A stretch of DNA of 64,000 bases from Candidatus Binatia bacterium (lineage in GTDB: Bacteria; Desulfobacterota; Binatia; DP-6), in NCBI GenBank assembly GCA_035295465.1, contig DATGIZ010000025.1, positions 23,767-87,766 of the forward strand, in the 5' to 3' direction. Both the position numbers and the translations under genes were made by a program. The notes under the pieces are model-generated. The model was not told where the DNA came from and made no database searches. It worked only from the letters and a program-made list of their open reading frames with translations. Below, piece by piece: positions 1-64,000 of this stretch (the first letter of the stretch is position 1; each line of letters opens with the position of its first letter).

Positions 1-91
1 CAACAACCGCGAAAACCGCCGAACCGAAGCAGAGGATGGCGACTGCGGCCGCGGGCCACCTCGGCAAGGAATTATGCCTCGGCTCTGGCAT
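1..91 (-). CDS. possible N-terminus of a membrane protein running off the left edge (partial)
   Basis: ATG at 91..89 reads MPEPRHNSLPRWPAAAVAILCFGSAVFAVV, a hydrophobic helix co-directional with the polysaccharide locus. Only 30 codons are visible and GC3 is only about 73 percent. Confidence 0.25.
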   Translation of the reverse strand, partial: MPEPRHNSLPRWPAAAVAILCFGSAVFAVV

Positions 92-248
92 CCGAGTGTC
101 CGATGCGCAACATGAAATAGTTCTTCTCGCGTCCCCCGCTAAGCGGACAAACCGAACTGGGCCGTAGAAGCGTGTGGAGAGAGAGGGCGATACGACGAGC
201 CGGGGTTCGGCTCCTCAGCGATTGTGGCGTGGTCATCGTGCAGCACGT

Positions 249-1442
249 TCAGCAGGTCGAAAGAATAGAAACCACTGCTTTCTGCCATACGCCTTCGGGG
301 CGAGCGACGTCTGATGAACAAGCGGTGGGAATGGCGCATGTTCGGCCGATGCCAACGCGAAGAAGAGCGCGTGACGCCTCGATCACGGCTTCCACGTCGA
401 TGTCGTTTAAACAGCGCATCTGCTCGACCTGGCAACGCTCGAGCATGCATCCCTCACAGATCGGACGGCGGCGAAGTATCCGGTGCGCAGCGCCAACTGG
501 TTCCCACTTGCCTGGGAAGTCCCGGGCTGAGAAGACTGCCACGCAGGGAACACCTTCGGACGCGGCGAGGTGCATGGTGCCGGTGTCGTTGCCGACATAC
601 AGCGCACAGCGCCGAAGGGTGGCGGCAGCGACGCGCGGCGCCATCGCTCCGGCGGCATTGTAGCCGCGGCCGACGCTCCGTAGCAGCGCGTTGCAGTCTT
701 CACGGTCTTCGGCGCCTCCGAAGGTGACCGGCCACACGTCGAATTCGTCAATCAGGCGCTCCGCGACTTGCGCGAATCGGTCGAGCGGCCACCTCTTCGC
801 GGGCATCTTGGAGCCGGGTCCAATGGCTAGCCACTGGCGGCCACCATCGTCCGGCTCCTGTGCGTCGATCCATTTGCGAGAAGCCGCGCAATCCGCGGAG
901 GTAAGCGCAAGATCGAACCGCGCATTCGACAATTCAGGCATGGGCAGGCCGGCCGCCCGGAGGCGATCCAAAAGTAACTGCGCCTCGCTGGGCACGCGCG
1001 GAAGCGGAAGCTGCCGGCGAGACGGGGGTAGCGGAAACCTTGCGAAACCAATGCGTCGACGTATACCGCCGAGCCGAAAAAACCGCTCGTCGCGGGTCAC
1101 CTGCCGCGGAGAGCGCGCGCTCGGTGCCAGGTAGATCAGCGCGTCGAAAGCGCGCCGGCGCAGCTGCACGAGCAACGCGAGCTGTCCAAGGCGCTCAGCC
1201 GGCGTGTGGCTGCCGTCCGGCGAGCCCGGATAGAAGAGAACGTCGCCGAACATGCCCGTGCCCTCGAACAACGAATGGCCCGGGATGACGTTCTCGAAGC
1301 GTTGGCGCTTCGTCAGCAGGGTGAAATGTGCGTGGGGCCAAAGGCTGCGCAAGGCCCAGAAAGATGGCGCGGCCATCAGGGTGTCGCCCAGCGCACCAAT
1401 GTGGTAAATCAGCACGCGCTCAGGGGATGGGACTGGCGCCAT
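249..1442 (-). CDS. glycosyltransferase family 9 (heptosyltransferase-like)
   Basis: 397-aa ORF. The N-terminal RVLIYHIGALGDTLMA and C-terminal YVGNDTGTMHLAA segments are typical of GT9 ADP-heptose transferases. Confidence 0.85.
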   Translation of the reverse strand: MAPVPSPERVLIYHIGALGDTLMAAPSFWALRSLWPHAHFTLLTKRQRFENVIPGHSLFEGTGMFGDVLFYPGSPDGSHTPAERLGQLALLVQLRRRAFDALIYLAPSARSPRQVTRDERFFRLGGIRRRIGFARFPLPPSRRQLPLPRVPSEAQLLLDRLRAAGLPMPELSNARFDLALTSADCAASRKWIDAQEPDDGGRQWLAIGPGSKMPAKRWPLDRFAQVAERLIDEFDVWPVTFGGAEDREDCNALLRSVGRGYNAAGAMAPRVAAATLRRCALYVGNDTGTMHLAASEGVPCVAVFSARDFPGKWEPVGAAHRILRRRPICEGCMLERCQVEQMRCLNDIDVEAVIEASRALLRVGIGRTCAIPTACSSDVARPEGVWQKAVVSILSTC

Positions 1443-1448
1443 CAGCAG

Positions 1449-2471
1449 TTACACGGTCTGCCCGGTGCCCGCTTCGCTCGGTTGGAGCCGTAGCCTAGGC
1501 ACGGAACTTGGTGGCTGGTCACCATGCAGGCGGGCGTGGATCCACCGATAAGTGCGCGCCAAACCTTCCTCCAATGAAATGAGCGGCTCCCAGCCGAGCA
1601 CCTGCCGCAGCCGCGTGTTGTCACTGTTCCGCCCGCGGACGCCTTGGGGCTTGGTCAGAGCATGGCGTTTATTAATGCGCTTGCCCGCGATCGTGGCTAC
1701 GATGTCGACGAGTTCGTTTATGGAGAGAAGGCGATCCTGACCGAGATTGAGAGGGTCAACGAAGTCGGACTGCATCAACCGGTAGATTCCCACCACGCAG
1801 TCGTCTATGTAGCAATACGATCGCGTCTGCTGGCCGTCGCCCCAGACCTCGATCGTATCGCCATCGCGCGCAAGGGCAACCTTGCGACAGATCGCGGCAG
1901 GCGATTTCTCCCGTCCCCCCTCGTAGGTGCCGAGCGGGCCGAAGATGTTGTGGAACCGCACGATACGAGTGTCGAGGCCGAAGTCTTCACGGTAGTGGCG
2001 GCACAGCCGCTCGGTAAAAAGTTTCTCCCAGCCGTAGCCATCCTCGGCGTCCGCGGGATAGGCGTCCTCTTCGCGCAGCGGCCTGACGTCTGGTGTGTCC
2101 TGCCGGTATCCCGGATAGACGCAGGCCGACGAGGTGTACAGCAGCCGCCGGATGCCGTTGAGGCGGGCGGCCTCGAGGGTGTGCGTGTTGATCAGCACGT
2201 TGTCACGGGAGATGGCTGCCTTGTTGTTGTGGATGAAGCCGATGCCGCCCATGTTCGCGGCCAGCGCATAGACCTCGTCGACGGCGCGCGTCGCGATGAG
2301 GCAGTTGTCCCACCGTCGGAGATCGAGCAGGGCGAACTCGTGCGCGGCCGTGGCCTCGTACTCCGGGGGTTTCAAGTCGACGCCGCGGACCCAGTAGCCG
2401 CGGCCAGCGAGGTACTGCACGAGATGGTGGCCGATGAAGCCCCCCGCGCCGGTGACAAGCACTCTTCTCAT
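1449..2471 (-). CDS. NAD-dependent sugar-nucleotide epimerase, GDP-mannose 3,5-epimerase-like
   Basis: VLVTGAGGFIGHHL Rossmann motif. SSACVYP, GREKSPAAICRK and GVRGRNSDN match my recollection of GDP-mannose 3,5-epimerases nearly residue for residue. The start overlaps the upstream stop (ATGA). Confidence 0.8.
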   Translation of the reverse strand: MRRVLVTGAGGFIGHHLVQYLAGRGYWVRGVDLKPPEYEATAAHEFALLDLRRWDNCLIATRAVDEVYALAANMGGIGFIHNNKAAISRDNVLINTHTLEAARLNGIRRLLYTSSACVYPGYRQDTPDVRPLREEDAYPADAEDGYGWEKLFTERLCRHYREDFGLDTRIVRFHNIFGPLGTYEGGREKSPAAICRKVALARDGDTIEVWGDGQQTRSYCYIDDCVVGIYRLMQSDFVDPLNLGQDRLLSINELVDIVATIAGKRINKRHALTKPQGVRGRNSDNTRLRQVLGWEPLISLEEGLARTYRWIHARLHGDQPPSSVPRLRLQPSEAGTGQTV

Positions 2472-3400
2472 CGATAGATCCTCCGTACCTTGTCTGCGGT
2501 CGATGAAGGCTCGGGTGGGGTGTGCGAAGTAGGAGGCGCCGCGGCAACGGCATGAGACGACTGTCGCGGCTCCTGTCTTGCCGCCAGCTCGCGCTCGAGC
2601 AACTTCGCGTCGACGAGGAACCGAAACCAGAACGTCTGCAATACGAAGAACACGAGGCCCTCGCGCCCGTCGAGGAAGCCCATACGCATGATGTATCGAT
2701 AGAGGAAGAGAAGGACTGCTCGTGCAAACCTCGGAGAGCCCTCGTAAACCTCTCGAAGAGCCCGCTTCCGCTCAACAGGATTCCCTCGTAGACGTCCGCG
2801 AATGACGCCCTCGCTGTCGGAACGCAGCGCTTGGGTAGCTTCGGCCTCCGTCCACTGGTTGTGACGAGCAGTCCACTCGAAAAGCGACATTCGGACGTCG
2901 TCGATGATCGGGTGGGGTAGCTTGGCGGTTTTGCCGTTGACGTAGAAGTGCTGATCGTATTTGCGCTCCTCGCAACGGCCTGCGCGCCGACGGAAAAGGC
3001 GCGTATGCCACACGGGGTACATTCCACCGTGGCGGATCGGACGCCCGAGGAAGTACGTCAGGCGGGGGATATGATAGCCTTGGATTTCAGGTGGGATACC
3101 GTAGAGCATGAGCTCTCGTATCGCGGCAATAAGTTCTGCGGTGGGACGTTCGTCGGCATCCAGGTGTAGCTCCCAGTCATAACGAAGGGGTAGCGCGTCT
3201 ATCGCCCAATTACGTTGTGCGCTGTAGTTGAGAAAAGGGTGGGTCACCAGATGCGCGCCGAAAGAGCGCGCGATGCGGGCGGTGTTGTCCGTGCTTCCGC
3301 TGTCTACGACATGGATATCGTCGGACAGCTGACAGGCTGCAGCGAGGGTCGCCCCAATTGTAGCCTCAGAATTAAAAGTGAGAATTATGACGGAGATCAT
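2468..3400 (-). CDS. glycosyltransferase family 2
   Basis: MISVIILTFNSEATI ... HVVDSGSTDNT is a GT2 N-terminal signature. There are 4-nt overlaps with both neighbours. Confidence 0.85.
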   Translation of the reverse strand: MISVIILTFNSEATIGATLAAACQLSDDIHVVDSGSTDNTARIARSFGAHLVTHPFLNYSAQRNWAIDALPLRYDWELHLDADERPTAELIAAIRELMLYGIPPEIQGYHIPRLTYFLGRPIRHGGMYPVWHTRLFRRRAGRCEERKYDQHFYVNGKTAKLPHPIIDDVRMSLFEWTARHNQWTEAEATQALRSDSEGVIRGRLRGNPVERKRALREVYEGSPRFARAVLLFLYRYIMRMGFLDGREGLVFFVLQTFWFRFLVDAKLLERELAARQEPRQSSHAVAAAPPTSHTPPEPSSTADKVRRIYR

Positions 3401-4209
3401 TGACGGTGGTAGACGTGCGGGTTATCGCGAAGGCCGAGGGGGAACAATTTGCGGAGCATATTGCGCACGAAAGTGTCGGTTCGGAGGATAGCGTCGGCGA
3501 AAACGTGGGGCGGAGTCGCCCGGAAGGAGGTGACGTGAAAATAGTCCTTCCCGTCGATGGGGCGTGGCGAGAAGAGGTAGTTGGAAACACAGCAGCGCCC
3601 GCGCGTGTGGGAAACTTCGGTCACCGAATGATAGGAGGAGCGGGTGGTTTCCATGATGACCAGCCGGTTGAACCGATATGCGATGGTGCGGGGTGGGACC
3701 GTGAATCCTTGTTCCCAGAGCTGGAGATGGCCGCCGTAGTCATCCTTCCAGTCCGGCGTGACGTAGAAGAGGAGGTTGAGGACGCGGTAGCGCCGGCGTT
3801 CCCGATCGTGGGAGTTGTCGAGGTGGGGGTTAACGAAACAGCCTCGCGTCATCAGGCTCAGGCCGCTCACGTAGAGAGTGGGATCGGGGAGCAAGGGGCG
3901 GATGCCCGTGAGGTCCGCGACGACGTCCAGGAGCGGCGGCTCCTGAAAGGCAAAGACGAGTTCCTCGAGGAGGGGGTGATACAGGTTCATCTGCGACGAT
4001 GCGTACTTGAACTCGCGGAAGGTCTTCTGGCGAATGAGACGATCCGCCGGAGGAAAAAGATCGTGAATCCGCTTCGCCTCGTCGGCGGGAAGAAGATCGT
4101 CGATGATGCAGGTCCGCAGGCGACCTGCGGTGGCGAACTCGCGAGCGAACGCATCACGCTCACGCATTAAGCGGTGCACGATGTGTTGAGCGAAGGTGGT
4201 CCTATCCAT
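3397..4209 (-). CDS. 2OG-Fe(II) oxygenase superfamily protein
   Basis: Track ORF 3397..4446 trimmed to the ATG at 4209 (MDRTTFAQ), which overlaps the upstream stop at 4202 by 8 nt. NPHLDNSHD ... SSYHSV fits an HxD...H iron triad. The discarded extension is Arg/Ser-rich. Confidence 0.7.
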   Translation of the reverse strand: MDRTTFAQHIVHRLMRERDAFAREFATAGRLRTCIIDDLLPADEAKRIHDLFPPADRLIRQKTFREFKYASSQMNLYHPLLEELVFAFQEPPLLDVVADLTGIRPLLPDPTLYVSGLSLMTRGCFVNPHLDNSHDRERRRYRVLNLLFYVTPDWKDDYGGHLQLWEQGFTVPPRTIAYRFNRLVIMETTRSSYHSVTEVSHTRGRCCVSNYLFSPRPIDGKDYFHVTSFRATPPHVFADAILRTDTFVRNMLRKLFPLGLRDNPHVYHRQ

Positions 4210-5503
4210 GGTCCAGCTCCGTCCCAATCTCAAACTGTTCACGATGAGGAGCCCTCCGGTCCTCGGGCTGGCGGACTGCGGCGACAGCCGCCAGTTGGGC
4301 CTCCATCGCCTTGAGCAAACCGTGTCGGTCCCAGCGCTCGCCGGCATAGCAACGTCCGGCTGCGCCCATGTGCTCCCGGCGCGTCCGGTCCGCACGGAGC
4401 GCCGCGATGCCGCCGTGGAGCGCTGGGCCGTCCTCGGGTGGGACAACCAGTCCCGCGCCGGACTCTTCCATCACACGCGCGACTTCGCTCGTCGCGTTCA
4501 CCGACGCGATTAGCGGCCGTCCTGCGGCGAGGAGCGTGAGGACCTTCGACGGGAAGACGATGTCCGCCACGGTGCGCTGTTGCGTGACGAGGCAAATATC
4601 GGCCGCAGCGAGCATGTCATGGAACACGGCGTTCGGTTGGAGGGGCAGAAATCGAACGTTCTGGAGCCGTTTGCTCGCGACGGCGCGCTCCAGCGCCGGA
4701 CGCACGGCGCCGTCGCCGACGAGGAGATGCACGATGCCGGGATCGCCGGCCGAGTGTTCTGCGGCGTCGAGCACCACGCCGAGGCCCTGCTTCACGCCCA
4801 TATTGCCGGCGTGGAGGACAAGGAAGCGGCCTTCGAGATCGAAGGTGCGCCGAAACGAGGCGCCACCGCCGCGGAGCGGGATGGTAAAGAGCAGCGGATC
4901 GGCCCAGTCGGAGAAGAGCCGTACCTTGGCGGCGGGAATGCCCTTTGCGAGGATTCTCCGTCGCATGGCTTCGGTAAGCGTGGTCACTAGGGCCGAGCAG
5001 CGATAGGAGAGGCGTTCGACGGCGTACAGCGTCGTGAGCAGCCTCCCCGACCGGAGCATGCCCAAGTCGGCCGCCGCGTCGGGTTGGAGATCTGGAACAT
5101 GGAGGACGTACGGAATCCTCCACAGCCGGCTCAGCAGGATCGAGCTCAGCCCGAGCGCCAGAGGGGGCGACACGGTCAGGAGGATATCGGGCCGCCGGCC
5201 GGACAGGGCGCGAACGCACGACGACGCCACGAAGGACGCCTCGTGCAGCATGCGGCGGACGGGGGTGACGTTGCGCGGCGCATACAGATACGACCGACGA
5301 ATGTCGACGCCGGCCCGGCGCTCGCTCGCGAAAAGCCGCCCGCGATACGCCTCCGGGACCTGCCACTGCGGGTAGTACGGGAAGCCCGTGACCATCACGA
5401 CGTTGTGACCGCGTGCGGCGAGGTACTCGCACCGCCCCGTGTTGAAGACCGCAATGCCCGTCTCCTCCGGCCAGTAGTTGATTCCGAGGAAGAGAACCCG
5501 CAT
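4202..5503 (-). CDS. glycosyltransferase family 4 (WcaI-like)
   Basis: Trimmed to MRVLFLGINYWPEETGIAVFN at 5503, 10 nt after the upstream stop. This N-terminus is characteristic of WcaI-type GT4 enzymes. Confidence 0.85.
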   Translation of the reverse strand: MRVLFLGINYWPEETGIAVFNTGRCEYLAARGHNVVMVTGFPYYPQWQVPEAYRGRLFASERRAGVDIRRSYLYAPRNVTPVRRMLHEASFVASSCVRALSGRRPDILLTVSPPLALGLSSILLSRLWRIPYVLHVPDLQPDAAADLGMLRSGRLLTTLYAVERLSYRCSALVTTLTEAMRRRILAKGIPAAKVRLFSDWADPLLFTIPLRGGGASFRRTFDLEGRFLVLHAGNMGVKQGLGVVLDAAEHSAGDPGIVHLLVGDGAVRPALERAVASKRLQNVRFLPLQPNAVFHDMLAAADICLVTQQRTVADIVFPSKVLTLLAAGRPLIASVNATSEVARVMEESGAGLVVPPEDGPALHGGIAALRADRTRREHMGAAGRCYAGERWDRHGLLKAMEAQLAAVAAVRQPEDRRAPHREQFEIGTELDHG

Positions 5504-5513
5504 TCGCACCGCC

Positions 5514-6707
5514 TCAAGCCCTTGCGCTGCTGGGCTCGTCGTGGAGCGCAAGGATGCTCCGGTACACGCGGACCATTTCCGCGGCCGCGGCGTCCCAGGT
5601 GAGCCGTTCGTGGACGAGCCGGCGGCCGCGCACCCCCATCGTACGTCCACGCTCGGGGTCGTCCAGCAAGGTGCGAATGGCATCGGCCAGCACGATCGCA
5701 TCGCAGGGGATCACGAGCCCCGCGCGCGCCGCTGCCACCTCCCGCCAGATGTTCACGCGATCCGAGATCACCACCGGAAGACCGCACGCCATCGCCTCGA
5801 CGACGGCGAGCCCGAAGTTCTCGCTGTAGGACGGTAGAACGAAGACATCCGCGTCGACCAGGGCCTCGAGTGTCGCCGGGTCGAGCAGGAGTCCCGTGAA
5901 CGTCGCGCGGCGCGCGATGCCGGCACGCGTGAGCCAGGTGCGGACTTGGGTGCCGTAGCCTTCGTCGTCGGGCCCCACGACCGCCAAGTGCCAGTCGTCC
6001 CGCGTGCGCAGACGCCCGAGTGCCTCCGCTACGAGGTCGAGCCCCTTCTTGAAGTTGATTCGACCGAAGTGGAGCACGAGCTTGCGATTGCCGATCTCCG
6101 GATGGCGGGCACGGAAGCGACCGTGGGAGGGCAAGCGCTCGAATCGCCGAACATCGATGCCGTTTGGGACGACGACTGCCGGCGCACGGAACCCGAAGGG
6201 CCGCGCCAGCTCGGCCTCTTCGAGCGTAGTGAAGTGAAGGCCGGCGGCGTGATCGAGGTTCCGGCGCTCCACGAGCCGTTCGTATACCCATTTCCGCCCC
6301 CGGTGACGGCGGACGATGTAAGGGTCCAGCGTGCCGTGCGGTCGAACGAGATAAGGCACAGCGAAGCGGCGGCAGTAGTGCGCTGCGACGGCGGACGTGA
6401 AGAGGTAGAGGGAGTGGACGTGAACGATGTCGAAGTCGGGTATCGTGTCGCGCAGCGCCCGCGCCAGGGGCAGGGAGCACTTGTACTGACGGGGCGGCTG
6501 AACCGGGAAGTACCGGATTGCCACGCCTTCGTCGGCGACGGAACGATCGAGTGGCACGTCGAGGTCCGAGTCTCCATCGATGTTGGTCGAGTAGATGGTA
6601 ACCTGCGCGCCGTGGCGAACGAGCGCGCGGCACAGCTCGGGGCATGCGCGCGAGGGCCCGCCGTAGCGTGGGGCGAGGGCCGCGGCTACATGGAGAACCT
6701 TCATCAC
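5514..6707 (-). CDS. glycosyltransferase family 4
   Basis: MKVLHVAAALAPRYGGPS N-terminus and VFVLPSYSENFGLAVVEAMACGLPVV C-terminal GT-B motif. Confidence 0.85.
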   Translation of the reverse strand: MMKVLHVAAALAPRYGGPSRACPELCRALVRHGAQVTIYSTNIDGDSDLDVPLDRSVADEGVAIRYFPVQPPRQYKCSLPLARALRDTIPDFDIVHVHSLYLFTSAVAAHYCRRFAVPYLVRPHGTLDPYIVRRHRGRKWVYERLVERRNLDHAAGLHFTTLEEAELARPFGFRAPAVVVPNGIDVRRFERLPSHGRFRARHPEIGNRKLVLHFGRINFKKGLDLVAEALGRLRTRDDWHLAVVGPDDEGYGTQVRTWLTRAGIARRATFTGLLLDPATLEALVDADVFVLPSYSENFGLAVVEAMACGLPVVISDRVNIWREVAAARAGLVIPCDAIVLADAIRTLLDDPERGRTMGVRGRRLVHERLTWDAAAAEMVRVYRSILALHDEPSSARA

Positions 6708-8683
6708 TCCACTAAGGCCATTTGCCGACCGGCGAGCCGGAACGCGATGGCGCTCGCGCTAGGCTCCGTCACGAATGCCTTCTGCGCTCCCCCGACCCAG
6801 ACATGGGCCGGCCTCCCGGGCCAAGGCAGCCGGACGGTGACCTCGGGCGAATCGGGGTTGAACGCGGCCGCCACGGCCCGCCCGTCGGGCCAGCGTGCGA
6901 CCCACGCTTTCTCCGAAGGCGTCTCGAAGCTCGCCGGCGGGGTGGTATCCTCAGGGCCGATCCACGCTGCATAGACGAAACGGTCGCCTCGGCGCGCGCC
7001 GCCCGCCAGCGGTCGGCGAAACTCGAGACCGTCCCACGCCTTGTCGGCCGGTTCCTTGTATCCCGGAACGCGGACGACCTCTGGTGTGCCGAAATTCCGA
7101 AGCAGCGCGACGCTCAGCGGACCGCTCTGCCAAGTAGTGGCGCCAACTTGACGTACCGGAGCCGGCCCGAGTTGGATCCGGCCCGCGACGGCGATCGCCG
7201 GCGCATCGGCCGTGGCTTCGAGGCAGACGAGCCCGAGAATCCCGTCACCGGCAGCACGCCAGACCTGCGTCATCCGCCACGGCGACGGGTTCGTCGTCGG
7301 CGGAGGCACGCCGTTGATGATGCTCCGTTGGAGCGTGTAGCGCGCGCCGATACCCGCGGCGACATCGGCAGCCTGCGCGACAGCGGTGTCGTCCTGCATC
7401 TCCGAAAGCCAGAGTCCGTCGGCGTCATTTGCGTCCCGAATCACGTGGATCTCTGCGCCGCGGAAGGCCGCGAGCAGCGGCGGGACCGCCGTGGCGCTCG
7501 TGATCAGCCCGCCGACGAACGTGTTGCGCAGCCCGCGACCTTGCGTCACCCCGAAGTACCACTGGCCGTTCCGCCCGCGGATGCCGCGAATGTTCCCATC
7601 GGCCTCGAGAAACCGGGCCGGCATCGGCGCGGTTTCCCCATCAAGACGCCACCAGGGAGCGACGTACACGCCGGTCATCCCGAGATCGTGCACGGGGGTG
7701 CGCGCGAGCGCCTGCAGCAACAGCCACCGATTCCGTGGATCGTGCGTGACCCCGTCGGCCACGACGAGCGGGGCGGGGCCGAGATAGTCCCAGGTCTGCT
7801 TCCACCAAGCGTCGCTCCAGTACTCTGGCTGACCCTCGGCGGTCATCACCAGCGGCCAGTAGTGCACGGTGCGCTCGATGATACGTCGTGCGGCTACGTT
7901 GCCGCTCACCCTGAGGTAACGGCCCAGGAGAACGAGATTCAGGGCATGGTAGATGGGAGCCTCGTTCTCCTGGCCGATATAGTGGATGCCGCCGTCGGGC
8001 AACACGTTGGCGCTGACCTGTTCGATCATGCGGATAGAGAGATCGTGGTCCGCCTGGTTCCCGAAGAGCTTTGCCGATAGTTCCATGACGAGGGCGTAGT
8101 ACAGGTCCTGGTTCGCGTAGCCGCCCGCCGCGAGTCCGCCCCAGTCCCACGGAATCTCGCCTCGATAAGCACGGCGCTGCACGTCCACTGCTTCGGCGAG
8201 ACGGTCGCGCCATCGCGACCACGCGGCCGTCCCCTCGGGGAGTTCCTTGAGCAACAGGATGCCGTCGAACAGCGGGCCGAGAACGAATCGGTTGACGTTG
8301 GGATCCCCATCCACGGCCCCGGGGTGCCACCATGTGCCGCCATCACAGTGGGAGACGAGCCAGTCGGCGATGGCGAGCGCTCGGTCGACCAAATCCTTGC
8401 GGCCGTGCAGGGGCGAGGTCTCGGAGGCGGCCGCGTAGGAGACGTTCAGAAACTCCTCGGCCAGTCCTCTGAATTGCCACGCGCTTTTCACCACGGCCGG
8501 TGGCTGAAAAGGGCGCTCGATGCGCGCATATCGCTTGGTGTTCAGAACCTCGAAGGGGTTGCCGTTGGGGGCGAGGGCAATCCACTGCGGGAGGTGATTC
8601 GCGGTGTCCGAAAGGTTGGCCGCACCCGGAAGGCCAGGAACCAGCGTGATTGACAACGCCGCCACCAATCGCCCCAACCTCAT
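6704..8683 (-). CDS. secreted protein of unknown function inside the EPS locus (polysaccharide lyase/hydrolase-like by inference)
   Basis: Track ORF 6704..9874 trimmed to MRLGRLVAALSITLVPGLPGAA (signal peptide) at 8683. ATGA overlaps with the flippase stop (8680) and the GT4 start (6707). The N-terminal half is Trp/Tyr-rich and helical-looking, and the C-terminal half is beta-rich. Confidence 0.7.
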   Translation of the reverse strand: MRLGRLVAALSITLVPGLPGAANLSDTANHLPQWIALAPNGNPFEVLNTKRYARIERPFQPPAVVKSAWQFRGLAEEFLNVSYAAASETSPLHGRKDLVDRALAIADWLVSHCDGGTWWHPGAVDGDPNVNRFVLGPLFDGILLLKELPEGTAAWSRWRDRLAEAVDVQRRAYRGEIPWDWGGLAAGGYANQDLYYALVMELSAKLFGNQADHDLSIRMIEQVSANVLPDGGIHYIGQENEAPIYHALNLVLLGRYLRVSGNVAARRIIERTVHYWPLVMTAEGQPEYWSDAWWKQTWDYLGPAPLVVADGVTHDPRNRWLLLQALARTPVHDLGMTGVYVAPWWRLDGETAPMPARFLEADGNIRGIRGRNGQWYFGVTQGRGLRNTFVGGLITSATAVPPLLAAFRGAEIHVIRDANDADGLWLSEMQDDTAVAQAADVAAGIGARYTLQRSIINGVPPPTTNPSPWRMTQVWRAAGDGILGLVCLEATADAPAIAVAGRIQLGPAPVRQVGATTWQSGPLSVALLRNFGTPEVVRVPGYKEPADKAWDGLEFRRPLAGGARRGDRFVYAAWIGPEDTTPPASFETPSEKAWVARWPDGRAVAAAFNPDSPEVTVRLPWPGRPAHVWVGGAQKAFVTEPSASAIAFRLAGRQMALVE

Positions 8684-10266
8684 GCGGCTGCGTCCCCTCT
8701 CAGAAGGGAACGCTTCGGTGTCGCGAACCGGACCAAGCGGGCGCGTACCTCTCCTGCCTCGTCGCTCCCGAAGAGGACCGCCGAGATGAGGAAGGTGACG
8801 AAGAACGTCCCCCCGCCGCCCAGGATGGCAAGGCCGGCTGCGATCGGGGCACTGGAGACGAGAGTCCCGAAGAACGAGATCACCAGGCGGCCGACGATGA
8901 TCGCCGGCAGGATGGCAGCCACCAAGGGCGCAAGCGATCTGGCGGTGTCTCCCAACGCGAACGGAGCGAAGCCGCGCTGGATTCCCAAGAGGAGGCTCGC
9001 GGCACAAATCCATTGGAGGGTCGCGCAGAGGAGCACGAGTGCGCCGCTGCCGAAGTGCACCGCGACCGGGCGCGCGAGGAGCGCCATCGCGCCCGCATAG
9101 ATCAACTGAACGAACATGGCCGCGCGGGGGGCTTGGGCCGCATACGCGACCTTCGTGAGGTACGTCCAGGCGACGTAGGCCGGCGCTCCGACAGCGAAGC
9201 CGCCGAAGAGTGCGGCAACCAGGGAAGCCGCACTCGCGGTGAGCGCGCCGCGACGGAGGAGGAACACCACGATCGGAGCGCGCAGCAGGAAGGTCGCCAC
9301 ACTGAGCGGCAACGCGAGGAACAGTGCGACGCGCAGACCTCGCGTGCACACGTCCCGGAAGATGGAACGATCGGGGGAGTTCCAGGCGTCGGCAAACCGG
9401 GGGAACAGGACCGTCGCCAGGGCCCCCGGCAGCAGTGACACGAGCTGCACCAGCTTCCAGGCGTAACCGTACGATGCAACCGCCCCACTGGGGAGAACGG
9501 ACAACGCTCGATAGGTGGCCACATCTCCCCATTCCACGAGCAAAATCGTGGCGAGCAGCGGAAGTGACAAGCTCAAAATCTTGCGTGTGCCGCTGTCGCT
9601 CAAGCCGAGCGACCAAGGGAAGCGTGCGTGTCTCGCGCTCATGAGCGGTGCGAGGTGCAGCACGTGCAAGAGGGCGCGCAAGGCAGCGGCAGCCAGCACT
9701 CCCACGACCACGGCCGTGACCGCGGAGTGGGCGCCGAAGCCGATCAGGACACCCGCAAAGACGAGATTCGCGATGATCTGGGAGGCCGGTGCGAGCCAGA
9801 AGATACGATAAGCGTAGAGCAGGCCGGCGGTCGTGCCGGTCCAGATGAACGGTACGTACGTAAGACTGAACCATCGCACGAACCGCGTCGCCGTCTGTCC
9901 GGCCTCAGGCGACAGACCCGGCCCGAGGAGGTGCACGACGGGCTCGGCCCACAGAACGAGGACGGCGGTGATGAGCAGGGTCGGGACCATGAACAGGTTC
10001 GCGGTCGACAGCGCGACGGTCCACCCCTTGGCCTCGTCGCCGGCTGCCCGATATTCGGCGACCACAGGCACGATCCCGTTCGGCAGCAACTGCCAGATGA
10101 AAAGCTGGTTGCCGAGCGCGACGATCAGGGCCCCGACCCGATAGGCGTCAGCAGTCGGAGACGCCCCGAGACTCCAGGCGAGCGCCATCTCGACGGCGAG
10201 CCCCGCGAGCGGGCTAATGATCGCGAGCACACTCAGGCCTGCGACCGACCGAGCGGTGGACGCCAT
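8680..10266 (-). CDS. MOP-superfamily flippase (MurJ/MviN-like, Wzx role)
   Basis: Track ORF 8680..10920 trimmed to MASTARSVAGLSVLAI at 10266. It is polytopic and hydrophobic, with LGASPTADAYRVG ... PVVAEY resembling MurJ N-terminal motifs. Confidence 0.8.
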   Translation of the reverse strand: MASTARSVAGLSVLAIISPLAGLAVEMALAWSLGASPTADAYRVGALIVALGNQLFIWQLLPNGIVPVVAEYRAAGDEAKGWTVALSTANLFMVPTLLITAVLVLWAEPVVHLLGPGLSPEAGQTATRFVRWFSLTYVPFIWTGTTAGLLYAYRIFWLAPASQIIANLVFAGVLIGFGAHSAVTAVVVGVLAAAALRALLHVLHLAPLMSARHARFPWSLGLSDSGTRKILSLSLPLLATILLVEWGDVATYRALSVLPSGAVASYGYAWKLVQLVSLLPGALATVLFPRFADAWNSPDRSIFRDVCTRGLRVALFLALPLSVATFLLRAPIVVFLLRRGALTASAASLVAALFGGFAVGAPAYVAWTYLTKVAYAAQAPRAAMFVQLIYAGAMALLARPVAVHFGSGALVLLCATLQWICAASLLLGIQRGFAPFALGDTARSLAPLVAAILPAIIVGRLVISFFGTLVSSAPIAAGLAILGGGGTFFVTFLISAVLFGSDEAGEVRARLVRFATPKRSLLRGDAAA

Positions 10267-10295
10267 GGACCCGCGTCGCTGCAGCGCCTCCCCCC

Positions 10296-11057
10296 TCACG
10301 CCGCCCCCCGCCCGCTCAGCACGGCCGGGATGGTCCGCACCACGATAGCGAGGTCGAGCCAGAGGCTCCGCCGCCGGATGTACTCGAGGTCGAGACGCAC
10401 CCACTCGTCGAACTTGATCTCGGAGCGCCCTCTGATCTGCCAGAGGCAGGTGAGCCCGGGTGTCACCGCGAGGCGCTGATGGTCGCGCGGGCGGTAGCGC
10501 GCCACCTCCTCGGGGATGGGGGGCCGCGGGCCGACGATGCTCATGTCGCCGCGGAGCACGTTCAGGAGCTGGGGCAGCTCGTCGATGCTCGAGCGGCGCA
10601 GGAAGCGGCCGACCGGCGTCACGCGCGGGTCGTTGCGGATCTTGAAGACCGGGCCGTCGACCTCGTTGAGCGCCTCGAGCTGCTTGCGCGTGAGCTCCGC
10701 GCCGTCGACCATCGTGCGGAACTTGTAGCAGGTGAACTCCTTGCCCCAGCGCCCGCAGCGGCGCTGGCGGAAGAGCACCGGCCCGGGCGACGTGAGGCGC
10801 ACCAGCGCGGCCACGACGATCCACAGCGGCGCGGTCGCGACCAGCAGCGCGCTCGCCAGCGCGCAGTCGAAAACGCGCTTGCCGAGCGCGTAGAGCGGGC
10901 GCTCGGGCGCCGCGATCCACATCCCCTCGATCCCCTCGTGTCTCGCCACCAGCCGCACCGCGGCCGCGCGGGCGCGCTCGCGTGCGGCGCCCGCGGCCGT
11001 CGTTACGCCCTCGTACTCGATTCCACCCATCCCATCCGACATGAAGCGCTCCCCCAT
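10296..11057 (-). CDS. undecaprenyl-phosphate sugar phosphotransferase (bacterial sugar transferase family)
   Basis: KRVFDCALASALL ... CYKFRTM ... DELPQLLNVLRGDMSIVGPRP signature. The start is ATG 11057, or ATG 11042 which has a better-spaced GGAG. Confidence 0.85.
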   Translation of the reverse strand: MGERFMSDGMGGIEYEGVTTAAGAARERARAAAVRLVARHEGIEGMWIAAPERPLYALGKRVFDCALASALLVATAPLWIVVAALVRLTSPGPVLFRQRRCGRWGKEFTCYKFRTMVDGAELTRKQLEALNEVDGPVFKIRNDPRVTPVGRFLRRSSIDELPQLLNVLRGDMSIVGPRPPIPEEVARYRPRDHQRLAVTPGLTCLWQIRGRSEIKFDEWVRLDLEYIRRRSLWLDLAIVVRTIPAVLSGRGAA

Positions 11058-11121
11058 CTCCGTGCTCGTGGACGGCGCGCCGCTCAGCGTGCGGCCCACG
11101 CGGTCCGTGGCTCGGGCGCGG

Positions 11122-13524
11122 TCACCGCACCGGCTCTGCCGGCGGCTCGGCGGCCCTGCGCCCCGACTCGCGTCGCGCGAGCACCTCGGTGACGCCCTGG
11201 TAGACCGGTCCCAGATCGAGGGCGTGCCGCTCGCCCGCCTCGAGCACGCCGTCGGCGGCGGCGAAGTCGCCGCGCGCGGCGTACACGTCGACGGCGAGGC
11301 GGCGGTAGAGGTCGCCGCGGCCGGGCGCGCGGCGCACCGCGAGCCGCAGCGTCTGCTCGGCCGCAGCCTCATCGCCCGCCGACACGTAGTCGCGCGCCGC
11401 GCGCACCAGCAGCGCGTCGCCGCCGTCGCCGCCGGCCTCCGCGCGCAGCCCCGCGGCCGCCGCCGCCCACTGCCCGCGCGCCTCGCGCAGGTCCGCGAGC
11501 TGCCCGGCGATCGCGAGCCGCGCGTCGTCGCCGGCGGGTGCGGCGGCGAGCGCCTGCTCGAGGCCGCGCGTGATCGCGCCGGCCTGCGCCGGATCGAGGG
11601 CGGCGAGCCGCCGTGACGGCCCGCCCGCGTCGGCGAGCGCGCTCGCCGGGTCGAGGCCGAGCGCCGCGTGCGCGTCGAGCCGGGGCCGGCGGAACGCCGA
11701 CTCCTCGAGCTCCGCCAGCGCCGCGTCACGCTCGCCGCGCGCCCAGAGCGCGAGCGCCAGCCGGTCGCGCACGCCGACGTCCCACGGCGCGAGGGCGAGC
11801 GCGTGGCGCAGCGACTCCTCCTGCGCGGCGCCCGGCCCGAGGGCGGCGGCGAGCGCCTCGTGCGCGGCCGCCGACGCGGGCGTGCGATCGACAGCCTGCT
11901 CGGCGAGCGCGCGCGGCGTGCCGTGTGCGACGAGGACGGTGCTCGCCGCCAGCGGCGCGGCGGCGAGAGCGAGCCCGAGGAGCAGCAGCGCCGGCGCCGC
12001 CCAGCCGTGCGCGACGCGCGGTCGCGCGGTGAGCACGAGCAGCGCGAGCAGCAGCATCAGCACGAGCAGGTTCGCCGGGACGCGCAGCGCGGAGTCGACG
12101 AGCCCGCCGGCGAGCGCGGCGGCGACGCCGCCCGAGAGCCCCCAGCGCAGCACGCGCCGCTCGCCGAGCGCCGCGCGCCACTCCGGCACGTCGCCCGCTG
12201 TCCGCGGCACGGCCGGGCCGCGCGCGCGCACGGCGCGCGCGACGGCGAGCGCGAACAGGAGCACCAGCACGACCCCGGCGAGCCCGGCCTCGCCCGCCAG
12301 CTCGACGTAGTCGTCGAAGGCGTGATCCCAGCGCTGGACGGCGATCGGCGGCCGCTCGAGCGGGGAGAGCGCGTCGGGCCACGTGCCGAGACCGGCGCCG
12401 AGGAGCGTATGGTCGCGGACCACGCCGAGGCCCTGCGCGGCCACCGCGACGCGGGTGAAGAGGCCGTCGGGCGCGGGCGCCTTGAGGTCGCTCGCCGCCC
12501 AGCGACCGAGCGCAGCCAGGCTCGCGGCCCCGAGCGCGAAGCCCACCAAGATCGGCATCCGCCGCCCGCGCGCGCGGTGGGCGGCGACGCCCGCGCCCGT
12601 CACCGCGAGCCCCGCGAGCAGCGCCGCCGTGGCGGCGGGCGAGCCGGTGGCGTGGTGCGCGACCCCGAGCAGGAGGGCGACGCCCGCCGCCAGCAGCGGC
12701 AGCCACAGCCGCCGCTGGTTCACGGCGAGCGCGGCGAGCCAGGCGCGCTGGCTCGCGTGCCCCCGCGGCCCGAGCGCGAGCCGCCGCCAGAGCCGCCCCG
12801 CCACCACGACCGCGTACGCGAACGCGAGCGGGATCACCGCCCCGAGCCACAGCCCGAGCGCGTCGGGGCTCGGGAAGGTCGCCGCGCTCCGGCCCCGGTA
12901 CGCGGGCGCCTCGAGCGCGCGCAGCACGCTCTCCGTGCTCACCATGCGCTGCAGCAGCGCGAGGCCGGCGAGGAGCACGGCGGTGGCGACGAGCGTCAGC
13001 ACGAGCCGCCCGAAGACGCGCGCGCGCGGATCGCCGCTCGCCGGCGCGGGCTCCCACGGATACGCGACCAGCACCGCGAACACGCCGAGCGCGGGCGCGA
13101 GCCGTGCCAACGTGAGCCGCACCGCCTCGGGGTCGAGCGCGAGCGGCCGCCACACCGACCAGCCGCCGCCCCCGGGCCACCCGGGGAGCACGGCGCGGTA
13201 CGTCGCGGCCGTCGCCGGGGCGAGCGCCTCGACGAGCGCCGGCGGCAGCGGCACGGTCGTGAGCAGTGCCAGCGCCACGAAGGCGACGAGCGCCCCGAGC
13301 CCCGCGGCGCGCGGCACCTCGCCGCGCCGGCGGCGCGCACGCACCGTGAGCGCCAGCGCCGCCAGCGCCAGCGGCGTGGTGAGGAGCAGCGTGACGGGCG
13401 GGACGCCGCCGAGCAGCAGCGGCACGGCGACCACCAGCGTTTGGACCAGGAGCAGCACGCGCCGGTCCTCGCGCGCGCGCGCGGCAGCCACCGTCTGCCA
13501 CAGCACCGTCACGTCGGTCGTCAT
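11122..13524 (-). CDS. O-antigen ligase/Wzy-like polymerase with C-terminal TPR-like domain
   Basis: 800 aa. The first ~520 aa are polytopic membrane protein. The C-terminal ~270 aa are Ala/Leu-rich helical repeats (ALALAPWDVGVRDRLALALWARGERDAALAELEE). ATGA overlap with the wzc-like stop. Confidence 0.75.
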   Translation of the reverse strand: MTTDVTVLWQTVAAARAREDRRVLLLVQTLVVAVPLLLGGVPPVTLLLTTPLALAALALTVRARRRRGEVPRAAGLGALVAFVALALLTTVPLPPALVEALAPATAATYRAVLPGWPGGGGWSVWRPLALDPEAVRLTLARLAPALGVFAVLVAYPWEPAPASGDPRARVFGRLVLTLVATAVLLAGLALLQRMVSTESVLRALEAPAYRGRSAATFPSPDALGLWLGAVIPLAFAYAVVVAGRLWRRLALGPRGHASQRAWLAALAVNQRRLWLPLLAAGVALLLGVAHHATGSPAATAALLAGLAVTGAGVAAHRARGRRMPILVGFALGAASLAALGRWAASDLKAPAPDGLFTRVAVAAQGLGVVRDHTLLGAGLGTWPDALSPLERPPIAVQRWDHAFDDYVELAGEAGLAGVVLVLLFALAVARAVRARGPAVPRTAGDVPEWRAALGERRVLRWGLSGGVAAALAGGLVDSALRVPANLLVLMLLLALLVLTARPRVAHGWAAPALLLLGLALAAAPLAASTVLVAHGTPRALAEQAVDRTPASAAAHEALAAALGPGAAQEESLRHALALAPWDVGVRDRLALALWARGERDAALAELEESAFRRPRLDAHAALGLDPASALADAGGPSRRLAALDPAQAGAITRGLEQALAAAPAGDDARLAIAGQLADLREARGQWAAAAAGLRAEAGGDGGDALLVRAARDYVSAGDEAAAEQTLRLAVRRAPGRGDLYRRLAVDVYAARGDFAAADGVLEAGERHALDLGPVYQGVTEVLARRESGRRAAEPPAEPVR

Positions 13525-15851
13525 GCGCGTCCCTCGAGCGCCGGCGGCGCGGCGGCGTAACCGTCGTAGCGGCTGTAGAGGAGATAGAGGTCGTCCCAGC
13601 CGAGGTCGACGTTGTTGACGACCGCGCCGAGCACGTGCGCGTTGGCGAGCACGAGCTGGTCACGCGCGCGGCGCACCAGCTCGCGCGGCGTGTCCTGGCC
13701 CTTCACCACCAGCGCCACGCCGTCGGCCTCGCGCGCGAGCACGACCGCGTCGGTGACCGGCAGCGCCGGCGGCGAGTCGATCACGATGAAGTCGTAGACC
13801 TCACGCAGGTCGTCGAGCAGCGCGCGCATGCGCGCGGAGCTGACCAGCTCGGCCGGGTTCGGCGGCGCCGGGCCGGCGGGCATGAGCGAGAGCCGGGGCG
13901 CGTCGAGCGCGTGCGTCGCCCGCTCGGCCGTCGCCTGGCCGGTGAGCACGGTCGAGAGCCCGGGCTCCGCGGCGACGGCGAAGGCCCGGTGGCATCCGGG
14001 CCGGCGGAGATCCGCGTCGAGCAGCAGCACGCGCGCGCCGCCTTCGGCGAGCGCCGTGGCGAGGTTCACGCACACGACGGTCTTGCCCTCGCCCGCGCCC
14101 GCGCTGGTGACGAGGATCACCTTGGGCGGCGTGCCCGGCGTCGAGAAGAGCACCGCGGTGCGCAGGCTGCGGAACGCCTCGGCCACCGCGGAGCGCGGCT
14201 CGCGGTGGACGACGAGCTCCGTGTCGTCGGCCGCGTGGCCGGCCGCGACCCCGGCCCGCCGGCGGCTGCTCTCGCGCGCGAGCCGGAAGTTCGGGATGGC
14301 GGCGAGCGTCGGGAGCTGGAGGAGCCCCTCGACCTCGTCGCTGCTCTTCACGCTGCGGTCGAAGTACTCGCACCCGAACGCCGTGCCGGCGCCCGCCATC
14401 ACCCCCGCGACCAGGCCGAGCGCGAGAAAGAGCGGGACGTTCGGCTTGTCGGCCTTGAGCGGCACCTCGGCGCGCTCGACCACGCGGACGTTCGAGGCCG
14501 CGAGCTGGGAGTTCACCGCGGTCTGCACCTGCTGCTGGAGCAGCGACTCGTGCAGCGCGTGCGCGGTGTCGACGTCGCCCTTGAGCAGGTCGTAGCGCGC
14601 GCCGAGCTCGGTGAGCGCGATCGCGCTCTTCTCGAGCTCGTCGAGCTTGCGGTGAAGCGCGTCCTCGCGCAGCTTGGCCGCGTCGTACTGCTGGCGCACG
14701 CCGGTGACGTGCTTCTGCACGAGGGCGGTGAGCTGCTGGGCCAGCTCCGCCTCCTGGCGCCCGAACTGGACCATCTGCTCGTGGTTGGGGCCGAGCCGGG
14801 CGGCGAGCGCGGCCCGCTGCGCGCGCACGTCGAGCAGCGCGGCCTGGAGCTTCTGGATGCCCTCGTCGTCGAGGAAGTAGGGCAGCGGGTCGCTGCCTGG
14901 CTTGGCGAGGAACTCGTAGCGTGTCTCGAGGCCGATGCGCTCGCCCTCGGCGGTCGTGAGCAGCGTCGACAGCTCGCCGATCTTCTGCGCCACGACCTTC
15001 TGCTCCTGGTTGACCGCGACGTTCGGGTGCTCGGCGGCGAACTGCTCGAGGGCGCGCTGCGCCCGCTCGAGGTTCTCCTCGGACTCCTTGAGCTGGCGGC
15101 CGAGGAAGTCCTTGGCCGTGACGTGGGTGGCGAGCTGCGCCTCGTCGTTGGCGGCGAGGTAGGCCTGGGTGTGCGCCGCGGCGAGGAACGCCGAGAGCGT
15201 CGGGCTCGGGGTCGTGAACGTGATCTGCACGAGGTCGGTGCCGCGCACGTCCTTCACGTCGAGCCACTTGAGGTACTGGTCGAGGAGCTTCGGGTCGGCC
15301 GGCGGCGCGGTGCGCCAGCGGTCGTCGGCGGGCGGCACGACCGCGCCGTCCCACCCGCGCGGGCGAAACGCGCCGGCGTCGGCCGTGTCGAACGCGAGCG
15401 CGGCGGGCGCGCCGGGGCTCGGATGGCGGAAGGCCGGGTTGTCGGCGAGGTGGTGGCTGCGGATCACGCGCTCGGCCAAGTCGCGGCTCTGGAGCACCTG
15501 CACCTGCGTCGAGAGGAATGCGGACGACCCGTTCACCACCCGGTCGCTGTCGTCGACCTTGAGCACGTTGTCCTCGAGGCGGAGCTGGATCGGGGACTGG
15601 CGCGAGACCTGGAGCGTGGTCGAGGCGGTGTACTTCCGCGGCACGAGAAACGTCACCGCCACCGCGAGGCCGAACACGGCGGCGAAGCTCGCGCCGGCGA
15701 GCCAGCGGTACTTGACCAGCACGCGCAGGCGGTCGCGGAGGCTGCGGCCCGAGCCCTCGCTGAACTCGGCGTCGATCACCTCGCCCGGCGCGGCGGGTGG
15801 GCCGCCGGGCAGCACGTGCGTCGAGGGGAGCCGGTCGCTCGGCGTCGCCAT
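13521..15851 (-). CDS. polysaccharide co-polymerase / BY-tyrosine autokinase (Wzc-like)
   Basis: Wzz-type N-terminal TM and long coiled coil. Walker A VTSAGAGEGKT and LLDADLRRP motifs, and a Tyr-rich tail LYLLYSRYDGY. Confidence 0.9.
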   Translation of the reverse strand: MATPSDRLPSTHVLPGGPPAAPGEVIDAEFSEGSGRSLRDRLRVLVKYRWLAGASFAAVFGLAVAVTFLVPRKYTASTTLQVSRQSPIQLRLEDNVLKVDDSDRVVNGSSAFLSTQVQVLQSRDLAERVIRSHHLADNPAFRHPSPGAPAALAFDTADAGAFRPRGWDGAVVPPADDRWRTAPPADPKLLDQYLKWLDVKDVRGTDLVQITFTTPSPTLSAFLAAAHTQAYLAANDEAQLATHVTAKDFLGRQLKESEENLERAQRALEQFAAEHPNVAVNQEQKVVAQKIGELSTLLTTAEGERIGLETRYEFLAKPGSDPLPYFLDDEGIQKLQAALLDVRAQRAALAARLGPNHEQMVQFGRQEAELAQQLTALVQKHVTGVRQQYDAAKLREDALHRKLDELEKSAIALTELGARYDLLKGDVDTAHALHESLLQQQVQTAVNSQLAASNVRVVERAEVPLKADKPNVPLFLALGLVAGVMAGAGTAFGCEYFDRSVKSSDEVEGLLQLPTLAAIPNFRLARESSRRRAGVAAGHAADDTELVVHREPRSAVAEAFRSLRTAVLFSTPGTPPKVILVTSAGAGEGKTVVCVNLATALAEGGARVLLLDADLRRPGCHRAFAVAAEPGLSTVLTGQATAERATHALDAPRLSLMPAGPAPPNPAELVSSARMRALLDDLREVYDFIVIDSPPALPVTDAVVLAREADGVALVVKGQDTPRELVRRARDQLVLANAHVLGAVVNNVDLGWDDLYLLYSRYDGYAAAPPALEGRA

Positions 15852-17417
15852 CTAGAAGATCGCTCCCGTCCCGTAGGCGCCGAAGCGCACGAGGCTGTAG
15901 ACCAGCTCCCAGGCGCCCCAGGGCACGAGCTTCGGCGCCGAGTACGGCACGCGCACCACGTCGCCGTCGGTGACCGGCACGTCCCGCGTGCGGCCGTCGG
16001 CGACGGCGGCCAAGTCAATCGTGAACAGCCGCTCCTCGCCGGGGGCGAGCACGCGCTTGACGGTGACCTCGTGGAGGTTCGCGGGGAAGAGCTTCCCGCC
16101 CGCCGCGGCCACCGCGCCCGACACCGTGAGGCCGCGGGTGACCGGGTAGGAGCCGGGCTTGTCCACCCAGCCGTCCACCTGCACGTTGCCGGCGGGCGCG
16201 ATGCTGATGACGTCGCCCACGCGCACCTCGGGGTTGGTGACGCTCGCGGGCTGGCCGGTGGCGTGCAGGAGCGCGTCGAGGTCGAGGCGGATGGGCGGGC
16301 CGCCGCTCGCCGGCGGCGCGGGCTCGGTCACCGCGGCGGGCAGGACCGCGGCCGGCGTCGTGTCGCCGACGTCGGCGACCACGGTGGCACCGTCGGCGCG
16401 CACGCCGTGGGCGAGGCCGTCGGCGCCGAGGTCGATCACCGCGCGCAGCCCGCCGTCGCGCGCGGCCGTGCGCACGGCGGGCACCACCGGGTCGCCGGTG
16501 GGAAAACGCTCGCCGACGGTCGCTGCCGAGGGGCCGGCCAGGTCGATCACCAGCCGCGGCGGCGCCGCGAGCACGAAGTCGCGCACGCCGTCGGGCGGGC
16601 GCGAGAGCGCGATGGTCACGCGCCGCCCGGCGCCGGCCGGCTCGACGCGTACGCTGCGCACGCCGAGCGCGACGGCGCTCGGCTCGGTCGCCGCGGCGCG
16701 GGTGATGCCCGCGTCGGGTGCGGGAGCCGCGGCGGCGGCGGGCCGCACGCCCACGGCGTCGCCGCCGGCGGGCGCGAACTCGACGATCCGCCCCGCGTCC
16801 TTGCTCGGACCGCCGGCCGCCCAGATCATGTCGGCGACGGTTGCACCCGCCTGCGTGAGCGGGTACGGCCCGGGCCGCTCGACGCTGCCGACGACTGCCA
16901 CCACGCGCGCCCGGTACTCGGCGACGAGCACGCTCACGTGGGGATCGCGGAGGATGCCGCGCGCGACCAGCGCGTGCGCGATCTCCTGCTCGAGCGCGCT
17001 CGCGGTGCGCCCCGCGGCCTGCACCGTGCCGAGCATCGGGATCGTGATCGTCCCGGCCGCGTCGACGCGCAGGCCGCGCTGGAAGACCGGCGTGCCGGCC
17101 ACGACCGCGCCCGCCGGCACCGCGCCCGTCGGGGCCGCGAGCGGCGGTTCGGGGGGCACGTCGAGGAGGTCGGGGATGCGGACGTCGAGGAGGTCGTCGG
17201 GGCCGATCAGGTAGCCCGCCTCGGCGGGGTGCGCCGCGCGGGCGGCGACGAGCGCCTCCAGCCGAGCGCCGTCGCGCCCGCCGACGAAGTCGCCGGCCGC
17301 CGGCGGCAGGTCGCCCGCGCGGTTGCGCGTGCCCGCACAGCCCGCCGCCGTGAGCGCCCCGAGGAGGAAGGCGAAGGCTGCGGAGCGCGTCACGGATGAT
17401 GCAATCGTGCAAGACAC
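15852..17417 (-). CDS. outer-membrane polysaccharide export protein (Wza/OPX-like) with inserted AMIN-like domain
   Basis: Lipobox LTAAGC. Poly_export-like YLIGPDDLLDV ... TIPMLGTVQAAGRT segment and two SLBB-like segments. aa ~250-350 has the RLVIDLAG ... LRAVIDL pattern of AMIN domains. The start is GTG 17417 or GTG 17393. Confidence 0.85.
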   Translation of the reverse strand: MSCTIASSVTRSAAFAFLLGALTAAGCAGTRNRAGDLPPAAGDFVGGRDGARLEALVAARAAHPAEAGYLIGPDDLLDVRIPDLLDVPPEPPLAAPTGAVPAGAVVAGTPVFQRGLRVDAAGTITIPMLGTVQAAGRTASALEQEIAHALVARGILRDPHVSVLVAEYRARVVAVVGSVERPGPYPLTQAGATVADMIWAAGGPSKDAGRIVEFAPAGGDAVGVRPAAAAAPAPDAGITRAAATEPSAVALGVRSVRVEPAGAGRRVTIALSRPPDGVRDFVLAAPPRLVIDLAGPSAATVGERFPTGDPVVPAVRTAARDGGLRAVIDLGADGLAHGVRADGATVVADVGDTTPAAVLPAAVTEPAPPASGGPPIRLDLDALLHATGQPASVTNPEVRVGDVISIAPAGNVQVDGWVDKPGSYPVTRGLTVSGAVAAAGGKLFPANLHEVTVKRVLAPGEERLFTIDLAAVADGRTRDVPVTDGDVVRVPYSAPKLVPWGAWELVYSLVRFGAYGTGAIF

Positions 17418-17753
17418 AGCAGGTGCGCGAGATCGCTATGTACCGTCGGTCGTCAACGAGCCGCGGTCCGCCGTGGTGCGGAGCGCGGGAGTGCCGTGCG
17501 TTGGGGTCGGGAATAGCAACGGCTGTGCCCATCGCCGTGCGCAGCGCGGTCGGAGGCATGGGCAGGCGACCGGAACGAGCGATCACGTCCAGGAACGGGT
17601 GGAGACGCGTCACCCCGCTCACATCAAGGCAAGAAAGACGGGAGGCAGGATCACTCGTTTCCGGGAGGTCGGCTGCCCGATCGGGCGGCACGCTGCTGCC
17701 TCTTTGCGCCGCGTGTGGCAGGACCCGGGGCGGACGGTGTAGCATCCCCGCGC

Positions 17754-18683
17754 ATGGGAGACATGCTCGCCGGCCGCGTGGCGGTCGTGACCGGCGCCGG
17801 CCGCGGCATCGGCCGCGGGGTGGCGCTGGCGCTCGCCGCCGCCGGCGCGAAGGTGGTGGTCAACGACTACGGGGTGAACCTCGACGGCTCCGCGCCGTCG
17901 GCGGGGCCGGCGTTCGACGTGGTCGCCGAGATCGAGCGCGCGGGTGGGGAGGCCGCCGGCAGCACCGAGTCGGTCGCCGACTGGAGCAGCGCCAAGCGCA
18001 TCATCGACACGGCCGTCGAGCGCTTCGGCCGCATCGACGTGCTGGTCACGTGCGCCGGCGTGCTGCGCGACCGCATGATCTTCAACATGAGCGAGGAGGA
18101 GTGGGACGCGGTCCTCGCGGTGCACCTGAAGGGCACCTTCAATTGCGTGCGGCACGCCTGCACCCACATGCGCGAGCAGCGCTACGGGCGCATCGTCACG
18201 TTCAGCTCCGGAGCCGGGCTCTTCGGCAACCCCGGGCAGGCGAACTACGGCGCGGCCAAGTCGGCGATCGGCGGCCTCACCAAGGTGGCGGCGCGCGACC
18301 TCGGCCGTTACGGGGTGACGGTGAACGCGATCTGCCCGGTGGCCGGGACCCGCATGACGCTGAGCGACGCCTATCTCCGCGCCCGCGAGCTGCGCCACCA
18401 GCAGGGCATCCGGCGCGAGGACCGCGGCGTCGCGGACATCGAGCGCCTCGACCCGGAGGACGTGGCGCCGATGGTCGTCTACCTCGCCAGCGAGCAGGCG
18501 GCGAGCGTCAACGGGCAGTTCTTCCTCTGCTGGGGCAACGCGGTGGCGCTCATCTCCCAGCCGCGGCCGGTGAAGACGCTCTTCAAGGGCGACGGCTACT
18601 GGACGCTCGACGACCTCGAGCGGCTGGCCCCCGCGACGGTGCTCGAGGGCCTCGTCAACCCCGCGCCCCCGAAGGAGGCCTGA
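17754..18683 (+). CDS. short-chain dehydrogenase/reductase, MFE-2 (HSD17B4)-type
   Basis: GRVAVVTGAGRGIGRG, VVNDYG, NAGVLRD-like CAGVLRD and NYGAAK motifs. Start taken at MGDMLAGR (the track ORF starts at 17715). Confidence 0.9.
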   Translation: MGDMLAGRVAVVTGAGRGIGRGVALALAAAGAKVVVNDYGVNLDGSAPSAGPAFDVVAEIERAGGEAAGSTESVADWSSAKRIIDTAVERFGRIDVLVTCAGVLRDRMIFNMSEEEWDAVLAVHLKGTFNCVRHACTHMREQRYGRIVTFSSGAGLFGNPGQANYGAAKSAIGGLTKVAARDLGRYGVTVNAICPVAGTRMTLSDAYLRARELRHQQGIRREDRGVADIERLDPEDVAPMVVYLASEQAASVNGQFFLCWGNAVALISQPRPVKTLFKGDGYWTLDDLERLAPATVLEGLVNPAPPKEA

Positions 18684-18688
18684 CGGCG

Positions 18689-19618
18689 ATGGGCGAGCGG
18701 CTGAAGGGCAGGGTCGCGGTGGTCACCGGGGCGGGCCGGGGGATCGGCCGGGCGATCGCCGCGCTGATGGCGGCCGAAGGCGCGGCGGTGGTGGTGAACG
18801 ACGTCGGCGCCGCCGTCGACGGCAGCGGGGCGGCGGCCGACGTCGCCGACGAAGTCGTGCGCGCGATCCGCGCCGAGGGCGGCACGGCGGTCGCCAACCA
18901 CGACAGCGTGAGCGATTTCCGCGCCGCCGAGCAGATCGTCGGCACGGCGATCCGCGAGTTCGGCCGGATCGACGTGCTGGTGAACAACGCCGGCATCCTC
19001 CGCGATCGCATGATCTTCAACATGAGCGAGGCGGAGTGGGACGCGGTCGTCGCCGTGCATTTGAAGGGCACCTTCAACTGCACGCGGCACGCGGCGGTTC
19101 ACATGCGCCAGCAGCGCGGCGGCCGCATCGTGTCGATGTCGTCGACCTCGGGTGTGTTCGGCAACACCGGGCAGGTGAACTACGGCGCGGCGAAGGACGG
19201 CATCGCGGGGCTCACGCGGGTCGCCGCCCGCGATCTCGGCCGCTACGGCATCACGGTGAACGCCGTGTGCCCGGGCGCGGCCACGCGCATGACCGCGACC
19301 GTGCCGGAGAGCGCGCGCGAGGCGCGGGCGAAAGGCCGGATCGCCGGCCCCGCCGGCGCGCGCCCGCAGGCGCTGGCGCACATGGGGCCCGAGAACGTCG
19401 CCCCGTGGGTCGTCTACCTCGCCACCGACGCCGCCCGCGACGTGAACGGGCAGGTCTTCTTCGTGATGGGCGGGTTGATCGCGCTGCTCGACTACCCCGC
19501 CCCCGTGCGCACCATCCAGAAGGAGGGGCGCTGGACGCCCGAGGAGATCGCGCTCGTCTTCTCGCGCACGCTCGGGATGGACCTGGTGAACCCGGCGCCC
19601 GTGCAGGAGCCCGCGTAG
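18689..19618 (+). CDS. short-chain dehydrogenase/reductase, MFE-2-type (tandem paralog)
   Basis: Internal start of track ORF 17396..19618, preceded by GAAGGAGG 11 nt upstream. It carries the same motif set (GRVAVVTGAGRGIGRA, VNNAGILRD, NYGAAK). Confidence 0.9.
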   Translation: MGERLKGRVAVVTGAGRGIGRAIAALMAAEGAAVVVNDVGAAVDGSGAAADVADEVVRAIRAEGGTAVANHDSVSDFRAAEQIVGTAIREFGRIDVLVNNAGILRDRMIFNMSEAEWDAVVAVHLKGTFNCTRHAAVHMRQQRGGRIVSMSSTSGVFGNTGQVNYGAAKDGIAGLTRVAARDLGRYGITVNAVCPGAATRMTATVPESAREARAKGRIAGPAGARPQALAHMGPENVAPWVVYLATDAARDVNGQVFFVMGGLIALLDYPAPVRTIQKEGRWTPEEIALVFSRTLGMDLVNPAPVQEPA

Positions 19619-19637
19619 GCGGGGCGGCGGAGGAGGA

Positions 19638-19670
19638 GGCGGAGACGGCTGCGGCCGCGCCGTCTCCGCC
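19638..19670. terminator. perfect 12-bp GC-rich hairpin between convergent genes
   Basis: GGCGGAGACGGC (19638-19649) and GCCGTCTCCGCC (19659-19670) with a 9-nt loop. It lies between the SDR stop (19618) and the stop of the minus-strand gene (19685). There is no T-tract. Confidence 0.5.
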
Positions 19671-19684
19671 GGCGGGAGCTGCGA

Positions 19685-19960
19685 TCAGGAGGGAAGGGGC
19701 TCGGACTTCTTGTCGGCGGCGGCCACGTTCGCGGTCTCCTCCTCGCGGTTGGCGTCCATCAGCGCGCGGAGGATGCGCTCCATGACCGTGATCTCCGTGT
19801 TCATGGACATGAGGCTGTCGAGGGTGCCCGCCCAGTGCTCCTCGGGGCCCGAGTTGTTGTTGGAGAGCACGGCGAGATGCCGAGCGGTCGTCAGCAACGC
19901 GTCCGAGGCGAGCTTCAGGTGGACGGCCAAGTCGGTGAAGGTCTCGCGGTCGATGATCAT
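19685..19960 (-). CDS. hypothetical protein (91 aa)
   Basis: Track ORF trimmed to MIIDRETFTDL at 19960. Codons end almost uniformly in G/C. No family recognised. Confidence 0.6.
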   Translation of the reverse strand: MIIDRETFTDLAVHLKLASDALLTTARHLAVLSNNNSGPEEHWAGTLDSLMSMNTEITVMERILRALMDANREEETANVAAADKKSEPLPS

Positions 19961-20238
19961 GGCGGGGTGCCCCCTCTCTGTACGGGCCCCCGAGTAGCGA
20001 AAGCGGTGCCAGGAGGCCGCGCGCCCTGCGTTCGCCACGGCGCCTTCTCGCAGGCGCGCCACGGCTCCTGCCGGGACGCGCCTGCGCGGCGCAGATCCCG
20101 CGTGTTCTCGGGATGTTGGCGCGTGGCGGCCGGCGCGCCGGCGAACGGCGGCGGCGGCGGGAAGGACGCAGGTGCCGCAGCGGGCGCGCGGTGTGTGCGC
20201 CGCCGGGCTGTGCCAGCGGGACCGTGCAAACCTGAGAA

Positions 20239-20280
20239 GGCACGCGCGGGGCTTGCGCGCCTGCGCCAGGTGCGCGTGCC
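20239..20280 (-). terminator. hairpin just downstream of the PPOX-family gene
   Basis: GGCACGCGC (20239-20247) pairs with GCGCGTGCC (20272-20280), 5 nt past the stop at 20285. The loop is long (24 nt), so this is weak. Confidence 0.3.
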
Positions 20281-20284
20281 GGCC

Positions 20285-20722
20285 TCAGGGCACGGCCCGC
20301 CAGAACACGACGCGCGCCGGCTCGATGCGCACCACCGGGTGCGCGGGCGGGTCGTCGAGCGCCATGGCGTCGTACTGCGGGTAGCGCGCGCGCAGGAGCC
20401 GCAGCGCCGCGGCGTGCGCCGCGGCGTCGCCGACGATCGCGGCCGGCCCGCGCACGAGCACCCAGGCGAGCCGCCGCCAGTCCTCGTCCCAGTCATCGAC
20501 GACGAGGGCGGCGCGGGGGTTCTCGCGCAAGTTCCGCAGGCGCAGCAGCGCGCGCGCCGGACGCCGCTTCGGCTTCGCGTCGGCGACGAAGTAGACCGCC
20601 GCCTCGTCGAGCGCATAGCAGACCGGCACCACGTGCGGTGCACCGTCGCGCCCGGCGGTCGCGAGGTGCCCGACGCGGTGCGCCTCAAGAAAGCGCCGCG
20701 CCTCCGCCGTCCAGCCCGGCAT
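20285..20722 (-). CDS. pyridoxamine 5'-phosphate oxidase family protein (possibly F420-dependent)
   Basis: Trimmed to MPGWTAEARRFLEAHRVGHLATAGRDGAPHVVPVCY, the classic PPOX-fold N-terminus. It overlaps the MBL gene tail by 38 nt. Confidence 0.8.
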   Translation of the reverse strand: MPGWTAEARRFLEAHRVGHLATAGRDGAPHVVPVCYALDEAAVYFVADAKPKRRPARALLRLRNLRENPRAALVVDDWDEDWRRLAWVLVRGPAAIVGDAAAHAAALRLLRARYPQYDAMALDDPPAHPVVRIEPARVVFWRAVP

Positions 20723-21710
20723 AGCGGACGCGCAGCCCGGCGAACTCGGCTTCCGCCTCGGCGGCGATCGCGCCGTAGCGCCCCTCGTAGCGTGGCGAGA
20801 AGTGGAAGACGTGCAGCCGCTTGACGCCGGCCGCGCGGGCGAGCGCGCCCGCCTGCCCCGCGGTGAGGTGGTAGCGGCGCGTCGCCTGCTCGATGTCCTC
20901 TTCGAGGAACGGCGCCTCGCAGAAGAAGAGGTCCGCGCCGGCGGCGAGCCGCACGATGCGCCGCGCGTTGGCCGGCGAGAAGAGCGTGTCGACGACGTAG
21001 GCGATCTTCTGCCCCGGCGTGACGACGAGGAGCGCGTCGCGCAGCGCCGCGAGCGGCCGGCGGTCGCCGGGGGCGACCTCGATCGGCGTGTCGTCGGGCC
21101 GCCCGGCGCGCACGGCCGCCTTGAGCACGTTGAGCCACGGGCCCGCCCGCAGCCCCGAGGCCTCGAGCGCATCGGCGCGCACGTTCAGGTGCGTCCGTTC
21201 GCTGACCGCGTAGGCCATGGACACGACCTTGTGGTCGAGGGGCGCGGCCTCGACGGTCACCGCGGGATCGGCGACGACCACGCCGGTGAACGGACGCGAT
21301 GGGCCGAGCGCCTCGCGCGCGAAGCGATGGCGGGCCGCGAAGCGACAGGTCGTGAGCGTGCTCTCGCCGATCTCGGTCACCTCGAGCGTGAAGGCGTACT
21401 CGTCGGTGAGGTTCCAGGTATAGCCGGCGAGCTTGCCGGCGACGTGATCGGCGATGCCCGCCGGCCCGTAGAGCCGCAGCGTCGCGTCGCGGGCGAGGAA
21501 GAGCCGCAGGAGCTGGTCGAAGCCCATGAAGTGGTCCATGTGGGCGTGCGACACGAACACCGCCTCGACGCGCAGCAGCGTCGCGGCGGGCGTGCGGTCG
21601 ATGCGGCCCAAGTCGATCAGCAGCGCGCGCCCCTGCCAGCGCAACGACACGAGGAGCGCCGGGTCGCCCGTCTGGCCGTTGAGCAGCCGCGGCCGGAAGC
21701 TCGTCTTCAT
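20685..21710 (-). CDS. MBL-fold metallo-hydrolase (RNase Z-like)
   Basis: VFVSHAHMDHFMG HxHxDH motif in a 341-aa ORF. Confidence 0.85.
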   Translation of the reverse strand: MKTSFRPRLLNGQTGDPALLVSLRWQGRALLIDLGRIDRTPAATLLRVEAVFVSHAHMDHFMGFDQLLRLFLARDATLRLYGPAGIADHVAGKLAGYTWNLTDEYAFTLEVTEIGESTLTTCRFAARHRFAREALGPSRPFTGVVVADPAVTVEAAPLDHKVVSMAYAVSERTHLNVRADALEASGLRAGPWLNVLKAAVRAGRPDDTPIEVAPGDRRPLAALRDALLVVTPGQKIAYVVDTLFSPANARRIVRLAAGADLFFCEAPFLEEDIEQATRRYHLTAGQAGALARAAGVKRLHVFHFSPRYEGRYGAIAAEAEAEFAGLRVRYAGLDGGGAALS

Positions 21711-21717
21711 GCGGCGC

Positions 21718-21960
21718 TCAGGCCGACTGCATCTCCTGAAGGATCAGGCTGGCCGCGTCGGCCATCATCTCCTGCATGATCTCGCGCAGGGACTTCTCGC
21801 CGTCCTCGAGCTTCCCGGTGAGCTTGGAGAGGAGCGCGAAGTAGCGCTCCTTGGTCTCGACGCTCATGCCCGCGAGCCGTCCGTTCATGGCCTTCATGAA
21901 GCGCTTGTGCGTGTCGACGATCTGGCGATCGAGGTCCTGCTCGACGGCGGTCGCTGCCAT
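21718..21960 (-). CDS. hypothetical protein (80 aa)
   Basis: MAATAVEQDLDRQIV..., high GC3, stop 7 nt before the MBL start. Internal part of track ORF 21718..22794. Confidence 0.6.
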   Translation of the reverse strand: MAATAVEQDLDRQIVDTHKRFMKAMNGRLAGMSVETKERYFALLSKLTGKLEDGEKSLREIMQEMMADAASLILQEMQSA

Positions 21961-22050
21961 GGGCGGAGTATAGGAGAGGGCGCTGCCGCGATTCAACGCG
22001 CGACGCGCGCGGCTTGGCCGCGGCGCGCCGCGCTGGTAGACGGAGGGCCG

Positions 22051-22311
22051 ATGCCTGACGTCGTGCCGATCCTGCTCCGCGTGCCGCGGCGCGAGATCGC
22101 CTACGTCAAGTTCGTCTTCGAGTCCTACGAGGGCGTGGCCGTGGTGCGCACGCTCGATCCCCGCGAGGCGCGGTTGGTCGTGCTCGCGGCGCCCGACTTC
22201 GCCGACCAGGCGCGCGCGATCGTCGGGGCGCTCGGCGCCGAGGGCGTCTGCGCGGAGGTCGCGCTGCCCGAAGGGCCGGCGCCCGACTGGCTCGGCCCCG
22301 AGCCGCGCTAG
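22051..22311 (+). CDS. DUF4911-like small protein
   Basis: MPDVVPILLRVPRREIAYVKFVFESYEGVAVVRT matches my recollection of the DUF4911 pattern. GGAGGG lies 4 nt upstream of the ATG. Confidence 0.6.
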   Translation: MPDVVPILLRVPRREIAYVKFVFESYEGVAVVRTLDPREARLVVLAAPDFADQARAIVGALGAEGVCAEVALPEGPAPDWLGPEPR

Positions 22312-23072
22312 GCGTTCGGGGCGTCGGCGGCCGCCGGGGCCTTGGCCGGCGCGGCCAGGTAGGCGACGCCGATGCTGATCGCGTAGAGGACGAGCAGCGG
22401 CGTCGCCATCATCATCTGCGAGGCCACGTCGGGCCCGGGGGTGAGCACCGCCGCGACGATGAAGATCACGACGATCGAGTAGCGGCCGTAGGTGATGAGC
22501 GTGCGGTGCGTGACCAGGCCCACCTTGGCCAGGAAGAAGGTCACCACCGGCAGCTCGAAGGTCACCCCGAACCCGAGGAGCATGCGCGCGGTGAACGACA
22601 GGTACTCGCTGATGCGGATCTGCGGCGCGACCCCGATCGACGTGAACTCCTCGAGGAAGAACTCGTAGGCCACGGGGAACACGAACCAGTAGCAGAAGGC
22701 GGCGCCCGCGACGAAGAAGAACGACGCGGCGATCGCGAACGGCAGGGCGACCCGCTTCTCGGTCCGGTAGAGCCCCGGCGCGACGAACTGCCACGCCTGG
22801 TAGAAGATGACCGGGCTCGACGCGAAGACGCCGGCGATCAGCGAGACCTTGAGCTTGGTGAAGAAGGCCTCGGTGACGCCGGTGCCGATGACCAACGCCT
22901 GGTCGGGCCGCAGCGCGGTGAGCGGCCGCATGAGGAACGCGACCACCGGCTGGGCGAAGGCGTAGCAGACCCCGAAGCCGGCGACGACCGCGATGAGCGC
23001 GCGCACGATGCGCCAGCGCAGCTCCTCCAGGTGCGCGGTGAGCGGCATCCGCGCATCGGACTCGGCGTCCAT
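22308..23072 (-). CDS. tatC: twin-arginine translocase subunit TatC
   Basis: MPLTAHLEELRWRIV N-terminus and a six-TM profile. Confidence 0.9.
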   Translation of the reverse strand: MDAESDARMPLTAHLEELRWRIVRALIAVVAGFGVCYAFAQPVVAFLMRPLTALRPDQALVIGTGVTEAFFTKLKVSLIAGVFASSPVIFYQAWQFVAPGLYRTEKRVALPFAIAASFFFVAGAAFCYWFVFPVAYEFFLEEFTSIGVAPQIRISEYLSFTARMLLGFGVTFELPVVTFFLAKVGLVTHRTLITYGRYSIVVIFIVAAVLTPGPDVASQMMMATPLLVLYAISIGVAYLAAPAKAPAAADAPNA

Positions 23073-23089
23073 CCGGGGAAGGCGGGAGA

Positions 23090-23374
23090 TCAGGCGCGCC
23101 CGGAGGCCGGCTTCTCGGGAGCAGGCTCCGCGGGCGCGGCGGGCTCCGCGGAGGCGGCGGGCGGGGCCGCCGGCGCGACCGCCGCGCGGCGGTCGCGCTC
23201 CTCGTCCACCAGCGCCTGGTGCTGGAACTCCTCGAGCACGTCCGCCGTCTGGCGGCGGAACTCGGCCATCGCCTTGCCGAGCTGCCTCGCGACCTCGGGG
23301 AGGCGCTGGGGTCCGAGCACGATAAGCGCGACCACGAGGATCACGATCAGCTCGGGCATCCCGATGCCGAACAT
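23090..23374 (-). CDS. twin-arginine translocase TatA/TatB family subunit
   Basis: MFGIGMPELIVILVVALIVLGPQRLPEVARQLG: single TM plus an amphipathic helix. I cannot separate TatA from TatB. Confidence 0.85.
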   Translation of the reverse strand: MFGIGMPELIVILVVALIVLGPQRLPEVARQLGKAMAEFRRQTADVLEEFQHQALVDEERDRRAAVAPAAPPAASAEPAAPAEPAPEKPASGRA

Positions 23375-23440
23375 CAGGAGCCAGGGTAGGGGAAGACCCG
23401 CCCGAGTGTCAATTCAGGGCGGCCCTGCTATCGTCCCGCC

Positions 23441-24466
23441 ATGGCGGGCGGCACCGGCATCGTGCTCGACCGGCGCATGCTGGCGCACGATCCCGGCCAT
23501 GGACATCCGGAGCGGGCGGATCGTCTGCGCGTGCTGCTCGATCGCTTCGAGGGGGCGCGCGGCCTCGTGCGGCTCGGCGCGCGGCCGGCGAGCGAGGAGG
23601 AGCTCGCGCGCGTCCACGCACCGGCCCTGGTCGAGCGGGTCGCGGCGACGGCCGGCCGGCCCGCGGTCCGGTTCGACCCCGACACGGCCACCTCGGCCGG
23701 GTCGTGGGAGGCGGCGCGGCTCGCGGCCGGCGCGCTGCTCGAGCTGTGCGACGCCGTCGTCGACGGGCAGGTGGACAGCGGCTTCGCGCTCGTGCGCCCG
23801 CCGGGGCACCACGCCGAGCGGGCGCACGCGATGGGTTTCTGCCTCTTCAACAACGTCGCGGTGGCGGCCGCGCACCTGCGCCGCCGCGGCGTCGGCCGCG
23901 TGGCGATCGTCGACTGGGACCTCCACCACGGCAACGGCACCCAGCACCTCTTCGAGGAGGACCCCGACGTCCTCTACGTCTCCACCCACCAGTATCCCTA
24001 CTATCCCGGCACCGGCGCCGCGGAGGAGGTGGGCCGGGGCGCGGGCGCGGGGCGCACGCTCAACCTGCCGTTCCCCGCCGGCTTCGGCGACGCGGAGTTC
24101 GCGCGCGCCTTCGCCGAGGTGATCGTGCCCGTGTGCCGGCAGTTCGCGCCGGAGTTCGTGCTCGTCTCGGCGGGTTTCGACTGCGATGCGCGCGACCCGC
24201 TCGGCGGGCTCACGGTCACGCCGGCGGGCGTGGCGGCGATGGCGCAGGCGCTCGTCGGCCTCGCCGGCGAGACGGCGGGCGGGCGGATCGCCGCCGTTCT
24301 CGAGGGGGGCTACGATCTCGGGGCGATCGTCGACGGCGTCGACGCGGTGCTTGCCGCCATGCGCGGCGAGACGCGCGCCGCCGCGCTCGCCACCGGCGAC
24401 GCGCGCCGCGCCGACCGGGTCATCGACCGCGTGCGTGCCGCGCAGGCCCCGTACTGGACGATCTGA
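23441..24466 (+). CDS. histone deacetylase-family (acetylpolyamine/acetoin utilisation-type) deacetylase
   Basis: RPPGHHAE, DWDLHHGNGTQ and YPYYPGTG motifs. Confidence 0.9.
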   Translation: MAGGTGIVLDRRMLAHDPGHGHPERADRLRVLLDRFEGARGLVRLGARPASEEELARVHAPALVERVAATAGRPAVRFDPDTATSAGSWEAARLAAGALLELCDAVVDGQVDSGFALVRPPGHHAERAHAMGFCLFNNVAVAAAHLRRRGVGRVAIVDWDLHHGNGTQHLFEEDPDVLYVSTHQYPYYPGTGAAEEVGRGAGAGRTLNLPFPAGFGDAEFARAFAEVIVPVCRQFAPEFVLVSAGFDCDARDPLGGLTVTPAGVAAMAQALVGLAGETAGGRIAAVLEGGYDLGAIVDGVDAVLAAMRGETRAAALATGDARRADRVIDRVRAAQAPYWTI

Positions 24467-24467
24467 G

Positions 24468-26822
24468 TCAGTCCGTGTCCGCGGGCTCGTCGTGCTCCTG
24501 CGCGGGCGGGAGCGGGCCACCCTGGTCCCCGCCGGCGGCGGGCTCGAGGTGGTCCTGATCCTCGTCCGCGGCGCGCGCCACCTGTGTCGGCTCGTGGCCC
24601 TCGACGAACACCTCGAGCTTCGAGGGGCCGCCCGGCGCCGCGCGCAGCCCGGTGGCGGGGTCGACCTGGGCGAACGTGACGCCGTCGGGCACCGGGAAGT
24701 CGATGATCGGCCGGTTGTCGAGCGCCTGCTTCATGAACGCCGTCCAGATCGGTGCCGCGGCGTGGCCGCCGGTCTCCATCGGCCCGAGCGAGCGCTCGGA
24801 GTCGAAGCCGACCCAGACCCCGGCGAGCAGGTCGGGCGTGAAGCCGATGAACCAGGCGTCGTGCGTGTCGTTGGTGGTCCCGGTCTTGCCGGCCACCGGC
24901 CGGCCGAGCTCGGCCGCCTTGTGGCCGGTGCCCTTCTGCACGACGGTCTCCATCATGCTCGTGATGACGTAGGCCGTCGCCGGGCTCATCACGCGTTCGA
25001 ACGACGGCCGGGTGTGGGCGAAGGGCAGGGGCTGCCCCGCGTCGTCGGTGACCGCGGTGACGAAGATCGGGTCGAAGCGCTTGCCGAGGGTCGCGAGCAC
25101 GCCGTACGCGCGCACCAGCTCGAGCGGCGTCACCTCGGCGCTGCCGAGCGCGAGCGAGAGGTTGCGCGGCAACGGCCCCTCGAGCCCGAAGCGCTCGAGG
25201 TAGTTGCGCACGTAGTCGATCCCCATCGACATGACGAGCCGCACCGTCACCGTGTTGAGCGAGCGGGCGAGCGCCTCGCGCAGCGGCACGGGGCCGAAGT
25301 ACTCGTTCTTGAAGTTGCGCGGCGACCACGGCGGCTGGGAGCCGTTGGGCACGGTGATCGGGGCGTCGAGCATGATCGACGCCGGTGTGAAGCCGTGGTC
25401 GATCGCGGCCGAGTAGATGAGCGGCTTGAACGCCGAGCCCGGCTGGCGGCGGGCCTGCACGGCGCGGTTGAACTGGCTGCGGCCGAAGTCGTAGCCGCCG
25501 ACCATCGCCTTCACCTCGCCGGTGTACGGATCGAAGCAGACGAGCGCGCCCTGCACCTGCGGCTCCTGATCGAGGGCGAGCCGGGCGCTGCCGTCGGGCG
25601 CCCGCGCGACCACGGTCACCGCGATCACGTCGCCGGGATGGAACGCCTGGGGCTGGAGGCGCGTCTTGCCCCAGACGAGCCCGTCGGCGGGCAGCACGCC
25701 GCGCTCCCAGGGCGTGAGCACGCTCAGGCCCCCCGGGCGCACCTCGGTGACGACGCCGCGGCGCACCGGATCGGCGGGCGAGCGGCCCTCGGCCTCGCGG
25801 GCGAGGAAGGCCTGCGCCTTCTTCGCGTCGACGTGGCGGATCGGCCCGCGGAAGCCCTGGCGCTGGTCGAGCTCGCGCAGCCCCGAGCGCAGCGCCTCCT
25901 CGGCGGCGCGTTGAAGCTGGAGGTCGACGGCCGTGTAGACGCGCAGCCCGAGCTGCGCCGCCGCGCCGCCGTAGCGCTCTTCGAGCAGCCGGCGCACGTA
26001 TTCGACGTACCACGGCGCCGCCATGTAGGTGGCCGGCCGCCGCGGGGCGAAGACGAGCGGCTCGGCCACCGCCGCGTCGTACTGCTCGCGGGTGATGAAG
26101 CCCACCTCGCGCATGCGGTCGAGCACGTAGCGCTGGCGGGCGATCGCCTGCCGCGGATGGCGCTGCGGGTCGTAGCGGCTGGGCGCCTGCGGCAGCCCGG
26201 CGAGCAGCGCGGCCTGCGCGATCGTGAGCTGGCTCACGTCCTGGTCGAAGAAGGCGCGGGCCGCCGCGGCGATGCCGTAGGCGCCGGCGCCGAAGTAGAT
26301 CTGGTTGAGATAGAGGTAGAGGATGTCGTCCTTGGAGAGCTTGGTCTCGAGCCGCACCGCGAGGACGAGCTCTTTCAGCTTGCGTTCGTAGCTGCGCTCG
26401 GTCGAGAGCAGCAGGTTCTTCACCACCTGCTGGGTGATGGTGCTCCCGCCCTGCACCACCTGGTGGTGCGCGAGATTGGCCAGCGCCGCGCGCAGGATGC
26501 CGAGCCAGCTCACCCCGTGGTGCCGATAGAAGTTCGCGTCCTCGGCGGCGAGGAACGCGAGACGGACCTGCGGCGGGACGCGCTCGAGCGGCACCAGGTA
26601 GCGGCGCTCGACGTACAGCTCGCCGATGAGCGTGCCGTCGTCCGCGAAGATGCGGGTCGAGACCGGGGGCTGGTAGCGCAGGAGCTGGTCGACCGGCGGC
26701 AGGTTGGTGGTGATCTCGCGGTAGACGACGAAGCCGACGAGGCCGCCGGCGAGCAGCACGGCGGTGAGGCTCCAGAGCAGGAGCCGCCGGAGCACGCCCC
26801 CGCGCCGCTCGTCCCGTGCCAT
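24468..26822 (-). CDS. mrcA: penicillin-binding protein 1A (bifunctional transglycosylase/transpeptidase)
   Basis: Trimmed to MARDERRGG at 26822. EDANFYRHHG and GGSTITQQVVKN GT51 motifs, SAFKP and KTGTTN transpeptidase motifs. Confidence 0.9.
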   Translation of the reverse strand: MARDERRGGVLRRLLLWSLTAVLLAGGLVGFVVYREITTNLPPVDQLLRYQPPVSTRIFADDGTLIGELYVERRYLVPLERVPPQVRLAFLAAEDANFYRHHGVSWLGILRAALANLAHHQVVQGGSTITQQVVKNLLLSTERSYERKLKELVLAVRLETKLSKDDILYLYLNQIYFGAGAYGIAAAARAFFDQDVSQLTIAQAALLAGLPQAPSRYDPQRHPRQAIARQRYVLDRMREVGFITREQYDAAVAEPLVFAPRRPATYMAAPWYVEYVRRLLEERYGGAAAQLGLRVYTAVDLQLQRAAEEALRSGLRELDQRQGFRGPIRHVDAKKAQAFLAREAEGRSPADPVRRGVVTEVRPGGLSVLTPWERGVLPADGLVWGKTRLQPQAFHPGDVIAVTVVARAPDGSARLALDQEPQVQGALVCFDPYTGEVKAMVGGYDFGRSQFNRAVQARRQPGSAFKPLIYSAAIDHGFTPASIMLDAPITVPNGSQPPWSPRNFKNEYFGPVPLREALARSLNTVTVRLVMSMGIDYVRNYLERFGLEGPLPRNLSLALGSAEVTPLELVRAYGVLATLGKRFDPIFVTAVTDDAGQPLPFAHTRPSFERVMSPATAYVITSMMETVVQKGTGHKAAELGRPVAGKTGTTNDTHDAWFIGFTPDLLAGVWVGFDSERSLGPMETGGHAAAPIWTAFMKQALDNRPIIDFPVPDGVTFAQVDPATGLRAAPGGPSKLEVFVEGHEPTQVARAADEDQDHLEPAAGGDQGGPLPPAQEHDEPADTD

Positions 26823-26907
26823 ACCGTGCCGGGGCGGAGGGTATCCGCTCCTCCGGGGCTCGGCAACAACGGTCGACTTTCGCGCGGCGACTCGGTAGGA
26901 GCCCGTC

Positions 26908-28059
26908 GTGTCCATTGCGGTCCCCTTTCTCGACCTGCGCGCGCAGGATCGCGCGATCGGCGCCGCCGTGCGCGCCGCGATCGCCGAGGTGCTGGCGAGC
27001 CAGCAATTCGTGCTCGGGCCGCAGGTCGAGCGCTTCGAGGCGGCGATGGCGGCGTACTGCGGCGTGCCGCACGCGATCGGCGTCGGCTCGGGCACCGACG
27101 CGCTCGCGCTCGCCCTCGCCGCGCTCGGCGTCGGCCCGGGCACGGCCGTGCTCACGACGCCGTTCAGCTTCTTCGCCACCGCGAGCGTGATCGTGCGGCT
27201 CGGCGGCCGCCCGCTGTTCGCCGACGTCGACCCGCGCACGCTCAACCTCGACCCCGTCTCGGCGGAGGCGGCGCTCGCCCGTGCTCCGCTGCCCGTCGCG
27301 GGCGTCGTCGCCGTGCATCTCTTCGGGCGGCTCGCGCCGGTCGACGCGCTCGCCGGGCTCGCCGCCCGCCGCGGGCTGTGGCTCGTCGAGGACGCCGCGC
27401 AGGCGGTGGGCGCCCGGGCCGGCGGCGCGCGGGCCGGCGCCTTCGGCCGCGCCGGCTGTCTCTCCTTCTATCCCACGAAGAACCTGGGGGGGCTCGGCGA
27501 CGGGGGCATGGTGCTCACCGCCGACGCCGCGCTCGCCGCCCACGTCCGCCGGGAGCGCCATCACGGGCAGGTGGCCCCCTACGAGCACGCGTCGATCGGC
27601 CTCTGCTCCCGCCTCGACGCGCTGCAGGCCGCCGCGCTCGGGGCGAAGCTGCCGCAGCTCGACGACTGGAACGCGGCGCGGCGCGAGGTGGCGGCGCGCT
27701 ACGCCGCGGCCTTCGGCGCGGCCGGGCTCGCCGGCCCGCCCGGCGCCCCGCTCGTGCTGCCGGAGCCTGGGGGCGAGGCGCACGTCTTCCACCAGTACGT
27801 CGTGCGGGCCCGCGCGCGCGACGCGCTCGCGGCCCACCTGGCGCGCCGCGGCATCGGCACGCAGGTCTACTACCGTACGCCGCTGCACCGTCAGCCCGCG
27901 CTCGCCGCGGCCGCGCTGACGCCGGTCCCGGTCGTGGAGGCCGAGCGCGCGGCGGCCGAGGTGCTGGCGCTGCCCATCTATCCCGAGCTGACCGCGGCGC
28001 AGGTGGCGCGGGTCGTCGACGCGGTCGCGGAGTTCTATCGGCACGCCCCCGCGTTGTGA
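26908..28059 (+). CDS. DegT/DnrJ/EryC1/StrS family aminotransferase
   Basis: GTG start. FVLGPQVERFE, GVGSGTDAL and SFYPTKNLG motifs. Confidence 0.9.
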   Translation: MSIAVPFLDLRAQDRAIGAAVRAAIAEVLASQQFVLGPQVERFEAAMAAYCGVPHAIGVGSGTDALALALAALGVGPGTAVLTTPFSFFATASVIVRLGGRPLFADVDPRTLNLDPVSAEAALARAPLPVAGVVAVHLFGRLAPVDALAGLAARRGLWLVEDAAQAVGARAGGARAGAFGRAGCLSFYPTKNLGGLGDGGMVLTADAALAAHVRRERHHGQVAPYEHASIGLCSRLDALQAAALGAKLPQLDDWNAARREVAARYAAAFGAAGLAGPPGAPLVLPEPGGEAHVFHQYVVRARARDALAAHLARRGIGTQVYYRTPLHRQPALAAAALTPVPVVEAERAAAEVLALPIYPELTAAQVARVVDAVAEFYRHAPAL

Positions 28060-28092
28060 GCCTGCCGGCGCCGGGATAAGATCGCCCCGCCC

Positions 28093-30513
28093 ATGAAGGC
28101 CGAGACCCGGAAACCCGCCGGGGCGTCCCGGCAGCGAGGTTCCGCGCGCGCGCACGGCATCACGGTCTTCGAGGACGTGAGCGCGATCACCGCGCGCTCG
28201 GAGGACCTCCAAGAGACGCTCCAGCGCATCGTCGAGGTGGTGGCGGCACGCACCGGCACCGACGTGTGCTCGCTCTACATCCTCGACTCGCGCGCGCAGC
28301 GGCTCACGCTCTGGGCCACCACCGGCCTCGACCGCAGCACGATCGGCAAGGTCGCGATGAACGTCGGCGAGGGGCTCACCGGCATGGCCATCGAGAAGCT
28401 CGAGCCGGTGATGGCGGTCGACGCGATCACGCACCCGCGCTACAAATACTTCCCGGAGACCGGCGAGGAGAAATACCACTCGTTCGTCGGCGTGCCGATC
28501 CTCGAACGGGGAACGCCGCTCGGCGTGCTCGTCGTGCAGACGCTGCGGCGGCGCAAGTTCTCCCGCAACGAGCTGCGCCTGCTGCGCGCCATCGCGGCCC
28601 AGGTGGCGGGCATCATCGTGCAGGCCCGGCTGCTCGAGGACATCAAGAGCAAGGAGCAGGAGCGCCGCGAGTACCGCCGGCGGATGATCGCGGCGATCAA
28701 GCGCCTGCAGGCCTACGAGCGCACGGCCGGCGCGGCCGAGCCGCCCGCGCGCGGGCGGGCGCGGCAAGCGCGCCTCGACGGGCTGCCGGCTGCCCCGGGC
28801 TTCGGCCGCGGCCGCGCGCACCTGCTCCAGCCCGCGGTGACCTTCGCGGTGGTCGAGGATCGCCGGGTGGACGATCCCGACGTCGAGATCGCCCGTTACC
28901 GCCAGGCGGTCGCCGACGCCGGCGCCGAGCTGGAGGCATTGACCGCCCGGCTCTCCGAGCGGCTGCCGGAGTTCGACACGGGCATCCTGGTCGCACACCG
29001 GCTGATGCTCGAGGACCGCGCCTTCGCGGCCAAGGTCGAGACGCACATCCGCGCGGGGCTCGCCGCGGAGGGGGCCCTCAAGCGCGTCGTGGACGACTAC
29101 CTCGCGACCTTCGAGAACATGGCGGAGGGCTACCTCCGCGAGCGGGCCGCCGACGTGAAGGACGTCGGGCTGCGGGTGCTCCGCAACCTGCTCGGCGTCG
29201 AGGAGCCGGAGCGCGCGCTCGAGCAGGACAGCGTACTGGTCGCCGACGACATCACGCTGTCGGACCTGACGCTCATCGAGCAGGAGCACCTGCGCGGAGT
29301 CGTGCTCGCCACCGGCGGCGTCACCTCGCACGCGTCGATCCTCGCCAAGTCGTTCGAGATCCCGACCGTGGTGGGCGTCGAGCACCTGAACGAGGTCGTC
29401 CACGAGGGCGACGACCTCCTCGTCGACGGCAACTCGGGGGTCCTCTACGTGAATCCGGGCGTGGACGTGGCACGCGAGTACGAGCGCCTCGAGCGCCAGT
29501 ACCGCGCCTTCAACCGCGAGCTCGACGCCCTGCGGACGCAGCCCGCCGAGACGCCCGACGGGCGCCGGGTCACGCTCTACGCCAACATCGGGCTCATCAG
29601 CGACCTCCTGTTCGCGCACCGCCACGGCGCCGAAGGCATCGGCCTCTACCGCAGCGAGTTCCCGTTCATGACGTACCGGGAGTTCCCGGACGAGGAGGAG
29701 CAGTTCCAGCTCTACGCGCGCGTGGTGCGCGGCATGCAGGGCAAGCCGGTGACGATCCGCACCCTCGACCTCGGCGCGGACAAGTACCCCGGCTACCTCC
29801 GCCTGCCGCGCGAGGAGAACCCGTTCCTCGGGTGGCGCTCGATCCGCATCTCCTTCGAGATGCCAGAGCTGTTCAAGGTGCAGCTCCGCGCCGTGCTGCG
29901 CGTCGCGACGCTCGGCCGCGTGCGGCTGCTCTTCCCCATGATCTCGAGCCTCGAGGACATCCTGCGCGCGAAGGAGCTGCTCGAGGAGGCGAAGGAGGAG
30001 CTGCGCCAGCAGGGCCGCGACTTCGACCCGAAGGTCGAGGTCGGGATGATGGTCGAGGTGCCGTCGGCCGTGTCGCTGGCCACGCACCTCATCCGCGAGG
30101 TGGACTTCTTCTCGATCGGCACCAACGACCTGATCCAGTACCTGCTCGCCGTGGACAGGAACAACCGCAAGGTTGCGCCGCTCTACGAACCGCTGCACCC
30201 CGCCGTGCTCTCCGCGATCCACGACACGGTGCAGGCGGCCAAGGGCGCGGGCAAGCGCGTCGGCATGTGCGGCGAGATGGCGGCCGACCCGCTGTGCACG
30301 CTGGTCCTGCTGGGCCTCGGCCTCGACGACCTCTCGATGGGGCCGTTCTTCATCCCCGTCATCAAGCGGATCGTGCGCTCGGTCCCGTACGCGGCCGCCG
30401 CGGCGATGACGCGCGAGGTCCTCACGATGGCGACCGTGCGCGAGGTGAAGGGCTACCTCTTCGACGGGATGAAGAGCCTCGGGATCATCGAGCTGATGGA
30501 GATGTACCATTGA
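28093..30513 (+). CDS. ptsP: phosphoenolpyruvate-protein phosphotransferase PtsP (EI-Ntr; GAF + PEP-utilising domains)
   Basis: N-terminal GAF (VCSLYILD...WATTGL...GEGLTG). GGVTSHASILA phosphohistidine motif and a C-terminal PEP-utilising TIM barrel (GMCGEMA). Confidence 0.9.
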   Translation: MKAETRKPAGASRQRGSARAHGITVFEDVSAITARSEDLQETLQRIVEVVAARTGTDVCSLYILDSRAQRLTLWATTGLDRSTIGKVAMNVGEGLTGMAIEKLEPVMAVDAITHPRYKYFPETGEEKYHSFVGVPILERGTPLGVLVVQTLRRRKFSRNELRLLRAIAAQVAGIIVQARLLEDIKSKEQERREYRRRMIAAIKRLQAYERTAGAAEPPARGRARQARLDGLPAAPGFGRGRAHLLQPAVTFAVVEDRRVDDPDVEIARYRQAVADAGAELEALTARLSERLPEFDTGILVAHRLMLEDRAFAAKVETHIRAGLAAEGALKRVVDDYLATFENMAEGYLRERAADVKDVGLRVLRNLLGVEEPERALEQDSVLVADDITLSDLTLIEQEHLRGVVLATGGVTSHASILAKSFEIPTVVGVEHLNEVVHEGDDLLVDGNSGVLYVNPGVDVAREYERLERQYRAFNRELDALRTQPAETPDGRRVTLYANIGLISDLLFAHRHGAEGIGLYRSEFPFMTYREFPDEEEQFQLYARVVRGMQGKPVTIRTLDLGADKYPGYLRLPREENPFLGWRSIRISFEMPELFKVQLRAVLRVATLGRVRLLFPMISSLEDILRAKELLEEAKEELRQQGRDFDPKVEVGMMVEVPSAVSLATHLIREVDFFSIGTNDLIQYLLAVDRNNRKVAPLYEPLHPAVLSAIHDTVQAAKGAGKRVGMCGEMAADPLCTLVLLGLGLDDLSMGPFFIPVIKRIVRSVPYAAAAAMTREVLTMATVREVKGYLFDGMKSLGIIELMEMYH

Positions 30514-30520
30514 GTGGGGG

Positions 30521-32383
30521 GTGCTCATGCTGATCTGGATGATGCTCGTGGTCGTGGGGGCGGCGGCCGCCTGGTTCGCCACGGGGCTGCGCCGGGCGGC
30601 GCGCGAGGCGACGGCGATGGCGCCGCTGGCGACCCTGCCGGCGACGGCGCCGGCGACGGTGGCCGCGGTCCTCTGCCGCGTCGTGCGCGTCTACTTCGTC
30701 AAGCCCTCGAAGTACGACGACCGCGGCCGGGTACAACACTTCTGGAAGGGCGTGCTGCCGAACAACACGCTCACGGTGCTCGCGGCGCTCAACGAGGCGT
30801 ACAACCGCCTGCACGCCGCGTCGAACGTGCACCTCGAGACCGTGCTCTGGGACGAGCAGGTCGACGGGCCGATCGTGCCCGCGACCATCCGTGCCATCCA
30901 GGAGAAGGCGGTCGAGGACGGCGTCGAGGTGCTGGTCGGGCTCGCCGGCGTGCAGACCAACCAGTATCCCCGCGGCCGCGACCTGGCGCTCCAGTTCCGC
31001 CGGGCGGGCTTCCCCGTGCTCTTCGGCGGCTTCCACGTGAGCGGCCACCCCGAGACGCGGGCGTTCCTCGAGAGCTGCGGCGTCACCACCGTGGTGGGCG
31101 AGGCGGAGACCATCTGGTGCGAGCTCGTCGACGACTACCTCCGCGGCGCGCTGAGACCGAGCTACAGCGTCACGACGGGCATTCGCGCCCGCACCGGCGG
31201 CGCCGAGATCACCGTGCCGGTGATCACCGAGGCCCAGCTCCCCGCGATCAGCGACGCCTACCTGCGCCGCTTCGCCTCGACGCAGATGACCACGCTCGAC
31301 ACCTCCCGCGGCTGCCCCTTCACCTGCTCGTACTGCAGCGTGAAGAACGTCATGGGGCGCACGATGCGCGCGCGCGATCCCGAGCGGGTCGTGGGCTGGA
31401 TCCGCGACGCCGTCGAGCGCCACGGCATCACCTCGCTGTTCATCGTCGACGACGACTTCTTCCGCAGCCCCGCGTGGGAGCCGATCCTCGAGGGCATGGG
31501 CGAGCTGCGGCGCGAGGGCCACGACCTCTCGTTCATGATGCAGGTCGACGCCGAAGCCGCGGCCTTCGCCGACTTGGCGCCGGGCGAGGCGCCGTCGTCG
31601 CAGCGGCAGAAGTGCGAGCGCTTCCTCGACCTCGCCGCGGCCGCCGGCTGCTACGCGGCGTTCGTCGGCTTCGAGAGCTTCGATCCCCAGAACCTGCTCG
31701 CCGCCACCAAGGTGCAGAACCTCGAGAAGGCGCAGCGCCTGCACAAGGAGCAGGTCACGGCGGCCGCGGCGCTCGCGGCGGTCAAGGAGAAGTACCGGCG
31801 CGTGTGCCGCAACTGGCATCGCCGGGGGGTGGCGGTGCACGCGGGCTACATGATCGGCTTTCCCTTCGACGGGCCGGACTGCGGGCGGCAGTCGGCGCGC
31901 TGGCTGCTCGAGGTGGGCGTCGACCTCGCGTCGTTCTTCGTGGTGACGCCGCTGCCCGGTACGGAGGACCACGAGCGCGCGGTGCGCGCGGGGACGATCG
32001 CCGACTGGGACTTCAACAACTACGATTCCCAGCACATGTGCTCCCGGCACCCGCGGATGACGGGGGCCGAGGTGCTCGCCGCCTACCGGGACGCCTACCG
32101 CACGTTCTACTCGGCACGTGAGACGCTCAAGGTGCTGCTCACGCTGCACCGGGTTGCGGGCCTGTCGTGGGCGGCGCGCACCGCGATGTGGCGGCAGCGC
32201 CTCTACTACTTCTACAGCTACCGCGCCGGGCGCCACCCGATGCTCGGCGGCCTCTGGCAGCGCGGCGTGCGGCCCGAAGCGCGCCGGGCGGTGGTCACCG
32301 ACGAGGACGCGCGCGCGCTCTACCTGGGCGGCGGGCTCGTCACGGACGAGGGCGTCGGCCTCCGGCTGCCGGCCGGGGCGTAG
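30521..32383 (+). CDS. B12-binding-domain-type radical SAM protein with possible N-terminal TM helix
   Basis: DTSRGCPFTCSYCSV CxxxCxxC motif preceded by a Rossmann-like VYFVKPSKYDD...LVGLAGVQTNQ region. The first 23 aa (MLMLIWMMLVVVGAAAAWFATGL) are hydrophobic. An alternative start is the ATG at 30617. Confidence 0.85.
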   Translation: MLMLIWMMLVVVGAAAAWFATGLRRAAREATAMAPLATLPATAPATVAAVLCRVVRVYFVKPSKYDDRGRVQHFWKGVLPNNTLTVLAALNEAYNRLHAASNVHLETVLWDEQVDGPIVPATIRAIQEKAVEDGVEVLVGLAGVQTNQYPRGRDLALQFRRAGFPVLFGGFHVSGHPETRAFLESCGVTTVVGEAETIWCELVDDYLRGALRPSYSVTTGIRARTGGAEITVPVITEAQLPAISDAYLRRFASTQMTTLDTSRGCPFTCSYCSVKNVMGRTMRARDPERVVGWIRDAVERHGITSLFIVDDDFFRSPAWEPILEGMGELRREGHDLSFMMQVDAEAAAFADLAPGEAPSSQRQKCERFLDLAAAAGCYAAFVGFESFDPQNLLAATKVQNLEKAQRLHKEQVTAAAALAAVKEKYRRVCRNWHRRGVAVHAGYMIGFPFDGPDCGRQSARWLLEVGVDLASFFVVTPLPGTEDHERAVRAGTIADWDFNNYDSQHMCSRHPRMTGAEVLAAYRDAYRTFYSARETLKVLLTLHRVAGLSWAARTAMWRQRLYYFYSYRAGRHPMLGGLWQRGVRPEARRAVVTDEDARALYLGGGLVTDEGVGLRLPAGA

Positions 32384-32396
32384 GCGCGCCGGCGCG

Positions 32397-33581
32397 CTAT
32401 TGCGCGTCCGGGGCGATCGCTTCGAGCTCGAGGCCGCGGGTCTCGGGGAGCGCGGCCCAGGCGACGGCGGCCGCGAGCAGGCCGGCGGCGGCGAGCGCGG
32501 CGAGCACCGTGGCGATGTCGCCGACCCGGGCGGCGAGCGCGGCGGCGAGCGCGAGGCCGCCCATGCCGCCCACGGTGGCGCCCGCGGAGAGCCACGCCGC
32601 GGCCGCGCCGCGCACGCCCGTCGGGAACAGCTCGGTCGACCACGCGCGCAGCACGGTCATCTTCCCGCCCTGGAAGAACACCATCGCGGCGAACGCGGGC
32701 CACAGCGCCCGCGGCCCGCCGCGGTAGAACGCGACCTCGGCCGCGCTGAGCCCGACGAGGAACGCCACGGCGACGGCGCGACGGCCGAGGCGGTCCGCCA
32801 GCCGCCCGCCGGCCCACCAGCCGGGCAGCCCGAGCCCGCCGGCGACGATGATCATGAGGCTGGTGGCCTGCGGCGACCAGCGGTAGGCGGTGATCGGCAG
32901 GTAGCTCGTGAACGCGAAGCCGGCGACGTCGTAGCTCATCCCGAGCGACATGACCGCGAGCGCGGCGGCGAGCCGCCCGCGGTAGCCGCGGGGCAAGCCC
33001 CGATGCGCGCCGTGGAGGAGCCAGCGGCGGCTCTCGGGCAACGTGCGGCGAAGGAAGGGCAGGAGTGCGAGCGGCGCCGCGTTGACCGCGCACAGGCCGC
33101 GCCAGCCGCCCGGCACCCGCTCGATGGCGGCGAGCAGGAGCGCGACCAGGCCCGACCCGAGCGAGTTGAGGAGCCCGAGGAGCCCCTGCGCACGCCCGCG
33201 GTACGCCGCCGGCATCTCCTCGGTGGCGATCACGGTCGCGGAGAAGAGCGCGCCCTCCTGGAAGGCGCGCGCCGCCGCCTGCCACGCGACGAGCGCCGCG
33301 AGCGTCGCAGCCGTTGCGGTGGCCGCGCCGAGCAGCGCGTAGAGGCCGACCGAGGCGAGGAGCAGCCGGCGGCGCCCGAAGCGGTCGGCGAGCGGCCCGA
33401 GCCCGAGCGCGCCGAGCGAGCCTGCCGTCACCAGCGCGAGCGCCCAGGAGAGCGCGGCCGCGCCGGCGTCGAGGTCGCGGCCGAGGTAGGCCAGCGTCAC
33501 GGGCAGGAACGAGCGCCCGTAGCCTTCGAAGAAGATGGCGAGCGCGAGGAGCGCGAGCAGGCGGCGGTGCGCGGCGTCCAC
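32397..33581 (-). CDS. MFS transporter
   Basis: GPLADRFGRRRLLL MFS loop motif and a 12-TM-like profile. Start set to GTG 33581 (GGAG upstream). The longer track ORF extension is Arg-rich. Confidence 0.75.
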   Translation of the reverse strand: MDAAHRRLLALLALAIFFEGYGRSFLPVTLAYLGRDLDAGAAALSWALALVTAGSLGALGLGPLADRFGRRRLLLASVGLYALLGAATATAATLAALVAWQAAARAFQEGALFSATVIATEEMPAAYRGRAQGLLGLLNSLGSGLVALLLAAIERVPGGWRGLCAVNAAPLALLPFLRRTLPESRRWLLHGAHRGLPRGYRGRLAAALAVMSLGMSYDVAGFAFTSYLPITAYRWSPQATSLMIIVAGGLGLPGWWAGGRLADRLGRRAVAVAFLVGLSAAEVAFYRGGPRALWPAFAAMVFFQGGKMTVLRAWSTELFPTGVRGAAAAWLSAGATVGGMGGLALAAALAARVGDIATVLAALAAAGLLAAAVAWAALPETRGLELEAIAPDAQ

Positions 33582-33669
33582 GGCGCTCCGCCTATCCGAC
33601 CGCCGGCGGCGGCCGCAAACCGGCCGTCCCGGTGGACACGGCCGGCGGCCGGTTGCTACACACGGCCGC

Positions 33670-35022
33670 ATGATGCGCCTGGCGGGTGGCGTGGTGGCGG
33701 CGGTGGCGCTCGGGCTCCTCGCGGGATGCGCTCCCGGCCCGCAGCAGCCGGCGGTCGCGGAGCCGTACCTGGTGGTCTGGGCCGGCGACGCCGACCGCAG
33801 GGACAGCGACTTCCTCGCGGTGATCGACGCGAGCCCCACCTCCACGACGTATGGCAAGGTCCTGCGCACGATCCCGGTGCGATCGCGCGGCAACGAGCCG
33901 CACGGCCTCGACGGAGCGTCGCGCGCGGACCGGCGTGTCTTCGCCACCGGCGTCGCCACCGGCCGCACGTTCGTCTTCGACCTGCGCGATCCCCTCGCCG
34001 GCCGGCTGCTGCACGTCGACGAGCCCGGGCCCGGGCGGCGGCTGGGCGCGCCCTGGGCGGTCGCCCCGCTGCCCGACGGCCGCGTGGCGGTCACCTGCGT
34101 CGACCGGCTCGGCTACCGCGGCGATCCGCGCGGGCTCCTCCAGGAGGCGGGCGGGCTGGTCGAGCTCGACGCCGACGGGAGCTTCCGCCGCGAGGTGTCG
34201 GCGGACCCCGGGCCGGGCTACACGATGATCGTCGCGCCGACGGGCGCGGCCGTCGTCCCCGCGCTCGGGCTGCTGCTCACCACGAACCACGCGCACGGCT
34301 ACGTGCCCACGGCGACGGGCGACGTCATGCCGGGCATCAGCGTGCAGCTCTGGCGCGTCGAGAGCCTCGCGCTGCTCCGCACCGTCGTGCTGGAGGCCGG
34401 GCCGCGCGGCGAGGAGAACCTGGGGCCGCTCACGCCGGTGGCGTTCCACCGCGCGCCGCTCGTCTACGTCAACACGCACGAGGGCGGCGGGCTCTACGCC
34501 TCGGACTCGCTCGGGCAGGCGCAGCCCGTCTTCCGCATGGTCTTCGACTTCGGCACGGGCGCGGGCGCCGCCGGAGCCGCCGTGACGCCCGACGACGCCT
34601 GGTACGTGAGCGCGCTCACCGGCCGCAACCGCGTGGCGTCGTTCGACGTGGGCGATCCCTGGCATCCGAAGCTCGTCTCGGCGTTGCGCTTCGACCGCGA
34701 TCCCGCGGATCCGCTCAAGGCGCGCGTCGGCGGGCCGAGCGCGCTCGCGATGAGCGCCGACGGTACGCGGGTCGCGGTGGCCGACGACGCGGTCGAGCTG
34801 CCCGCGGAGCAGCGCGACGGCGACCATCGCGTCTACGTGCTGCGGCTCGATCCGGCCACGGGCCGGCTGCGCTTCGACACGGCCTTCCGCGACGAGACGA
34901 CCGGCGAGGTCGGCGTCGACTTCGACCGCCCGCGGTGGCCGCACGGGGAGACGGGGCCGGCGCGTCCCTACGGCGTGCTGTTCGTCACGCCGGCGCCGCC
35001 GCCCGCCGACGGCCGGCGCTGA
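33670..35022 (+). CDS. beta-propeller lipoprotein, selenium-binding-protein (SBP56)/methanethiol-oxidase-like
   Basis: MMRLAGGVVAAVALGLLAGC lipobox. YLVVWAGD...DFLAVIDASPTSTTYGKV, RTFVFDLRDP and FDVGDPWHPKL align by eye with segments of eukaryotic SELENBP1 as I recall it. Confidence 0.6.
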   Translation: MMRLAGGVVAAVALGLLAGCAPGPQQPAVAEPYLVVWAGDADRRDSDFLAVIDASPTSTTYGKVLRTIPVRSRGNEPHGLDGASRADRRVFATGVATGRTFVFDLRDPLAGRLLHVDEPGPGRRLGAPWAVAPLPDGRVAVTCVDRLGYRGDPRGLLQEAGGLVELDADGSFRREVSADPGPGYTMIVAPTGAAVVPALGLLLTTNHAHGYVPTATGDVMPGISVQLWRVESLALLRTVVLEAGPRGEENLGPLTPVAFHRAPLVYVNTHEGGGLYASDSLGQAQPVFRMVFDFGTGAGAAGAAVTPDDAWYVSALTGRNRVASFDVGDPWHPKLVSALRFDRDPADPLKARVGGPSALAMSADGTRVAVADDAVELPAEQRDGDHRVYVLRLDPATGRLRFDTAFRDETTGEVGVDFDRPRWPHGETGPARPYGVLFVTPAPPPADGRR

Positions 35023-35025
35023 ACG

Positions 35026-35919
35026 ATGGCGCGTGTCACCGTGCGTGCGGCGGAGGAGCGTGACCTCGAGCGCGCCGGTGACGTGAATTTCCTCGCGTTC
35101 TACGACGTGGCCCTGCGCCACGGGCAGCGGCCGACGGTGGCGGCGCCGGCCGAGGCGCGCAGCTACCTGCGTTATCTCGCGGGCGTCGATCCGCTCGGCG
35201 GGCTCGTCGCCGAGGAGGATGGGGAGATCGTCGGGGTCGCGTGGGCGCACGCGCGCGGGCCGGTGACGACCATCGGCCCCGTGGCCGTGCACCCGCAGGC
35301 GCAGGGGCGGGGCGTGGGACGGCTACTGCTCGGGCGCGCCCTCGAGGCGGCGGGCGGCGGCCAGGTGCGGCTCGTGCACGAGAGCTTCAACGCGATCTCG
35401 CTCGGCCTCTATCTCCGCGCCGGGTTCCGCGTGGTCGCGCCGCTGATCGAGCTCGTGCGACCCGCGGAGGCGACGGGGGCGGCCGTGGCCCCTGCGGGAG
35501 TGCGCATCCGCGCGGCCGTGGCCGATGATCGCCTGCGGCTGATCGCGCGCGACGCCCGCGCCTTCGGCGCGCCGCGCCCGCAGAGCCTCGATCCCTATCT
35601 CCGCCGCGGCCGGGTGCTCGTCGCCGACGACGGTCGCGCGCTCGCGGGCTACGCCTGCGGCATCGGCGTGCGTGCCACGGCGTACCTGGGCTCCGCCGCG
35701 GCCGACGACGGCGAGGTGCTGCTCGCGCTCGTCGGCACGCTCACCGCCGAGCTCGCCGGCGCCGCCGTCCACGTGCTGGTTCCGGCCGCCGACCGCCTGC
35801 TCCTCGACGGCCTCGCCGGGCTCGGCTATCGGGTGCTCCGCGCGTGCCAGTACATGGTGCTCGGCGGCGGGACGGCCCCGCCGCCGAGCTACGTGCTGAT
35901 GAACGGGGACATGATGTGA
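35026..35919 (+). CDS. GNAT family N-acetyltransferase
   Basis: VHPQAQGRGVGRLLL acetyl-CoA binding motif in a 297-aa ORF. Confidence 0.8.
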   Translation: MARVTVRAAEERDLERAGDVNFLAFYDVALRHGQRPTVAAPAEARSYLRYLAGVDPLGGLVAEEDGEIVGVAWAHARGPVTTIGPVAVHPQAQGRGVGRLLLGRALEAAGGGQVRLVHESFNAISLGLYLRAGFRVVAPLIELVRPAEATGAAVAPAGVRIRAAVADDRLRLIARDARAFGAPRPQSLDPYLRRGRVLVADDGRALAGYACGIGVRATAYLGSAAADDGEVLLALVGTLTAELAGAAVHVLVPAADRLLLDGLAGLGYRVLRACQYMVLGGGTAPPPSYVLMNGDMM

Positions 35920-35987
35920 GGGGCAACGCGCGTGCGGCGGCCGGCGGGCCCACCGGTCCGGGATGTCGGCCTCGCACGCAGCCCCAC

Positions 35988-36380
35988 TCATGCGAGCCGC
36001 AGCCCGGGGAACGAGTCACGGTAGAATCGTCCGTCCCGGGTGAGGAGACGGGCGCCGGAGGCGACGGCGTGGGCGCCGATCATGAAGTCGGGGAGGATGC
36101 GGTTACGCCGTCCACCCCGCCGCCGGTACCGCCTGAACGCCTTGCCGGCGACGAAGATGGCCTCGCGCGGGTAGGGGACCAGCTCGATCTCGGCGTCTCG
36201 GAGCGTCGACCAGAGCGCCGCCGCCGAGTCGAAGATCGGCGCAAGCTCCGCCGCGATCACGTCGTTCACGATCACTGGACCCGCACGCAGGGCTGCCGCG
36301 AGCCGCCTCTCGGACTCGTCGCCGTGCTCGGCGCCCAGCAGGAGCACGTCGAGGAGAACGTTGATGTCGACGATCGTCAT
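35988..36380 (-). CDS. vapC: PIN-domain toxin VapC
   Basis: MTIVDINVLLDV ... DFMIGAHAV ... LLTRD pattern of acidic PIN residues. ATGA overlap with the upstream antitoxin gene. Confidence 0.85.
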   Translation of the reverse strand: MTIVDINVLLDVLLLGAEHGDESERRLAAALRAGPVIVNDVIAAELAPIFDSAAALWSTLRDAEIELVPYPREAIFVAGKAFRRYRRRGGRRNRILPDFMIGAHAVASGARLLTRDGRFYRDSFPGLRLA

Positions 36381-36604
36381 CGTGCGCCGCGCGTATACGT
36401 CAGATACTCGTCGACCGTCCGCCCGGCGGGGAGACGCTTCACGCGCCCGCGGACGCGGGCGGCCGGCGACCCGCCCGTCTTGTCCGTGACCAGAAGGAGC
36501 TTGCCCCTGGCGGCGACGAACCGAACCTCGGTCTCCCGTGTGATCCCGAAGCGCTCGCGGAGCGCCTTCGGTACGGTCACCTGTCCCTTGATCGTCAGTC
36601 GCAT
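36377..36604 (-). CDS. vapB: AbrB/SpoVT-family antitoxin (VapB)
   Basis: Trimmed to MRLTIKGQVTVPKALRERFGI at 36604, the SpoVT/AbrB swapped-hairpin motif. Confidence 0.8.
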   Translation of the reverse strand: MRLTIKGQVTVPKALRERFGITRETEVRFVAARGKLLLVTDKTGGSPAARVRGRVKRLPAGRTVDEYLTYTRGAR

Positions 36605-36610
36605 CTCGAG

Positions 36611-36639
36611 GGTATTACCAGGGCTCCACCAGTAATACC
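36611..36639. promoter_or_regulatory. inverted repeat immediately upstream of vapB (candidate autoregulatory operator)
   Basis: GGTATTAC (36611-36618) and GTAATACC (36632-36639), a perfect 8-bp inverted repeat in an AT-richer patch 7 nt from the vapB ATG. Confidence 0.4.
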
Positions 36640-36680
36640 AGCACCGATCGCGCTCGCACCCGCCGCCCGTCACGCGCCGA

Positions 36681-37820
36681 TCAGTGCGTCTCCCACGTCA
36701 CCTTGCGCTCGCCGCGAACGAGCGCGCGCAGCGCCAGCAGCGGGGCGAGGTTCACCAGGCAGAAGTAGAGCGGGATCGTGACCCCGCGCACGCGGATGCG
36801 GCGGCGCTCGAGCGCGTAGCCGGCGAGCGCGGTCGCGTAGAACGCGAGCTGCGCGCCGAGCAGCAGGCGGTAGAGCGGCCGGTCGAGCAGCGCCAAATTG
36901 GCGAGGAAGGCCGTGATCAGAAAGACCGGCACCGCCCAGCGGAGCAGGCGGTGCGAGAGGATCTCCCAGCAGAACCATGGATGGCGCAGCGGGTGGAAGA
37001 AATCGCGCAGGTACCACTTGCCGCGGAGGCTGCGCGCGATCACCCGCGCGCGGCGCTCGAGCTCCTCGCGGATGCCCCGCGACTCGGCCGGCTCGTAGAC
37101 GAGCGCCTCGTCGTCGACCACGGCGCGGTAGCCCTGCTGCACCACCTTCACGCACTGCACGACGTCGCTGATGAGGTCGGCGGGCAACGGGGTGTAGAGC
37201 CGGCGCCGCAGGGCGTAGACGCAGCCGGCGGCGCCGAGCACGGAATGGATCGCGCTCTCCTGGCGGCGGAGCACGCTCTCGTAGTTCCAGTAGGCGGCCC
37301 GGCCCCGGTCGGCGGTGGCGCCGGCCTCGAGGCCGTAGAGCACGTCGCCCGTGACGAGCCCGACGGTCGGGTCGGCGAAGTTGCGCACCAGCGCGCGCAG
37401 GCACTCGGGCCGGTACATGGTCGTGGCGTCGGAGAACACGAGGATCTCGCCGCGGGCCACCGCCGCGGCACGGTTCTGCCCCAAGGTCTTCCCCTGGCGC
37501 CCGCCGAGCGGCAGCAGCGTCACGCGCCCCGCGTAGCGCGTGCGTACGATCTCCTCGGTGGCGTCGGTCGAGCCGTCGGAGACCACGATCACCTCGAGCC
37601 GATCGGCCGGGTAGTCGAGGGCGAGCGTGTTGTCGAGCTTGGCGGCGATCGCCGCCTCCTCGTTGTAGGCGGCGATGACGAACGAGACCGTGGGCAGATG
37701 GGCGGCGTCGCGGTGCACCGGCCGCCCCCGCACGCGGGCGAGCAGGAGGACCAGCAGCGGGTAGCCGACGTAGACGTAGGCGACCATCGCCAGCGCGCCC
37801 CAGAACACCACTGCGGCCAT
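36681..37820 (-). CDS. glycosyltransferase family 2 (membrane-integrated, synthase-like)
   Basis: Trimmed to MAAVVFWGALAMVAYVYVGYP at 37820. VSFVIAAYNEE, VVSDGSTD and VFSDATT motifs with C-terminal TM helices. Confidence 0.85.
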   Translation of the reverse strand: MAAVVFWGALAMVAYVYVGYPLLVLLLARVRGRPVHRDAAHLPTVSFVIAAYNEEAAIAAKLDNTLALDYPADRLEVIVVSDGSTDATEEIVRTRYAGRVTLLPLGGRQGKTLGQNRAAAVARGEILVFSDATTMYRPECLRALVRNFADPTVGLVTGDVLYGLEAGATADRGRAAYWNYESVLRRQESAIHSVLGAAGCVYALRRRLYTPLPADLISDVVQCVKVVQQGYRAVVDDEALVYEPAESRGIREELERRARVIARSLRGKWYLRDFFHPLRHPWFCWEILSHRLLRWAVPVFLITAFLANLALLDRPLYRLLLGAQLAFYATALAGYALERRRIRVRGVTIPLYFCLVNLAPLLALRALVRGERKVTWETH

Positions 37821-37828
37821 GGTCCGGA

Positions 37829-38686
37829 TCAGGCGGCGAGGCCGAGCACGTCGCGCAGCGGCGCGAAGCGAAAGTCGCGCAGCAGGCGGCGGAGCTTCGC
37901 CTCGGTGCGGCCGAGCCCCACGTAGTGCGTGCTGAAGCCCCGGCGGCCGGCGGTGCGCAACCGCGGCTGCCCCGGGTCGACCTCCCACGGGTGGAGGTAG
38001 ACGACCGCGGCGGCCCCCTCGCGGCGGTTCACGCGGCGCATCCCCCAGCGCATGTAGCCGTAGGGGAGCATGCGGAGGTACCCGCCGCCGCCGAGCGGCA
38101 GGTTGCGGCCGAACGCCGGCGTCGTCGTGATCGGGAACTCGAGCAGCCGCCGGCCGTCGCGCTCGCGGATGACGTAGGGGTGCCGGCCGGCGCCGGGGAG
38201 CCCGTAGAGCGCGTCACGCACCGGGAAGACGCTCGAGTCGTAGCAGTAGCCGCCGTCGAGGAGCACGTCGAGCGCCCACAGCGACCGGGCCGTGATCGAG
38301 AAGCTCGGGGCCCGGTAGCCGAGCACCGGCGTGCCCGTGAGATCTTCGAGGATCCCCTTCGCGCGCACGACGTCGGCGCGGAACTCCTCGGGGCTCTGCT
38401 CGTAGATCAGCCGATGACCGTAGCCGTGGCTCGCCACCTCGTGGCCGGCGGCGGCGATGCGGCGGACGACCTCGGGGTGACGCTCGGCGTTCCAGGCGAG
38501 CACGAAGAACGTCCCCTTCACGGCCGCCTCGTCGAGCACCGCGAGCACGCGGTCGGTATTGCGCGCCAGGCGCGACTCGTAGCGGTCCCACGCCGCGCGC
38601 GGCACCACCGCGTCGAAGTCCGCCACCTGGTACCAGTCCTCCACGTCGACCGAGAAGGCGTTGAGCGGCGCGGCGGGGGCAGCCAT
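37829..38686 (-). CDS. polysaccharide deacetylase (DUF3473-containing, exosortase-locus type)
   Basis: NAFSVDVEDWYQ ... GTFFVLAWNAERHPEVVRRIAAAGHEVASHGYGH NodB-type motifs and a C-terminal extension as in PEP-CTERM-locus deacetylases. Confidence 0.85.
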   Translation of the reverse strand: MAAPAAPLNAFSVDVEDWYQVADFDAVVPRAAWDRYESRLARNTDRVLAVLDEAAVKGTFFVLAWNAERHPEVVRRIAAAGHEVASHGYGHRLIYEQSPEEFRADVVRAKGILEDLTGTPVLGYRAPSFSITARSLWALDVLLDGGYCYDSSVFPVRDALYGLPGAGRHPYVIRERDGRRLLEFPITTTPAFGRNLPLGGGGYLRMLPYGYMRWGMRRVNRREGAAAVVYLHPWEVDPGQPRLRTAGRRGFSTHYVGLGRTEAKLRRLLRDFRFAPLRDVLGLAA

Positions 38687-38735
38687 CGGGCTACGGCTAC
38701 CACCGGCCGCCCGCGCGAGACAAGCGACGCCGCGC

Positions 38736-38957
38736 CTATGGGCGGCTTCCGCGTGGGCGGCGGCCTGCGCCCGGCGGGAACACCGTGGCGACCGGCACGC
38801 CGAGCGCTCGGGCGAGCGCCAACGCGGTCGCCACCGTGGGCAGCGCGCGGCCGTTCTTGAGCTGGTTCAGGTGCGCGCGGTCCAGGCCGGCGCGCCGCGC
38901 CGCCTCGGCGTCGGTCCACCCGCGGGCGGCGAGCAGCGCCCCGAGCACGCTCGGCAT
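38736..38957 (-). CDS. XRE-family helix-turn-helix protein
   Basis: MPSVLGALLAARGWTDAEAARRAGLDRAHLNQLKNGRALPTVATALALARALGV. The ATG shares one base with the upstream stop (TGATG). Confidence 0.65.
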   Translation of the reverse strand: MPSVLGALLAARGWTDAEAARRAGLDRAHLNQLKNGRALPTVATALALARALGVPVATVFPPGAGRRPRGSRP

Positions 38958-39184
38958 CAGCGCCGCCTCGGCCGACCGAGCGTCCACACGGCCTCGAGCG
39001 GGAGACCGAGAGCGTCCGCCGCCCGCTGCGCGACCGCGAGCCGGGGGTTTGCTCGGGGCGCGCGCAGGCGTCGCAGCAGCGCGGGCGAGAGCAGCGTGCG
39101 TCGCCCGAGCTCGCCCCAGGTGATGGCGCGCTCGCGGAGCAGCCGCGGAAGGTGGTTGCAGAGCGCCGTGCGCGGCCGGGGCAT
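38957..39184 (-). CDS. XRE-family helix-turn-helix protein
   Basis: LPRLLRERAITWGELGRRTLLSPALLRRLRAPRANPRLAVAQRAADALGLPLEAVW has an HTH_XRE-like layout. Confidence 0.6.
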   Translation of the reverse strand: MPRPRTALCNHLPRLLRERAITWGELGRRTLLSPALLRRLRAPRANPRLAVAQRAADALGLPLEAVWTLGRPRRR

Positions 39185-39251
39185 GCGTGGGGCACGATGC
39201 GGCGCGGAATGCGACGACGCAAGCGAGGCGGCGTGCCTTCGACCGGAAGAC

Positions 39252-41438
39252 TCAGAAGCGCATCGAGTCGAGGAACTCGAGGTTGACGAAGCCGAGCACC
39301 GTGCAGGCGCCCGAGCCGGCGGGGACGTCGACCGCCACCGTCCCCTGCGCCTGGAGCGCGACCGGCAATCCCGGTTGCACCCCAGGGGGCCGCGAGCAAT
39401 CCGTGTTCGAGACGTAGGGCACGCCCGTGCCCGAGGTGAGGAAGCTCACCAGCAGCGTGCCGCCGCCGCCGGGGCTCGGCGCGAATGCGAACGAGCCTGC
39501 GTCGGTGTCGAGGAAGGTGCGGCCGAAGTTGTTCGGGACCTTAATGGTGGCGCACGGCGTGAGGTCGGCCAGGCTCGGCGCTCCCGTGGCGGCTTGCTGG
39601 GGCGAGATCTTGTAGACCGAGAGCAGGCCGACCGGCCCCGGGCACGCGTTCGGCGGCGCGGGATCCGTCGCGGTGACGTACAGGACGCTGCCGTCGGAGT
39701 GGACCTGGAAGAAGTCGGTGATGTCGGGCGAGAGCGGCAGCGCCGAGGGCCAGGCGCGGTAGACGCCCCCGCCCACGTCGAAGCCGCCGTCGAAGTCGGC
39801 GTACACGACCGGGCCGTTGCGGGTGGTCGCCACCTCGAGGTCGTTGGCCGGATCGAGGTCGTCGTTGCAGGGATCGAGCCCCTCGACCCCGTCGACCTGC
39901 CGCAGCAGCGTGGTGGCGGCGCCCGTGGTCCGGTTCACCGCGACCAGGTTCTCCTGCGCGCTGCGGAAGCAGCGCGCCGGCAGGTTCAGGTCGTGGTACT
40001 CGGAGAGGTAGATGCTGCCGCCGGGCGCGCGGTCGCAGGCGATCTGGGTCGTCGAGTCGGTGGTCCGGTAGAGGATGTCGGCGCCGGTGCGCGTCCCGTT
40101 CGGGGCGAGCGACAACGCGAGCACCCCCACGAGCAGGTTGGCGTTGGAGTTGTCGGTGAACACGCTGTCGGAGAGCAGGTAGAGGTTCTGGCCGTCGGTG
40201 CACAGGTCGACCGGGTCGAAGGTCGCGCCCTTCCCGGGCAGGCAGGTCTTGCTCGCGCAATCGCCGCCGACGATGCACGGATCGCCGGTCCCCTGGCAGA
40301 GGCCGACCGTGTTGTCGATCGCGAAGCGCCGGCCGTCGGGCGCGATGCCGAGCGGCGCGCCGAGAAAGCTCAGGTAGAAGAGGGTGTCCGCGGCGAGCGT
40401 GGGGCCGGTGGCGGGCGCGCCGCCGGCGAATCCGTGGGCGAGAGCCTCGACGACCGGCGCGTTGCGCGCCGAGGCGAGCGCCGTGATCGTCGCCGACTGG
40501 TGCCCGGCCGCGCCGGGCGCGAAGGTGACCGTCACCGTCTGCTGCTGGCCCGGGTCGAGGCTGAACGCGGCGGGGGATACGGTGAAGGCGGCGGCGCTGG
40601 TCGCGAGCTGCACCTTGAGCTGCGAGGTCGCGGTGGTGTCGGGGTTGCTCACGACGAAGGGCCGGGTGGCCGACGTGCCCGGGGCGACCGCGCCGAACTC
40701 GAGCGTCTGGGGGGCGGCGGTCGCGAGCACGCCCGGGGTGCGACCCGGATCCGTCGTCAGCGCGGCCATCAGCGTCGTGCTGTCGGGCGCCGAAAAGAGG
40801 ACGCCGTCGCTCACGGTGAGGGTCACGACCACGTTCGGCGTGCCGGCGGCGTAGACGTGCGTCGGGGTCGGGTCGGTCGACGTGGCGCCGTCGCCGAAGT
40901 CCCAGTGGTACGTGAGCGTGTCCGCGTCGGGATCGGTGCTGCGCGAGCCGTCGAAGGAGATGGGAATCCCGGGAAGGACCAGGGTGCTGCCCGCGAGCAG
41001 GTGGGCGACCGGGGCCCGGTCGGGCGCATCGAAGGCGTGGAAGCGCAGCCGGTCGATGTCGCGCAGCGGCCGGCCCTTGCCCGTCGCCCGGGCTTGCACC
41101 ACCAGCCGCAGCCGGTTGGCGCGGCGGCCGACGTGCAGCACCGACCGATCGATCTCGGCGCGCATGCCGATGACGGCGCCGGAGGCGTCCGTCTCGCGCG
41201 TGAAGAGCGGGGTGATGTCGTGCCGCCCGATGCTGGCGCGGAACGTCGTCGGGTCGGCGGGCACCTTGCCGGCGGAGCCGAAGCGCACGACGACGTTGAC
41301 GAACGGATGCGCGGCGGCGCTGCTGCGGTTCGCGGGCGTGACTACCCGCAAAAGCTGGTTCACCCGCTGGCGCTTGGCGCGCGCGGCCGGGGAGAGCGCC
41401 GCCACGACCAGCAGCGCGAAAACGAGCGTCCGGCGCAT
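39252..41438 (-). CDS. secreted multidomain protein (PKD domain, PapD-like/choice-of-anchor-D-like domain, C-terminal Cys-containing beta-rich region)
   Basis: Signal peptide MRRTLVFALLVVAALSPAARA. The PKD motif is ISFDGSRSTDPDADTLTYHWDFGDG. LEFGAVAPGTSATRPFVVSN ... TVTVTFAP is typical of HYDIN/choice-of-anchor-D repeats. Confidence 0.8.
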   Translation of the reverse strand: MRRTLVFALLVVAALSPAARAKRQRVNQLLRVVTPANRSSAAAHPFVNVVVRFGSAGKVPADPTTFRASIGRHDITPLFTRETDASGAVIGMRAEIDRSVLHVGRRANRLRLVVQARATGKGRPLRDIDRLRFHAFDAPDRAPVAHLLAGSTLVLPGIPISFDGSRSTDPDADTLTYHWDFGDGATSTDPTPTHVYAAGTPNVVVTLTVSDGVLFSAPDSTTLMAALTTDPGRTPGVLATAAPQTLEFGAVAPGTSATRPFVVSNPDTTATSQLKVQLATSAAAFTVSPAAFSLDPGQQQTVTVTFAPGAAGHQSATITALASARNAPVVEALAHGFAGGAPATGPTLAADTLFYLSFLGAPLGIAPDGRRFAIDNTVGLCQGTGDPCIVGGDCASKTCLPGKGATFDPVDLCTDGQNLYLLSDSVFTDNSNANLLVGVLALSLAPNGTRTGADILYRTTDSTTQIACDRAPGGSIYLSEYHDLNLPARCFRSAQENLVAVNRTTGAATTLLRQVDGVEGLDPCNDDLDPANDLEVATTRNGPVVYADFDGGFDVGGGVYRAWPSALPLSPDITDFFQVHSDGSVLYVTATDPAPPNACPGPVGLLSVYKISPQQAATGAPSLADLTPCATIKVPNNFGRTFLDTDAGSFAFAPSPGGGGTLLVSFLTSGTGVPYVSNTDCSRPPGVQPGLPVALQAQGTVAVDVPAGSGACTVLGFVNLEFLDSMRF

Positions 41439-41486
41439 CCGCGCCGGAGACTACGGCGGGCCCCCGGGCGGCGCAACCGGAAAACG

Positions 41487-42701
41487 TCAGCCGCAGGGGC
41501 CCGACAGCACGGCGATTGCCACGTCGTTCGGGAAGGAGCCGGTCTGCTGGTTGGTCGCGCTGAAGGGGCTCGACGACGCGAGCGCCCCGGTCTTGCGGCT
41601 CAGCGGATAGGCGCGCACCTCGTCGAACAGCCCCGTCGCGACGTAGAGGACGGTGTCGCTCGCGGTCATGCGCACGGGGCTCAGGCGCAGGTCGTCGGGC
41701 GTGGCGAGGGACACGACGCGCCGCAACCGCCCGTCGGCCTTGAGCCGGTAGGCGTCGATCCTGCCCTTGCCGAAGACCGAGCCGAACGCCGCCGAGCGGT
41801 GGACGAGGATGCTGAGATAGGACGCGTGCGGCGCGGTCCGGCTGGTGGGCTTGACGCGCTTGAAGCAAGCGTCCGACCCCGGGTTCTCCGCGCACTTCTT
41901 GCCGATCTTGGTCTTCGGCACCAGCGGGAACGTGCCGTCGGGCGCGATCGCGTAGGTGCCGAGCTGGCGCGCGAACTCGAGGTCGGCGTAGAGGATGCTC
42001 GCGTCGGGCGAGAGCGCGATCACGCGCGCGCCCCCCGGGATGACCCGCCGGCAGACCTTCGGCACCTTGCCGTTCACCTCGGCGCAGTCGATGGTCCCGT
42101 TGCTGGTCGTGATGTTCCCGCTGGCGTCGAGGAAGAAGACGTCCACCCAGATGTTCGTGAGCTGGTCGTCGCTGCTCACGTAGAGGCGCCCGGGGGTGAA
42201 GGCCATGCCCTCGAGCAGCGCCGCCGCCGACTCCTTCACGATGCTCGGGGAGCTCTGCCCGGGGACGAGCACGCCGGTCGCCGGGTCGAGCGGGAAGGCG
42301 ATGATGCGCTTCTTGCCCGGCGTGTTGTCGGGGACGTAGAGCCGGTTCTGCTCCGACCAGACCGCCACGTCCCGGGGATCCGTGACGAACTTGAAGACCG
42401 CGGGGCCGAGCGAGCCGTCGGCGTGGATGGGGAAGGACTCGACGCGGTCCGCCTCGGCGACGTAGAGCGCGCGTGCCGTGCCGTCGGGAGCGGTGCCGAC
42501 GATGACCCGCCGCAGGTCGCCCCCCGAGGTGGGCGCCTGGACCGCAGGCGCCGGCACGAGCGAGCCGTCGGGGTTGATGCAGAACCCGTCGATGCGGCTC
42601 TGCGAGGACTCGGTGACGTAGAGGATCCGCCCCGCGCGGGCCGGGACGGCGGCGACCGCCGCCGCGGCGAGCGCGACGAGGACCCGGAGGACACGCAGCA
42701 T
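41487..42701 (-). CDS. secreted beta-propeller protein (lactonase-like repeats)
   Basis: Signal peptide MLRVLRVLVALAAAAVAAVPARA. Repeated xPDGSL / LYV strands (INPDGSLVP, IHADGSLGP, IAPDGTFP, LKADGRL). Confidence 0.75.
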   Translation of the reverse strand: MLRVLRVLVALAAAAVAAVPARAGRILYVTESSQSRIDGFCINPDGSLVPAPAVQAPTSGGDLRRVIVGTAPDGTARALYVAEADRVESFPIHADGSLGPAVFKFVTDPRDVAVWSEQNRLYVPDNTPGKKRIIAFPLDPATGVLVPGQSSPSIVKESAAALLEGMAFTPGRLYVSSDDQLTNIWVDVFFLDASGNITTSNGTIDCAEVNGKVPKVCRRVIPGGARVIALSPDASILYADLEFARQLGTYAIAPDGTFPLVPKTKIGKKCAENPGSDACFKRVKPTSRTAPHASYLSILVHRSAAFGSVFGKGRIDAYRLKADGRLRRVVSLATPDDLRLSPVRMTASDTVLYVATGLFDEVRAYPLSRKTGALASSSPFSATNQQTGSFPNDVAIAVLSGPCG

Positions 42702-42772
42702 ACGGCGGCCCGTTATAGCAACCCGCGACGCGATTGCGAGGGGGCGCGCCGGCGCGCATAATCCGCGCCTCG

Positions 42773-43564
42773 ATGTCCGCCCCTCTAGTCGTCACCCGGC
42801 GCGAGGACGCGCTCCTCTACGTCGGGATCAATCGCCCCGAGAAGCGCAACGCCCTCCACCGCGGCGTGCTCGACGCGCTCGTCGCCGCGGTGGCCGCCGC
42901 CGAGGGCGACCCCGCGGTGCGTGCGATCGTGGTCTACGGCGAAGGCCCGGTGTTCTCCGCGGGCGTCGACTTCACCGCGCTCGCGGGCGACGTGGGCGGC
43001 GAGACGCGCGAGCCGTTTCGCACGGTGATCGCGGGCCTTCAGGGGGCGATCTCGCGTCTCGAGGCGATCGAGAAGCCGGTGATCGGCGCGCTCCATCGCT
43101 ACGTGCCCGGCCTCGGTCTCGAGCTGGCGCTCGCGTTCGATTGTCGCGTCGCCACCGCCGACTGCGAGCTCGGCCTCCCCGAGGTGCGGCTCGGGCTCGT
43201 GCCCGACGTCGGCGGCACGACGCGGCTCGTGCGCACCGTCGGCTACGCGAAGGCGAAGGAGCTGATCCTCACCGGGCGGATGATCCCGGCGGACGAGGCG
43301 CGGGCGATCGGGCTGGTCAACGCGGTCGTGCCGCCCGGCGAGCACCTCGCCGCCGCGACGCGGCTCGCGCAGGAGATCGCGGCCAACGCGCCGCTCGCGG
43401 TCGGGCTCGCCAAGCGCCTCGTCGACCTCGGCTCCAACGTCGACACGCACACCTTCCTTCAGCTCGAGCAGCTCACCCAGAGCCTCCTGCTCTCGACCGA
43501 GGACGCGAAGGAGGGCGTGCGGGCGGCGGCGGAGCGGCGCCCACCCCGCTTCCAAGGGCGCTGA
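42773..43564 (+). CDS. enoyl-CoA hydratase/isomerase family protein
   Basis: LYVGINRPEKRNAL ... FSAGVD ... crotonase motifs. Start taken at MSAPLVV. Confidence 0.9.
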   Translation: MSAPLVVTRREDALLYVGINRPEKRNALHRGVLDALVAAVAAAEGDPAVRAIVVYGEGPVFSAGVDFTALAGDVGGETREPFRTVIAGLQGAISRLEAIEKPVIGALHRYVPGLGLELALAFDCRVATADCELGLPEVRLGLVPDVGGTTRLVRTVGYAKAKELILTGRMIPADEARAIGLVNAVVPPGEHLAAATRLAQEIAANAPLAVGLAKRLVDLGSNVDTHTFLQLEQLTQSLLLSTEDAKEGVRAAAERRPPRFQGR

Positions 43565-43574
43565 CGGCGCCGCC

Positions 43575-44111
43575 GTGCGGCCCTGGAACGTGCTCGCCAC
43601 CGCCCTCGAGGGCCGGCGCGCCGCGCTGCTGGCTGCGCTGCGCCCGCTCGGCGCCTTCGGCGGAGGCGGCTATCGCAACGTGCTCGTCGGCCTCGTGCCC
43701 GACACCGCGGCGTTCCTCGAACGCGTGCGCGACGCGCTCGCCGCCGATCGCCTGCTGCCCACGGCGCTCGCCCGGATCGTGCCGGTCGAGCTGCACGTGG
43801 AGTTCGATCCCGCCGATCCGGGCGCGGCGCTCGCGGCGGCCGCGGAGCCGCTGCTCGATCGGCTCGGCGCGGGCACCTTCTACGTGCGTGTCGAGCGCCG
43901 CGGCCTCAAGGGGATCGTCGACTCCGCCGCCCTCGAACGCGACCTCGGCACGCGGCTCTGGCGCGCGCTCGAGGGGCGTGGGCGCACGCCGCGCGTCAGC
44001 TTCCGCGACCCCGACCACGTGCTCGTGGTCGAGACCCTCGGCCGGCACGCCGGCCTCGCGCTGCTCTCACGCGCGCTGCGCGCGCAGTACCCGTTCGTGC
44101 GGGTGCCCTGA
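43575..44111 (+). CDS. stand-alone THUMP-domain-like protein
   Basis: GTG start. FYVRVERRGLKG ... VSFRDPDHVLVVETLGRHAGLAL resembles the C-terminal THUMP strand pattern. Confidence 0.55.
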   Translation: MRPWNVLATALEGRRAALLAALRPLGAFGGGGYRNVLVGLVPDTAAFLERVRDALAADRLLPTALARIVPVELHVEFDPADPGAALAAAAEPLLDRLGAGTFYVRVERRGLKGIVDSAALERDLGTRLWRALEGRGRTPRVSFRDPDHVLVVETLGRHAGLALLSRALRAQYPFVRVP

Positions 44112-44126
44112 CGACGCGCGTCGCGG

Positions 44127-45878
44127 TCACCCGCCGACCTCGGTCGAGCCGAGGAGGTTGCCGCCGAGGCGGGGATGGCCGACGCGGGCGTCGCCGATCA
44201 CGTTGACGACCGCGGGCTTGCCCGCGGCGAAGGCGCGCTCGAGCGCGGGGCGGATCTCCTCCGGGCGGGTGACGTGCTCGCCGTGGCATCCGATGGCCTC
44301 GAACATGCGGTCGTAGCGGAGGCCCGGCAGCATGTCGAAAGGATCGACGCGCCCGCGGAGCATCGGCATCTGCTCGAAGCTCGGTCCCCACGAGCCGTTG
44401 TTCCAGAGCAGCGTGACGATCGGCAGCCGGTGCTTGAGCGCGGTCTCCAGCTCCATGCCGCCGATGCCGAAGCCCCCGTCGCCGATGACCACGACCACCT
44501 GCCGGCCGGGCCGCGCGAGCTGCACGCCGACGCCCATGCCGATGCCGTGTCCGACGGGCGCGAGCGGGCCGGCGTCGACCACCTGCCCCGGGAACCGCGC
44601 CACGAGCCACTGCGAGAGCCAGCCCGAGAGCGTGAAGCTGTCGACGATCACCGTGGCGTCGGCTGCCATGGTCTCGACGAGCGCGCGGACGACGGGCGCG
44701 GGGTGGATGGGCACCGCGGTGCGCGCCTCCGCCTCCTGCGCGCGGAGCCGCTCCTCGAAGCGCGTCCGCGCCTCGGCGATCTCGGCGAGCCAGGCGCCCT
44801 GGCGCCGGCGCGCGCCGTCGATCCCGCGCTCCGCGGCGCGCCGCACGAGCTGCGCGAGCACCAGCTTCGGGTCGCCCAGCACGGGAACGGCCGCGTCGAC
44901 GTGCCAGCCGATGCGCGCGGGCGTCGCGTCCACCTGGATCACGGTCGCGTCGGCGTTCCACGTGGGCGGCTGGCCGAAGTGCTCGCCGCTCCAGAACTTG
45001 AAGCCGACCGCGAGCACGACGTCGGCGCGGCTGGTGAACGGCTTCTTCCACGCGCCCCGGACCGCGAGCGGGTCGTCCTCGGGGAGCGCGCCCTGCGCGG
45101 CGCGCCGCGTGTAGACGGGGATCGCCAGCGCCGCGGCGAGCGCGCGCAGCTCGGCACCCGCGTCCGACCAGAAGACCCCGTCGCCGGCGACGACGAGCGG
45201 CCGCTCGGCGCGCGCGAGCGCCTCGAGCGCGCGGTCGATGGCCGCCGGATCGCCGGCGCTGCGCAGCATCTCGGGGGGATAGACGCGCGCGCCCGGCCGC
45301 TGCCGGGCGGCGTCGTCCTGGTGGTAGAGGACGTTGGTGGGGATCTCGACCAGGGCCGGTCCCGGCGGCGGCGCCGTCGCCTCGCGGAAGGCCATGCGGA
45401 CGTCGAGGCCGATCGTCGACCAGTCGAGCACGCGCTTGGTGAGCTTCGAGAACGTCCGGCAGATCTCCGAGCCGTAGGCCTCCTGGAAGGAGCCGAGCTG
45501 ATCCTCCGTGGTCGGATGCTGGCCGGCGAGGCACACGACGGGGCTCCCGGTGAGGCCGGCGACGCAGAGCCCGGTCACCGCGTTGGTGAGGCCGCATCCG
45601 GCGGTGACCGCGAGCACCCCGGGACGCCCGCTCGCGCGCGCGTAGGCGTCGGCGGCGTAGGCGCACGACTGCTCGTGGCGCATGTGGATCATGCGAATGC
45701 CGTGCTCGCGCAGGTGGCTCAGGATGGGCCAGATGTGACCGCCGTTGACCGTGAAGAGGTGACGCACGCCCTCGGCGGCCAGCACGCGCCCGATCAGCGC
45801 CCCGCCGTCGACGCGCCCGGCGTCGGCGCCGGGCGAGGGCCGGCCGAGCGCATCGCCCATCGCGCGGGTGCCTTCCAT
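44127..45878 (-). CDS. thiamine-pyrophosphate-dependent enzyme (acetolactate synthase large subunit-like)
   Basis: HEQSCAYAADAYAR and GCGLTNAVTG N-terminal TPP motifs, and the GDGGFG TPP-binding motif near the C-terminus. Confidence 0.9.
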   Translation of the reverse strand: MEGTRAMGDALGRPSPGADAGRVDGGALIGRVLAAEGVRHLFTVNGGHIWPILSHLREHGIRMIHMRHEQSCAYAADAYARASGRPGVLAVTAGCGLTNAVTGLCVAGLTGSPVVCLAGQHPTTEDQLGSFQEAYGSEICRTFSKLTKRVLDWSTIGLDVRMAFREATAPPPGPALVEIPTNVLYHQDDAARQRPGARVYPPEMLRSAGDPAAIDRALEALARAERPLVVAGDGVFWSDAGAELRALAAALAIPVYTRRAAQGALPEDDPLAVRGAWKKPFTSRADVVLAVGFKFWSGEHFGQPPTWNADATVIQVDATPARIGWHVDAAVPVLGDPKLVLAQLVRRAAERGIDGARRRQGAWLAEIAEARTRFEERLRAQEAEARTAVPIHPAPVVRALVETMAADATVIVDSFTLSGWLSQWLVARFPGQVVDAGPLAPVGHGIGMGVGVQLARPGRQVVVVIGDGGFGIGGMELETALKHRLPIVTLLWNNGSWGPSFEQMPMLRGRVDPFDMLPGLRYDRMFEAIGCHGEHVTRPEEIRPALERAFAAGKPAVVNVIGDARVGHPRLGGNLLGSTEVGG

Positions 45879-45886
45879 CGCCTCGC

Positions 45887-46126
45887 TCAGCGCGCGCGCC
45901 GCGCCGGGCGCGGGCGGGCGGCGTGGGCGCGCTCGTATTCCGCGACGGCCCGCTCGAGCCGTGCGGCGGCCGCGTCGACGCGCGCGGCCGCCGCCTCCGT
46001 GCGGCTCGCGGCAGCCTCGGCCCGCGCGGCCGCTGCCTCGGCGCGGGCGGCGGCGGCGTCGGGGTCGGCGGCGAACGCCACGGCGGCGAGCAGGAGGAAG
46101 CCCAGGGCGAGCGGGAGCGCGCGCAT
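45887..46126 (-). CDS. small secreted alanine-heptad (alanine-zipper-like) protein
   Basis: Signal peptide MRALPLALGFLLLAAVAFA, then five heptads AAARAEA/AAARAEA/AASRTEA/AAARVDA/AAARLER. High GC3. The stop lies 8 nt before the TPP-enzyme start. Confidence 0.65.
   Translation of the reverse strand: MRALPLALGFLLLAAVAFAADPDAAAARAEAAAARAEAAASRTEAAAARVDAAAARLERAVAEYERAHAARPRPARRAR
45947..46057 (-). repeat. approximately 5 x 21-nt imperfect tandem repeat (coding the alanine heptads)
   Basis: The coding sequence for (AAAR-x-[ED]-A)x5 gives a 21-nt periodicity in the GCGGCCGC-rich DNA. Confidence 0.6.
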
Positions 46127-46173
46127 GGCGCCCGGCTAGCGTCCCCCCGCGGCCCTGTCAACCGAGTGAGGCC

Positions 46174-46202
46174 GTGACAGCACGCCGGCGCGTGATTACA
46201 CT
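46174..46202 (+). promoter_or_regulatory. candidate sigma-70-type promoter for the 46211 gene
   Basis: GTGACA (46174-46179), 17-nt spacer, TACACT (46197-46202). The -10 ends 8 nt before the ATG, implying a nearly leaderless mRNA. Confidence 0.3.
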
Positions 46203-46210
46203 GCGCTTTC

Positions 46211-46576
46211 ATGACGGGAAGAGACGCCATCCTGCAGGCCTTCGACCGGCTCTTCGACGCCGCGGCGGCGAAGCTCCACGTCACCTGCACCCCGCAGGAG
46301 CGCGCCGAGGCGAAGGAGCAGTTCAGCCAACGCTTCGGGCAGGTGCTCGACCTCACCAGCCGGGTGAGCATCCCGGAGCTGCCCGAGGCGGTGATCGCCG
46401 AGATGGAGGCGGCGATCGCCGCGCTCTCGCCCGCGGAGCTGGCGGGCGTCATCGCCTCGATCCCGCTCGCGCAGCAGACCCAGGAGATGCTGCGCGCGAT
46501 CGCGTTCCGCTCGGCCGAGCAGCGCCTCATCGAGCATTTTGCCTCGCAGGCCGAGACCCGGTACGGGGGCAACTGA
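46211..46576 (+). CDS. hypothetical protein (121 aa)
   Basis: MTGRDAILQAFDRLFD..., uniformly high GC3, no family recognised. Confidence 0.65.
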   Translation: MTGRDAILQAFDRLFDAAAAKLHVTCTPQERAEAKEQFSQRFGQVLDLTSRVSIPELPEAVIAEMEAAIAALSPAELAGVIASIPLAQQTQEMLRAIAFRSAEQRLIEHFASQAETRYGGN

Positions 46577-46593
46577 GACCGGCGGGCTGACGG

Positions 46594-47370
46594 TCACGGG
46601 CTGCCGCGGCGTGCTCCCGAGGGCCCCCGTTGGACGGCGAGCCAGGCCCCTGCGCCGGCGGCGACCGCCAGGCCGACCCACTGCGCCTCGGTGAGCCCCA
46701 GGGCGATCGGCCGGTTGGTGCGCACCAGCTCGACGAGAAACCGGATGGCGGCCGCCGTCGTCAGATAGATTGCGAAGGTCGTCCCGGGCCGTCGCATGCG
46801 CTCGCGGCTCGACCAGAGGATCACGGAGAGCGCGGCCAACGCCATGCCCTCGTAGAGCGCCGCAGGGTGGACGCGGACGCCAGGAGGATGTGGCCATGGC
46901 GCCACCCCGTGCGTGTAGGCGACGGCCCACGGCAGCGTGCTCGGCGTCCCCCAGTCGCCGTCGCCAGCGAGGTGGCAGCCCACCCGGCCTACGGCGAGCC
47001 CGAGCGCGAGCGCCGGGGCCGCGGTGTCCGCGGCGCTCGCCCAGGGCACCCGCCAGCGATGGATCGGCCAGAGCGTCGCAACGGCGCCGCCGGCGAGCCC
47101 GCCGTACCAAACGAAGCCGGAGCGGCTGGTGAGGAACGCGAGCGGAGCCGCCGCGAACGCCGCGGGGTACTCGAGCGCGAGGTTCAGACGTGCGCCGAGC
47201 AGCCCGCCGAGGAGCGCGAACACCACGATCGCCCAGGCGAGGTCCGTGGGCTCGTCCTTGCGGGCGAGGTCCCGATGCATGAGCGCCCCGGCGGTGACGA
47301 ACGCGAGGGCCACCATCAGCCCGAAGGACCGGATCGGAATGGGCCCGAGATGCCCGAGCACGGGCCGCAT
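46594..47370 (-). CDS. lgt: prolipoprotein diacylglyceryl transferase
   Basis: IRSFGLMVALAF ... GRVGCHLAGDGDWG ... motifs of Lgt in a polytopic 258-aa ORF. Confidence 0.9.
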   Translation of the reverse strand: MRPVLGHLGPIPIRSFGLMVALAFVTAGALMHRDLARKDEPTDLAWAIVVFALLGGLLGARLNLALEYPAAFAAAPLAFLTSRSGFVWYGGLAGGAVATLWPIHRWRVPWASAADTAAPALALGLAVGRVGCHLAGDGDWGTPSTLPWAVAYTHGVAPWPHPPGVRVHPAALYEGMALAALSVILWSSRERMRRPGTTFAIYLTTAAAIRFLVELVRTNRPIALGLTEAQWVGLAVAAGAGAWLAVQRGPSGARRGSP

Positions 47371-47373
47371 CCG

Positions 47374-49071
47374 TCACTTGTTGTGCGGCACTACGACCTC
47401 GGCGGTGGCGCTGGAGGTGTTCCCCGACGGATCGCTGCACCCGACCGTGATCGTATACACGCGGCCGGTCCCCCCGGTGGCGCGCTCGGCCCGAATGTCG
47501 GCCGTCAGCGGCCCGGTGATCTCGTAGTCCACCGGCGTGTTGCCGTCGCCCTTGCCGTTGAGCGGCTCGTTGCTGGCGATGCTCGTGATCTGGCACGTGG
47601 CCGCGCCGCAGGTATCGGACGCGGTGACCGCCACCGTCACCGGGACCATCTTGTGGTTCGGGGGCCAGAGGAGATCGGGCGTCGCCGTCACCCCGGCGAT
47701 CGTCGGCGGGGTGGTATCGACGACGCTGATCGTCGCCGACGCCTCGTCGGCCTGCATGAAGGCGTCCACCGCCTTGACGAAATAGGTCTCGGAGCCGAGC
47801 GCCTGCTGCACCGTGAGCGTCGGCGTCGAGCCGAGATAGTCGCCGGCGCGGCTGCCGAGGAACCAGCCGAACCCGACGATGTTGTCCTCGGGGTCGGTGC
47901 TCGCGGTCGCGTCGAGCGTCACCGGCGCCCCGTCCGGCGACGTGCACTCGACCGTACGGTCCGGTCCGAGGCTCGCCTGCGGCGGCGTGTTCTCGACCGC
48001 GCCGGCGACGTTCACCATCATGTCGAAGTCCGTGCTGTCGTTCGAATCGCCGACCTGGCCGACGAGGCTGCCCTGCACGCCGCATGCGTGCCCGTCGAAC
48101 CCCACGGTGATGCCGTCGGAGTTCGCCCCGAAGAACGCCTTCCGATCCCCGTTCTGGAATCCCCGACCCGACGTCTGCGTCGCGTCCGCGGGGACGAGCG
48201 CGCTCCCCGACGCGGGGAGGACGAAGGGGACCGACGCGCCGAGCGTGACGACGTGATCGATGTCCGTGTTGTCGAACAGCCCGAGGAACCCGTCGAAATG
48301 GATCGTGCCCGTCGTGTCCAGTCGATAATCCATGCTGATGCACGATTGACCGGCCGGACACGTCCCCGGCGCGGCGGGTGCGAAGCGCACGGTACCCGAG
48401 AGCGGCGCGCTCGGGTTCTGGCCCGCGGCGCTCACCTCGACGGTGCCGTCCACGGGACAGCTCGTCACGTGGCCCATGATGCCGGCCGCCAGCGCGGACG
48501 GCGTGGGCACCGCCGGATCGCTCTGCTGGGCGAGGCAGACGGGCCCCGGGTCGTTGCACGCGTTGGCGCTGGCGCAGTTCGCGTCCTTCACCCCGGCAGC
48601 CGGGTTCCAGTTCGAGCAGGTGGCGTCGAGCTGATTCGGAGCGCATCCCTGGTCGCAGCTCGCGTCGTAGAACGTGTCGGGCGACGCCCCGGTCAACGCG
48701 CAGGTGCAGGTCGTGCGCGGGAAGCACTTGTTCGACATCTTCTCGACCTGGAATTCGACGCGGCTGTTCGCGCTCTTCCCGCAGTCCGCGAGGAGATCGT
48801 CGGCCGTCGGCGTGCTGCCGTTGGGGAGGTTCGGATTCAGATTCGCCGGCGCGCAGACCCGTAGGTCGATCGTCGAGGACTGGCCAGTGCCCGAGTACGT
48901 GCAGGTGCATTCGCAGACGTAGCCGTTGTCGAGCCCCGGAGCGACCGGCGTGATCTCGTCGAGACCGAGCACGCGGTCGCACCCGCCGAGCGGAATGCCG
49001 ACCGCCACGCTGAGCGCGACCGCCAGACAAACGAATGCCCCGGACGCGAGATGACGAGCGATGCACCGCAT
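47374..49071 (-). CDS. Cys-rich lipoprotein with C-terminal Ig-like (WPPNHKMV-motif) domain
   Basis: Lipobox IPLGGC. The N-terminal ~170 aa carry many Cys (CECTCTYSG, CTCALTG, CDQGC, CASANAC). The C-terminus reads DTTPPTI...LWPPNHKMVPVTV. Strong AAGGAGGAG SD. The stop lies 3 nt before the lgt start. Confidence 0.8.
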   Translation of the reverse strand: MRCIARHLASGAFVCLAVALSVAVGIPLGGCDRVLGLDEITPVAPGLDNGYVCECTCTYSGTGQSSTIDLRVCAPANLNPNLPNGSTPTADDLLADCGKSANSRVEFQVEKMSNKCFPRTTCTCALTGASPDTFYDASCDQGCAPNQLDATCSNWNPAAGVKDANCASANACNDPGPVCLAQQSDPAVPTPSALAAGIMGHVTSCPVDGTVEVSAAGQNPSAPLSGTVRFAPAAPGTCPAGQSCISMDYRLDTTGTIHFDGFLGLFDNTDIDHVVTLGASVPFVLPASGSALVPADATQTSGRGFQNGDRKAFFGANSDGITVGFDGHACGVQGSLVGQVGDSNDSTDFDMMVNVAGAVENTPPQASLGPDRTVECTSPDGAPVTLDATASTDPEDNIVGFGWFLGSRAGDYLGSTPTLTVQQALGSETYFVKAVDAFMQADEASATISVVDTTPPTIAGVTATPDLLWPPNHKMVPVTVAVTASDTCGAATCQITSIASNEPLNGKGDGNTPVDYEITGPLTADIRAERATGGTGRVYTITVGCSDPSGNTSSATAEVVVPHNK

Positions 49072-49338
49072 GGGCTCCTCCTTAGATGGACAGATGGGCC
49101 GAACCTAGGGAGGCGACCCGCAAAGCGCCAGCTTCGAACGGTAAGCAATTCGGTTAAATTCGAGCCCGCCTGGGAACCGGTTGGGCGGCGATCGCAAGGG
49201 TCTCGCGCCTCCCACTTTTGCCTCGCAGGCGGAAACACGCTACGGAGAGGGCTGAGCTTGCTGCCCGCGGGGTGAGACGCCACGTCGTCCGAGAAGCGCG
49301 CCAAGGTCATCGAAGTCGACTTTCGATCCCGGCGCCGG

Positions 49339-49719
49339 GTGTGGCCGACTCCCCAGGCGCCGGCTACGACGTCGGCGCGGCAGATGCTGGGACGCGCGGC
49401 GGGCTTCCTGATGTTCTGGCGGCCGCCGGCGCGCCGCGCCGGCGGGGAATACCTCGGCGGCCGCTGGGACTGGGGGTGGACGCTGTTCGTGTGGACCACC
49501 GACGCGGCCGTCGGGCCGGTGTGGAGCGATCTCGTCGACGCGCGCGGCTACGTGCCGCAGCGGCTCACGCGCGAGGCCTTCCTCGCGTTCCTGCGCCGCG
49601 CGCACGACGTGGGCGGGCTGCTGCTCGACGGCGAGCTCGACGGGGGCGGCCACGTGATCCGGGCGGAGGCCGAGCAGCTCATCCGCCGGGACGATGCGCT
49701 GACGGCGCTCGGTTGCTAG
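49339..49719 (+). CDS. hypothetical protein (start uncertain)
   Basis: Very high GC3 through GGEYLGGRWDWGWTLFVWTTD...LIRRDDALTALGC. Candidate starts are GTG 49339, ATG 49384 and ATG 49411. Confidence 0.5.
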   Translation: MWPTPQAPATTSARQMLGRAAGFLMFWRPPARRAGGEYLGGRWDWGWTLFVWTTDAAVGPVWSDLVDARGYVPQRLTREAFLAFLRRAHDVGGLLLDGELDGGGHVIRAEAEQLIRRDDALTALGC

Positions 49720-49742
49720 TCGACGAGCTGGAGGTCGGGTCG

Positions 49743-50903
49743 ATGCGGAGGCGGATGGTGGTGGCGGCGGCCGGGCTCGCGTCGGCGCTCGGCGCGGGTC
49801 CCGCGGGCGCGCGGCGGCCGGCGGCGGCGCCGAGCGCGGCGTGCGTGGCCTACGAGGTTGCCGACGCGGGCAGCGGCGCGGTGTTGGCCGAGAAGGACGC
49901 GCACCGGCGCTGGCCGCCCGCGTCGATGGCGAAGATGATGACCGTGCTCATCGCCATGGAGCGCGTGCGCAGCGGCGCTTCCACGCTCGCGGAGCCCGTG
50001 CACACCTCGGCCTGGGCGGCCCACATGGGCGGCTCACAGGTCTACCTCGCCGAGGGCGAGGCCTTCCCGCTCGGCGAGATGCTGGAGGCGATCATGATCG
50101 CATCCGCCAACGACGCGGCGGTCGCGGTGGCCGAGCACGTCGCGGGCTCCGAGACCGCCTTCGTCACGCTGATGAACCAGCGCGCGAGGGAGCTCGGCAT
50201 GGCCGAGACCACCTACGAGACCCCGCACGGTCTGCCGCCCGGTCCAGGGCAGCGACCGGACGTCACGAGCGCCCACGATCTCGTGCTTCTCGGACGCGCG
50301 CTCACGCGCTTCCCCGAGGTGATGCAGTGGGCGGCGACGCCGAGTGCCGGCTTCCGCAACGGCACGCTCCAGATGATGAACACCAACCACCTCGTGCGCG
50401 GCGGCTATCCGGGCGCGACCGGCCTCAAGACCGGGTACTACGCCGAGGCCGGCTTCGAGGTGACGGCCACCGCCACGCGCGGCGACCTGAGCGTGATCGC
50501 GGCCGTGCTCGGCTGCCCGACCAAGCAGGCGTCCTTCGCCGAGGCGGCGCGGCTGATGAACGAGGCGTTCGCCGGCTACCGGGTGCTCGTGGCGGCGCGC
50601 CGGGACGCGCCGGTCGGCGAGGTGCCCGTGAGCGGCGGCGCCGCGGCCGGGGTCAAGGCGGTCGCCACCGAGGATCTGCGGCTCCTGCTCAAGCGCGCCG
50701 ACGACAAGGCCGTGCAGGTCGAGGCCCATCTCCCGCGCCTCGTGGCGGCGCCGGTGCGCCGGCGCCAGGCGCTCGGCGAGGTGATCGTGCGGCAGGGCGA
50801 CCGCGAACTCGGCCGCGTGCCCGTGGTCGCCGATGCGGACGTGCCGGCCACCGGCTGGCTCTCGTGGATCTGGAACCGCGGCGGCCAGCCGGGGCCGCAG
50901 TAG
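49743..50903 (+). CDS. D-alanyl-D-alanine carboxypeptidase (PBP5/6-type serine peptidase S11)
   Basis: Trimmed to MRRRMVVAAAGLASALG. SMAKMMT (SxxK), SANDAA (SxN) and KTG motifs. Confidence 0.85.
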   Translation: MRRRMVVAAAGLASALGAGPAGARRPAAAPSAACVAYEVADAGSGAVLAEKDAHRRWPPASMAKMMTVLIAMERVRSGASTLAEPVHTSAWAAHMGGSQVYLAEGEAFPLGEMLEAIMIASANDAAVAVAEHVAGSETAFVTLMNQRARELGMAETTYETPHGLPPGPGQRPDVTSAHDLVLLGRALTRFPEVMQWAATPSAGFRNGTLQMMNTNHLVRGGYPGATGLKTGYYAEAGFEVTATATRGDLSVIAAVLGCPTKQASFAEAARLMNEAFAGYRVLVAARRDAPVGEVPVSGGAAAGVKAVATEDLRLLLKRADDKAVQVEAHLPRLVAAPVRRRQALGEVIVRQGDRELGRVPVVADADVPATGWLSWIWNRGGQPGPQ

Positions 50904-50933
50904 CGGGTCGCCCGGCGGCGGCGGGGACGGAGG

Positions 50934-50956
50934 CACGCCCCCGCACCGCGGGCGTG
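50934..50956. terminator. short hairpin between convergent genes
   Basis: CACGCCC (50934-50940) pairs with GGGCGTG (50950-50956), with a 9-nt loop. It lies between the stops at 50903 (+) and 50969 (-). Confidence 0.3.
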
Positions 50957-50968
50957 ATCGGCGTCAGC

Positions 50969-51244
50969 TCAGTCGACGAACGCGCCCGACGGCGAACAGG
51001 GATTCGCGTTGAGGCACGTCTTCTTGACGCAGTCGCTCTTGATCGCCTTGTTCTGGTTCTTGATGCAGGTCTTCTTGTCCTTCCCCGTCTTGCTCTTGCA
51101 GTCGAACGAGGTCTTCACGGCCGTCTTGCAGGCCTTGACCTTCGGCCCACACCCGCTGCATTTCTTGGCGAGGCTCGGCGCCGCGGCCAACGCCACGCCC
51201 AGCGCCGCCACGGCAAGGTAGCCTATTGCCCTTCGTGCCATCAT
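50969..51244 (-). CDS. small secreted Cys/Lys-rich protein (mature ~65 aa, 8 Cys)
   Basis: AAGGAGGG SD followed by ATGATG. Signal peptide MMARRAIGYLAVAALGVALAAAPSLA, then KKCSGCGPKVKACKTAVKTSFDCKSKTGKDKKTCIKNQNKAIKSDCVKKTCLNANPC. Codons still end in G/C. Confidence 0.7.
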   Translation of the reverse strand: MMARRAIGYLAVAALGVALAAAPSLAKKCSGCGPKVKACKTAVKTSFDCKSKTGKDKKTCIKNQNKAIKSDCVKKTCLNANPCSPSGAFVD

Positions 51245-51307
51245 CGACCCTCCTTGGAGCACTCCCTCCCGACCCGGGCTTCCCGAGTATCGCTCCGTCG
51301 AGGTGCC

Positions 51308-51335
51308 ATTATGCTGTTTGAGAGTCGAAACTCAA
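51308..51335 (-). promoter_or_regulatory. candidate sigma-70-type promoter of the Cys/Lys-rich peptide gene, overlapped by a 7-bp inverted repeat
   Basis: The minus strand reads TTGAGT (51335-51330), 16-nt spacer, CATAAT (51313-51308). The inverted repeat GTTTGAG (51316-51322) / CTCAAAC (51331-51337) spans the -35 and spacer. Confidence 0.4.
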
Positions 51336-51354
51336 ACGCCTAGCCTCAAAAGTC

Positions 51355-52923
51355 GTGCCCCAAGGCGGAGGTGTAGGGACGCCGGACGAGCCCCTTCGCC
51401 GGGCGCTGCGCGAGGCGACCGCCGAGCTGCTGCGCCGGCTCGACGAGCTGTCGCTCGTGCGCCTGGTGGGCGACGCGCTCGCGGGCGAGGTGGCCCCGCC
51501 GGCGATCGGCCGGGCGGTGGTGACCCTGCTGCGCGAGGAGGCCGGAGCCGAGCTTGCGGGCCTGTGGGCGACCGACGCCCGCGCCGGCGGGCTGCGCCTG
51601 CTCGCGCTCGCGCGGGAGGGCGCGGAGCCGGAGACGGCCGGCGCCGACGCGCCGCTCGTCCCCTTCTCGGCGGGCGCCCTCGGCCGCGCCGGAGCCGGAG
51701 AGGCGACACTCGTGGAGGATGCGGCCGCCGCCCCCGAAGATCCGCCGGCCGAGGCGGCGGGCCTGCGGGCGCTCCTCTTCCATCCCGTCGGCGTGCGCGG
51801 CCGGATCGCGGGCGTGCTCGTGCTCGGCGCCGCCGAGGCGGGCGCGGTCGGCGCGGAGCACGAGCGCCTGCTCGGGCTCATCGCACCGGCCGTGGCCATG
51901 GCGCTGGAGAACGCGGCGCTCTACGACCGGCTCGCGGCCGAGAACCGCCGCCTGCGCGCCGCGCTCGATTCGGGGACCGGCGAGCCGGTGCTCGTCGGTG
52001 CGAGCCCGGCCTTCCGCCGCATGCTCGCGGTCGTGGAGCGGCTGGCGGCCGCCGACATCACGGTGCTCGTCCTCGGCGCGAGCGGGACGGGGAAGGAGCT
52101 GGTGGCCCGGGCGCTCCACCACCACAGCCCGCGCCGAGCGGGGCCGTTCGTCGCGGTCAACTGCGCGGCTCTGCCCGACACGCTCCTCGAGAGCGAGCTG
52201 TTCGGGATCGAGCGCGGCGTGGCGACGGGCGTCGAGCGCCGCCCGGGCCTCGTCGAGCGCGCCGCCGGCGGCACGCTGTTCCTCGACGAGGTGGGGGACA
52301 TGAGCCTTGCCGTGCAGGCGAAGGTGCTGCGCGTGCTCCAGGAGCGCGAGGTCGTGCGCGTCGGCGGCGGCCGCCCGCTGCCTGTCGACGTACGCGTGAT
52401 CGCGGCCACGCACCAGGACCTCGAGCGGGGGGTGCGCGAGGGCCGCTTCCGCGAGGACCTCTACTTCCGCCTGAAGGTCGCCAGCGTGCATGTGCCCGCG
52501 CTGGCGGAGCGCGTGGACGACGTCCCGCTGCTGGCGCAGCACTTCCTCGCCCGCTTCGCCGAGAAGCACGGGCGCCCCGGGCTCGAGCTCTCCTCGCGGG
52601 CGGTGACCGCGCTCGTCGGCCGGGCCTGGCCGGGGAACATCCGGGAGCTGGCGAACGCGATCGAGCACGCGGTCGTGCTCGCGGCCGGCCCCCTGGTCGA
52701 GGCCGCGGACCTGGGCCTCGACCCCGGCCCCGCGGCCGACGATGCCACGGACGGGGATCTCGCCTATCGGCGGGTGGTCCCGGCGGCCGTGGACAGCGCC
52801 GAGCGTGCGGTCATCCAGCGGGCGCTCGTCGCCGCGGGGCAGAACCGCACCAGGGCAGCGCGCCTGCTCGGCATCGGGCGGCGGACGCTTCTCTACAAGC
52901 TCAAGCGCTACGGGCTTCGTTGA
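51355..52923 (+). CDS. GAF-domain AAA+ enhancer-binding-protein-type transcriptional regulator (Fis-type HTH) with degenerate GAFTGA loop
   Basis: GTG start. N-terminal GAF-like region, Walker A GASGTGKE, Walker B TLFLDEVGD and C-terminal QNRTRAARLLGIGRRTLLYKLKRYG. The loop reads ELFGIERGVATGV where ELFGHEKGAFTGA is expected. Confidence 0.9.
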   Translation: MPQGGGVGTPDEPLRRALREATAELLRRLDELSLVRLVGDALAGEVAPPAIGRAVVTLLREEAGAELAGLWATDARAGGLRLLALAREGAEPETAGADAPLVPFSAGALGRAGAGEATLVEDAAAAPEDPPAEAAGLRALLFHPVGVRGRIAGVLVLGAAEAGAVGAEHERLLGLIAPAVAMALENAALYDRLAAENRRLRAALDSGTGEPVLVGASPAFRRMLAVVERLAAADITVLVLGASGTGKELVARALHHHSPRRAGPFVAVNCAALPDTLLESELFGIERGVATGVERRPGLVERAAGGTLFLDEVGDMSLAVQAKVLRVLQEREVVRVGGGRPLPVDVRVIAATHQDLERGVREGRFREDLYFRLKVASVHVPALAERVDDVPLLAQHFLARFAEKHGRPGLELSSRAVTALVGRAWPGNIRELANAIEHAVVLAAGPLVEAADLGLDPGPAADDATDGDLAYRRVVPAAVDSAERAVIQRALVAAGQNRTRAARLLGIGRRTLLYKLKRYGLR

Positions 52924-52930
52924 GCGCCGT

Positions 52931-53067
52931 GGGTGCGCAGGGCGCCGCGCGGGGCAGGGCACGGCGGTGCGCAGCCGGCTGCGCAGCCGGAATCGGCCCG
53001 GCCGTCCTGGGCCGGGCGGCGACGCGCCGTGGATCCGCGGGCTCCAAGTGCGCGCCGGGGTGCGCAG
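52931..53067 (+). promoter_or_regulatory. cluster of four TGCGCAG-containing repeats
   Basis: GGTGCGCAG at 52932-52940, 52966-52974 and 53059-53067, plus GCTGCGCAG at 52978-52986. Copies 2 and 3 form a 12-nt tandem [G/C]TGCGCAGCCGG. Confidence 0.4.
52996..53017 (+). terminator. 8-bp GC hairpin 70 nt after the regulator stop
   Basis: GCCCGGCC (52996-53003) pairs with GGCCGGGC (53010-53017), with a 6-nt loop and no T-tract. Confidence 0.3.
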
Positions 53068-53105
53068 CACGGGCGGCCGGCCTCGGCGGGACGCGGGCTC
53101 CCGGC

Positions 53106-53121
53106 CGGCACACGGCCTGCG
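53106..53121 (+). promoter_or_regulatory. weak candidate sigma-54 -24/-12 element
   Basis: cGGCACacggcCTGCg has the correct GG-N10-GC spacing (GG 53107-53108, GC 53119-53120), but C replaces T at two consensus positions. Confidence 0.25.
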
Positions 53122-53310
53122 ATGGTGGCCGGCATGGGCACGAGCGGGCTACCGGCGCTGTCGAGAGGGCCGCGGGTCCTCGTGCCCGAGGTGGAGTGGC
53201 CGCGCCCGGGCCTCGTCCTCCGTCCGCGGCTTCCCACGCCGGAGCCGCGGAGCTACGAGCCGCCGTCGGGCGTGCCCATCCGCGGCCTGTTCGTCGACGT
53301 CTACGCCTAG
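53122..53310 (+). CDS. possible small Pro-rich protein (58-62 aa), antisense to the HAD gene tail
   Basis: 58 of 62 codons end in G/C (counted by hand), against 48 of 62 for the antisense HAD frame wobble. In-frame ATGs at 53122 and 53134. No SD seen and no family recognised. Confidence 0.35.
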   Translation: MVAGMGTSGLPALSRGPRVLVPEVEWPRPGLVLRPRLPTPEPRSYEPPSGVPIRGLFVDVYA

Positions 53311-54015
53311 GAGCCCCGGCAGCGCGGCCAGCGTCCGGACGATCGCGACGCCCGGCGGAACGCTTCGCGACCGGCCGCGGCGATCGAGCAGGACGGCGCG
53401 CGCCCCGGCGGCGAGCGCGCCTGCGGCGTCGGCCTCGAGGCTGTCGCCCACGTGCACGACGGCGGCGAGCGGCACGCCCAGCGCCGCGGCCGCGGCGGCG
53501 AAGATGCCGGCGTCGGGTTTGGCCGCCCCGACCGCCGTCGAGTGCACGACCGCGTCGAGGTGCTCCGCGAGGCCGAGGGTAGCGAGCAGCGGCGGGAGGC
53601 GGCGGTCGAAGTTCGACACGGCCGCGAGGCGAAGCCCGCGGGCGCGCAGCGCCGCGAGCACGGCGCGCACCTCGGGGAAGACGCGCCACGCCTCGGGCGC
53701 CGCGTAGTGTGCCCAGAGATCGGCGAAGCACGCGGTGAACGCGTGCCCGCGCGGCGGGGTGCCGAGCGCTGCGTGCACGATCGTCCGCCACCAGGCGCGC
53801 TCGCGGCGCAGGCGCCCCGCGGGCGGCGAGTCGGGGAAGGCGAGCGGCGGCGCCGCGGCCAGCGCGGCGTGGAAGGCGCGCTCGACGCGCGCGGGGACGG
53901 CACTGAGCCCGTGCCGCCGGGCGATCCGTGCGTAGGTGGCACCGACGGGCTCGGCGACCTCGATGAGGGTGCCCGCCGCGTCGAAGGTCACGGCGGCGAT
54001 CCTGCGTCGGGTCAC
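53149..54015 (-). CDS. HAD-superfamily hydrolase (with ~53-aa low-quality C-terminal extension)
   Basis: GTG 54015 overlaps the upstream TGA (GTGA). AVTFDAAGTL (DxD-type motif I), AAVSNFD and HVGDSLEAD motifs. The frame has no stop until 53149, although the domain appears to end near 53310. Confidence 0.8.
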   Translation of the reverse strand: MTRRRIAAVTFDAAGTLIEVAEPVGATYARIARRHGLSAVPARVERAFHAALAAAPPLAFPDSPPAGRLRRERAWWRTIVHAALGTPPRGHAFTACFADLWAHYAAPEAWRVFPEVRAVLAALRARGLRLAAVSNFDRRLPPLLATLGLAEHLDAVVHSTAVGAAKPDAGIFAAAAAALGVPLAAVVHVGDSLEADAAGALAAGARAVLLDRRGRSRSVPPGVAIVRTLAALPGLLGVDVDEQAADGHARRRLVAPRLRRGKPRTEDEARARPLHLGHEDPRPSRQRR

Positions 54016-54716
54016 GCGCGGTCGCGGACGTTGCGCAGCTCGGCGGCGAGCCGCCCGCCGCCGTCGTCGATCGCGACGTAGCCGCCGTCGCGCAGCGCGC
54101 CGGCGTTGAGCACCAGGGTCGGGCCGAGCCGGTCGATACCGCGGCCCTCGTGGATGTGCCCCACCACCGCGATGTCGGGGCGCCGGCGCTCGATGAAGGC
54201 ACGCACCGCCTGCGAGCCGACCGGCGTCCCGTTCACCAGGCGGTCGAGCCGCGTGTCGTAGGGCGGGGTGTGGCAGATCATCACCCGATGTGGCGCATCC
54301 GCCACGGCGAGATGGCCGCGCTCGAGGATCGCGGTGATCTCCTCGTCCTCCAGCTCCGTCGGCGTGTCCATGGGGGTGACGTTTGCGCCCCCGCAGCCGA
54401 AGAGGCCGATCGTCCCGAGCCGGCGCCCCTCGCCGTGCAGCGAGATGCCCTCGGCGCGGAAGGCGTCGATCACCCAGGGCATGTCGAGGTTTCCAGTAAC
54501 GGCTAGCACGCTGGGGCAGAACTCCCTGACCGCGTCCACGACGCGGAGCGCATCGGGAGGGTCGCCGAAGTGCGTGAGGTCGCCCGTGAGGATCGCGTGG
54601 TCTGCTTCTCGCAGGACGGGGCCGAGGCGCTCGATGGCGCGAAAAGCCATGTGGATGTCCCCGAAGCATACGAGGCGCACGGCGGCGGTTGTAGCCGCCG
54701 CGCGGGACTGCCGCAA
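54012..54716 (-). CDS. metallophosphoesterase family protein
   Basis: VCFGDIH, TGDLTHFG, GNLD and GHIHEG metallophosphatase motifs. Confidence 0.85.
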   Translation of the reverse strand: MRQSRAAATTAAVRLVCFGDIHMAFRAIERLGPVLREADHAILTGDLTHFGDPPDALRVVDAVREFCPSVLAVTGNLDMPWVIDAFRAEGISLHGEGRRLGTIGLFGCGGANVTPMDTPTELEDEEITAILERGHLAVADAPHRVMICHTPPYDTRLDRLVNGTPVGSQAVRAFIERRRPDIAVVGHIHEGRGIDRLGPTLVLNAGALRDGGYVAIDDGGGRLAAELRNVRDRA

Positions 54717-54765
54717 CGCGGGTCTACCGCGTTCGATCGGAAACGCGCTGCGCTCGACGCGACGT

Positions 54766-54795
54766 GGCCGGACGTCCCCCTCGTTCCGTCCGGCC
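54766..54795 (-). terminator. 9-bp hairpin downstream of the RRM gene
   Basis: GGCCGGACG (54766-54774) pairs with CGTCCGGCC (54787-54795), 18 nt past the stop at 54813. No T-tract. Confidence 0.4.
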
Positions 54796-54812
54796 GCGTC
54801 GGGTTTGTGCGC

Positions 54813-55124
54813 TCAGTAGCTGCGGCGGTTCGAGAACCCGCCGCTGTTGCGAGGGCCGCGGCCGCCGCTCCCGCCCTCGCGGGGCTTGGCCTCGTTCACG
54901 TTGATCTGCCGGCCGCCGACCTCGCGGCCGTTGAGCGTCGAGATGGCCTGAGCCGCCTCGCTCGCCGAGCTCATCTCGATGAAGCCGAAGCCCCGTGAGC
55001 GGCCCGTGTCCCGGTCGGTAACGACCGTCACCGACTCGCAGGTTCCCACTTCCGAGAACAGCGCCTCGAGATCCGCGCTCGTGGTCTGGAAGGATAGATT
55101 TCCGACAAAGAGTTTCTTGCCCAT
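54813..55124 (-). CDS. RRM-type RNA-binding protein with Gly/Arg-rich tail
   Basis: MGKKLFVGNLSF (RNP2) and SRGFGFIEM (RNP1). C-terminal GGSGGRGPRNSGGFSNRRSY. GGAGAA SD. Confidence 0.9.
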   Translation of the reverse strand: MGKKLFVGNLSFQTTSADLEALFSEVGTCESVTVVTDRDTGRSRGFGFIEMSSASEAAQAISTLNGREVGGRQINVNEAKPREGGSGGRGPRNSGGFSNRRSY

Positions 55125-55344
55125 GGCATTCTCCTGCCCCTGTGGGGTCTTTGGTATTGTCGCGGTTGCCTGAGCGAGAGGCCGAGATCGTCGGAGGGAG
55201 CGACGGAAGCGGGTCGCGCGCAAACAAGAGGACGAAGCTCTTATCCTCTCATTCCATCGGCTGCGCAATCCTCCCGTGCCACCCGCCGGATCGGACGCGA
55301 CGCCGATCGCACGCCGCTCGGGTCGGCGAGAGGCTGGGTCGTGT

Positions 55345-55373
55345 TTGACAAGCGCGAGGCTCGAGCCTACGCT
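55345..55373 (+). promoter_or_regulatory. candidate sigma-70-type promoter
   Basis: TTGACA (55345-55350), exactly 17 nt, TACGCT (55368-55373). It lies about 125 nt upstream of the ATG at 55499, which has an AGGAGA SD. Confidence 0.5.
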
Positions 55374-55498
55374 CGGCTTCCCTCGTCTCGGGTGACCTCG
55401 ACGCAATTTCGCCTCGAGCCTTCGTCCGAGACCGCCTCGCGCCCGAACGGCCTCCGTGCGCGGTGGGCGCCTGCTCGGGCTGCTCTCAGGAGACTTGC

Positions 55499-55894
55499 AT
55501 GCCATTCTCTCGGGCTCCGTTTCGCGCGCCTGCAGCCCCCCATGTCCGCTTCGCCGTCTTTGCCGTCGGTCGACGAGCATACATCGCGGGCGCGAACGGC
55601 CGCTCGGCTGGGGTGACGCTGACGGACGATCACGAGAGACCTCTTGCGAGCCTGAGCGAAGGCGCCGAGGTCGTGATTCTCGCCTGGCGCCCCGGCTGGA
55701 AAGGGACGACCCGCTACTGCGTCCGCCTGATCGATTCCGGCCTCGAAGGCTGGTTGCCGGTCAGCGAGCTCCGCGGCACGAAGGACGCGATCTCGTCGCC
55801 GCCGGCCGCGACACCTCCCCCGGCCGGTCGTTCCGGGGCGCTCCGAGCCGGGGAGTCCGCGAGCTCCGGGCGCCGATTCGGCCAGCGGTCCTAG
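55499..55894 (+). CDS. hypothetical protein, SH3-like central segment
   Basis: Trimmed to MPFSRAPF with AGGAGA 7 nt upstream. EVVILAWRPGWKGTTRYCVRLIDSGLEGWLPVSEL resembles bacterial SH3-type strands. Confidence 0.55.
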   Translation: MPFSRAPFRAPAAPHVRFAVFAVGRRAYIAGANGRSAGVTLTDDHERPLASLSEGAEVVILAWRPGWKGTTRYCVRLIDSGLEGWLPVSELRGTKDAISSPPAATPPPAGRSGALRAGESASSGRRFGQRS

Positions 55895-56023
55895 CTCGCC
55901 CGCGCCCCATCGGCCAACCGAGTGGCGGCCCGCCACGAGGCGCTCGCTCGCTGATCGTCGGCGTGCAATTATGGACGCGCCACGCCCGGGGCGCTCGGCG
56001 CCGACGTTCGGTCGTGGTGGCGT

Positions 56024-56758
56024 ATGGATTGCAGGGCGCAGGGAGCGATGATGACGATGATTGCCAGGGGTGTCGCAGTGGCCGGGCTCGGGATGCTGCT
56101 CGTGACGACCGGGAGCGCGAGCGCCAAGGTCCCGGCGTGCCCGTCGGGGAGCTACACGGTCAGCGGGGGCGGCGCCCAGACGCTCAACATCGATACGTCG
56201 ACCAAGCCGGCGACCGTGACCTACACGGGTTGCGAGCCGGGAACGGGGCACGTGCGGGGGACCCGCAAGGGGACGAAGGTGACGGCCACCTTCCCCTCGT
56301 GCAGCGCTTGCGCCGTCTCCACCAAGAAGGCGCACTTCAAGGCGACGATCTCGCCGGATTGCACGAGCGTGCCGGTTCCCAAGCTCGTCTGCCCGAAGAG
56401 GCCGCCGGTGGCGAGCGGCGGTAAGACCAGCGGGGCGCCGGTGAGCTTCGCCACCACCATCGCGCCCATGCTCGCGGCGAGCTGCGCCACGGCGTCGTGT
56501 CACACCGGCAGCAACCCGAGCGAGGGGCTCACGCTCGACGCCGACAAGTCCTACGCGGCGATAGTCAACGTGCCCTCGCTGGAGCAGCCCTCGCTCAAGC
56601 TGGTGAGCCCGAGCAAGCCGAAGTCGAGCTACCTCCTGATGAAGGTGCTGGGCACGGCCTCGCAGGGCGCGCCGATGCCCCTCACCGGCACGCCGCTGTC
56701 GTCGAGCCAGATCCAGCAGCTCAGCGACTGGATCACGCAGGGCGCGCAGAACAACTAG
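56024..56758 (+). CDS. secreted Cys-rich protein with C-terminal planctomycete-cytochrome-c-like (PSCyt1-like) domain
   Basis: Signal peptide ...GLGMLLVTTGSASA. The C-terminal FATTIAPMLAASCATASCH...GLTLD...LVSPSKPKSSYLLMKV...PMP...LSSSQIQQLSDWITQGA follows the PSCyt1 pattern as I recall it. The start could be 56024 or 56048. Confidence 0.75.
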   Translation: MDCRAQGAMMTMIARGVAVAGLGMLLVTTGSASAKVPACPSGSYTVSGGGAQTLNIDTSTKPATVTYTGCEPGTGHVRGTRKGTKVTATFPSCSACAVSTKKAHFKATISPDCTSVPVPKLVCPKRPPVASGGKTSGAPVSFATTIAPMLAASCATASCHTGSNPSEGLTLDADKSYAAIVNVPSLEQPSLKLVSPSKPKSSYLLMKVLGTASQGAPMPLTGTPLSSSQIQQLSDWITQGAQNN

Positions 56759-56856
56759 CGCCGTCCGCGGCCGCGGACGTTGCCGCTGCGCGCCCGGCCG
56801 TGGTAGGCTCGGGGCTGCCGGTGGGCGAGGTCGTCGCGTTTCAGGAGATCGTCCGC

Positions 56857-57033
56857 ATGCGGCGGAGGCGCCGAGCGCGCGCGCTCCACCTGCGCTGTCG
56901 GGTGATCCTCGCGGAGTCCGTGGTGTGGGCACGGGCCCAGATGCACGGCGCGCCCGCGGCTGAACGCTGGGTGCGGATGGCGCGGCTGCGCAAGCTCGAG
57001 GAGCTGGAGGCCTACGCCGCCGCGTTCGGCTGA
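56857..57033 (+). CDS. possible small basic protein (58 aa)
   Basis: AGGAG lies 9 nt upstream of the ATG. High GC3. MRRRRRARALHLRCRVILAESVVWARAQ... No family recognised. Confidence 0.45.
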   Translation: MRRRRRARALHLRCRVILAESVVWARAQMHGAPAAERWVRMARLRKLEELEAYAAAFG

Positions 57034-57057
57034 GCGAAGGCGCCGCACCGGGGAGGG

Positions 57058-58164
57058 GTGTTGGGCGAAGCAACGTGGCTCGTGGGGATCGTGGGGGGGG
57101 CGCTCGGCGTCGCGATCGTGCTCGCCCTCCAGCGGCTCGGCGCCCGCCGGGGCGGCGGGGAGCTGGTGCTCCTCCAGCAGCAGCTCGACGCGCTGCGCGG
57201 CCAGGTGTCCCAGGCGCTCGCGAGCCAGGGGCAGCTCGTGAGCCAGGAGCTCGGCCGGCTCACCGCCGAGCTGAACGGCCGCCTGCGGGAGAACGTCGAG
57301 CTGGTCCAGCGCGGGCAGACCGCGATCGGCGAGCGGCTCGACGGGGCCGCGCGCGTGGTGGGCGAGGTGCAGCGCGGCTTGGGCGAGCTGCGGGAGGCGA
57401 CGGCGCGCGTCTACGAGGTGGGCCGCGACGTGGCGACGCTGCACGACATCCTGCGCGCGCCGAAGCTCCGCGGCGGGCTCGGCGAGCTGCTGCTCGGCGA
57501 TCTGCTCGCCCAGGTGCTCCCGCCGGCGCATTTCACCCTCCAGCACGCCTTCGCCGACGGGGAGCGCGTCGACGCGGTGGTGCGGCTCGGCGGCGGCCTG
57601 GTGCCGGTCGACGCCAAGTTCCCGCTCGAGGACTTCCGCCGGCTCCTCGAGGCCGCCGACGATGCCGAGCGGGCGCGGGCCCGCAAGGCGTTCCTCGTCC
57701 GCGTCCGCAAGCACGTCGACGACGTCGCGCGCAAGTACATCCGCCCCGACGAGCGGACGTACGACTTCGCGCTCATGTACATTCCCGCCGAGAACGTCTA
57801 CTACGAGGCGGTGATCCGCGAGGAGGCGGGCGAACCGAACGCGGTGACGGCGCACGCGCTCGAGCGGCGGGTGATTCCCGTCTCCCCGCACACGTTCTAT
57901 GCCTATCTCCAGGCGATCGTGCTCGGACTCAAGGGCCTGCGCATCGAGGCCCGCGCCGAGGAGGTCCTGGGGCAGCTCGCCCGGCTCGCGGGCGAGGTCG
58001 GTCGCCTGCGCGACGAGGTGCGGCTGATCGGCAAGCACCTCGGCAACGCGAGCCAGGCGTGCGTCGCCGCCGAGCGGCGTCTCGAGCGCTTCGAGACGAA
58101 GCTCCTCGCCGCCAGCGGCGCGGAGGAAGCGGAGCCGGCGCGGCTCGCGCAGGTCCACCCATGA
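57058..58164 (+). CDS. rmuC: DNA recombination protein RmuC
   Basis: N-terminal TM and coiled coil. LRAPKLRGGLGELLLGDLL ... VPVDAKFPLEDF ... FALMYIPAENVYY ... VSPHTFYAYLQ align by eye with E. coli RmuC as I recall it. Confidence 0.9.
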   Translation: MLGEATWLVGIVGGALGVAIVLALQRLGARRGGGELVLLQQQLDALRGQVSQALASQGQLVSQELGRLTAELNGRLRENVELVQRGQTAIGERLDGAARVVGEVQRGLGELREATARVYEVGRDVATLHDILRAPKLRGGLGELLLGDLLAQVLPPAHFTLQHAFADGERVDAVVRLGGGLVPVDAKFPLEDFRRLLEAADDAERARARKAFLVRVRKHVDDVARKYIRPDERTYDFALMYIPAENVYYEAVIREEAGEPNAVTAHALERRVIPVSPHTFYAYLQAIVLGLKGLRIEARAEEVLGQLARLAGEVGRLRDEVRLIGKHLGNASQACVAAERRLERFETKLLAASGAEEAEPARLAQVHP

Positions 58165-59297
58165 TCACGGTGCCGGCGCTGCGGCTCCACCAGTTCGGCG
58201 TGGTGCTCTACCAGGCGATGCTCGGCGCGCGCGACGTCGACCGGCTCGTGCGCTTCGAGGTGTTGTCGTACGACACGCAGCTCGGCGAGGCGCCCGCACA
58301 CGGGGGGAAGCGGCGCCGGCCGCGGGGGTCGCGCGTCAACTGGGAGCTGCTCGAGAAGCGCATCGCGTCGAGCGCCGAGGCCTATCAGCGGCCGGTGATC
58401 CGCAAGAAGATCGCCGACCTCGTCGACTACTACGGGCAGTGCGCCGAGGCCGGGAACCTGCCGGCGATCCCCGGCGCCGTGCTGCTCGTCGCCGACCGCC
58501 GGCTCGAGTTCACCCCCACCAGCTCGCACCGCGTGCTCGGCGTGCTCCAGATCCCCGCCGAGGAGGGCGTGCTGCGGGCGCTCGACGGCCAGCACCGGCT
58601 CCTCGCGCTCCACCAGCTCATCGCCGACGGCCGCGCCGAGAACGTGCAGGTGCCGGCGGTCGTCTTCGACCGGCTCTCGCCCGACCAGGTCGTCGAGCTG
58701 TTCGTCACGATCAACGCCAAGCACACGAAGCTCAATCCCTCGCACCTGATCAGCCTGGCGGGCCGCCGCCTCTACCCCGATGCCATGCTCGCCGCGAGCC
58801 ACGATATCATCCGCGCGCTCAACGAGCGGGCCGACTCGCCGCTGCGCGGGGACATCAAGCTCTTCGGGATGGGCCGCGGGCGGGTGGCGCAGGCGCCCCT
58901 CGCCGAGGAGCTCAAGGGCATCTTCACCGCGCTCGACGCGCTCGGCGGCCGGGCGGCCGCGCATTTCCGGGAAGAGGCACCGCGCTTCTTCCTCAGCTAC
59001 TTCAAGCGCGTCGCCGAGACCTTCCCCCGCGCGTGGGTCGGGCGCAAGTACAGCATCAAGACGGCGATGGCCCTGCGTGCCTTCCTGCGCGTCGTGCCCG
59101 ACGTGCTCGGTGCGGTGCGCCAGGCGGGCGGCGACCCGTTCGACGGGCACGCGCTCGGCCGCGTGCTCGCGCCGTGGGCGGAGCAGATCGGCGACGCCCG
59201 CTTCGAGACCGAGGGCGAGTGGCGCGAGAAGCTCGCCGGCGGCACGCGGGGGACGGTCGACCTGCTGGCGCGCGAGCTGAAGAGCGCGCTGCGCTAG
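58161..59297 (+). CDS. DGQHR-domain (DndB-like, ParB/sulfiredoxin-fold) protein
   Basis: ATG 58161 overlaps the rmuC TGA (ATGA). The literal motif LDGQHRL is encoded at 58584-58598 (DGQHR). The N-terminal ITVPALRLHQFGVVLYQAML and TINAKHTKLNPSH are typical of this family. Internal part of track ORF 57075..59297. Confidence 0.85.
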   Translation: MITVPALRLHQFGVVLYQAMLGARDVDRLVRFEVLSYDTQLGEAPAHGGKRRRPRGSRVNWELLEKRIASSAEAYQRPVIRKKIADLVDYYGQCAEAGNLPAIPGAVLLVADRRLEFTPTSSHRVLGVLQIPAEEGVLRALDGQHRLLALHQLIADGRAENVQVPAVVFDRLSPDQVVELFVTINAKHTKLNPSHLISLAGRRLYPDAMLAASHDIIRALNERADSPLRGDIKLFGMGRGRVAQAPLAEELKGIFTALDALGGRAAAHFREEAPRFFLSYFKRVAETFPRAWVGRKYSIKTAMALRAFLRVVPDVLGAVRQAGGDPFDGHALGRVLAPWAEQIGDARFETEGEWREKLAGGTRGTVDLLARELKSALR

Positions 59298-59299
59298 CG

Positions 59300-60013
59300 G
59301 TGCTCGACGAGCTGCTCCTCTACGACCTCACCGACTCGCCCTTCTGCATGAAGGCGCGCATCTGCCTGCATCTCAAGGCGGTGCCGTTCCGCTGCGTGAC
59401 GCTCACGCTCGGCCGGCGGCGCGAGCTGCGGCGGCTGAACCCCCTCGGCAAGGTGCCGGTGCTCCTCCACGGCGGCGAGGCCGTGGCCGACTCGAGCGCG
59501 ATCGCCCGCCACCTCGAGCGACACTGGCCCGAGCCTCCGCTGCTGCCCGCCGATCCCGCCGCGCGCGCGTACTGCACGCTGGTCGAGGAGTGGGCGGACG
59601 AGGCGCTCTCCTTCCTCGTCGGCGCCTTCAAGTGGCTCAACCCCGAGAACCGCGCGGCGGCGCTCGCGAACACGGTGACCGAGATGGCCGACGGCCCGGT
59701 GCGCCCGCTGCTTGGCTGGGCGATCGCGCGCACGATCCGCGGGCGCTATCGCCGCTGGGGCTACGGCCCGGCGAGCCTCGGGCACCTGGGCGAGCGCATG
59801 CGCGAGAACCTGGGGGCGCTCGACGCGCTGCTCGCGGGTCGCTCGTATCTGGTCGGCCGCGCGCCGACGCTCGCGGACGTCGCGGTGTTCGCGCAGCTAC
59901 GCTGGATGGCGCGCTACGCGGAGGCGCGGTTCCTCGCCGCGGTCCCCGAGGTGTCGCGGTGGCTCGCGCAGGTCGCCGAGCTGCCGGCGGTCGCCGCCGC
60001 GCTTCCGGCTTGA
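59300..60013 (+). CDS. glutathione S-transferase family protein
   Basis: GTG start 2 nt after the upstream stop. LYDLTDSPFCMKARI ... NPLGKVPVL ... DSSAIARHLE thioredoxin-like GST N-domain. Confidence 0.85.
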   Translation: MLDELLLYDLTDSPFCMKARICLHLKAVPFRCVTLTLGRRRELRRLNPLGKVPVLLHGGEAVADSSAIARHLERHWPEPPLLPADPAARAYCTLVEEWADEALSFLVGAFKWLNPENRAAALANTVTEMADGPVRPLLGWAIARTIRGRYRRWGYGPASLGHLGERMRENLGALDALLAGRSYLVGRAPTLADVAVFAQLRWMARYAEARFLAAVPEVSRWLAQVAELPAVAAALPA

Positions 60014-60046
60014 CCCCGATCCGCGGCGGTGCCAAGAAGCGGCGCC

Positions 60047-60349
60047 ATGGCGACCTTCGTCCGCGCCGCCGCCGCCGCCGACGTCGCCCCGGGCACGGGC
60101 GTGACCGTCGAGGTGAACGGCAGGCAGATCGCGCTCTTCAACGTCGACGGGACCTTCCACGCGCTGGCCGGCGAGTGCCCGCACCGCGGCGGTCCGCTCG
60201 GCGACGGCGAGCTCGAGGGCTGCGTGGTCACCTGCCCGTGGCATAGCTGGCAGTTCGACGTGACCAGCGGCGAGAGCCTCACCGACGATCTCAAGGCCGA
60301 GCGCTACGAGGTGCGGGTCGAGGGCGGCGAGGTGCTGGTCGCCGTCTAG
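60047..60349 (+). CDS. Rieske [2Fe-2S] domain protein (NirD-like small subunit)
   Basis: CPHRGGPL ... CPWHSWQF Rieske ligands in a 100-aa ORF. Confidence 0.85.
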
Positions 60350-61131
60350 CCCTTCGGCTTGCGGAAGCGCGGCGGACGCCGCTCGAGGAACGCGCGCCGG
60401 CCCTCCTCGGCCTCCTCGGTGCCGTAGTAGAGCGCGAGCGCGCTGAAGGCGATCTCGTTGAGCCCGGCGATGTGCTCGGAGTCGGCGTTGAACGACTGCT
60501 TGGCGAGCTTGATCGCGGTCGGGCTCTTCTCGAGGATCTCCCGGCACCAGCGCTCGGTCTCGGCGCGCAGCTCGGCCGCCGGGACGACCGCGTTGACCAG
60601 CCCCATCGCCAGCGCCTCCTGCGCGCTGTAGCGGCGGCAGAGGTACCAGATCTCGCGCGCCTTCTTCTCCCCGACGAGGCGGGCGAGGTACGCGGTGCCG
60701 AATCCCGGATCGACCGAGCCCACCTTGGGGCCGACCTGTCCGAAGACCGCCGTGTCGGCGGCGATGGTGAGGTCGCAGAGCACGTGGAGCACGTGGCCGC
60801 CGCCGATCGCGTAGCCGTTGACCATCGCGATCACCGGCTTGGGGATGCCGCGGATCGCGCCGTGCAGCCCGTGCACGTCCATCCCGATGCCGCTGCCGCC
60901 GCCGTAGCCGCCGGCCTGGCGCTCGCGCTGGTCGCCGCCGGCGCAGAAGGCGCGGTCGCCGGCGCCGGTGAGCACGGCGACGCCCACGTCATCGTCCGCG
61001 CCGGCGGCGCGCAGCGCGTGGATCAGCTCGTCGACCGTGCGAGCGCGGAAGGCGTTCATCACCTCCGGGCGGTCGATGGTGATCCAGGCGATGCCCTCGG
61101 CGGCCTCGTAGCGGATGTCTGCGTACGTCAT
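60346..61131 (-). CDS. menB: 1,4-dihydroxy-2-naphthoyl-CoA synthase-like crotonase
   Basis: Trimmed to [40 protein letters not shown] and [16 protein letters not shown] match the MenB signature as I recall it. Confidence 0.8.
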
Positions 61132-61195
61132 GCGCGCCGCTTCGCCCACGCTCCCGGCCTTGTCAAGGCGGGCGCCGGGAGGCAGGGTGGGACGG

Positions 61196-62245
61196 ATGCT
61201 CGCGACGGCGCTGCACCGCCACCTCGCCGCCGGGGGGGCGGTCCTCGCCGAGGATCGCGGCGTGCTCCTGCCGCGCCACTTCGGCGATCCCGCGGCCGAG
61301 TACACGGCCCTGCGCGAGCGCGCCGCGCTCGTCGACCTGGGCTTCCGCACGCTGGTGCGCGCCGCCGGCGAGGACCGCGCCGCGTTCCTCAACGGCATGC
61401 TCACCAACGACGTCGCCGGGCTCGTGCCCGGCGGCGGCTGCCCGGCGCTGCTGCTGACGATCCAGGGGCGGGTGACCGCCGACGTGCGGGTGGCGGCGCT
61501 CGGCGACGCGCTCCTGCTCGACGTCGACGTGCGCGCGCGCGACGACCTCGTGGCGGCGCTCGAGAAGCTGATCATCGCCGACGACGTGACGCTCGAGGCA
61601 CCGGCGGAGCCGGTGGCGCTCCTCGGCCTGGAGGGCCCGACGGCGGCGGCGCTGCTCGGCGCGAGGGCCGCGGCGCTCGCGCCGTGGGCCCACGCGGAGG
61701 TCGCCGTCGCCGGCGTCGGCGTGCGCGTCGTGCAGGCGAGCGAGGTCCGGGGCCCCGGCTTCGTCCTGCACGTGCCCGCGGCCGCCGCGGTGGACGTCTG
61801 GACGGCGCTGGTCGTGGCCGGCGCCCGGCCCTGCGGCATGGAGGCGCTCGAGGGTCGGCGCGTCGAGGTCGGGGTGCCGCGCATCGGCCTCGACATGGAC
61901 GGGAGCACGCTCGCCCTCGAGGTCCCCGTGGACGACGCGATCAGCCAGACGAAGGGGTGCTACCTCGGGCAGGAGGTGGTGGCGCGCGGCACGGCACGGG
62001 GCCATGTGAACCGCCGGCTCGTGGGCCTCGTCTTCGACGGGCCGCCGCCGCCCGCGGGTACGCCGCTCGCGCGTGACGGGAAGCCCGTGGGGCACGTCAC
62101 CTCGGTGGCGCGGGCGTTCGGCGCCGGGTCGGCGGCCGGGATGGGCTTCGTGCGCCGGGAGCACTGGGACCCGGGGACCGTGCTGGCGGCGCCGCACGGC
62201 CGCGCGGCGGCCGTCGCCCGGGTCGCCCGCTGGCCGCTCGCTTGA
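61196..62245 (+). CDS. ygfZ: folate-binding YgfZ / glycine-cleavage-T family protein
   Basis: [11 protein letters not shown] ... [10 protein letters not shown] ... [12 protein letters not shown] (the KGCYxGQE motif of YgfZ). Confidence 0.85.
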
Positions 62246-62276
62246 GCGGGGCGCGCCACTTTTGCTACGGGGACGC

Positions 62277-62420
62277 ATGCCGACGCAGCTCGGAAAGCGG
62301 TACGTGTGCGAGACCTGTGGCACCGAGGCCCTCTGCAACAAGCCGGGCAGCGGTGCGCTCGTCTGCTGCGACCACGAGATGAAGCTGAAGGAGGCGAAGC
62401 CGCTGCCCTCGTCGGACTGA
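62277..62420 (+). CDS. desulforedoxin-like zinc/iron-ribbon mini-protein (47 aa)
   Basis: YVCETCGTEALCNKPGSGALVCCDHEM matches the Y-x-C-x2-CG ... LVCC-x3-M layout of desulforedoxin as I recall it. High GC3. Confidence 0.6.
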   Translation: MPTQLGKRYVCETCGTEALCNKPGSGALVCCDHEMKLKEAKPLPSSD

Positions 62421-63859
62421 CGCGCGCCGGCGCCTGGCTGTTCGAGAACGGGCGCGTCCTCACGCTCGACCCGCACCGGCCCGTGGCCGCGGCGCTGGCG
62501 GTGCGGGACGGCCGCGTGCTCGCCGTCGGCTCCGCCGGCGCGCTGCGCGCGCTCGTCGGGGCCGCCGAGCGCATCGACTGCCGCGGGGCGGCCGTGCTCC
62601 CCGGGCTCGTCGACCCTCACCTCCACCTCTTCGCGCTCGCCGCCCGCGACGCGCACCTCGACTGCGCCGCGTTCGACGACGTGGGCGCGCTGCTGGCCGC
62701 GGTGGCGGCGCGCACCCGCGGCCTCGCCCCGGGGCAGTGGGTGCGGGGCGAGGGGCTCGACGACGCGCGCCTCGGCCGCCTGCCGACGGCCGCGGAGCTG
62801 GACGCGGCGTCGCCGCACCACCCCGTGCGGCTGCGCCACCGCAACCGGCACGCCTCGGTGCTGAGCGGCCGCGCGCTCGCCCGCCTGGGGGTGGCCGCGG
62901 ATGCGGGCCTCGTCGTCGAGCGCGAGGACGCGATCGGCCGCCTCGTGGGGCCGCTCCCGACGGCGGTCCTCGCCGCGGGCCTCGCGGCGGCCGCGCGCGA
63001 GCTTTGCACGCTCGGGGTGACGACGGTCGCCGACGCCACGCCACGGCGGCGCGCCGCGCTCGGACCGCTTTGCGACGCCATCGAGGCGGGCCGCTTCCCG
63101 CTGCGCGTCTTCGCCATGCGCCCGCCCGGCGTCCGCGCCTGGCGGGCGGCGCCCCGGCTCGCCCCGGGACCGGTGAAGCTCATGGTCCACGAGGACCGGC
63201 GCGGGCTGCGCCCGTCGCCGGCGGTGCTCGCACGCCGCATCGCCGCCGCGGCACGCGCCGGCGACGCGGTCGCCGTGCACTGCGTCGGCGCGGCGACGCT
63301 GGTGGCGGCGCTCGCGGGCTTCGCCGCGCTGCCGCGCGCGCAACGCGCCCGGCGCCGTCATCGCCTGGAGCACGTGGCGGAGTGCCCCCCGCCGCTGGTG
63401 GCGGCCATCGCGCGCCTCGGTCTCACGGTGGTGACGAATCCGGCCTTCGTTCACGTTCGCGGCGACGTCTACGCGCGGGAGACCGTGGGCGCGGCGCGCG
63501 CCTGGCTCTACCGCGCGCGCAGCCTCGCCGCCGCGGGCGTGCCGCTCGCGGCGGCGTCCGACGCCCCCGTCGCACCGCCGAGCCCGTGGGTGGGCCTCGC
63601 CGCCGCCCGCAGCCGGCTGACCGCCTCGGGCCGCGCCCTCGGCCCCGCCGAGCGGCTGGGCGCGGCGGCGGCGCTCGCGCTCTTCGCCCGGGGCGCGGCC
63701 GACGCGCTCGAGGCGCCCGCGCTCGGGCGGCTCGTCCCGGGCGCGGCGGCGGACGTGATCGTGGTCGAGCCCGATCCGCTGCGGGCGCCGCCCGACGAGG
63801 CGGCGCGGACGCGCGTGCGGCTCACGATGATCGGCGGCGAGGTCGTGTGGGCGGCATGA
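62306..63859 (+). CDS. amidohydrolase family protein (start unresolved)
   Basis: WLFENGRVLTLD...ALAVRDGRVLAVG...LPGLVDPHLHL N-terminus of the amidohydrolase-3 type. The only canonical in-frame start is ATG 62306, which overlaps the mini-ORF by 115 nt. Otherwise the start is a CTG at 62417. Confidence 0.75.
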   Translation: MRDLWHRGPLQQAGQRCARLLRPRDEAEGGEAAALVGLTRAGAWLFENGRVLTLDPHRPVAAALAVRDGRVLAVGSAGALRALVGAAERIDCRGAAVLPGLVDPHLHLFALAARDAHLDCAAFDDVGALLAAVAARTRGLAPGQWVRGEGLDDARLGRLPTAAELDAASPHHPVRLRHRNRHASVLSGRALARLGVAADAGLVVEREDAIGRLVGPLPTAVLAAGLAAAARELCTLGVTTVADATPRRRAALGPLCDAIEAGRFPLRVFAMRPPGVRAWRAAPRLAPGPVKLMVHEDRRGLRPSPAVLARRIAAAARAGDAVAVHCVGAATLVAALAGFAALPRAQRARRRHRLEHVAECPPPLVAAIARLGLTVVTNPAFVHVRGDVYARETVGAARAWLYRARSLAAAGVPLAAASDAPVAPPSPWVGLAAARSRLTASGRALGPAERLGAAAALALFARGAADALEAPALGRLVPGAAADVIVVEPDPLRAPPDEAARTRVRLTMIGGEVVWAA

Positions 63860-64000
63860 GGCCGTTCGCCACCGTGCGCTACGCGAAGCACGGTGCGGTC
63901 GCCGTCGTCACGCTCGACCGTCCCGCGAAGCTCAACGCCTACGATGTCGCCATGCGCGACGACCTCCACGCCGTGCTCGGCGCCGCCCACGAGGACCCCG
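63856..64000 (+). CDS. enoyl-CoA hydratase/isomerase family protein (5' partial, runs off the right edge)
   Basis: ATG 63856 overlaps the upstream TGA (ATGA). It reads MRPFATVRYAKHGAVAVVTLDRPAKLNAYD, a crotonase N-terminus. Confidence 0.7.
   Translation, partial: MRPFATVRYAKHGAVAVVTLDRPAKLNAYDVAMRDDLHAVLGAAHEDP

What the first reader, a model, noticed from the sequence alone, without database searches (positions are those of the whole stretch)
57058..59297. rmuC translationally coupled to an orphan DGQHR (DndB-like) gene: possible split ParB-like/nuclease DNA-surveillance pair
Seen in sequence:
- The rmuC stop and the next ATG overlap as ATGA at 58161-58164.
- The downstream 378-aa ORF encodes the literal DGQHR motif (58584-58598) in a DndB-like N-terminal context.
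- A 58-aa ORF with a good SD (56857-57033) precedes rmuC. A GST (2-nt gap) and a Rieske gene follow.
- No dnd, dpd, ssp, methylase or restriction gene is visible anywhere in the 64 kb.

Established knowledge:
- DGQHR/DGQQR ParB-fold domains occur in DndB (phosphorothioation) and DpdB (7-deazaguanine DNA modification).
- As DUF262, they are fused to nuclease domains in GmrSD type IV restriction enzymes and in SspE.
- RmuC carries a predicted restriction-endonuclease-like domain.

Inference: RmuC plus the DGQHR protein may form a two-polypeptide analogue of the fused ParB-like NTPase/nuclease sensors, acting on modified or foreign DNA. I am not aware of this pairing having been described.
Basis: partly seen in the sequence, partly recalled or inferred. 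Interest (0 to 1): 0.75.

Follow-up and report, generated by a model that had tools for sequence, protein, structure and literature searches.

The report
rmuC joined to orphan DGQHR gene
A recombination-nuclease gene (rmuC) really does overlap a stand-alone ParB-like "DGQHR" gene here, but the pairing occurs only in one branch of this bacterial group and one other lineage, sits among housekeeping genes, and looks like an ordinary operon rather than a new anti-phage system.

Summary
rmuC (57058-58164) and a 378-aa DGQHR-domain gene (58161-59297) overlap by ATGA. Both score above the curated family cut-offs. They lie in a five-gene operon (small ORF, rmuC, DGQHR, GST, Rieske) on a Candidatus Binatia metagenome contig.

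I examined 175 loci that encode this DGQHR orthologue.
- RmuC is adjacent only in one Binatia subclade (rmuC then DGQHR) and in Candidatus Tectomicrobia (DGQHR then rmuC, the inverted order).
- Sister Binatia have small ORF-DGQHR-GST-Rieske with no rmuC.
- Acidobacteriota, Methylomirabilota/Rokubacteria, Thermodesulfobacteriota and other Binatia put the gene next to unrelated housekeeping genes: rnc/era, greA, lemA, 5-oxoprolinase, acyltransferase.
- The overlap itself is not conserved. Eleven of 14 measured rmuC-DGQHR junctions have 16-49 nt gaps, nine of them with a recognisable Shine-Dalgarno sequence.

The DGQHR protein evolves slowly (56-60% identity across phyla), has native composition, is absent from plasmids and viral contigs, and has no dnd/dpd/ssp/restriction-modification neighbours. 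None of this fits a defence system.

The second, inverted adjacency is unlikely by chance (roughly 0.02-0.04). A functional link in DNA repair or recombination therefore remains possible but unproven.

Novelty: a new member of known kinds. Interest: low to moderate.

The parts
56800..57033 (+). No known domain.
   Evidence: Called in the public record. Homologues lie directly upstream of rmuC or of the DGQHR gene in Binatia relatives at 52-70% identity. In the relatives that lack rmuC, L087 and L004, its 3' end overlaps the DGQHR start: by 4 nt in the public gene call for L087 and by 25 nt in my own call for L004. No Pfam or NCBIfam hit.
57058..58164 (+). rmuC: N-terminal hydrophobic helix, coiled coil, and a C-terminal RmuC (PD-(D/E)xK-type) nuclease domain.
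   Evidence: PF02646 at 178 bits. GGGGAGGG Shine-Dalgarno sequence before the GTG start. Composition is native: GC 0.742, GC3 0.957.
57571..57618 (+). Putative RmuC catalytic residues D172 ... D185-A-K187 (VDAVV ... VDAKFPLE).
   Evidence: Invariant among six RmuC proteins from Binatia and Tectomicrobia. Assigning them to the PD-(D/E)xK motif is inference from what is known about the family.
58161..58164 (+). ATGA stop/start overlap between rmuC and the DGQHR gene.
   Evidence: Read directly from the sequence. There is no Shine-Dalgarno sequence upstream of the ATG. The overlap is conserved only in L001 and L099; 11 other junctions have 16-49 nt gaps, nine of them with a recognisable Shine-Dalgarno-like sequence.
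58161..59297 (+). Orphan full-length DGQHR-domain (DndB/DpdB-like, ParB superfamily) protein, 378 aa.
   Evidence: TIGR03187 at 107.7 bits (cut-off 58.85) and PF14072 at 44 bits (cut-off 29.1). More than 5000 relatives were found. Orthologues in other phyla are 56-60% identical.
58386..58391 (+). QR pair (Q76 R77), a hallmark of the DGQHR domain.
   Evidence: Invariant in alignments A2 and A5. The motif definition comes from PMC4619093.
58584..58598 (+). DGQHR pentapeptide (D142-R146).
   Evidence: Read from the sequence. Invariant in all alignments.
58701..58715 (+). FxxxN motif (F181-V-T-I-N185).
   Evidence: F181 and N185 are invariant. The motif definition comes from PMC4619093.
59300..60013 (+). 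Glutathione S-transferase-family gene, 2 nt after the DGQHR stop. Part of the same operon; no evident functional relation.
   Evidence: GST_N and GST_C Pfam hits. Syntenic in Binatia with or without rmuC.
60029..60349 (+). Rieske [2Fe-2S] ferredoxin gene, the last gene of the co-directional block. The next gene converges on it.
   Evidence: PF00355 at 69.5 bits. Syntenic in Binatia.

Best explanation
This is a lineage-specific operon arrangement in a Candidatus Binatia chromosome.

An ordinary chromosomal rmuC encodes a membrane-anchored, coiled-coil PD-(D/E)xK nuclease. It lies between a small conserved ORF and a slowly evolving stand-alone gene of the DGQHR (DndB/DpdB-like, ParB/Srx-superfamily) family. 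All of these genes are probably co-transcribed with a GST and a Rieske ferredoxin.

Shown:
- The DGQHR protein belongs to a chromosomal orthologue group that tracks taxonomy (consistent with vertical inheritance) and is found in Binatia, Acidobacteriota, Methylomirabilota/Rokubacteria, Tectomicrobia and Thermodesulfobacteriota.
- In most of these lineages it has no conserved partner gene.

Inferred:
- Its QR / DGQHR / FxxxN motifs and its kinship to DndB and DpdB suggest a nucleotide-binding, DNA-associated switch or regulator that works on the cell's own chromosome.
- In this Binatia subclade, and independently in Tectomicrobia, it has come to be co-expressed with RmuC. In one Methylomirabilales lineage it abuts an AlkZ-related repair gene. 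The most coherent theme is therefore DNA repair or recombination housekeeping, with the DGQHR protein possibly targeting or regulating RmuC.
- It is not a defence island module.
For: Domains.

Operon spacing, absence of a Shine-Dalgarno sequence, and native GC and GC3.

Window context is housekeeping only.

Census:
- 80 GTDB-genome loci, 80 metagenome loci and 15 contig look-up loci were examined.
- An RmuC HMM and tblastn find RmuC beside the DGQHR gene only in one Binatia subclade and in Tectomicrobia.
- There are 42 distinct upstream and 41 distinct downstream neighbour families.

Other contexts:
- iscS-mnmA-rnc-DGQHR-era-der.
- 114-aa ORF-DGQHR-LemA-M48.
- Acyltransferase-DGQHR-LamB/YcsF.
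- DAO/EamA-DGQHR-greA.
- gcvP-DGQHR-AlkZ-related.

Binatia without rmuC: L004, L087, L100, L083/84 and L102. An NJ tree shows the linkage is labile within the clade.

Conservation: 56-60% identity across phyla, with 97 invariant columns in 98 sequences.

No orthologue on plasmids or viral contigs.

Recurrence in Tectomicrobia in inverted order, next to a RecD2 helicase. Apart from one other family, of unclear significance (fam 48, not annotated), RmuC is the only immediate neighbour seen in more than one DGQHR clade.
Against: - No biochemical or genetic data exist for this orthologue group.
- The inferred NTP and DNA binding rests on family membership only.
- The AlphaFold models are mediocre (pLDDT 70-75). 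Foldseek hits to the ParB N-domain, PadC, SspE and Caulobacter ParB are not significant (E 0.09-1.4).
- The repair theme rests on three neighbourhoods out of dozens.
- Most neighbours are metabolic genes, so the protein may act with no link to RmuC at all.
- I could not check whether genomes without the adjacency still carry rmuC elsewhere.
- Gene calls in the fetched loci come from my own codon-usage caller. It was checked only against the public calls for L002.
Confidence: 0.6

Rival explanations
1. RmuC and the DGQHR protein form a two-polypeptide analogue of GmrSD/SspE/BrxU-type ParB-like NTPase plus nuclease effectors. The DGQHR protein senses modified or foreign DNA and licenses the RmuC nuclease, as an innate defence system.
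For: - ParB-like DUF262/DGQHR domains are known to be fused to nucleases, including PD-(D/E)xK types (PMC3632139; PMC10952713).
- RmuC domains do act in defence, in Shield ShdA and in DISARM-associated forms (PMC10270631).
- The genes are tightly coupled here.
- The pairing arose in two lineages.
- Weak PADLOC matches to DpdB and to an RT-associated RmuC.
Against: - The genes are not in a defence island, and no mobile-element genes are nearby.
- Composition is native.
- The DGQHR orthologue is 56-60% identical across phyla and sits in stable housekeeping synteny, unlike fast-turnover defence genes.
- Most lineages have the DGQHR gene without an adjacent RmuC.
- There are no orthologues on plasmids or phage contigs, and the 27 distant viral DGQHR loci have no RmuC.
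- GmrSD_N is below its cut-off.
- Shield partners are unrelated proteins, and Shield excludes housekeeping RmuC.
Confidence: 0.07
2. Pure gene-order coincidence. rmuC was inserted by rearrangement between the small ORF and the DGQHR gene in one Binatia subclade. The two proteins have nothing to do with each other.
For: - Relatives keep small ORF-DGQHR-GST-Rieske without rmuC, with the small ORF overlapping the DGQHR start instead.
- The linkage was gained and lost within a narrow clade.
- The overlap is not conserved.
- The GST and Rieske genes in the same operon are equally tightly packed and have no obvious functional link.
Against: - A second adjacency exists in Tectomicrobia, in inverted order. 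It is conserved over 81-100% DGQHR identity.
- There are about 83 distinct neighbour slots and a single-copy gene among several thousand. A second RmuC adjacency is therefore expected at about 0.02-0.04 (my own rough estimate).
- Both proteins are predicted to act on DNA.
Confidence: 0.28
3. The DGQHR protein is a DndB-like local transcriptional regulator that controls the operon it sits in (here rmuC-GST-Rieske), in the way DndB represses the dnd operon.
For: DndB is a DGQHR protein that regulates dnd transcription (PMC4507180). The protein has the full-length DndB/DpdB-like architecture: TIGR03187 covers residues 6-315.
Against: - A local regulator should co-vary with its targets. Here the same highly conserved orthologue sits beside dozens of unrelated genes, often on the opposite strand.
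- DndB- and DpdB-specific models score far below their cut-offs.
Confidence: 0.05

Closest known systems
DndB / DpdB (DGQHR-domain proteins of DNA phosphorothioation and 7-deazaguanine modification clusters)
   Same: Same domain family, with TIGR03187 and PF14072 above their cut-offs. Same length class (about 350-380 aa). The QR, DGQHR and FxxxN motifs are all present.
   Different: Scores far below the DndB and DpdB equivalog cut-offs: DpdB 46.5 against 300 bits, DGQHR_dnd_1 36 against 450. No dnd or dpd genes in 64 kb. It forms its own conserved chromosomal orthologue group with variable housekeeping neighbours.
GmrSD / SspE / BrxU (DUF262 ParB-like NTPase joined to a nuclease)
   Same: The concept of a ParB-like nucleotide-binding module next to a nuclease. 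GmrS and GmrD can be separate polypeptides.
   Different: The DUF262 model is below its cut-off. The nuclease partner is RmuC (PD-(D/E)xK-type), not DUF1524/His-Me. There is no defence-island context. The pairing is present in only two lineages of the orthologue group.
Shield (ShdA RmuC-domain defence system of Pseudomonas, with downstream partners ShdB-E)
   Same: A membrane-anchored RmuC-domain protein followed by a co-transcribed partner gene.
   Different: Shield lies in defence islands and has been reported only in Pseudomonas. Its partners are an M15-peptidase-like protein or proteins with no identifiable domain, not DGQHR. The authors explicitly exclude housekeeping RmuC. Here the context is housekeeping.
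Housekeeping RmuC (E. coli YigN family)
   Same: The Pfam RmuC domain, an N-terminal hydrophobic segment with a coiled coil, and conserved D...DxK residues.
   Different: Shorter than the enterobacterial protein. It matches the PRK10361 equivalog only over the C-terminal domain (46 against 810 bits). E. coli rmuC is not known to be paired with a ParB-like gene (my own knowledge, not tested here).

Membership tests
DGQHR domain family (TIGR03187 / PF14072) | Profile score above the curated cut-off | tested here: met
   TIGR03187 at 107.7 bits against 58.85, and PF14072 at 44 bits against 29.1.
DGQHR domain family (TIGR03187 / PF14072) | QR pair, DGQHR pentapeptide and FxxxN motif | tested here: met
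   Q76-R77, D142-R146, and F181/N185 are invariant in 98 sequences. The motifs are as defined in PMC4619093.
DGQHR domain family (TIGR03187 / PF14072) | ParB/Srx-like fold of the N-terminal half | tested here: inconclusive
   Two AlphaFold2 models (pLDDT 70.5 and 75.1). ParB-family entries (pNOB8 ParB-N, SspE, Caulobacter ParB, PadC) are among the best Foldseek PDB hits, interleaved with unrelated proteins, and all at E 0.09-1.4.
DndB (phosphorothioation) | Equivalog-level profile match | tested here: not met
   TIGR04172 at 36 bits against 450. PADLOC DndB at 14.6 bits.
DndB (phosphorothioation) | Adjacent dndA/C/D/E genes | tested here: not met
   None among the 57 genes of the 64-kb window, nor among the flanking genes annotated in a sample of the related loci.
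DpdB (7-deazaguanine DNA modification) | Equivalog-level profile match and dpdA/dpdC neighbours | tested here: not met
   NF041060 at 46.5 bits against 300. No dpd genes in the window.
GmrSD / SspE / BrxU type (DUF262 plus nuclease) | DUF262 (PF03235) domain above its cut-off | tested here: not met
   20.3 bits against 33.2, and only residues 160-197 match.
GmrSD / SspE / BrxU type (DUF262 plus nuclease) | DUF1524/His-Me nuclease fused or adjacent, in a defence-island context | tested here: not met
   The neighbour is RmuC, not DUF1524. The surroundings are housekeeping genes.
RmuC family (PF02646) | Profile score above the cut-off, with conserved nuclease-core acidic and lysine residues | tested here: met
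   178 bits against 26. D172 and D185-x-K187 are invariant in six sequences.
Shield defence system | ShdA-type RmuC protein located in a defence island, with ShdB/C/D/E partners | tested here: not met
   The context is housekeeping. The partner is a DGQHR protein, whereas Shield partners are M15-like or have no identifiable domain. Direct sequence comparison with ShdA or ShdB was not done.
   Adjacent in 20 of 175 loci, all from one Binatia subclade and from Tectomicrobia, and absent from all other lineages sampled.
   No multimer prediction or experiment was available.

The most novel reading that the evidence does not exclude
RmuC and this orphan DGQHR protein form a genuine two-component module. 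It would combine a ParB-like nucleotide switch with a membrane-anchored PD-(D/E)xK nuclease. It would have been assembled independently in Binatia and Tectomicrobia, and would act on chromosomal DNA (recombination limitation or repair) or on incoming DNA. In other phyla the same two proteins would cooperate without being linked. This would give the long-uncharacterised RmuC its first partner protein.
Probability: 0.25. Interest if true: 0.6.

Novelty: new member of a known kind. Interest (0 to 1): 0.3.

Why it matters
RmuC has been known since 2000 as a protein that limits recombination, yet its mechanism and partners remain obscure. DGQHR proteins outside dnd and dpd clusters have no assigned role.

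If the two cooperate, the Binatia and Tectomicrobia operons would give a testable handle on both. That would extend the "ParB-like switch plus nuclease" design from defence systems to chromosome maintenance.

As it stands, the main value is negative. The pairing is not a widespread conserved system and does not look like anti-phage defence, so it should not be prioritised as a new immune system. A secondary point is that this DGQHR orthologue group is unusually conserved across several soil-dwelling phyla and deserves a functional study in its own right.

Tried and rejected
1. Clustering all six-frame ORFs of the loci to find conserved neighbours. In these 70% GC sequences, spurious Arg/Ala-rich and antisense ORFs chained together. 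I replaced this with a codon-usage gene caller, checked against the public calls for L002.
2. A GC3-only gene caller missed the DGQHR gene itself.
3. PDB sequence searches for both proteins returned nothing meaningful.
4. Structure prediction with a shallow alignment and then a deeper one gave only mediocre models. Foldseek matches were not significant, so fold-level inference about the C-terminal half was abandoned.
5. I looked for a conserved small partner protein across phyla. The small ORFs upstream of the DGQHR gene in different lineages (c37, c6, c82, c58, c107) are unrelated to each other.
6. Distant DGQHR genes on plasmids and viral contigs have no RmuC nearby. Their adjacent hypothetical proteins have no recognisable nuclease domain.
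7. The sigma-70 promoter and intrinsic-terminator scan of 55100-60700 found nothing useful for defining the transcript.
8. Look-up of P0125 found no contig.
9. Considered and rejected: that this is a DndB or DpdB of a modification cluster split across the window. No such genes are present.
10. Considered and rejected: that the pair is a Shield variant. The context and the partners differ.
Full report
**1. The observation**

The window is part of an 85-kb ENA metagenome contig. Its closest protein relatives are annotated Candidatus Binatia.

- rmuC: ORF 57058-58164 (+), 368 aa, is an RmuC-family protein (PF02646, 178 bits against a cut-off of 26). It has an N-terminal hydrophobic segment. Residues D172 and D185-A-K187 are invariant.
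- The overlap: its TGA overlaps the ATG of the next ORF as ATGA at 58161-58164.
- DGQHR gene: ORF 58161-59297, 378 aa, passes the curated cut-offs of TIGR03187 'DGQHR domain' (107.7 against 58.85 bits, residues 6-315) and of PF14072 DndB (44 against 29.1). It is far below the equivalog cut-offs for DpdB (46.5 against 300) and DGQHR_dnd_1 (36 against 450), and below the cut-off for GmrSD_N/DUF262 (20.3 against 33.2).
- Motifs: the DGQHR pentapeptide is at 58584-58598. The other two hallmark motifs of the domain, the QR pair and FxxxN (PMC4619093), are present and invariant.
- Flanking genes: a GST follows after 2 nt and then a Rieske ferredoxin.
- Composition and translation signals: both genes are compositionally native (GC 0.742 and 0.726 against a window mean of 0.732 +/- 0.043). 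The DGQHR start has no Shine-Dalgarno sequence, so coupling to rmuC translation is plausible here.
- Wider window: scanning all 57 called genes against PADLOC and Pfam shows only housekeeping functions. There are no dnd, dpd, ssp or restriction-modification genes.

**2. Is the pair conserved?**

I gathered three sets of loci encoding relatives of the DGQHR protein:
- 80 from one-genome-per-species GTDB contigs;
- 80 from JGI metagenomes;
- 15 from exact-protein look-ups.

I searched them for RmuC by tblastn and with an HMM built from six RmuC sequences.

RmuC is adjacent in 20 of 175 loci, and these fall into two groups.

(a) One Binatia subclade, with DGQHR identity of 78% or more to the window.
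- The order is small ORF-rmuC-DGQHR-(GST)-Rieske; GST is undetected in a few of these loci.
- It is seen in the window, L001, L003, L085/86, L088, L089 and L091-L099.
- Members of the same clade, L004, L087 and L100 (78-79%), and slightly more distant Binatia, L083/84, L102 and L103 (72-75%), lack rmuC.
- In L004, L087 and L100 the small ORF lies directly upstream of the DGQHR gene. In L087 its stop overlaps the DGQHR start by 4 nt.
- An NJ tree shows one gain plus at least one loss, or else two gains.

(b) Candidatus Tectomicrobia: L154, L171 (92% identical to L154's DGQHR) and L172/173 (81%).
- The order is inverted: HIT-DGQHR-[34-38 nt]-rmuC, with a RecD2-type helicase converging on it.
- The Tectomicrobia DGQHR protein is closer to Methylomirabilota versions (about 66%) than to Binatia (59%). 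The pair was therefore not transferred as a unit.

The ATGA overlap itself occurs in only 3 of 14 measured rmuC-DGQHR junctions. The other 11 have 16-49 nt spacers, nine of them with a recognisable Shine-Dalgarno-like sequence.

**3. What sits next to the DGQHR gene elsewhere?**

Using a codon-usage gene caller, checked against the public calls for the window contig, I found 42 distinct upstream and 41 distinct downstream neighbour families. Pfam annotation shows lineage-specific housekeeping contexts:
- iscS-like, mnmA, rnc, DGQHR, era, der, with 4-nt overlaps on both sides of the DGQHR gene, in another Binatia-like group;
- a 114-aa unknown ORF, DGQHR, LemA, M48 peptidase in Thermoanaerobaculia;
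- acyltransferase, DGQHR, LamB/YcsF in Vicinamibacterales;
- DAO or EamA, DGQHR, and a convergent greA in Rokubacteria;
- gcvP, DGQHR, [3 nt], an AlkZ-related gene, smpB in one Methylomirabilales lineage;
- various metabolic genes elsewhere.

More distant family members (37-47% identity) lie next to thyX and an FHA-kinase, or near a Cas gene.

No orthologue occurs on PLSDB plasmids or IMG/VR viral contigs. Only 22-35% identical DGQHR relatives do, and none of the 27 viral loci has RmuC nearby.

**4. Interpretation**

The DGQHR protein belongs to a chromosomal orthologue group whose identity bands track taxonomy (consistent with vertical inheritance) and which is strikingly conserved. It is 56-60% identical between phyla, which is more than RmuC itself (about 50% between Binatia and Tectomicrobia). 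It has no universal partner gene.

That profile, together with the housekeeping context, argues against an innate-immunity module. Such modules are typically patchy, mobile and clustered in islands. Examples are the published RmuC-domain system Shield, which has been found only in Pseudomonas defence islands, and the RmuC-type homologues embedded in DISARM-like operons; Shield's partner proteins are unrelated.

One result does keep a functional link alive: the second, inverted adjacency in Tectomicrobia. There are about 83 neighbour-family slots, or 65 distinct arrangements, and RmuC is a single-copy gene among several thousand. A second adjacency is therefore expected with probability of only about 0.02-0.04. 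This is my own rough estimate.

Apart from one other family, of unclear significance (fam 48, which I did not annotate), RmuC is the only family that is an immediate neighbour in more than one DGQHR clade. With the AlkZ-related and RecD2 neighbours, the most coherent theme is DNA repair or recombination housekeeping.

**5. Mechanism, and how sure**

Shown:
- membership of both families;
- intact motifs;
- tight co-directional packing;
- a lineage-restricted linkage.

Inferred from what is known of the families:
- The DGQHR protein binds a nucleotide and DNA through a ParB/Srx-type pocket, as proposed for DndB, DpdB and GmrS.
- RmuC is a membrane-tethered PD-(D/E)xK nuclease.

Speculative:
- In Binatia and Tectomicrobia the DGQHR protein directs or restrains RmuC on particular DNA structures.

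Structure prediction did not help much. The models reached pLDDT 70-75. ParB-family structures (ParB-N, PadC, SspE, ParB) recurred among the best Foldseek hits alongside unrelated proteins, none at a significant E-value.

My probabilities:
- about 0.6 for an ordinary lineage-specific operon containing a conserved orphan DGQHR housekeeping gene, possibly repair-linked;
- about 0.28 for pure coincidence with no link;
- about 0.07 for a defence system;
- about 0.05 for a DndB-like local regulator.

**6. Comparison with what is known, and novelty**

- The gene is a member of the DGQHR domain family. It is not DndB or DpdB, because the equivalog scores and the gene context both fail.
- It does not meet the definitions of GmrSD/SspE/BrxU or of Shield.
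- No paper in the searchable library links RmuC with DGQHR or DndB proteins.
- The juxtaposition is thus undescribed. It consists of two known kinds of gene in an arrangement confined to two lineages, so I class it as a new member of a known kind.
- Interest is low to moderate (0.3). The finding is a reasonable lead on RmuC's partner and on an uncharacterised conserved ParB-like protein. It is not the new surveillance system that was proposed.

Noticed in passing
L007 2980-9659; also L008, L009, L024, L110: In another Binatia-like lineage the DGQHR orthologue sits inside the classic rnc-era operon. The order is iscS-like, mnmA, rnc, DGQHR, era, der. There are 4-nt overlaps at both the rnc/DGQHR and the DGQHR/era junctions.
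   Followed up: partly
L154 2658-4993; L171 4001-6329; L172 4001-6395: Candidatus Tectomicrobia carry the inverted arrangement: HIT, DGQHR, [34-38 nt], rmuC, with a RecD2-type helicase converging on rmuC. It is conserved over 81-100% DGQHR identity.
   Followed up: yes
L174 4001-6554; L175: In one Methylomirabilales lineage the DGQHR gene is followed after 3 nt by an AlkZ-related gene (PF24741, a family related to a DNA glycosylase) and then smpB.
   Followed up: partly
window 56800-57033: The small Arg-rich ORF upstream of rmuC is conserved in Binatia (52-70% identity) and has no known domain. In relatives that lack rmuC it lies directly upstream of the DGQHR gene, overlapping its start in L087 and L004, so it may be the older operon partner.
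   Followed up: partly
L204 (Providencia plasmid NZ_CP120529.1) 3706-8202: A distant DGQHR gene (23% identity) and an adjacent 294-aa hypothetical protein are inserted between umuD and umuC on a family of Providencia plasmids. The partner has no Pfam domain.
   Followed up: partly
window, gene not identified (scan of 57 genes): PADLOC gave hits to the candidate defence family PDC-S10 (E 1.5e-16), to a Cas-associated 2OG model (4e-12), and to RtcR/PspF-like models. The last is probably the sigma-54 activator at 51355-52923. I did not determine which genes gave the first two hits.
   Followed up: no
window 62277-62420: A 47-aa ORF with a Desulfoferrodoxin N-terminal-like (zinc-ribbon) Pfam hit lies between the GCV_T-like gene and the amidohydrolase gene. 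It is syntenic in Binatia relatives.
   Followed up: no
L170 218-4241: A 47%-identical DGQHR homologue lies about 1.7 kb from a Cas_GSU0053-family gene on a short metagenome contig.
   Followed up: no
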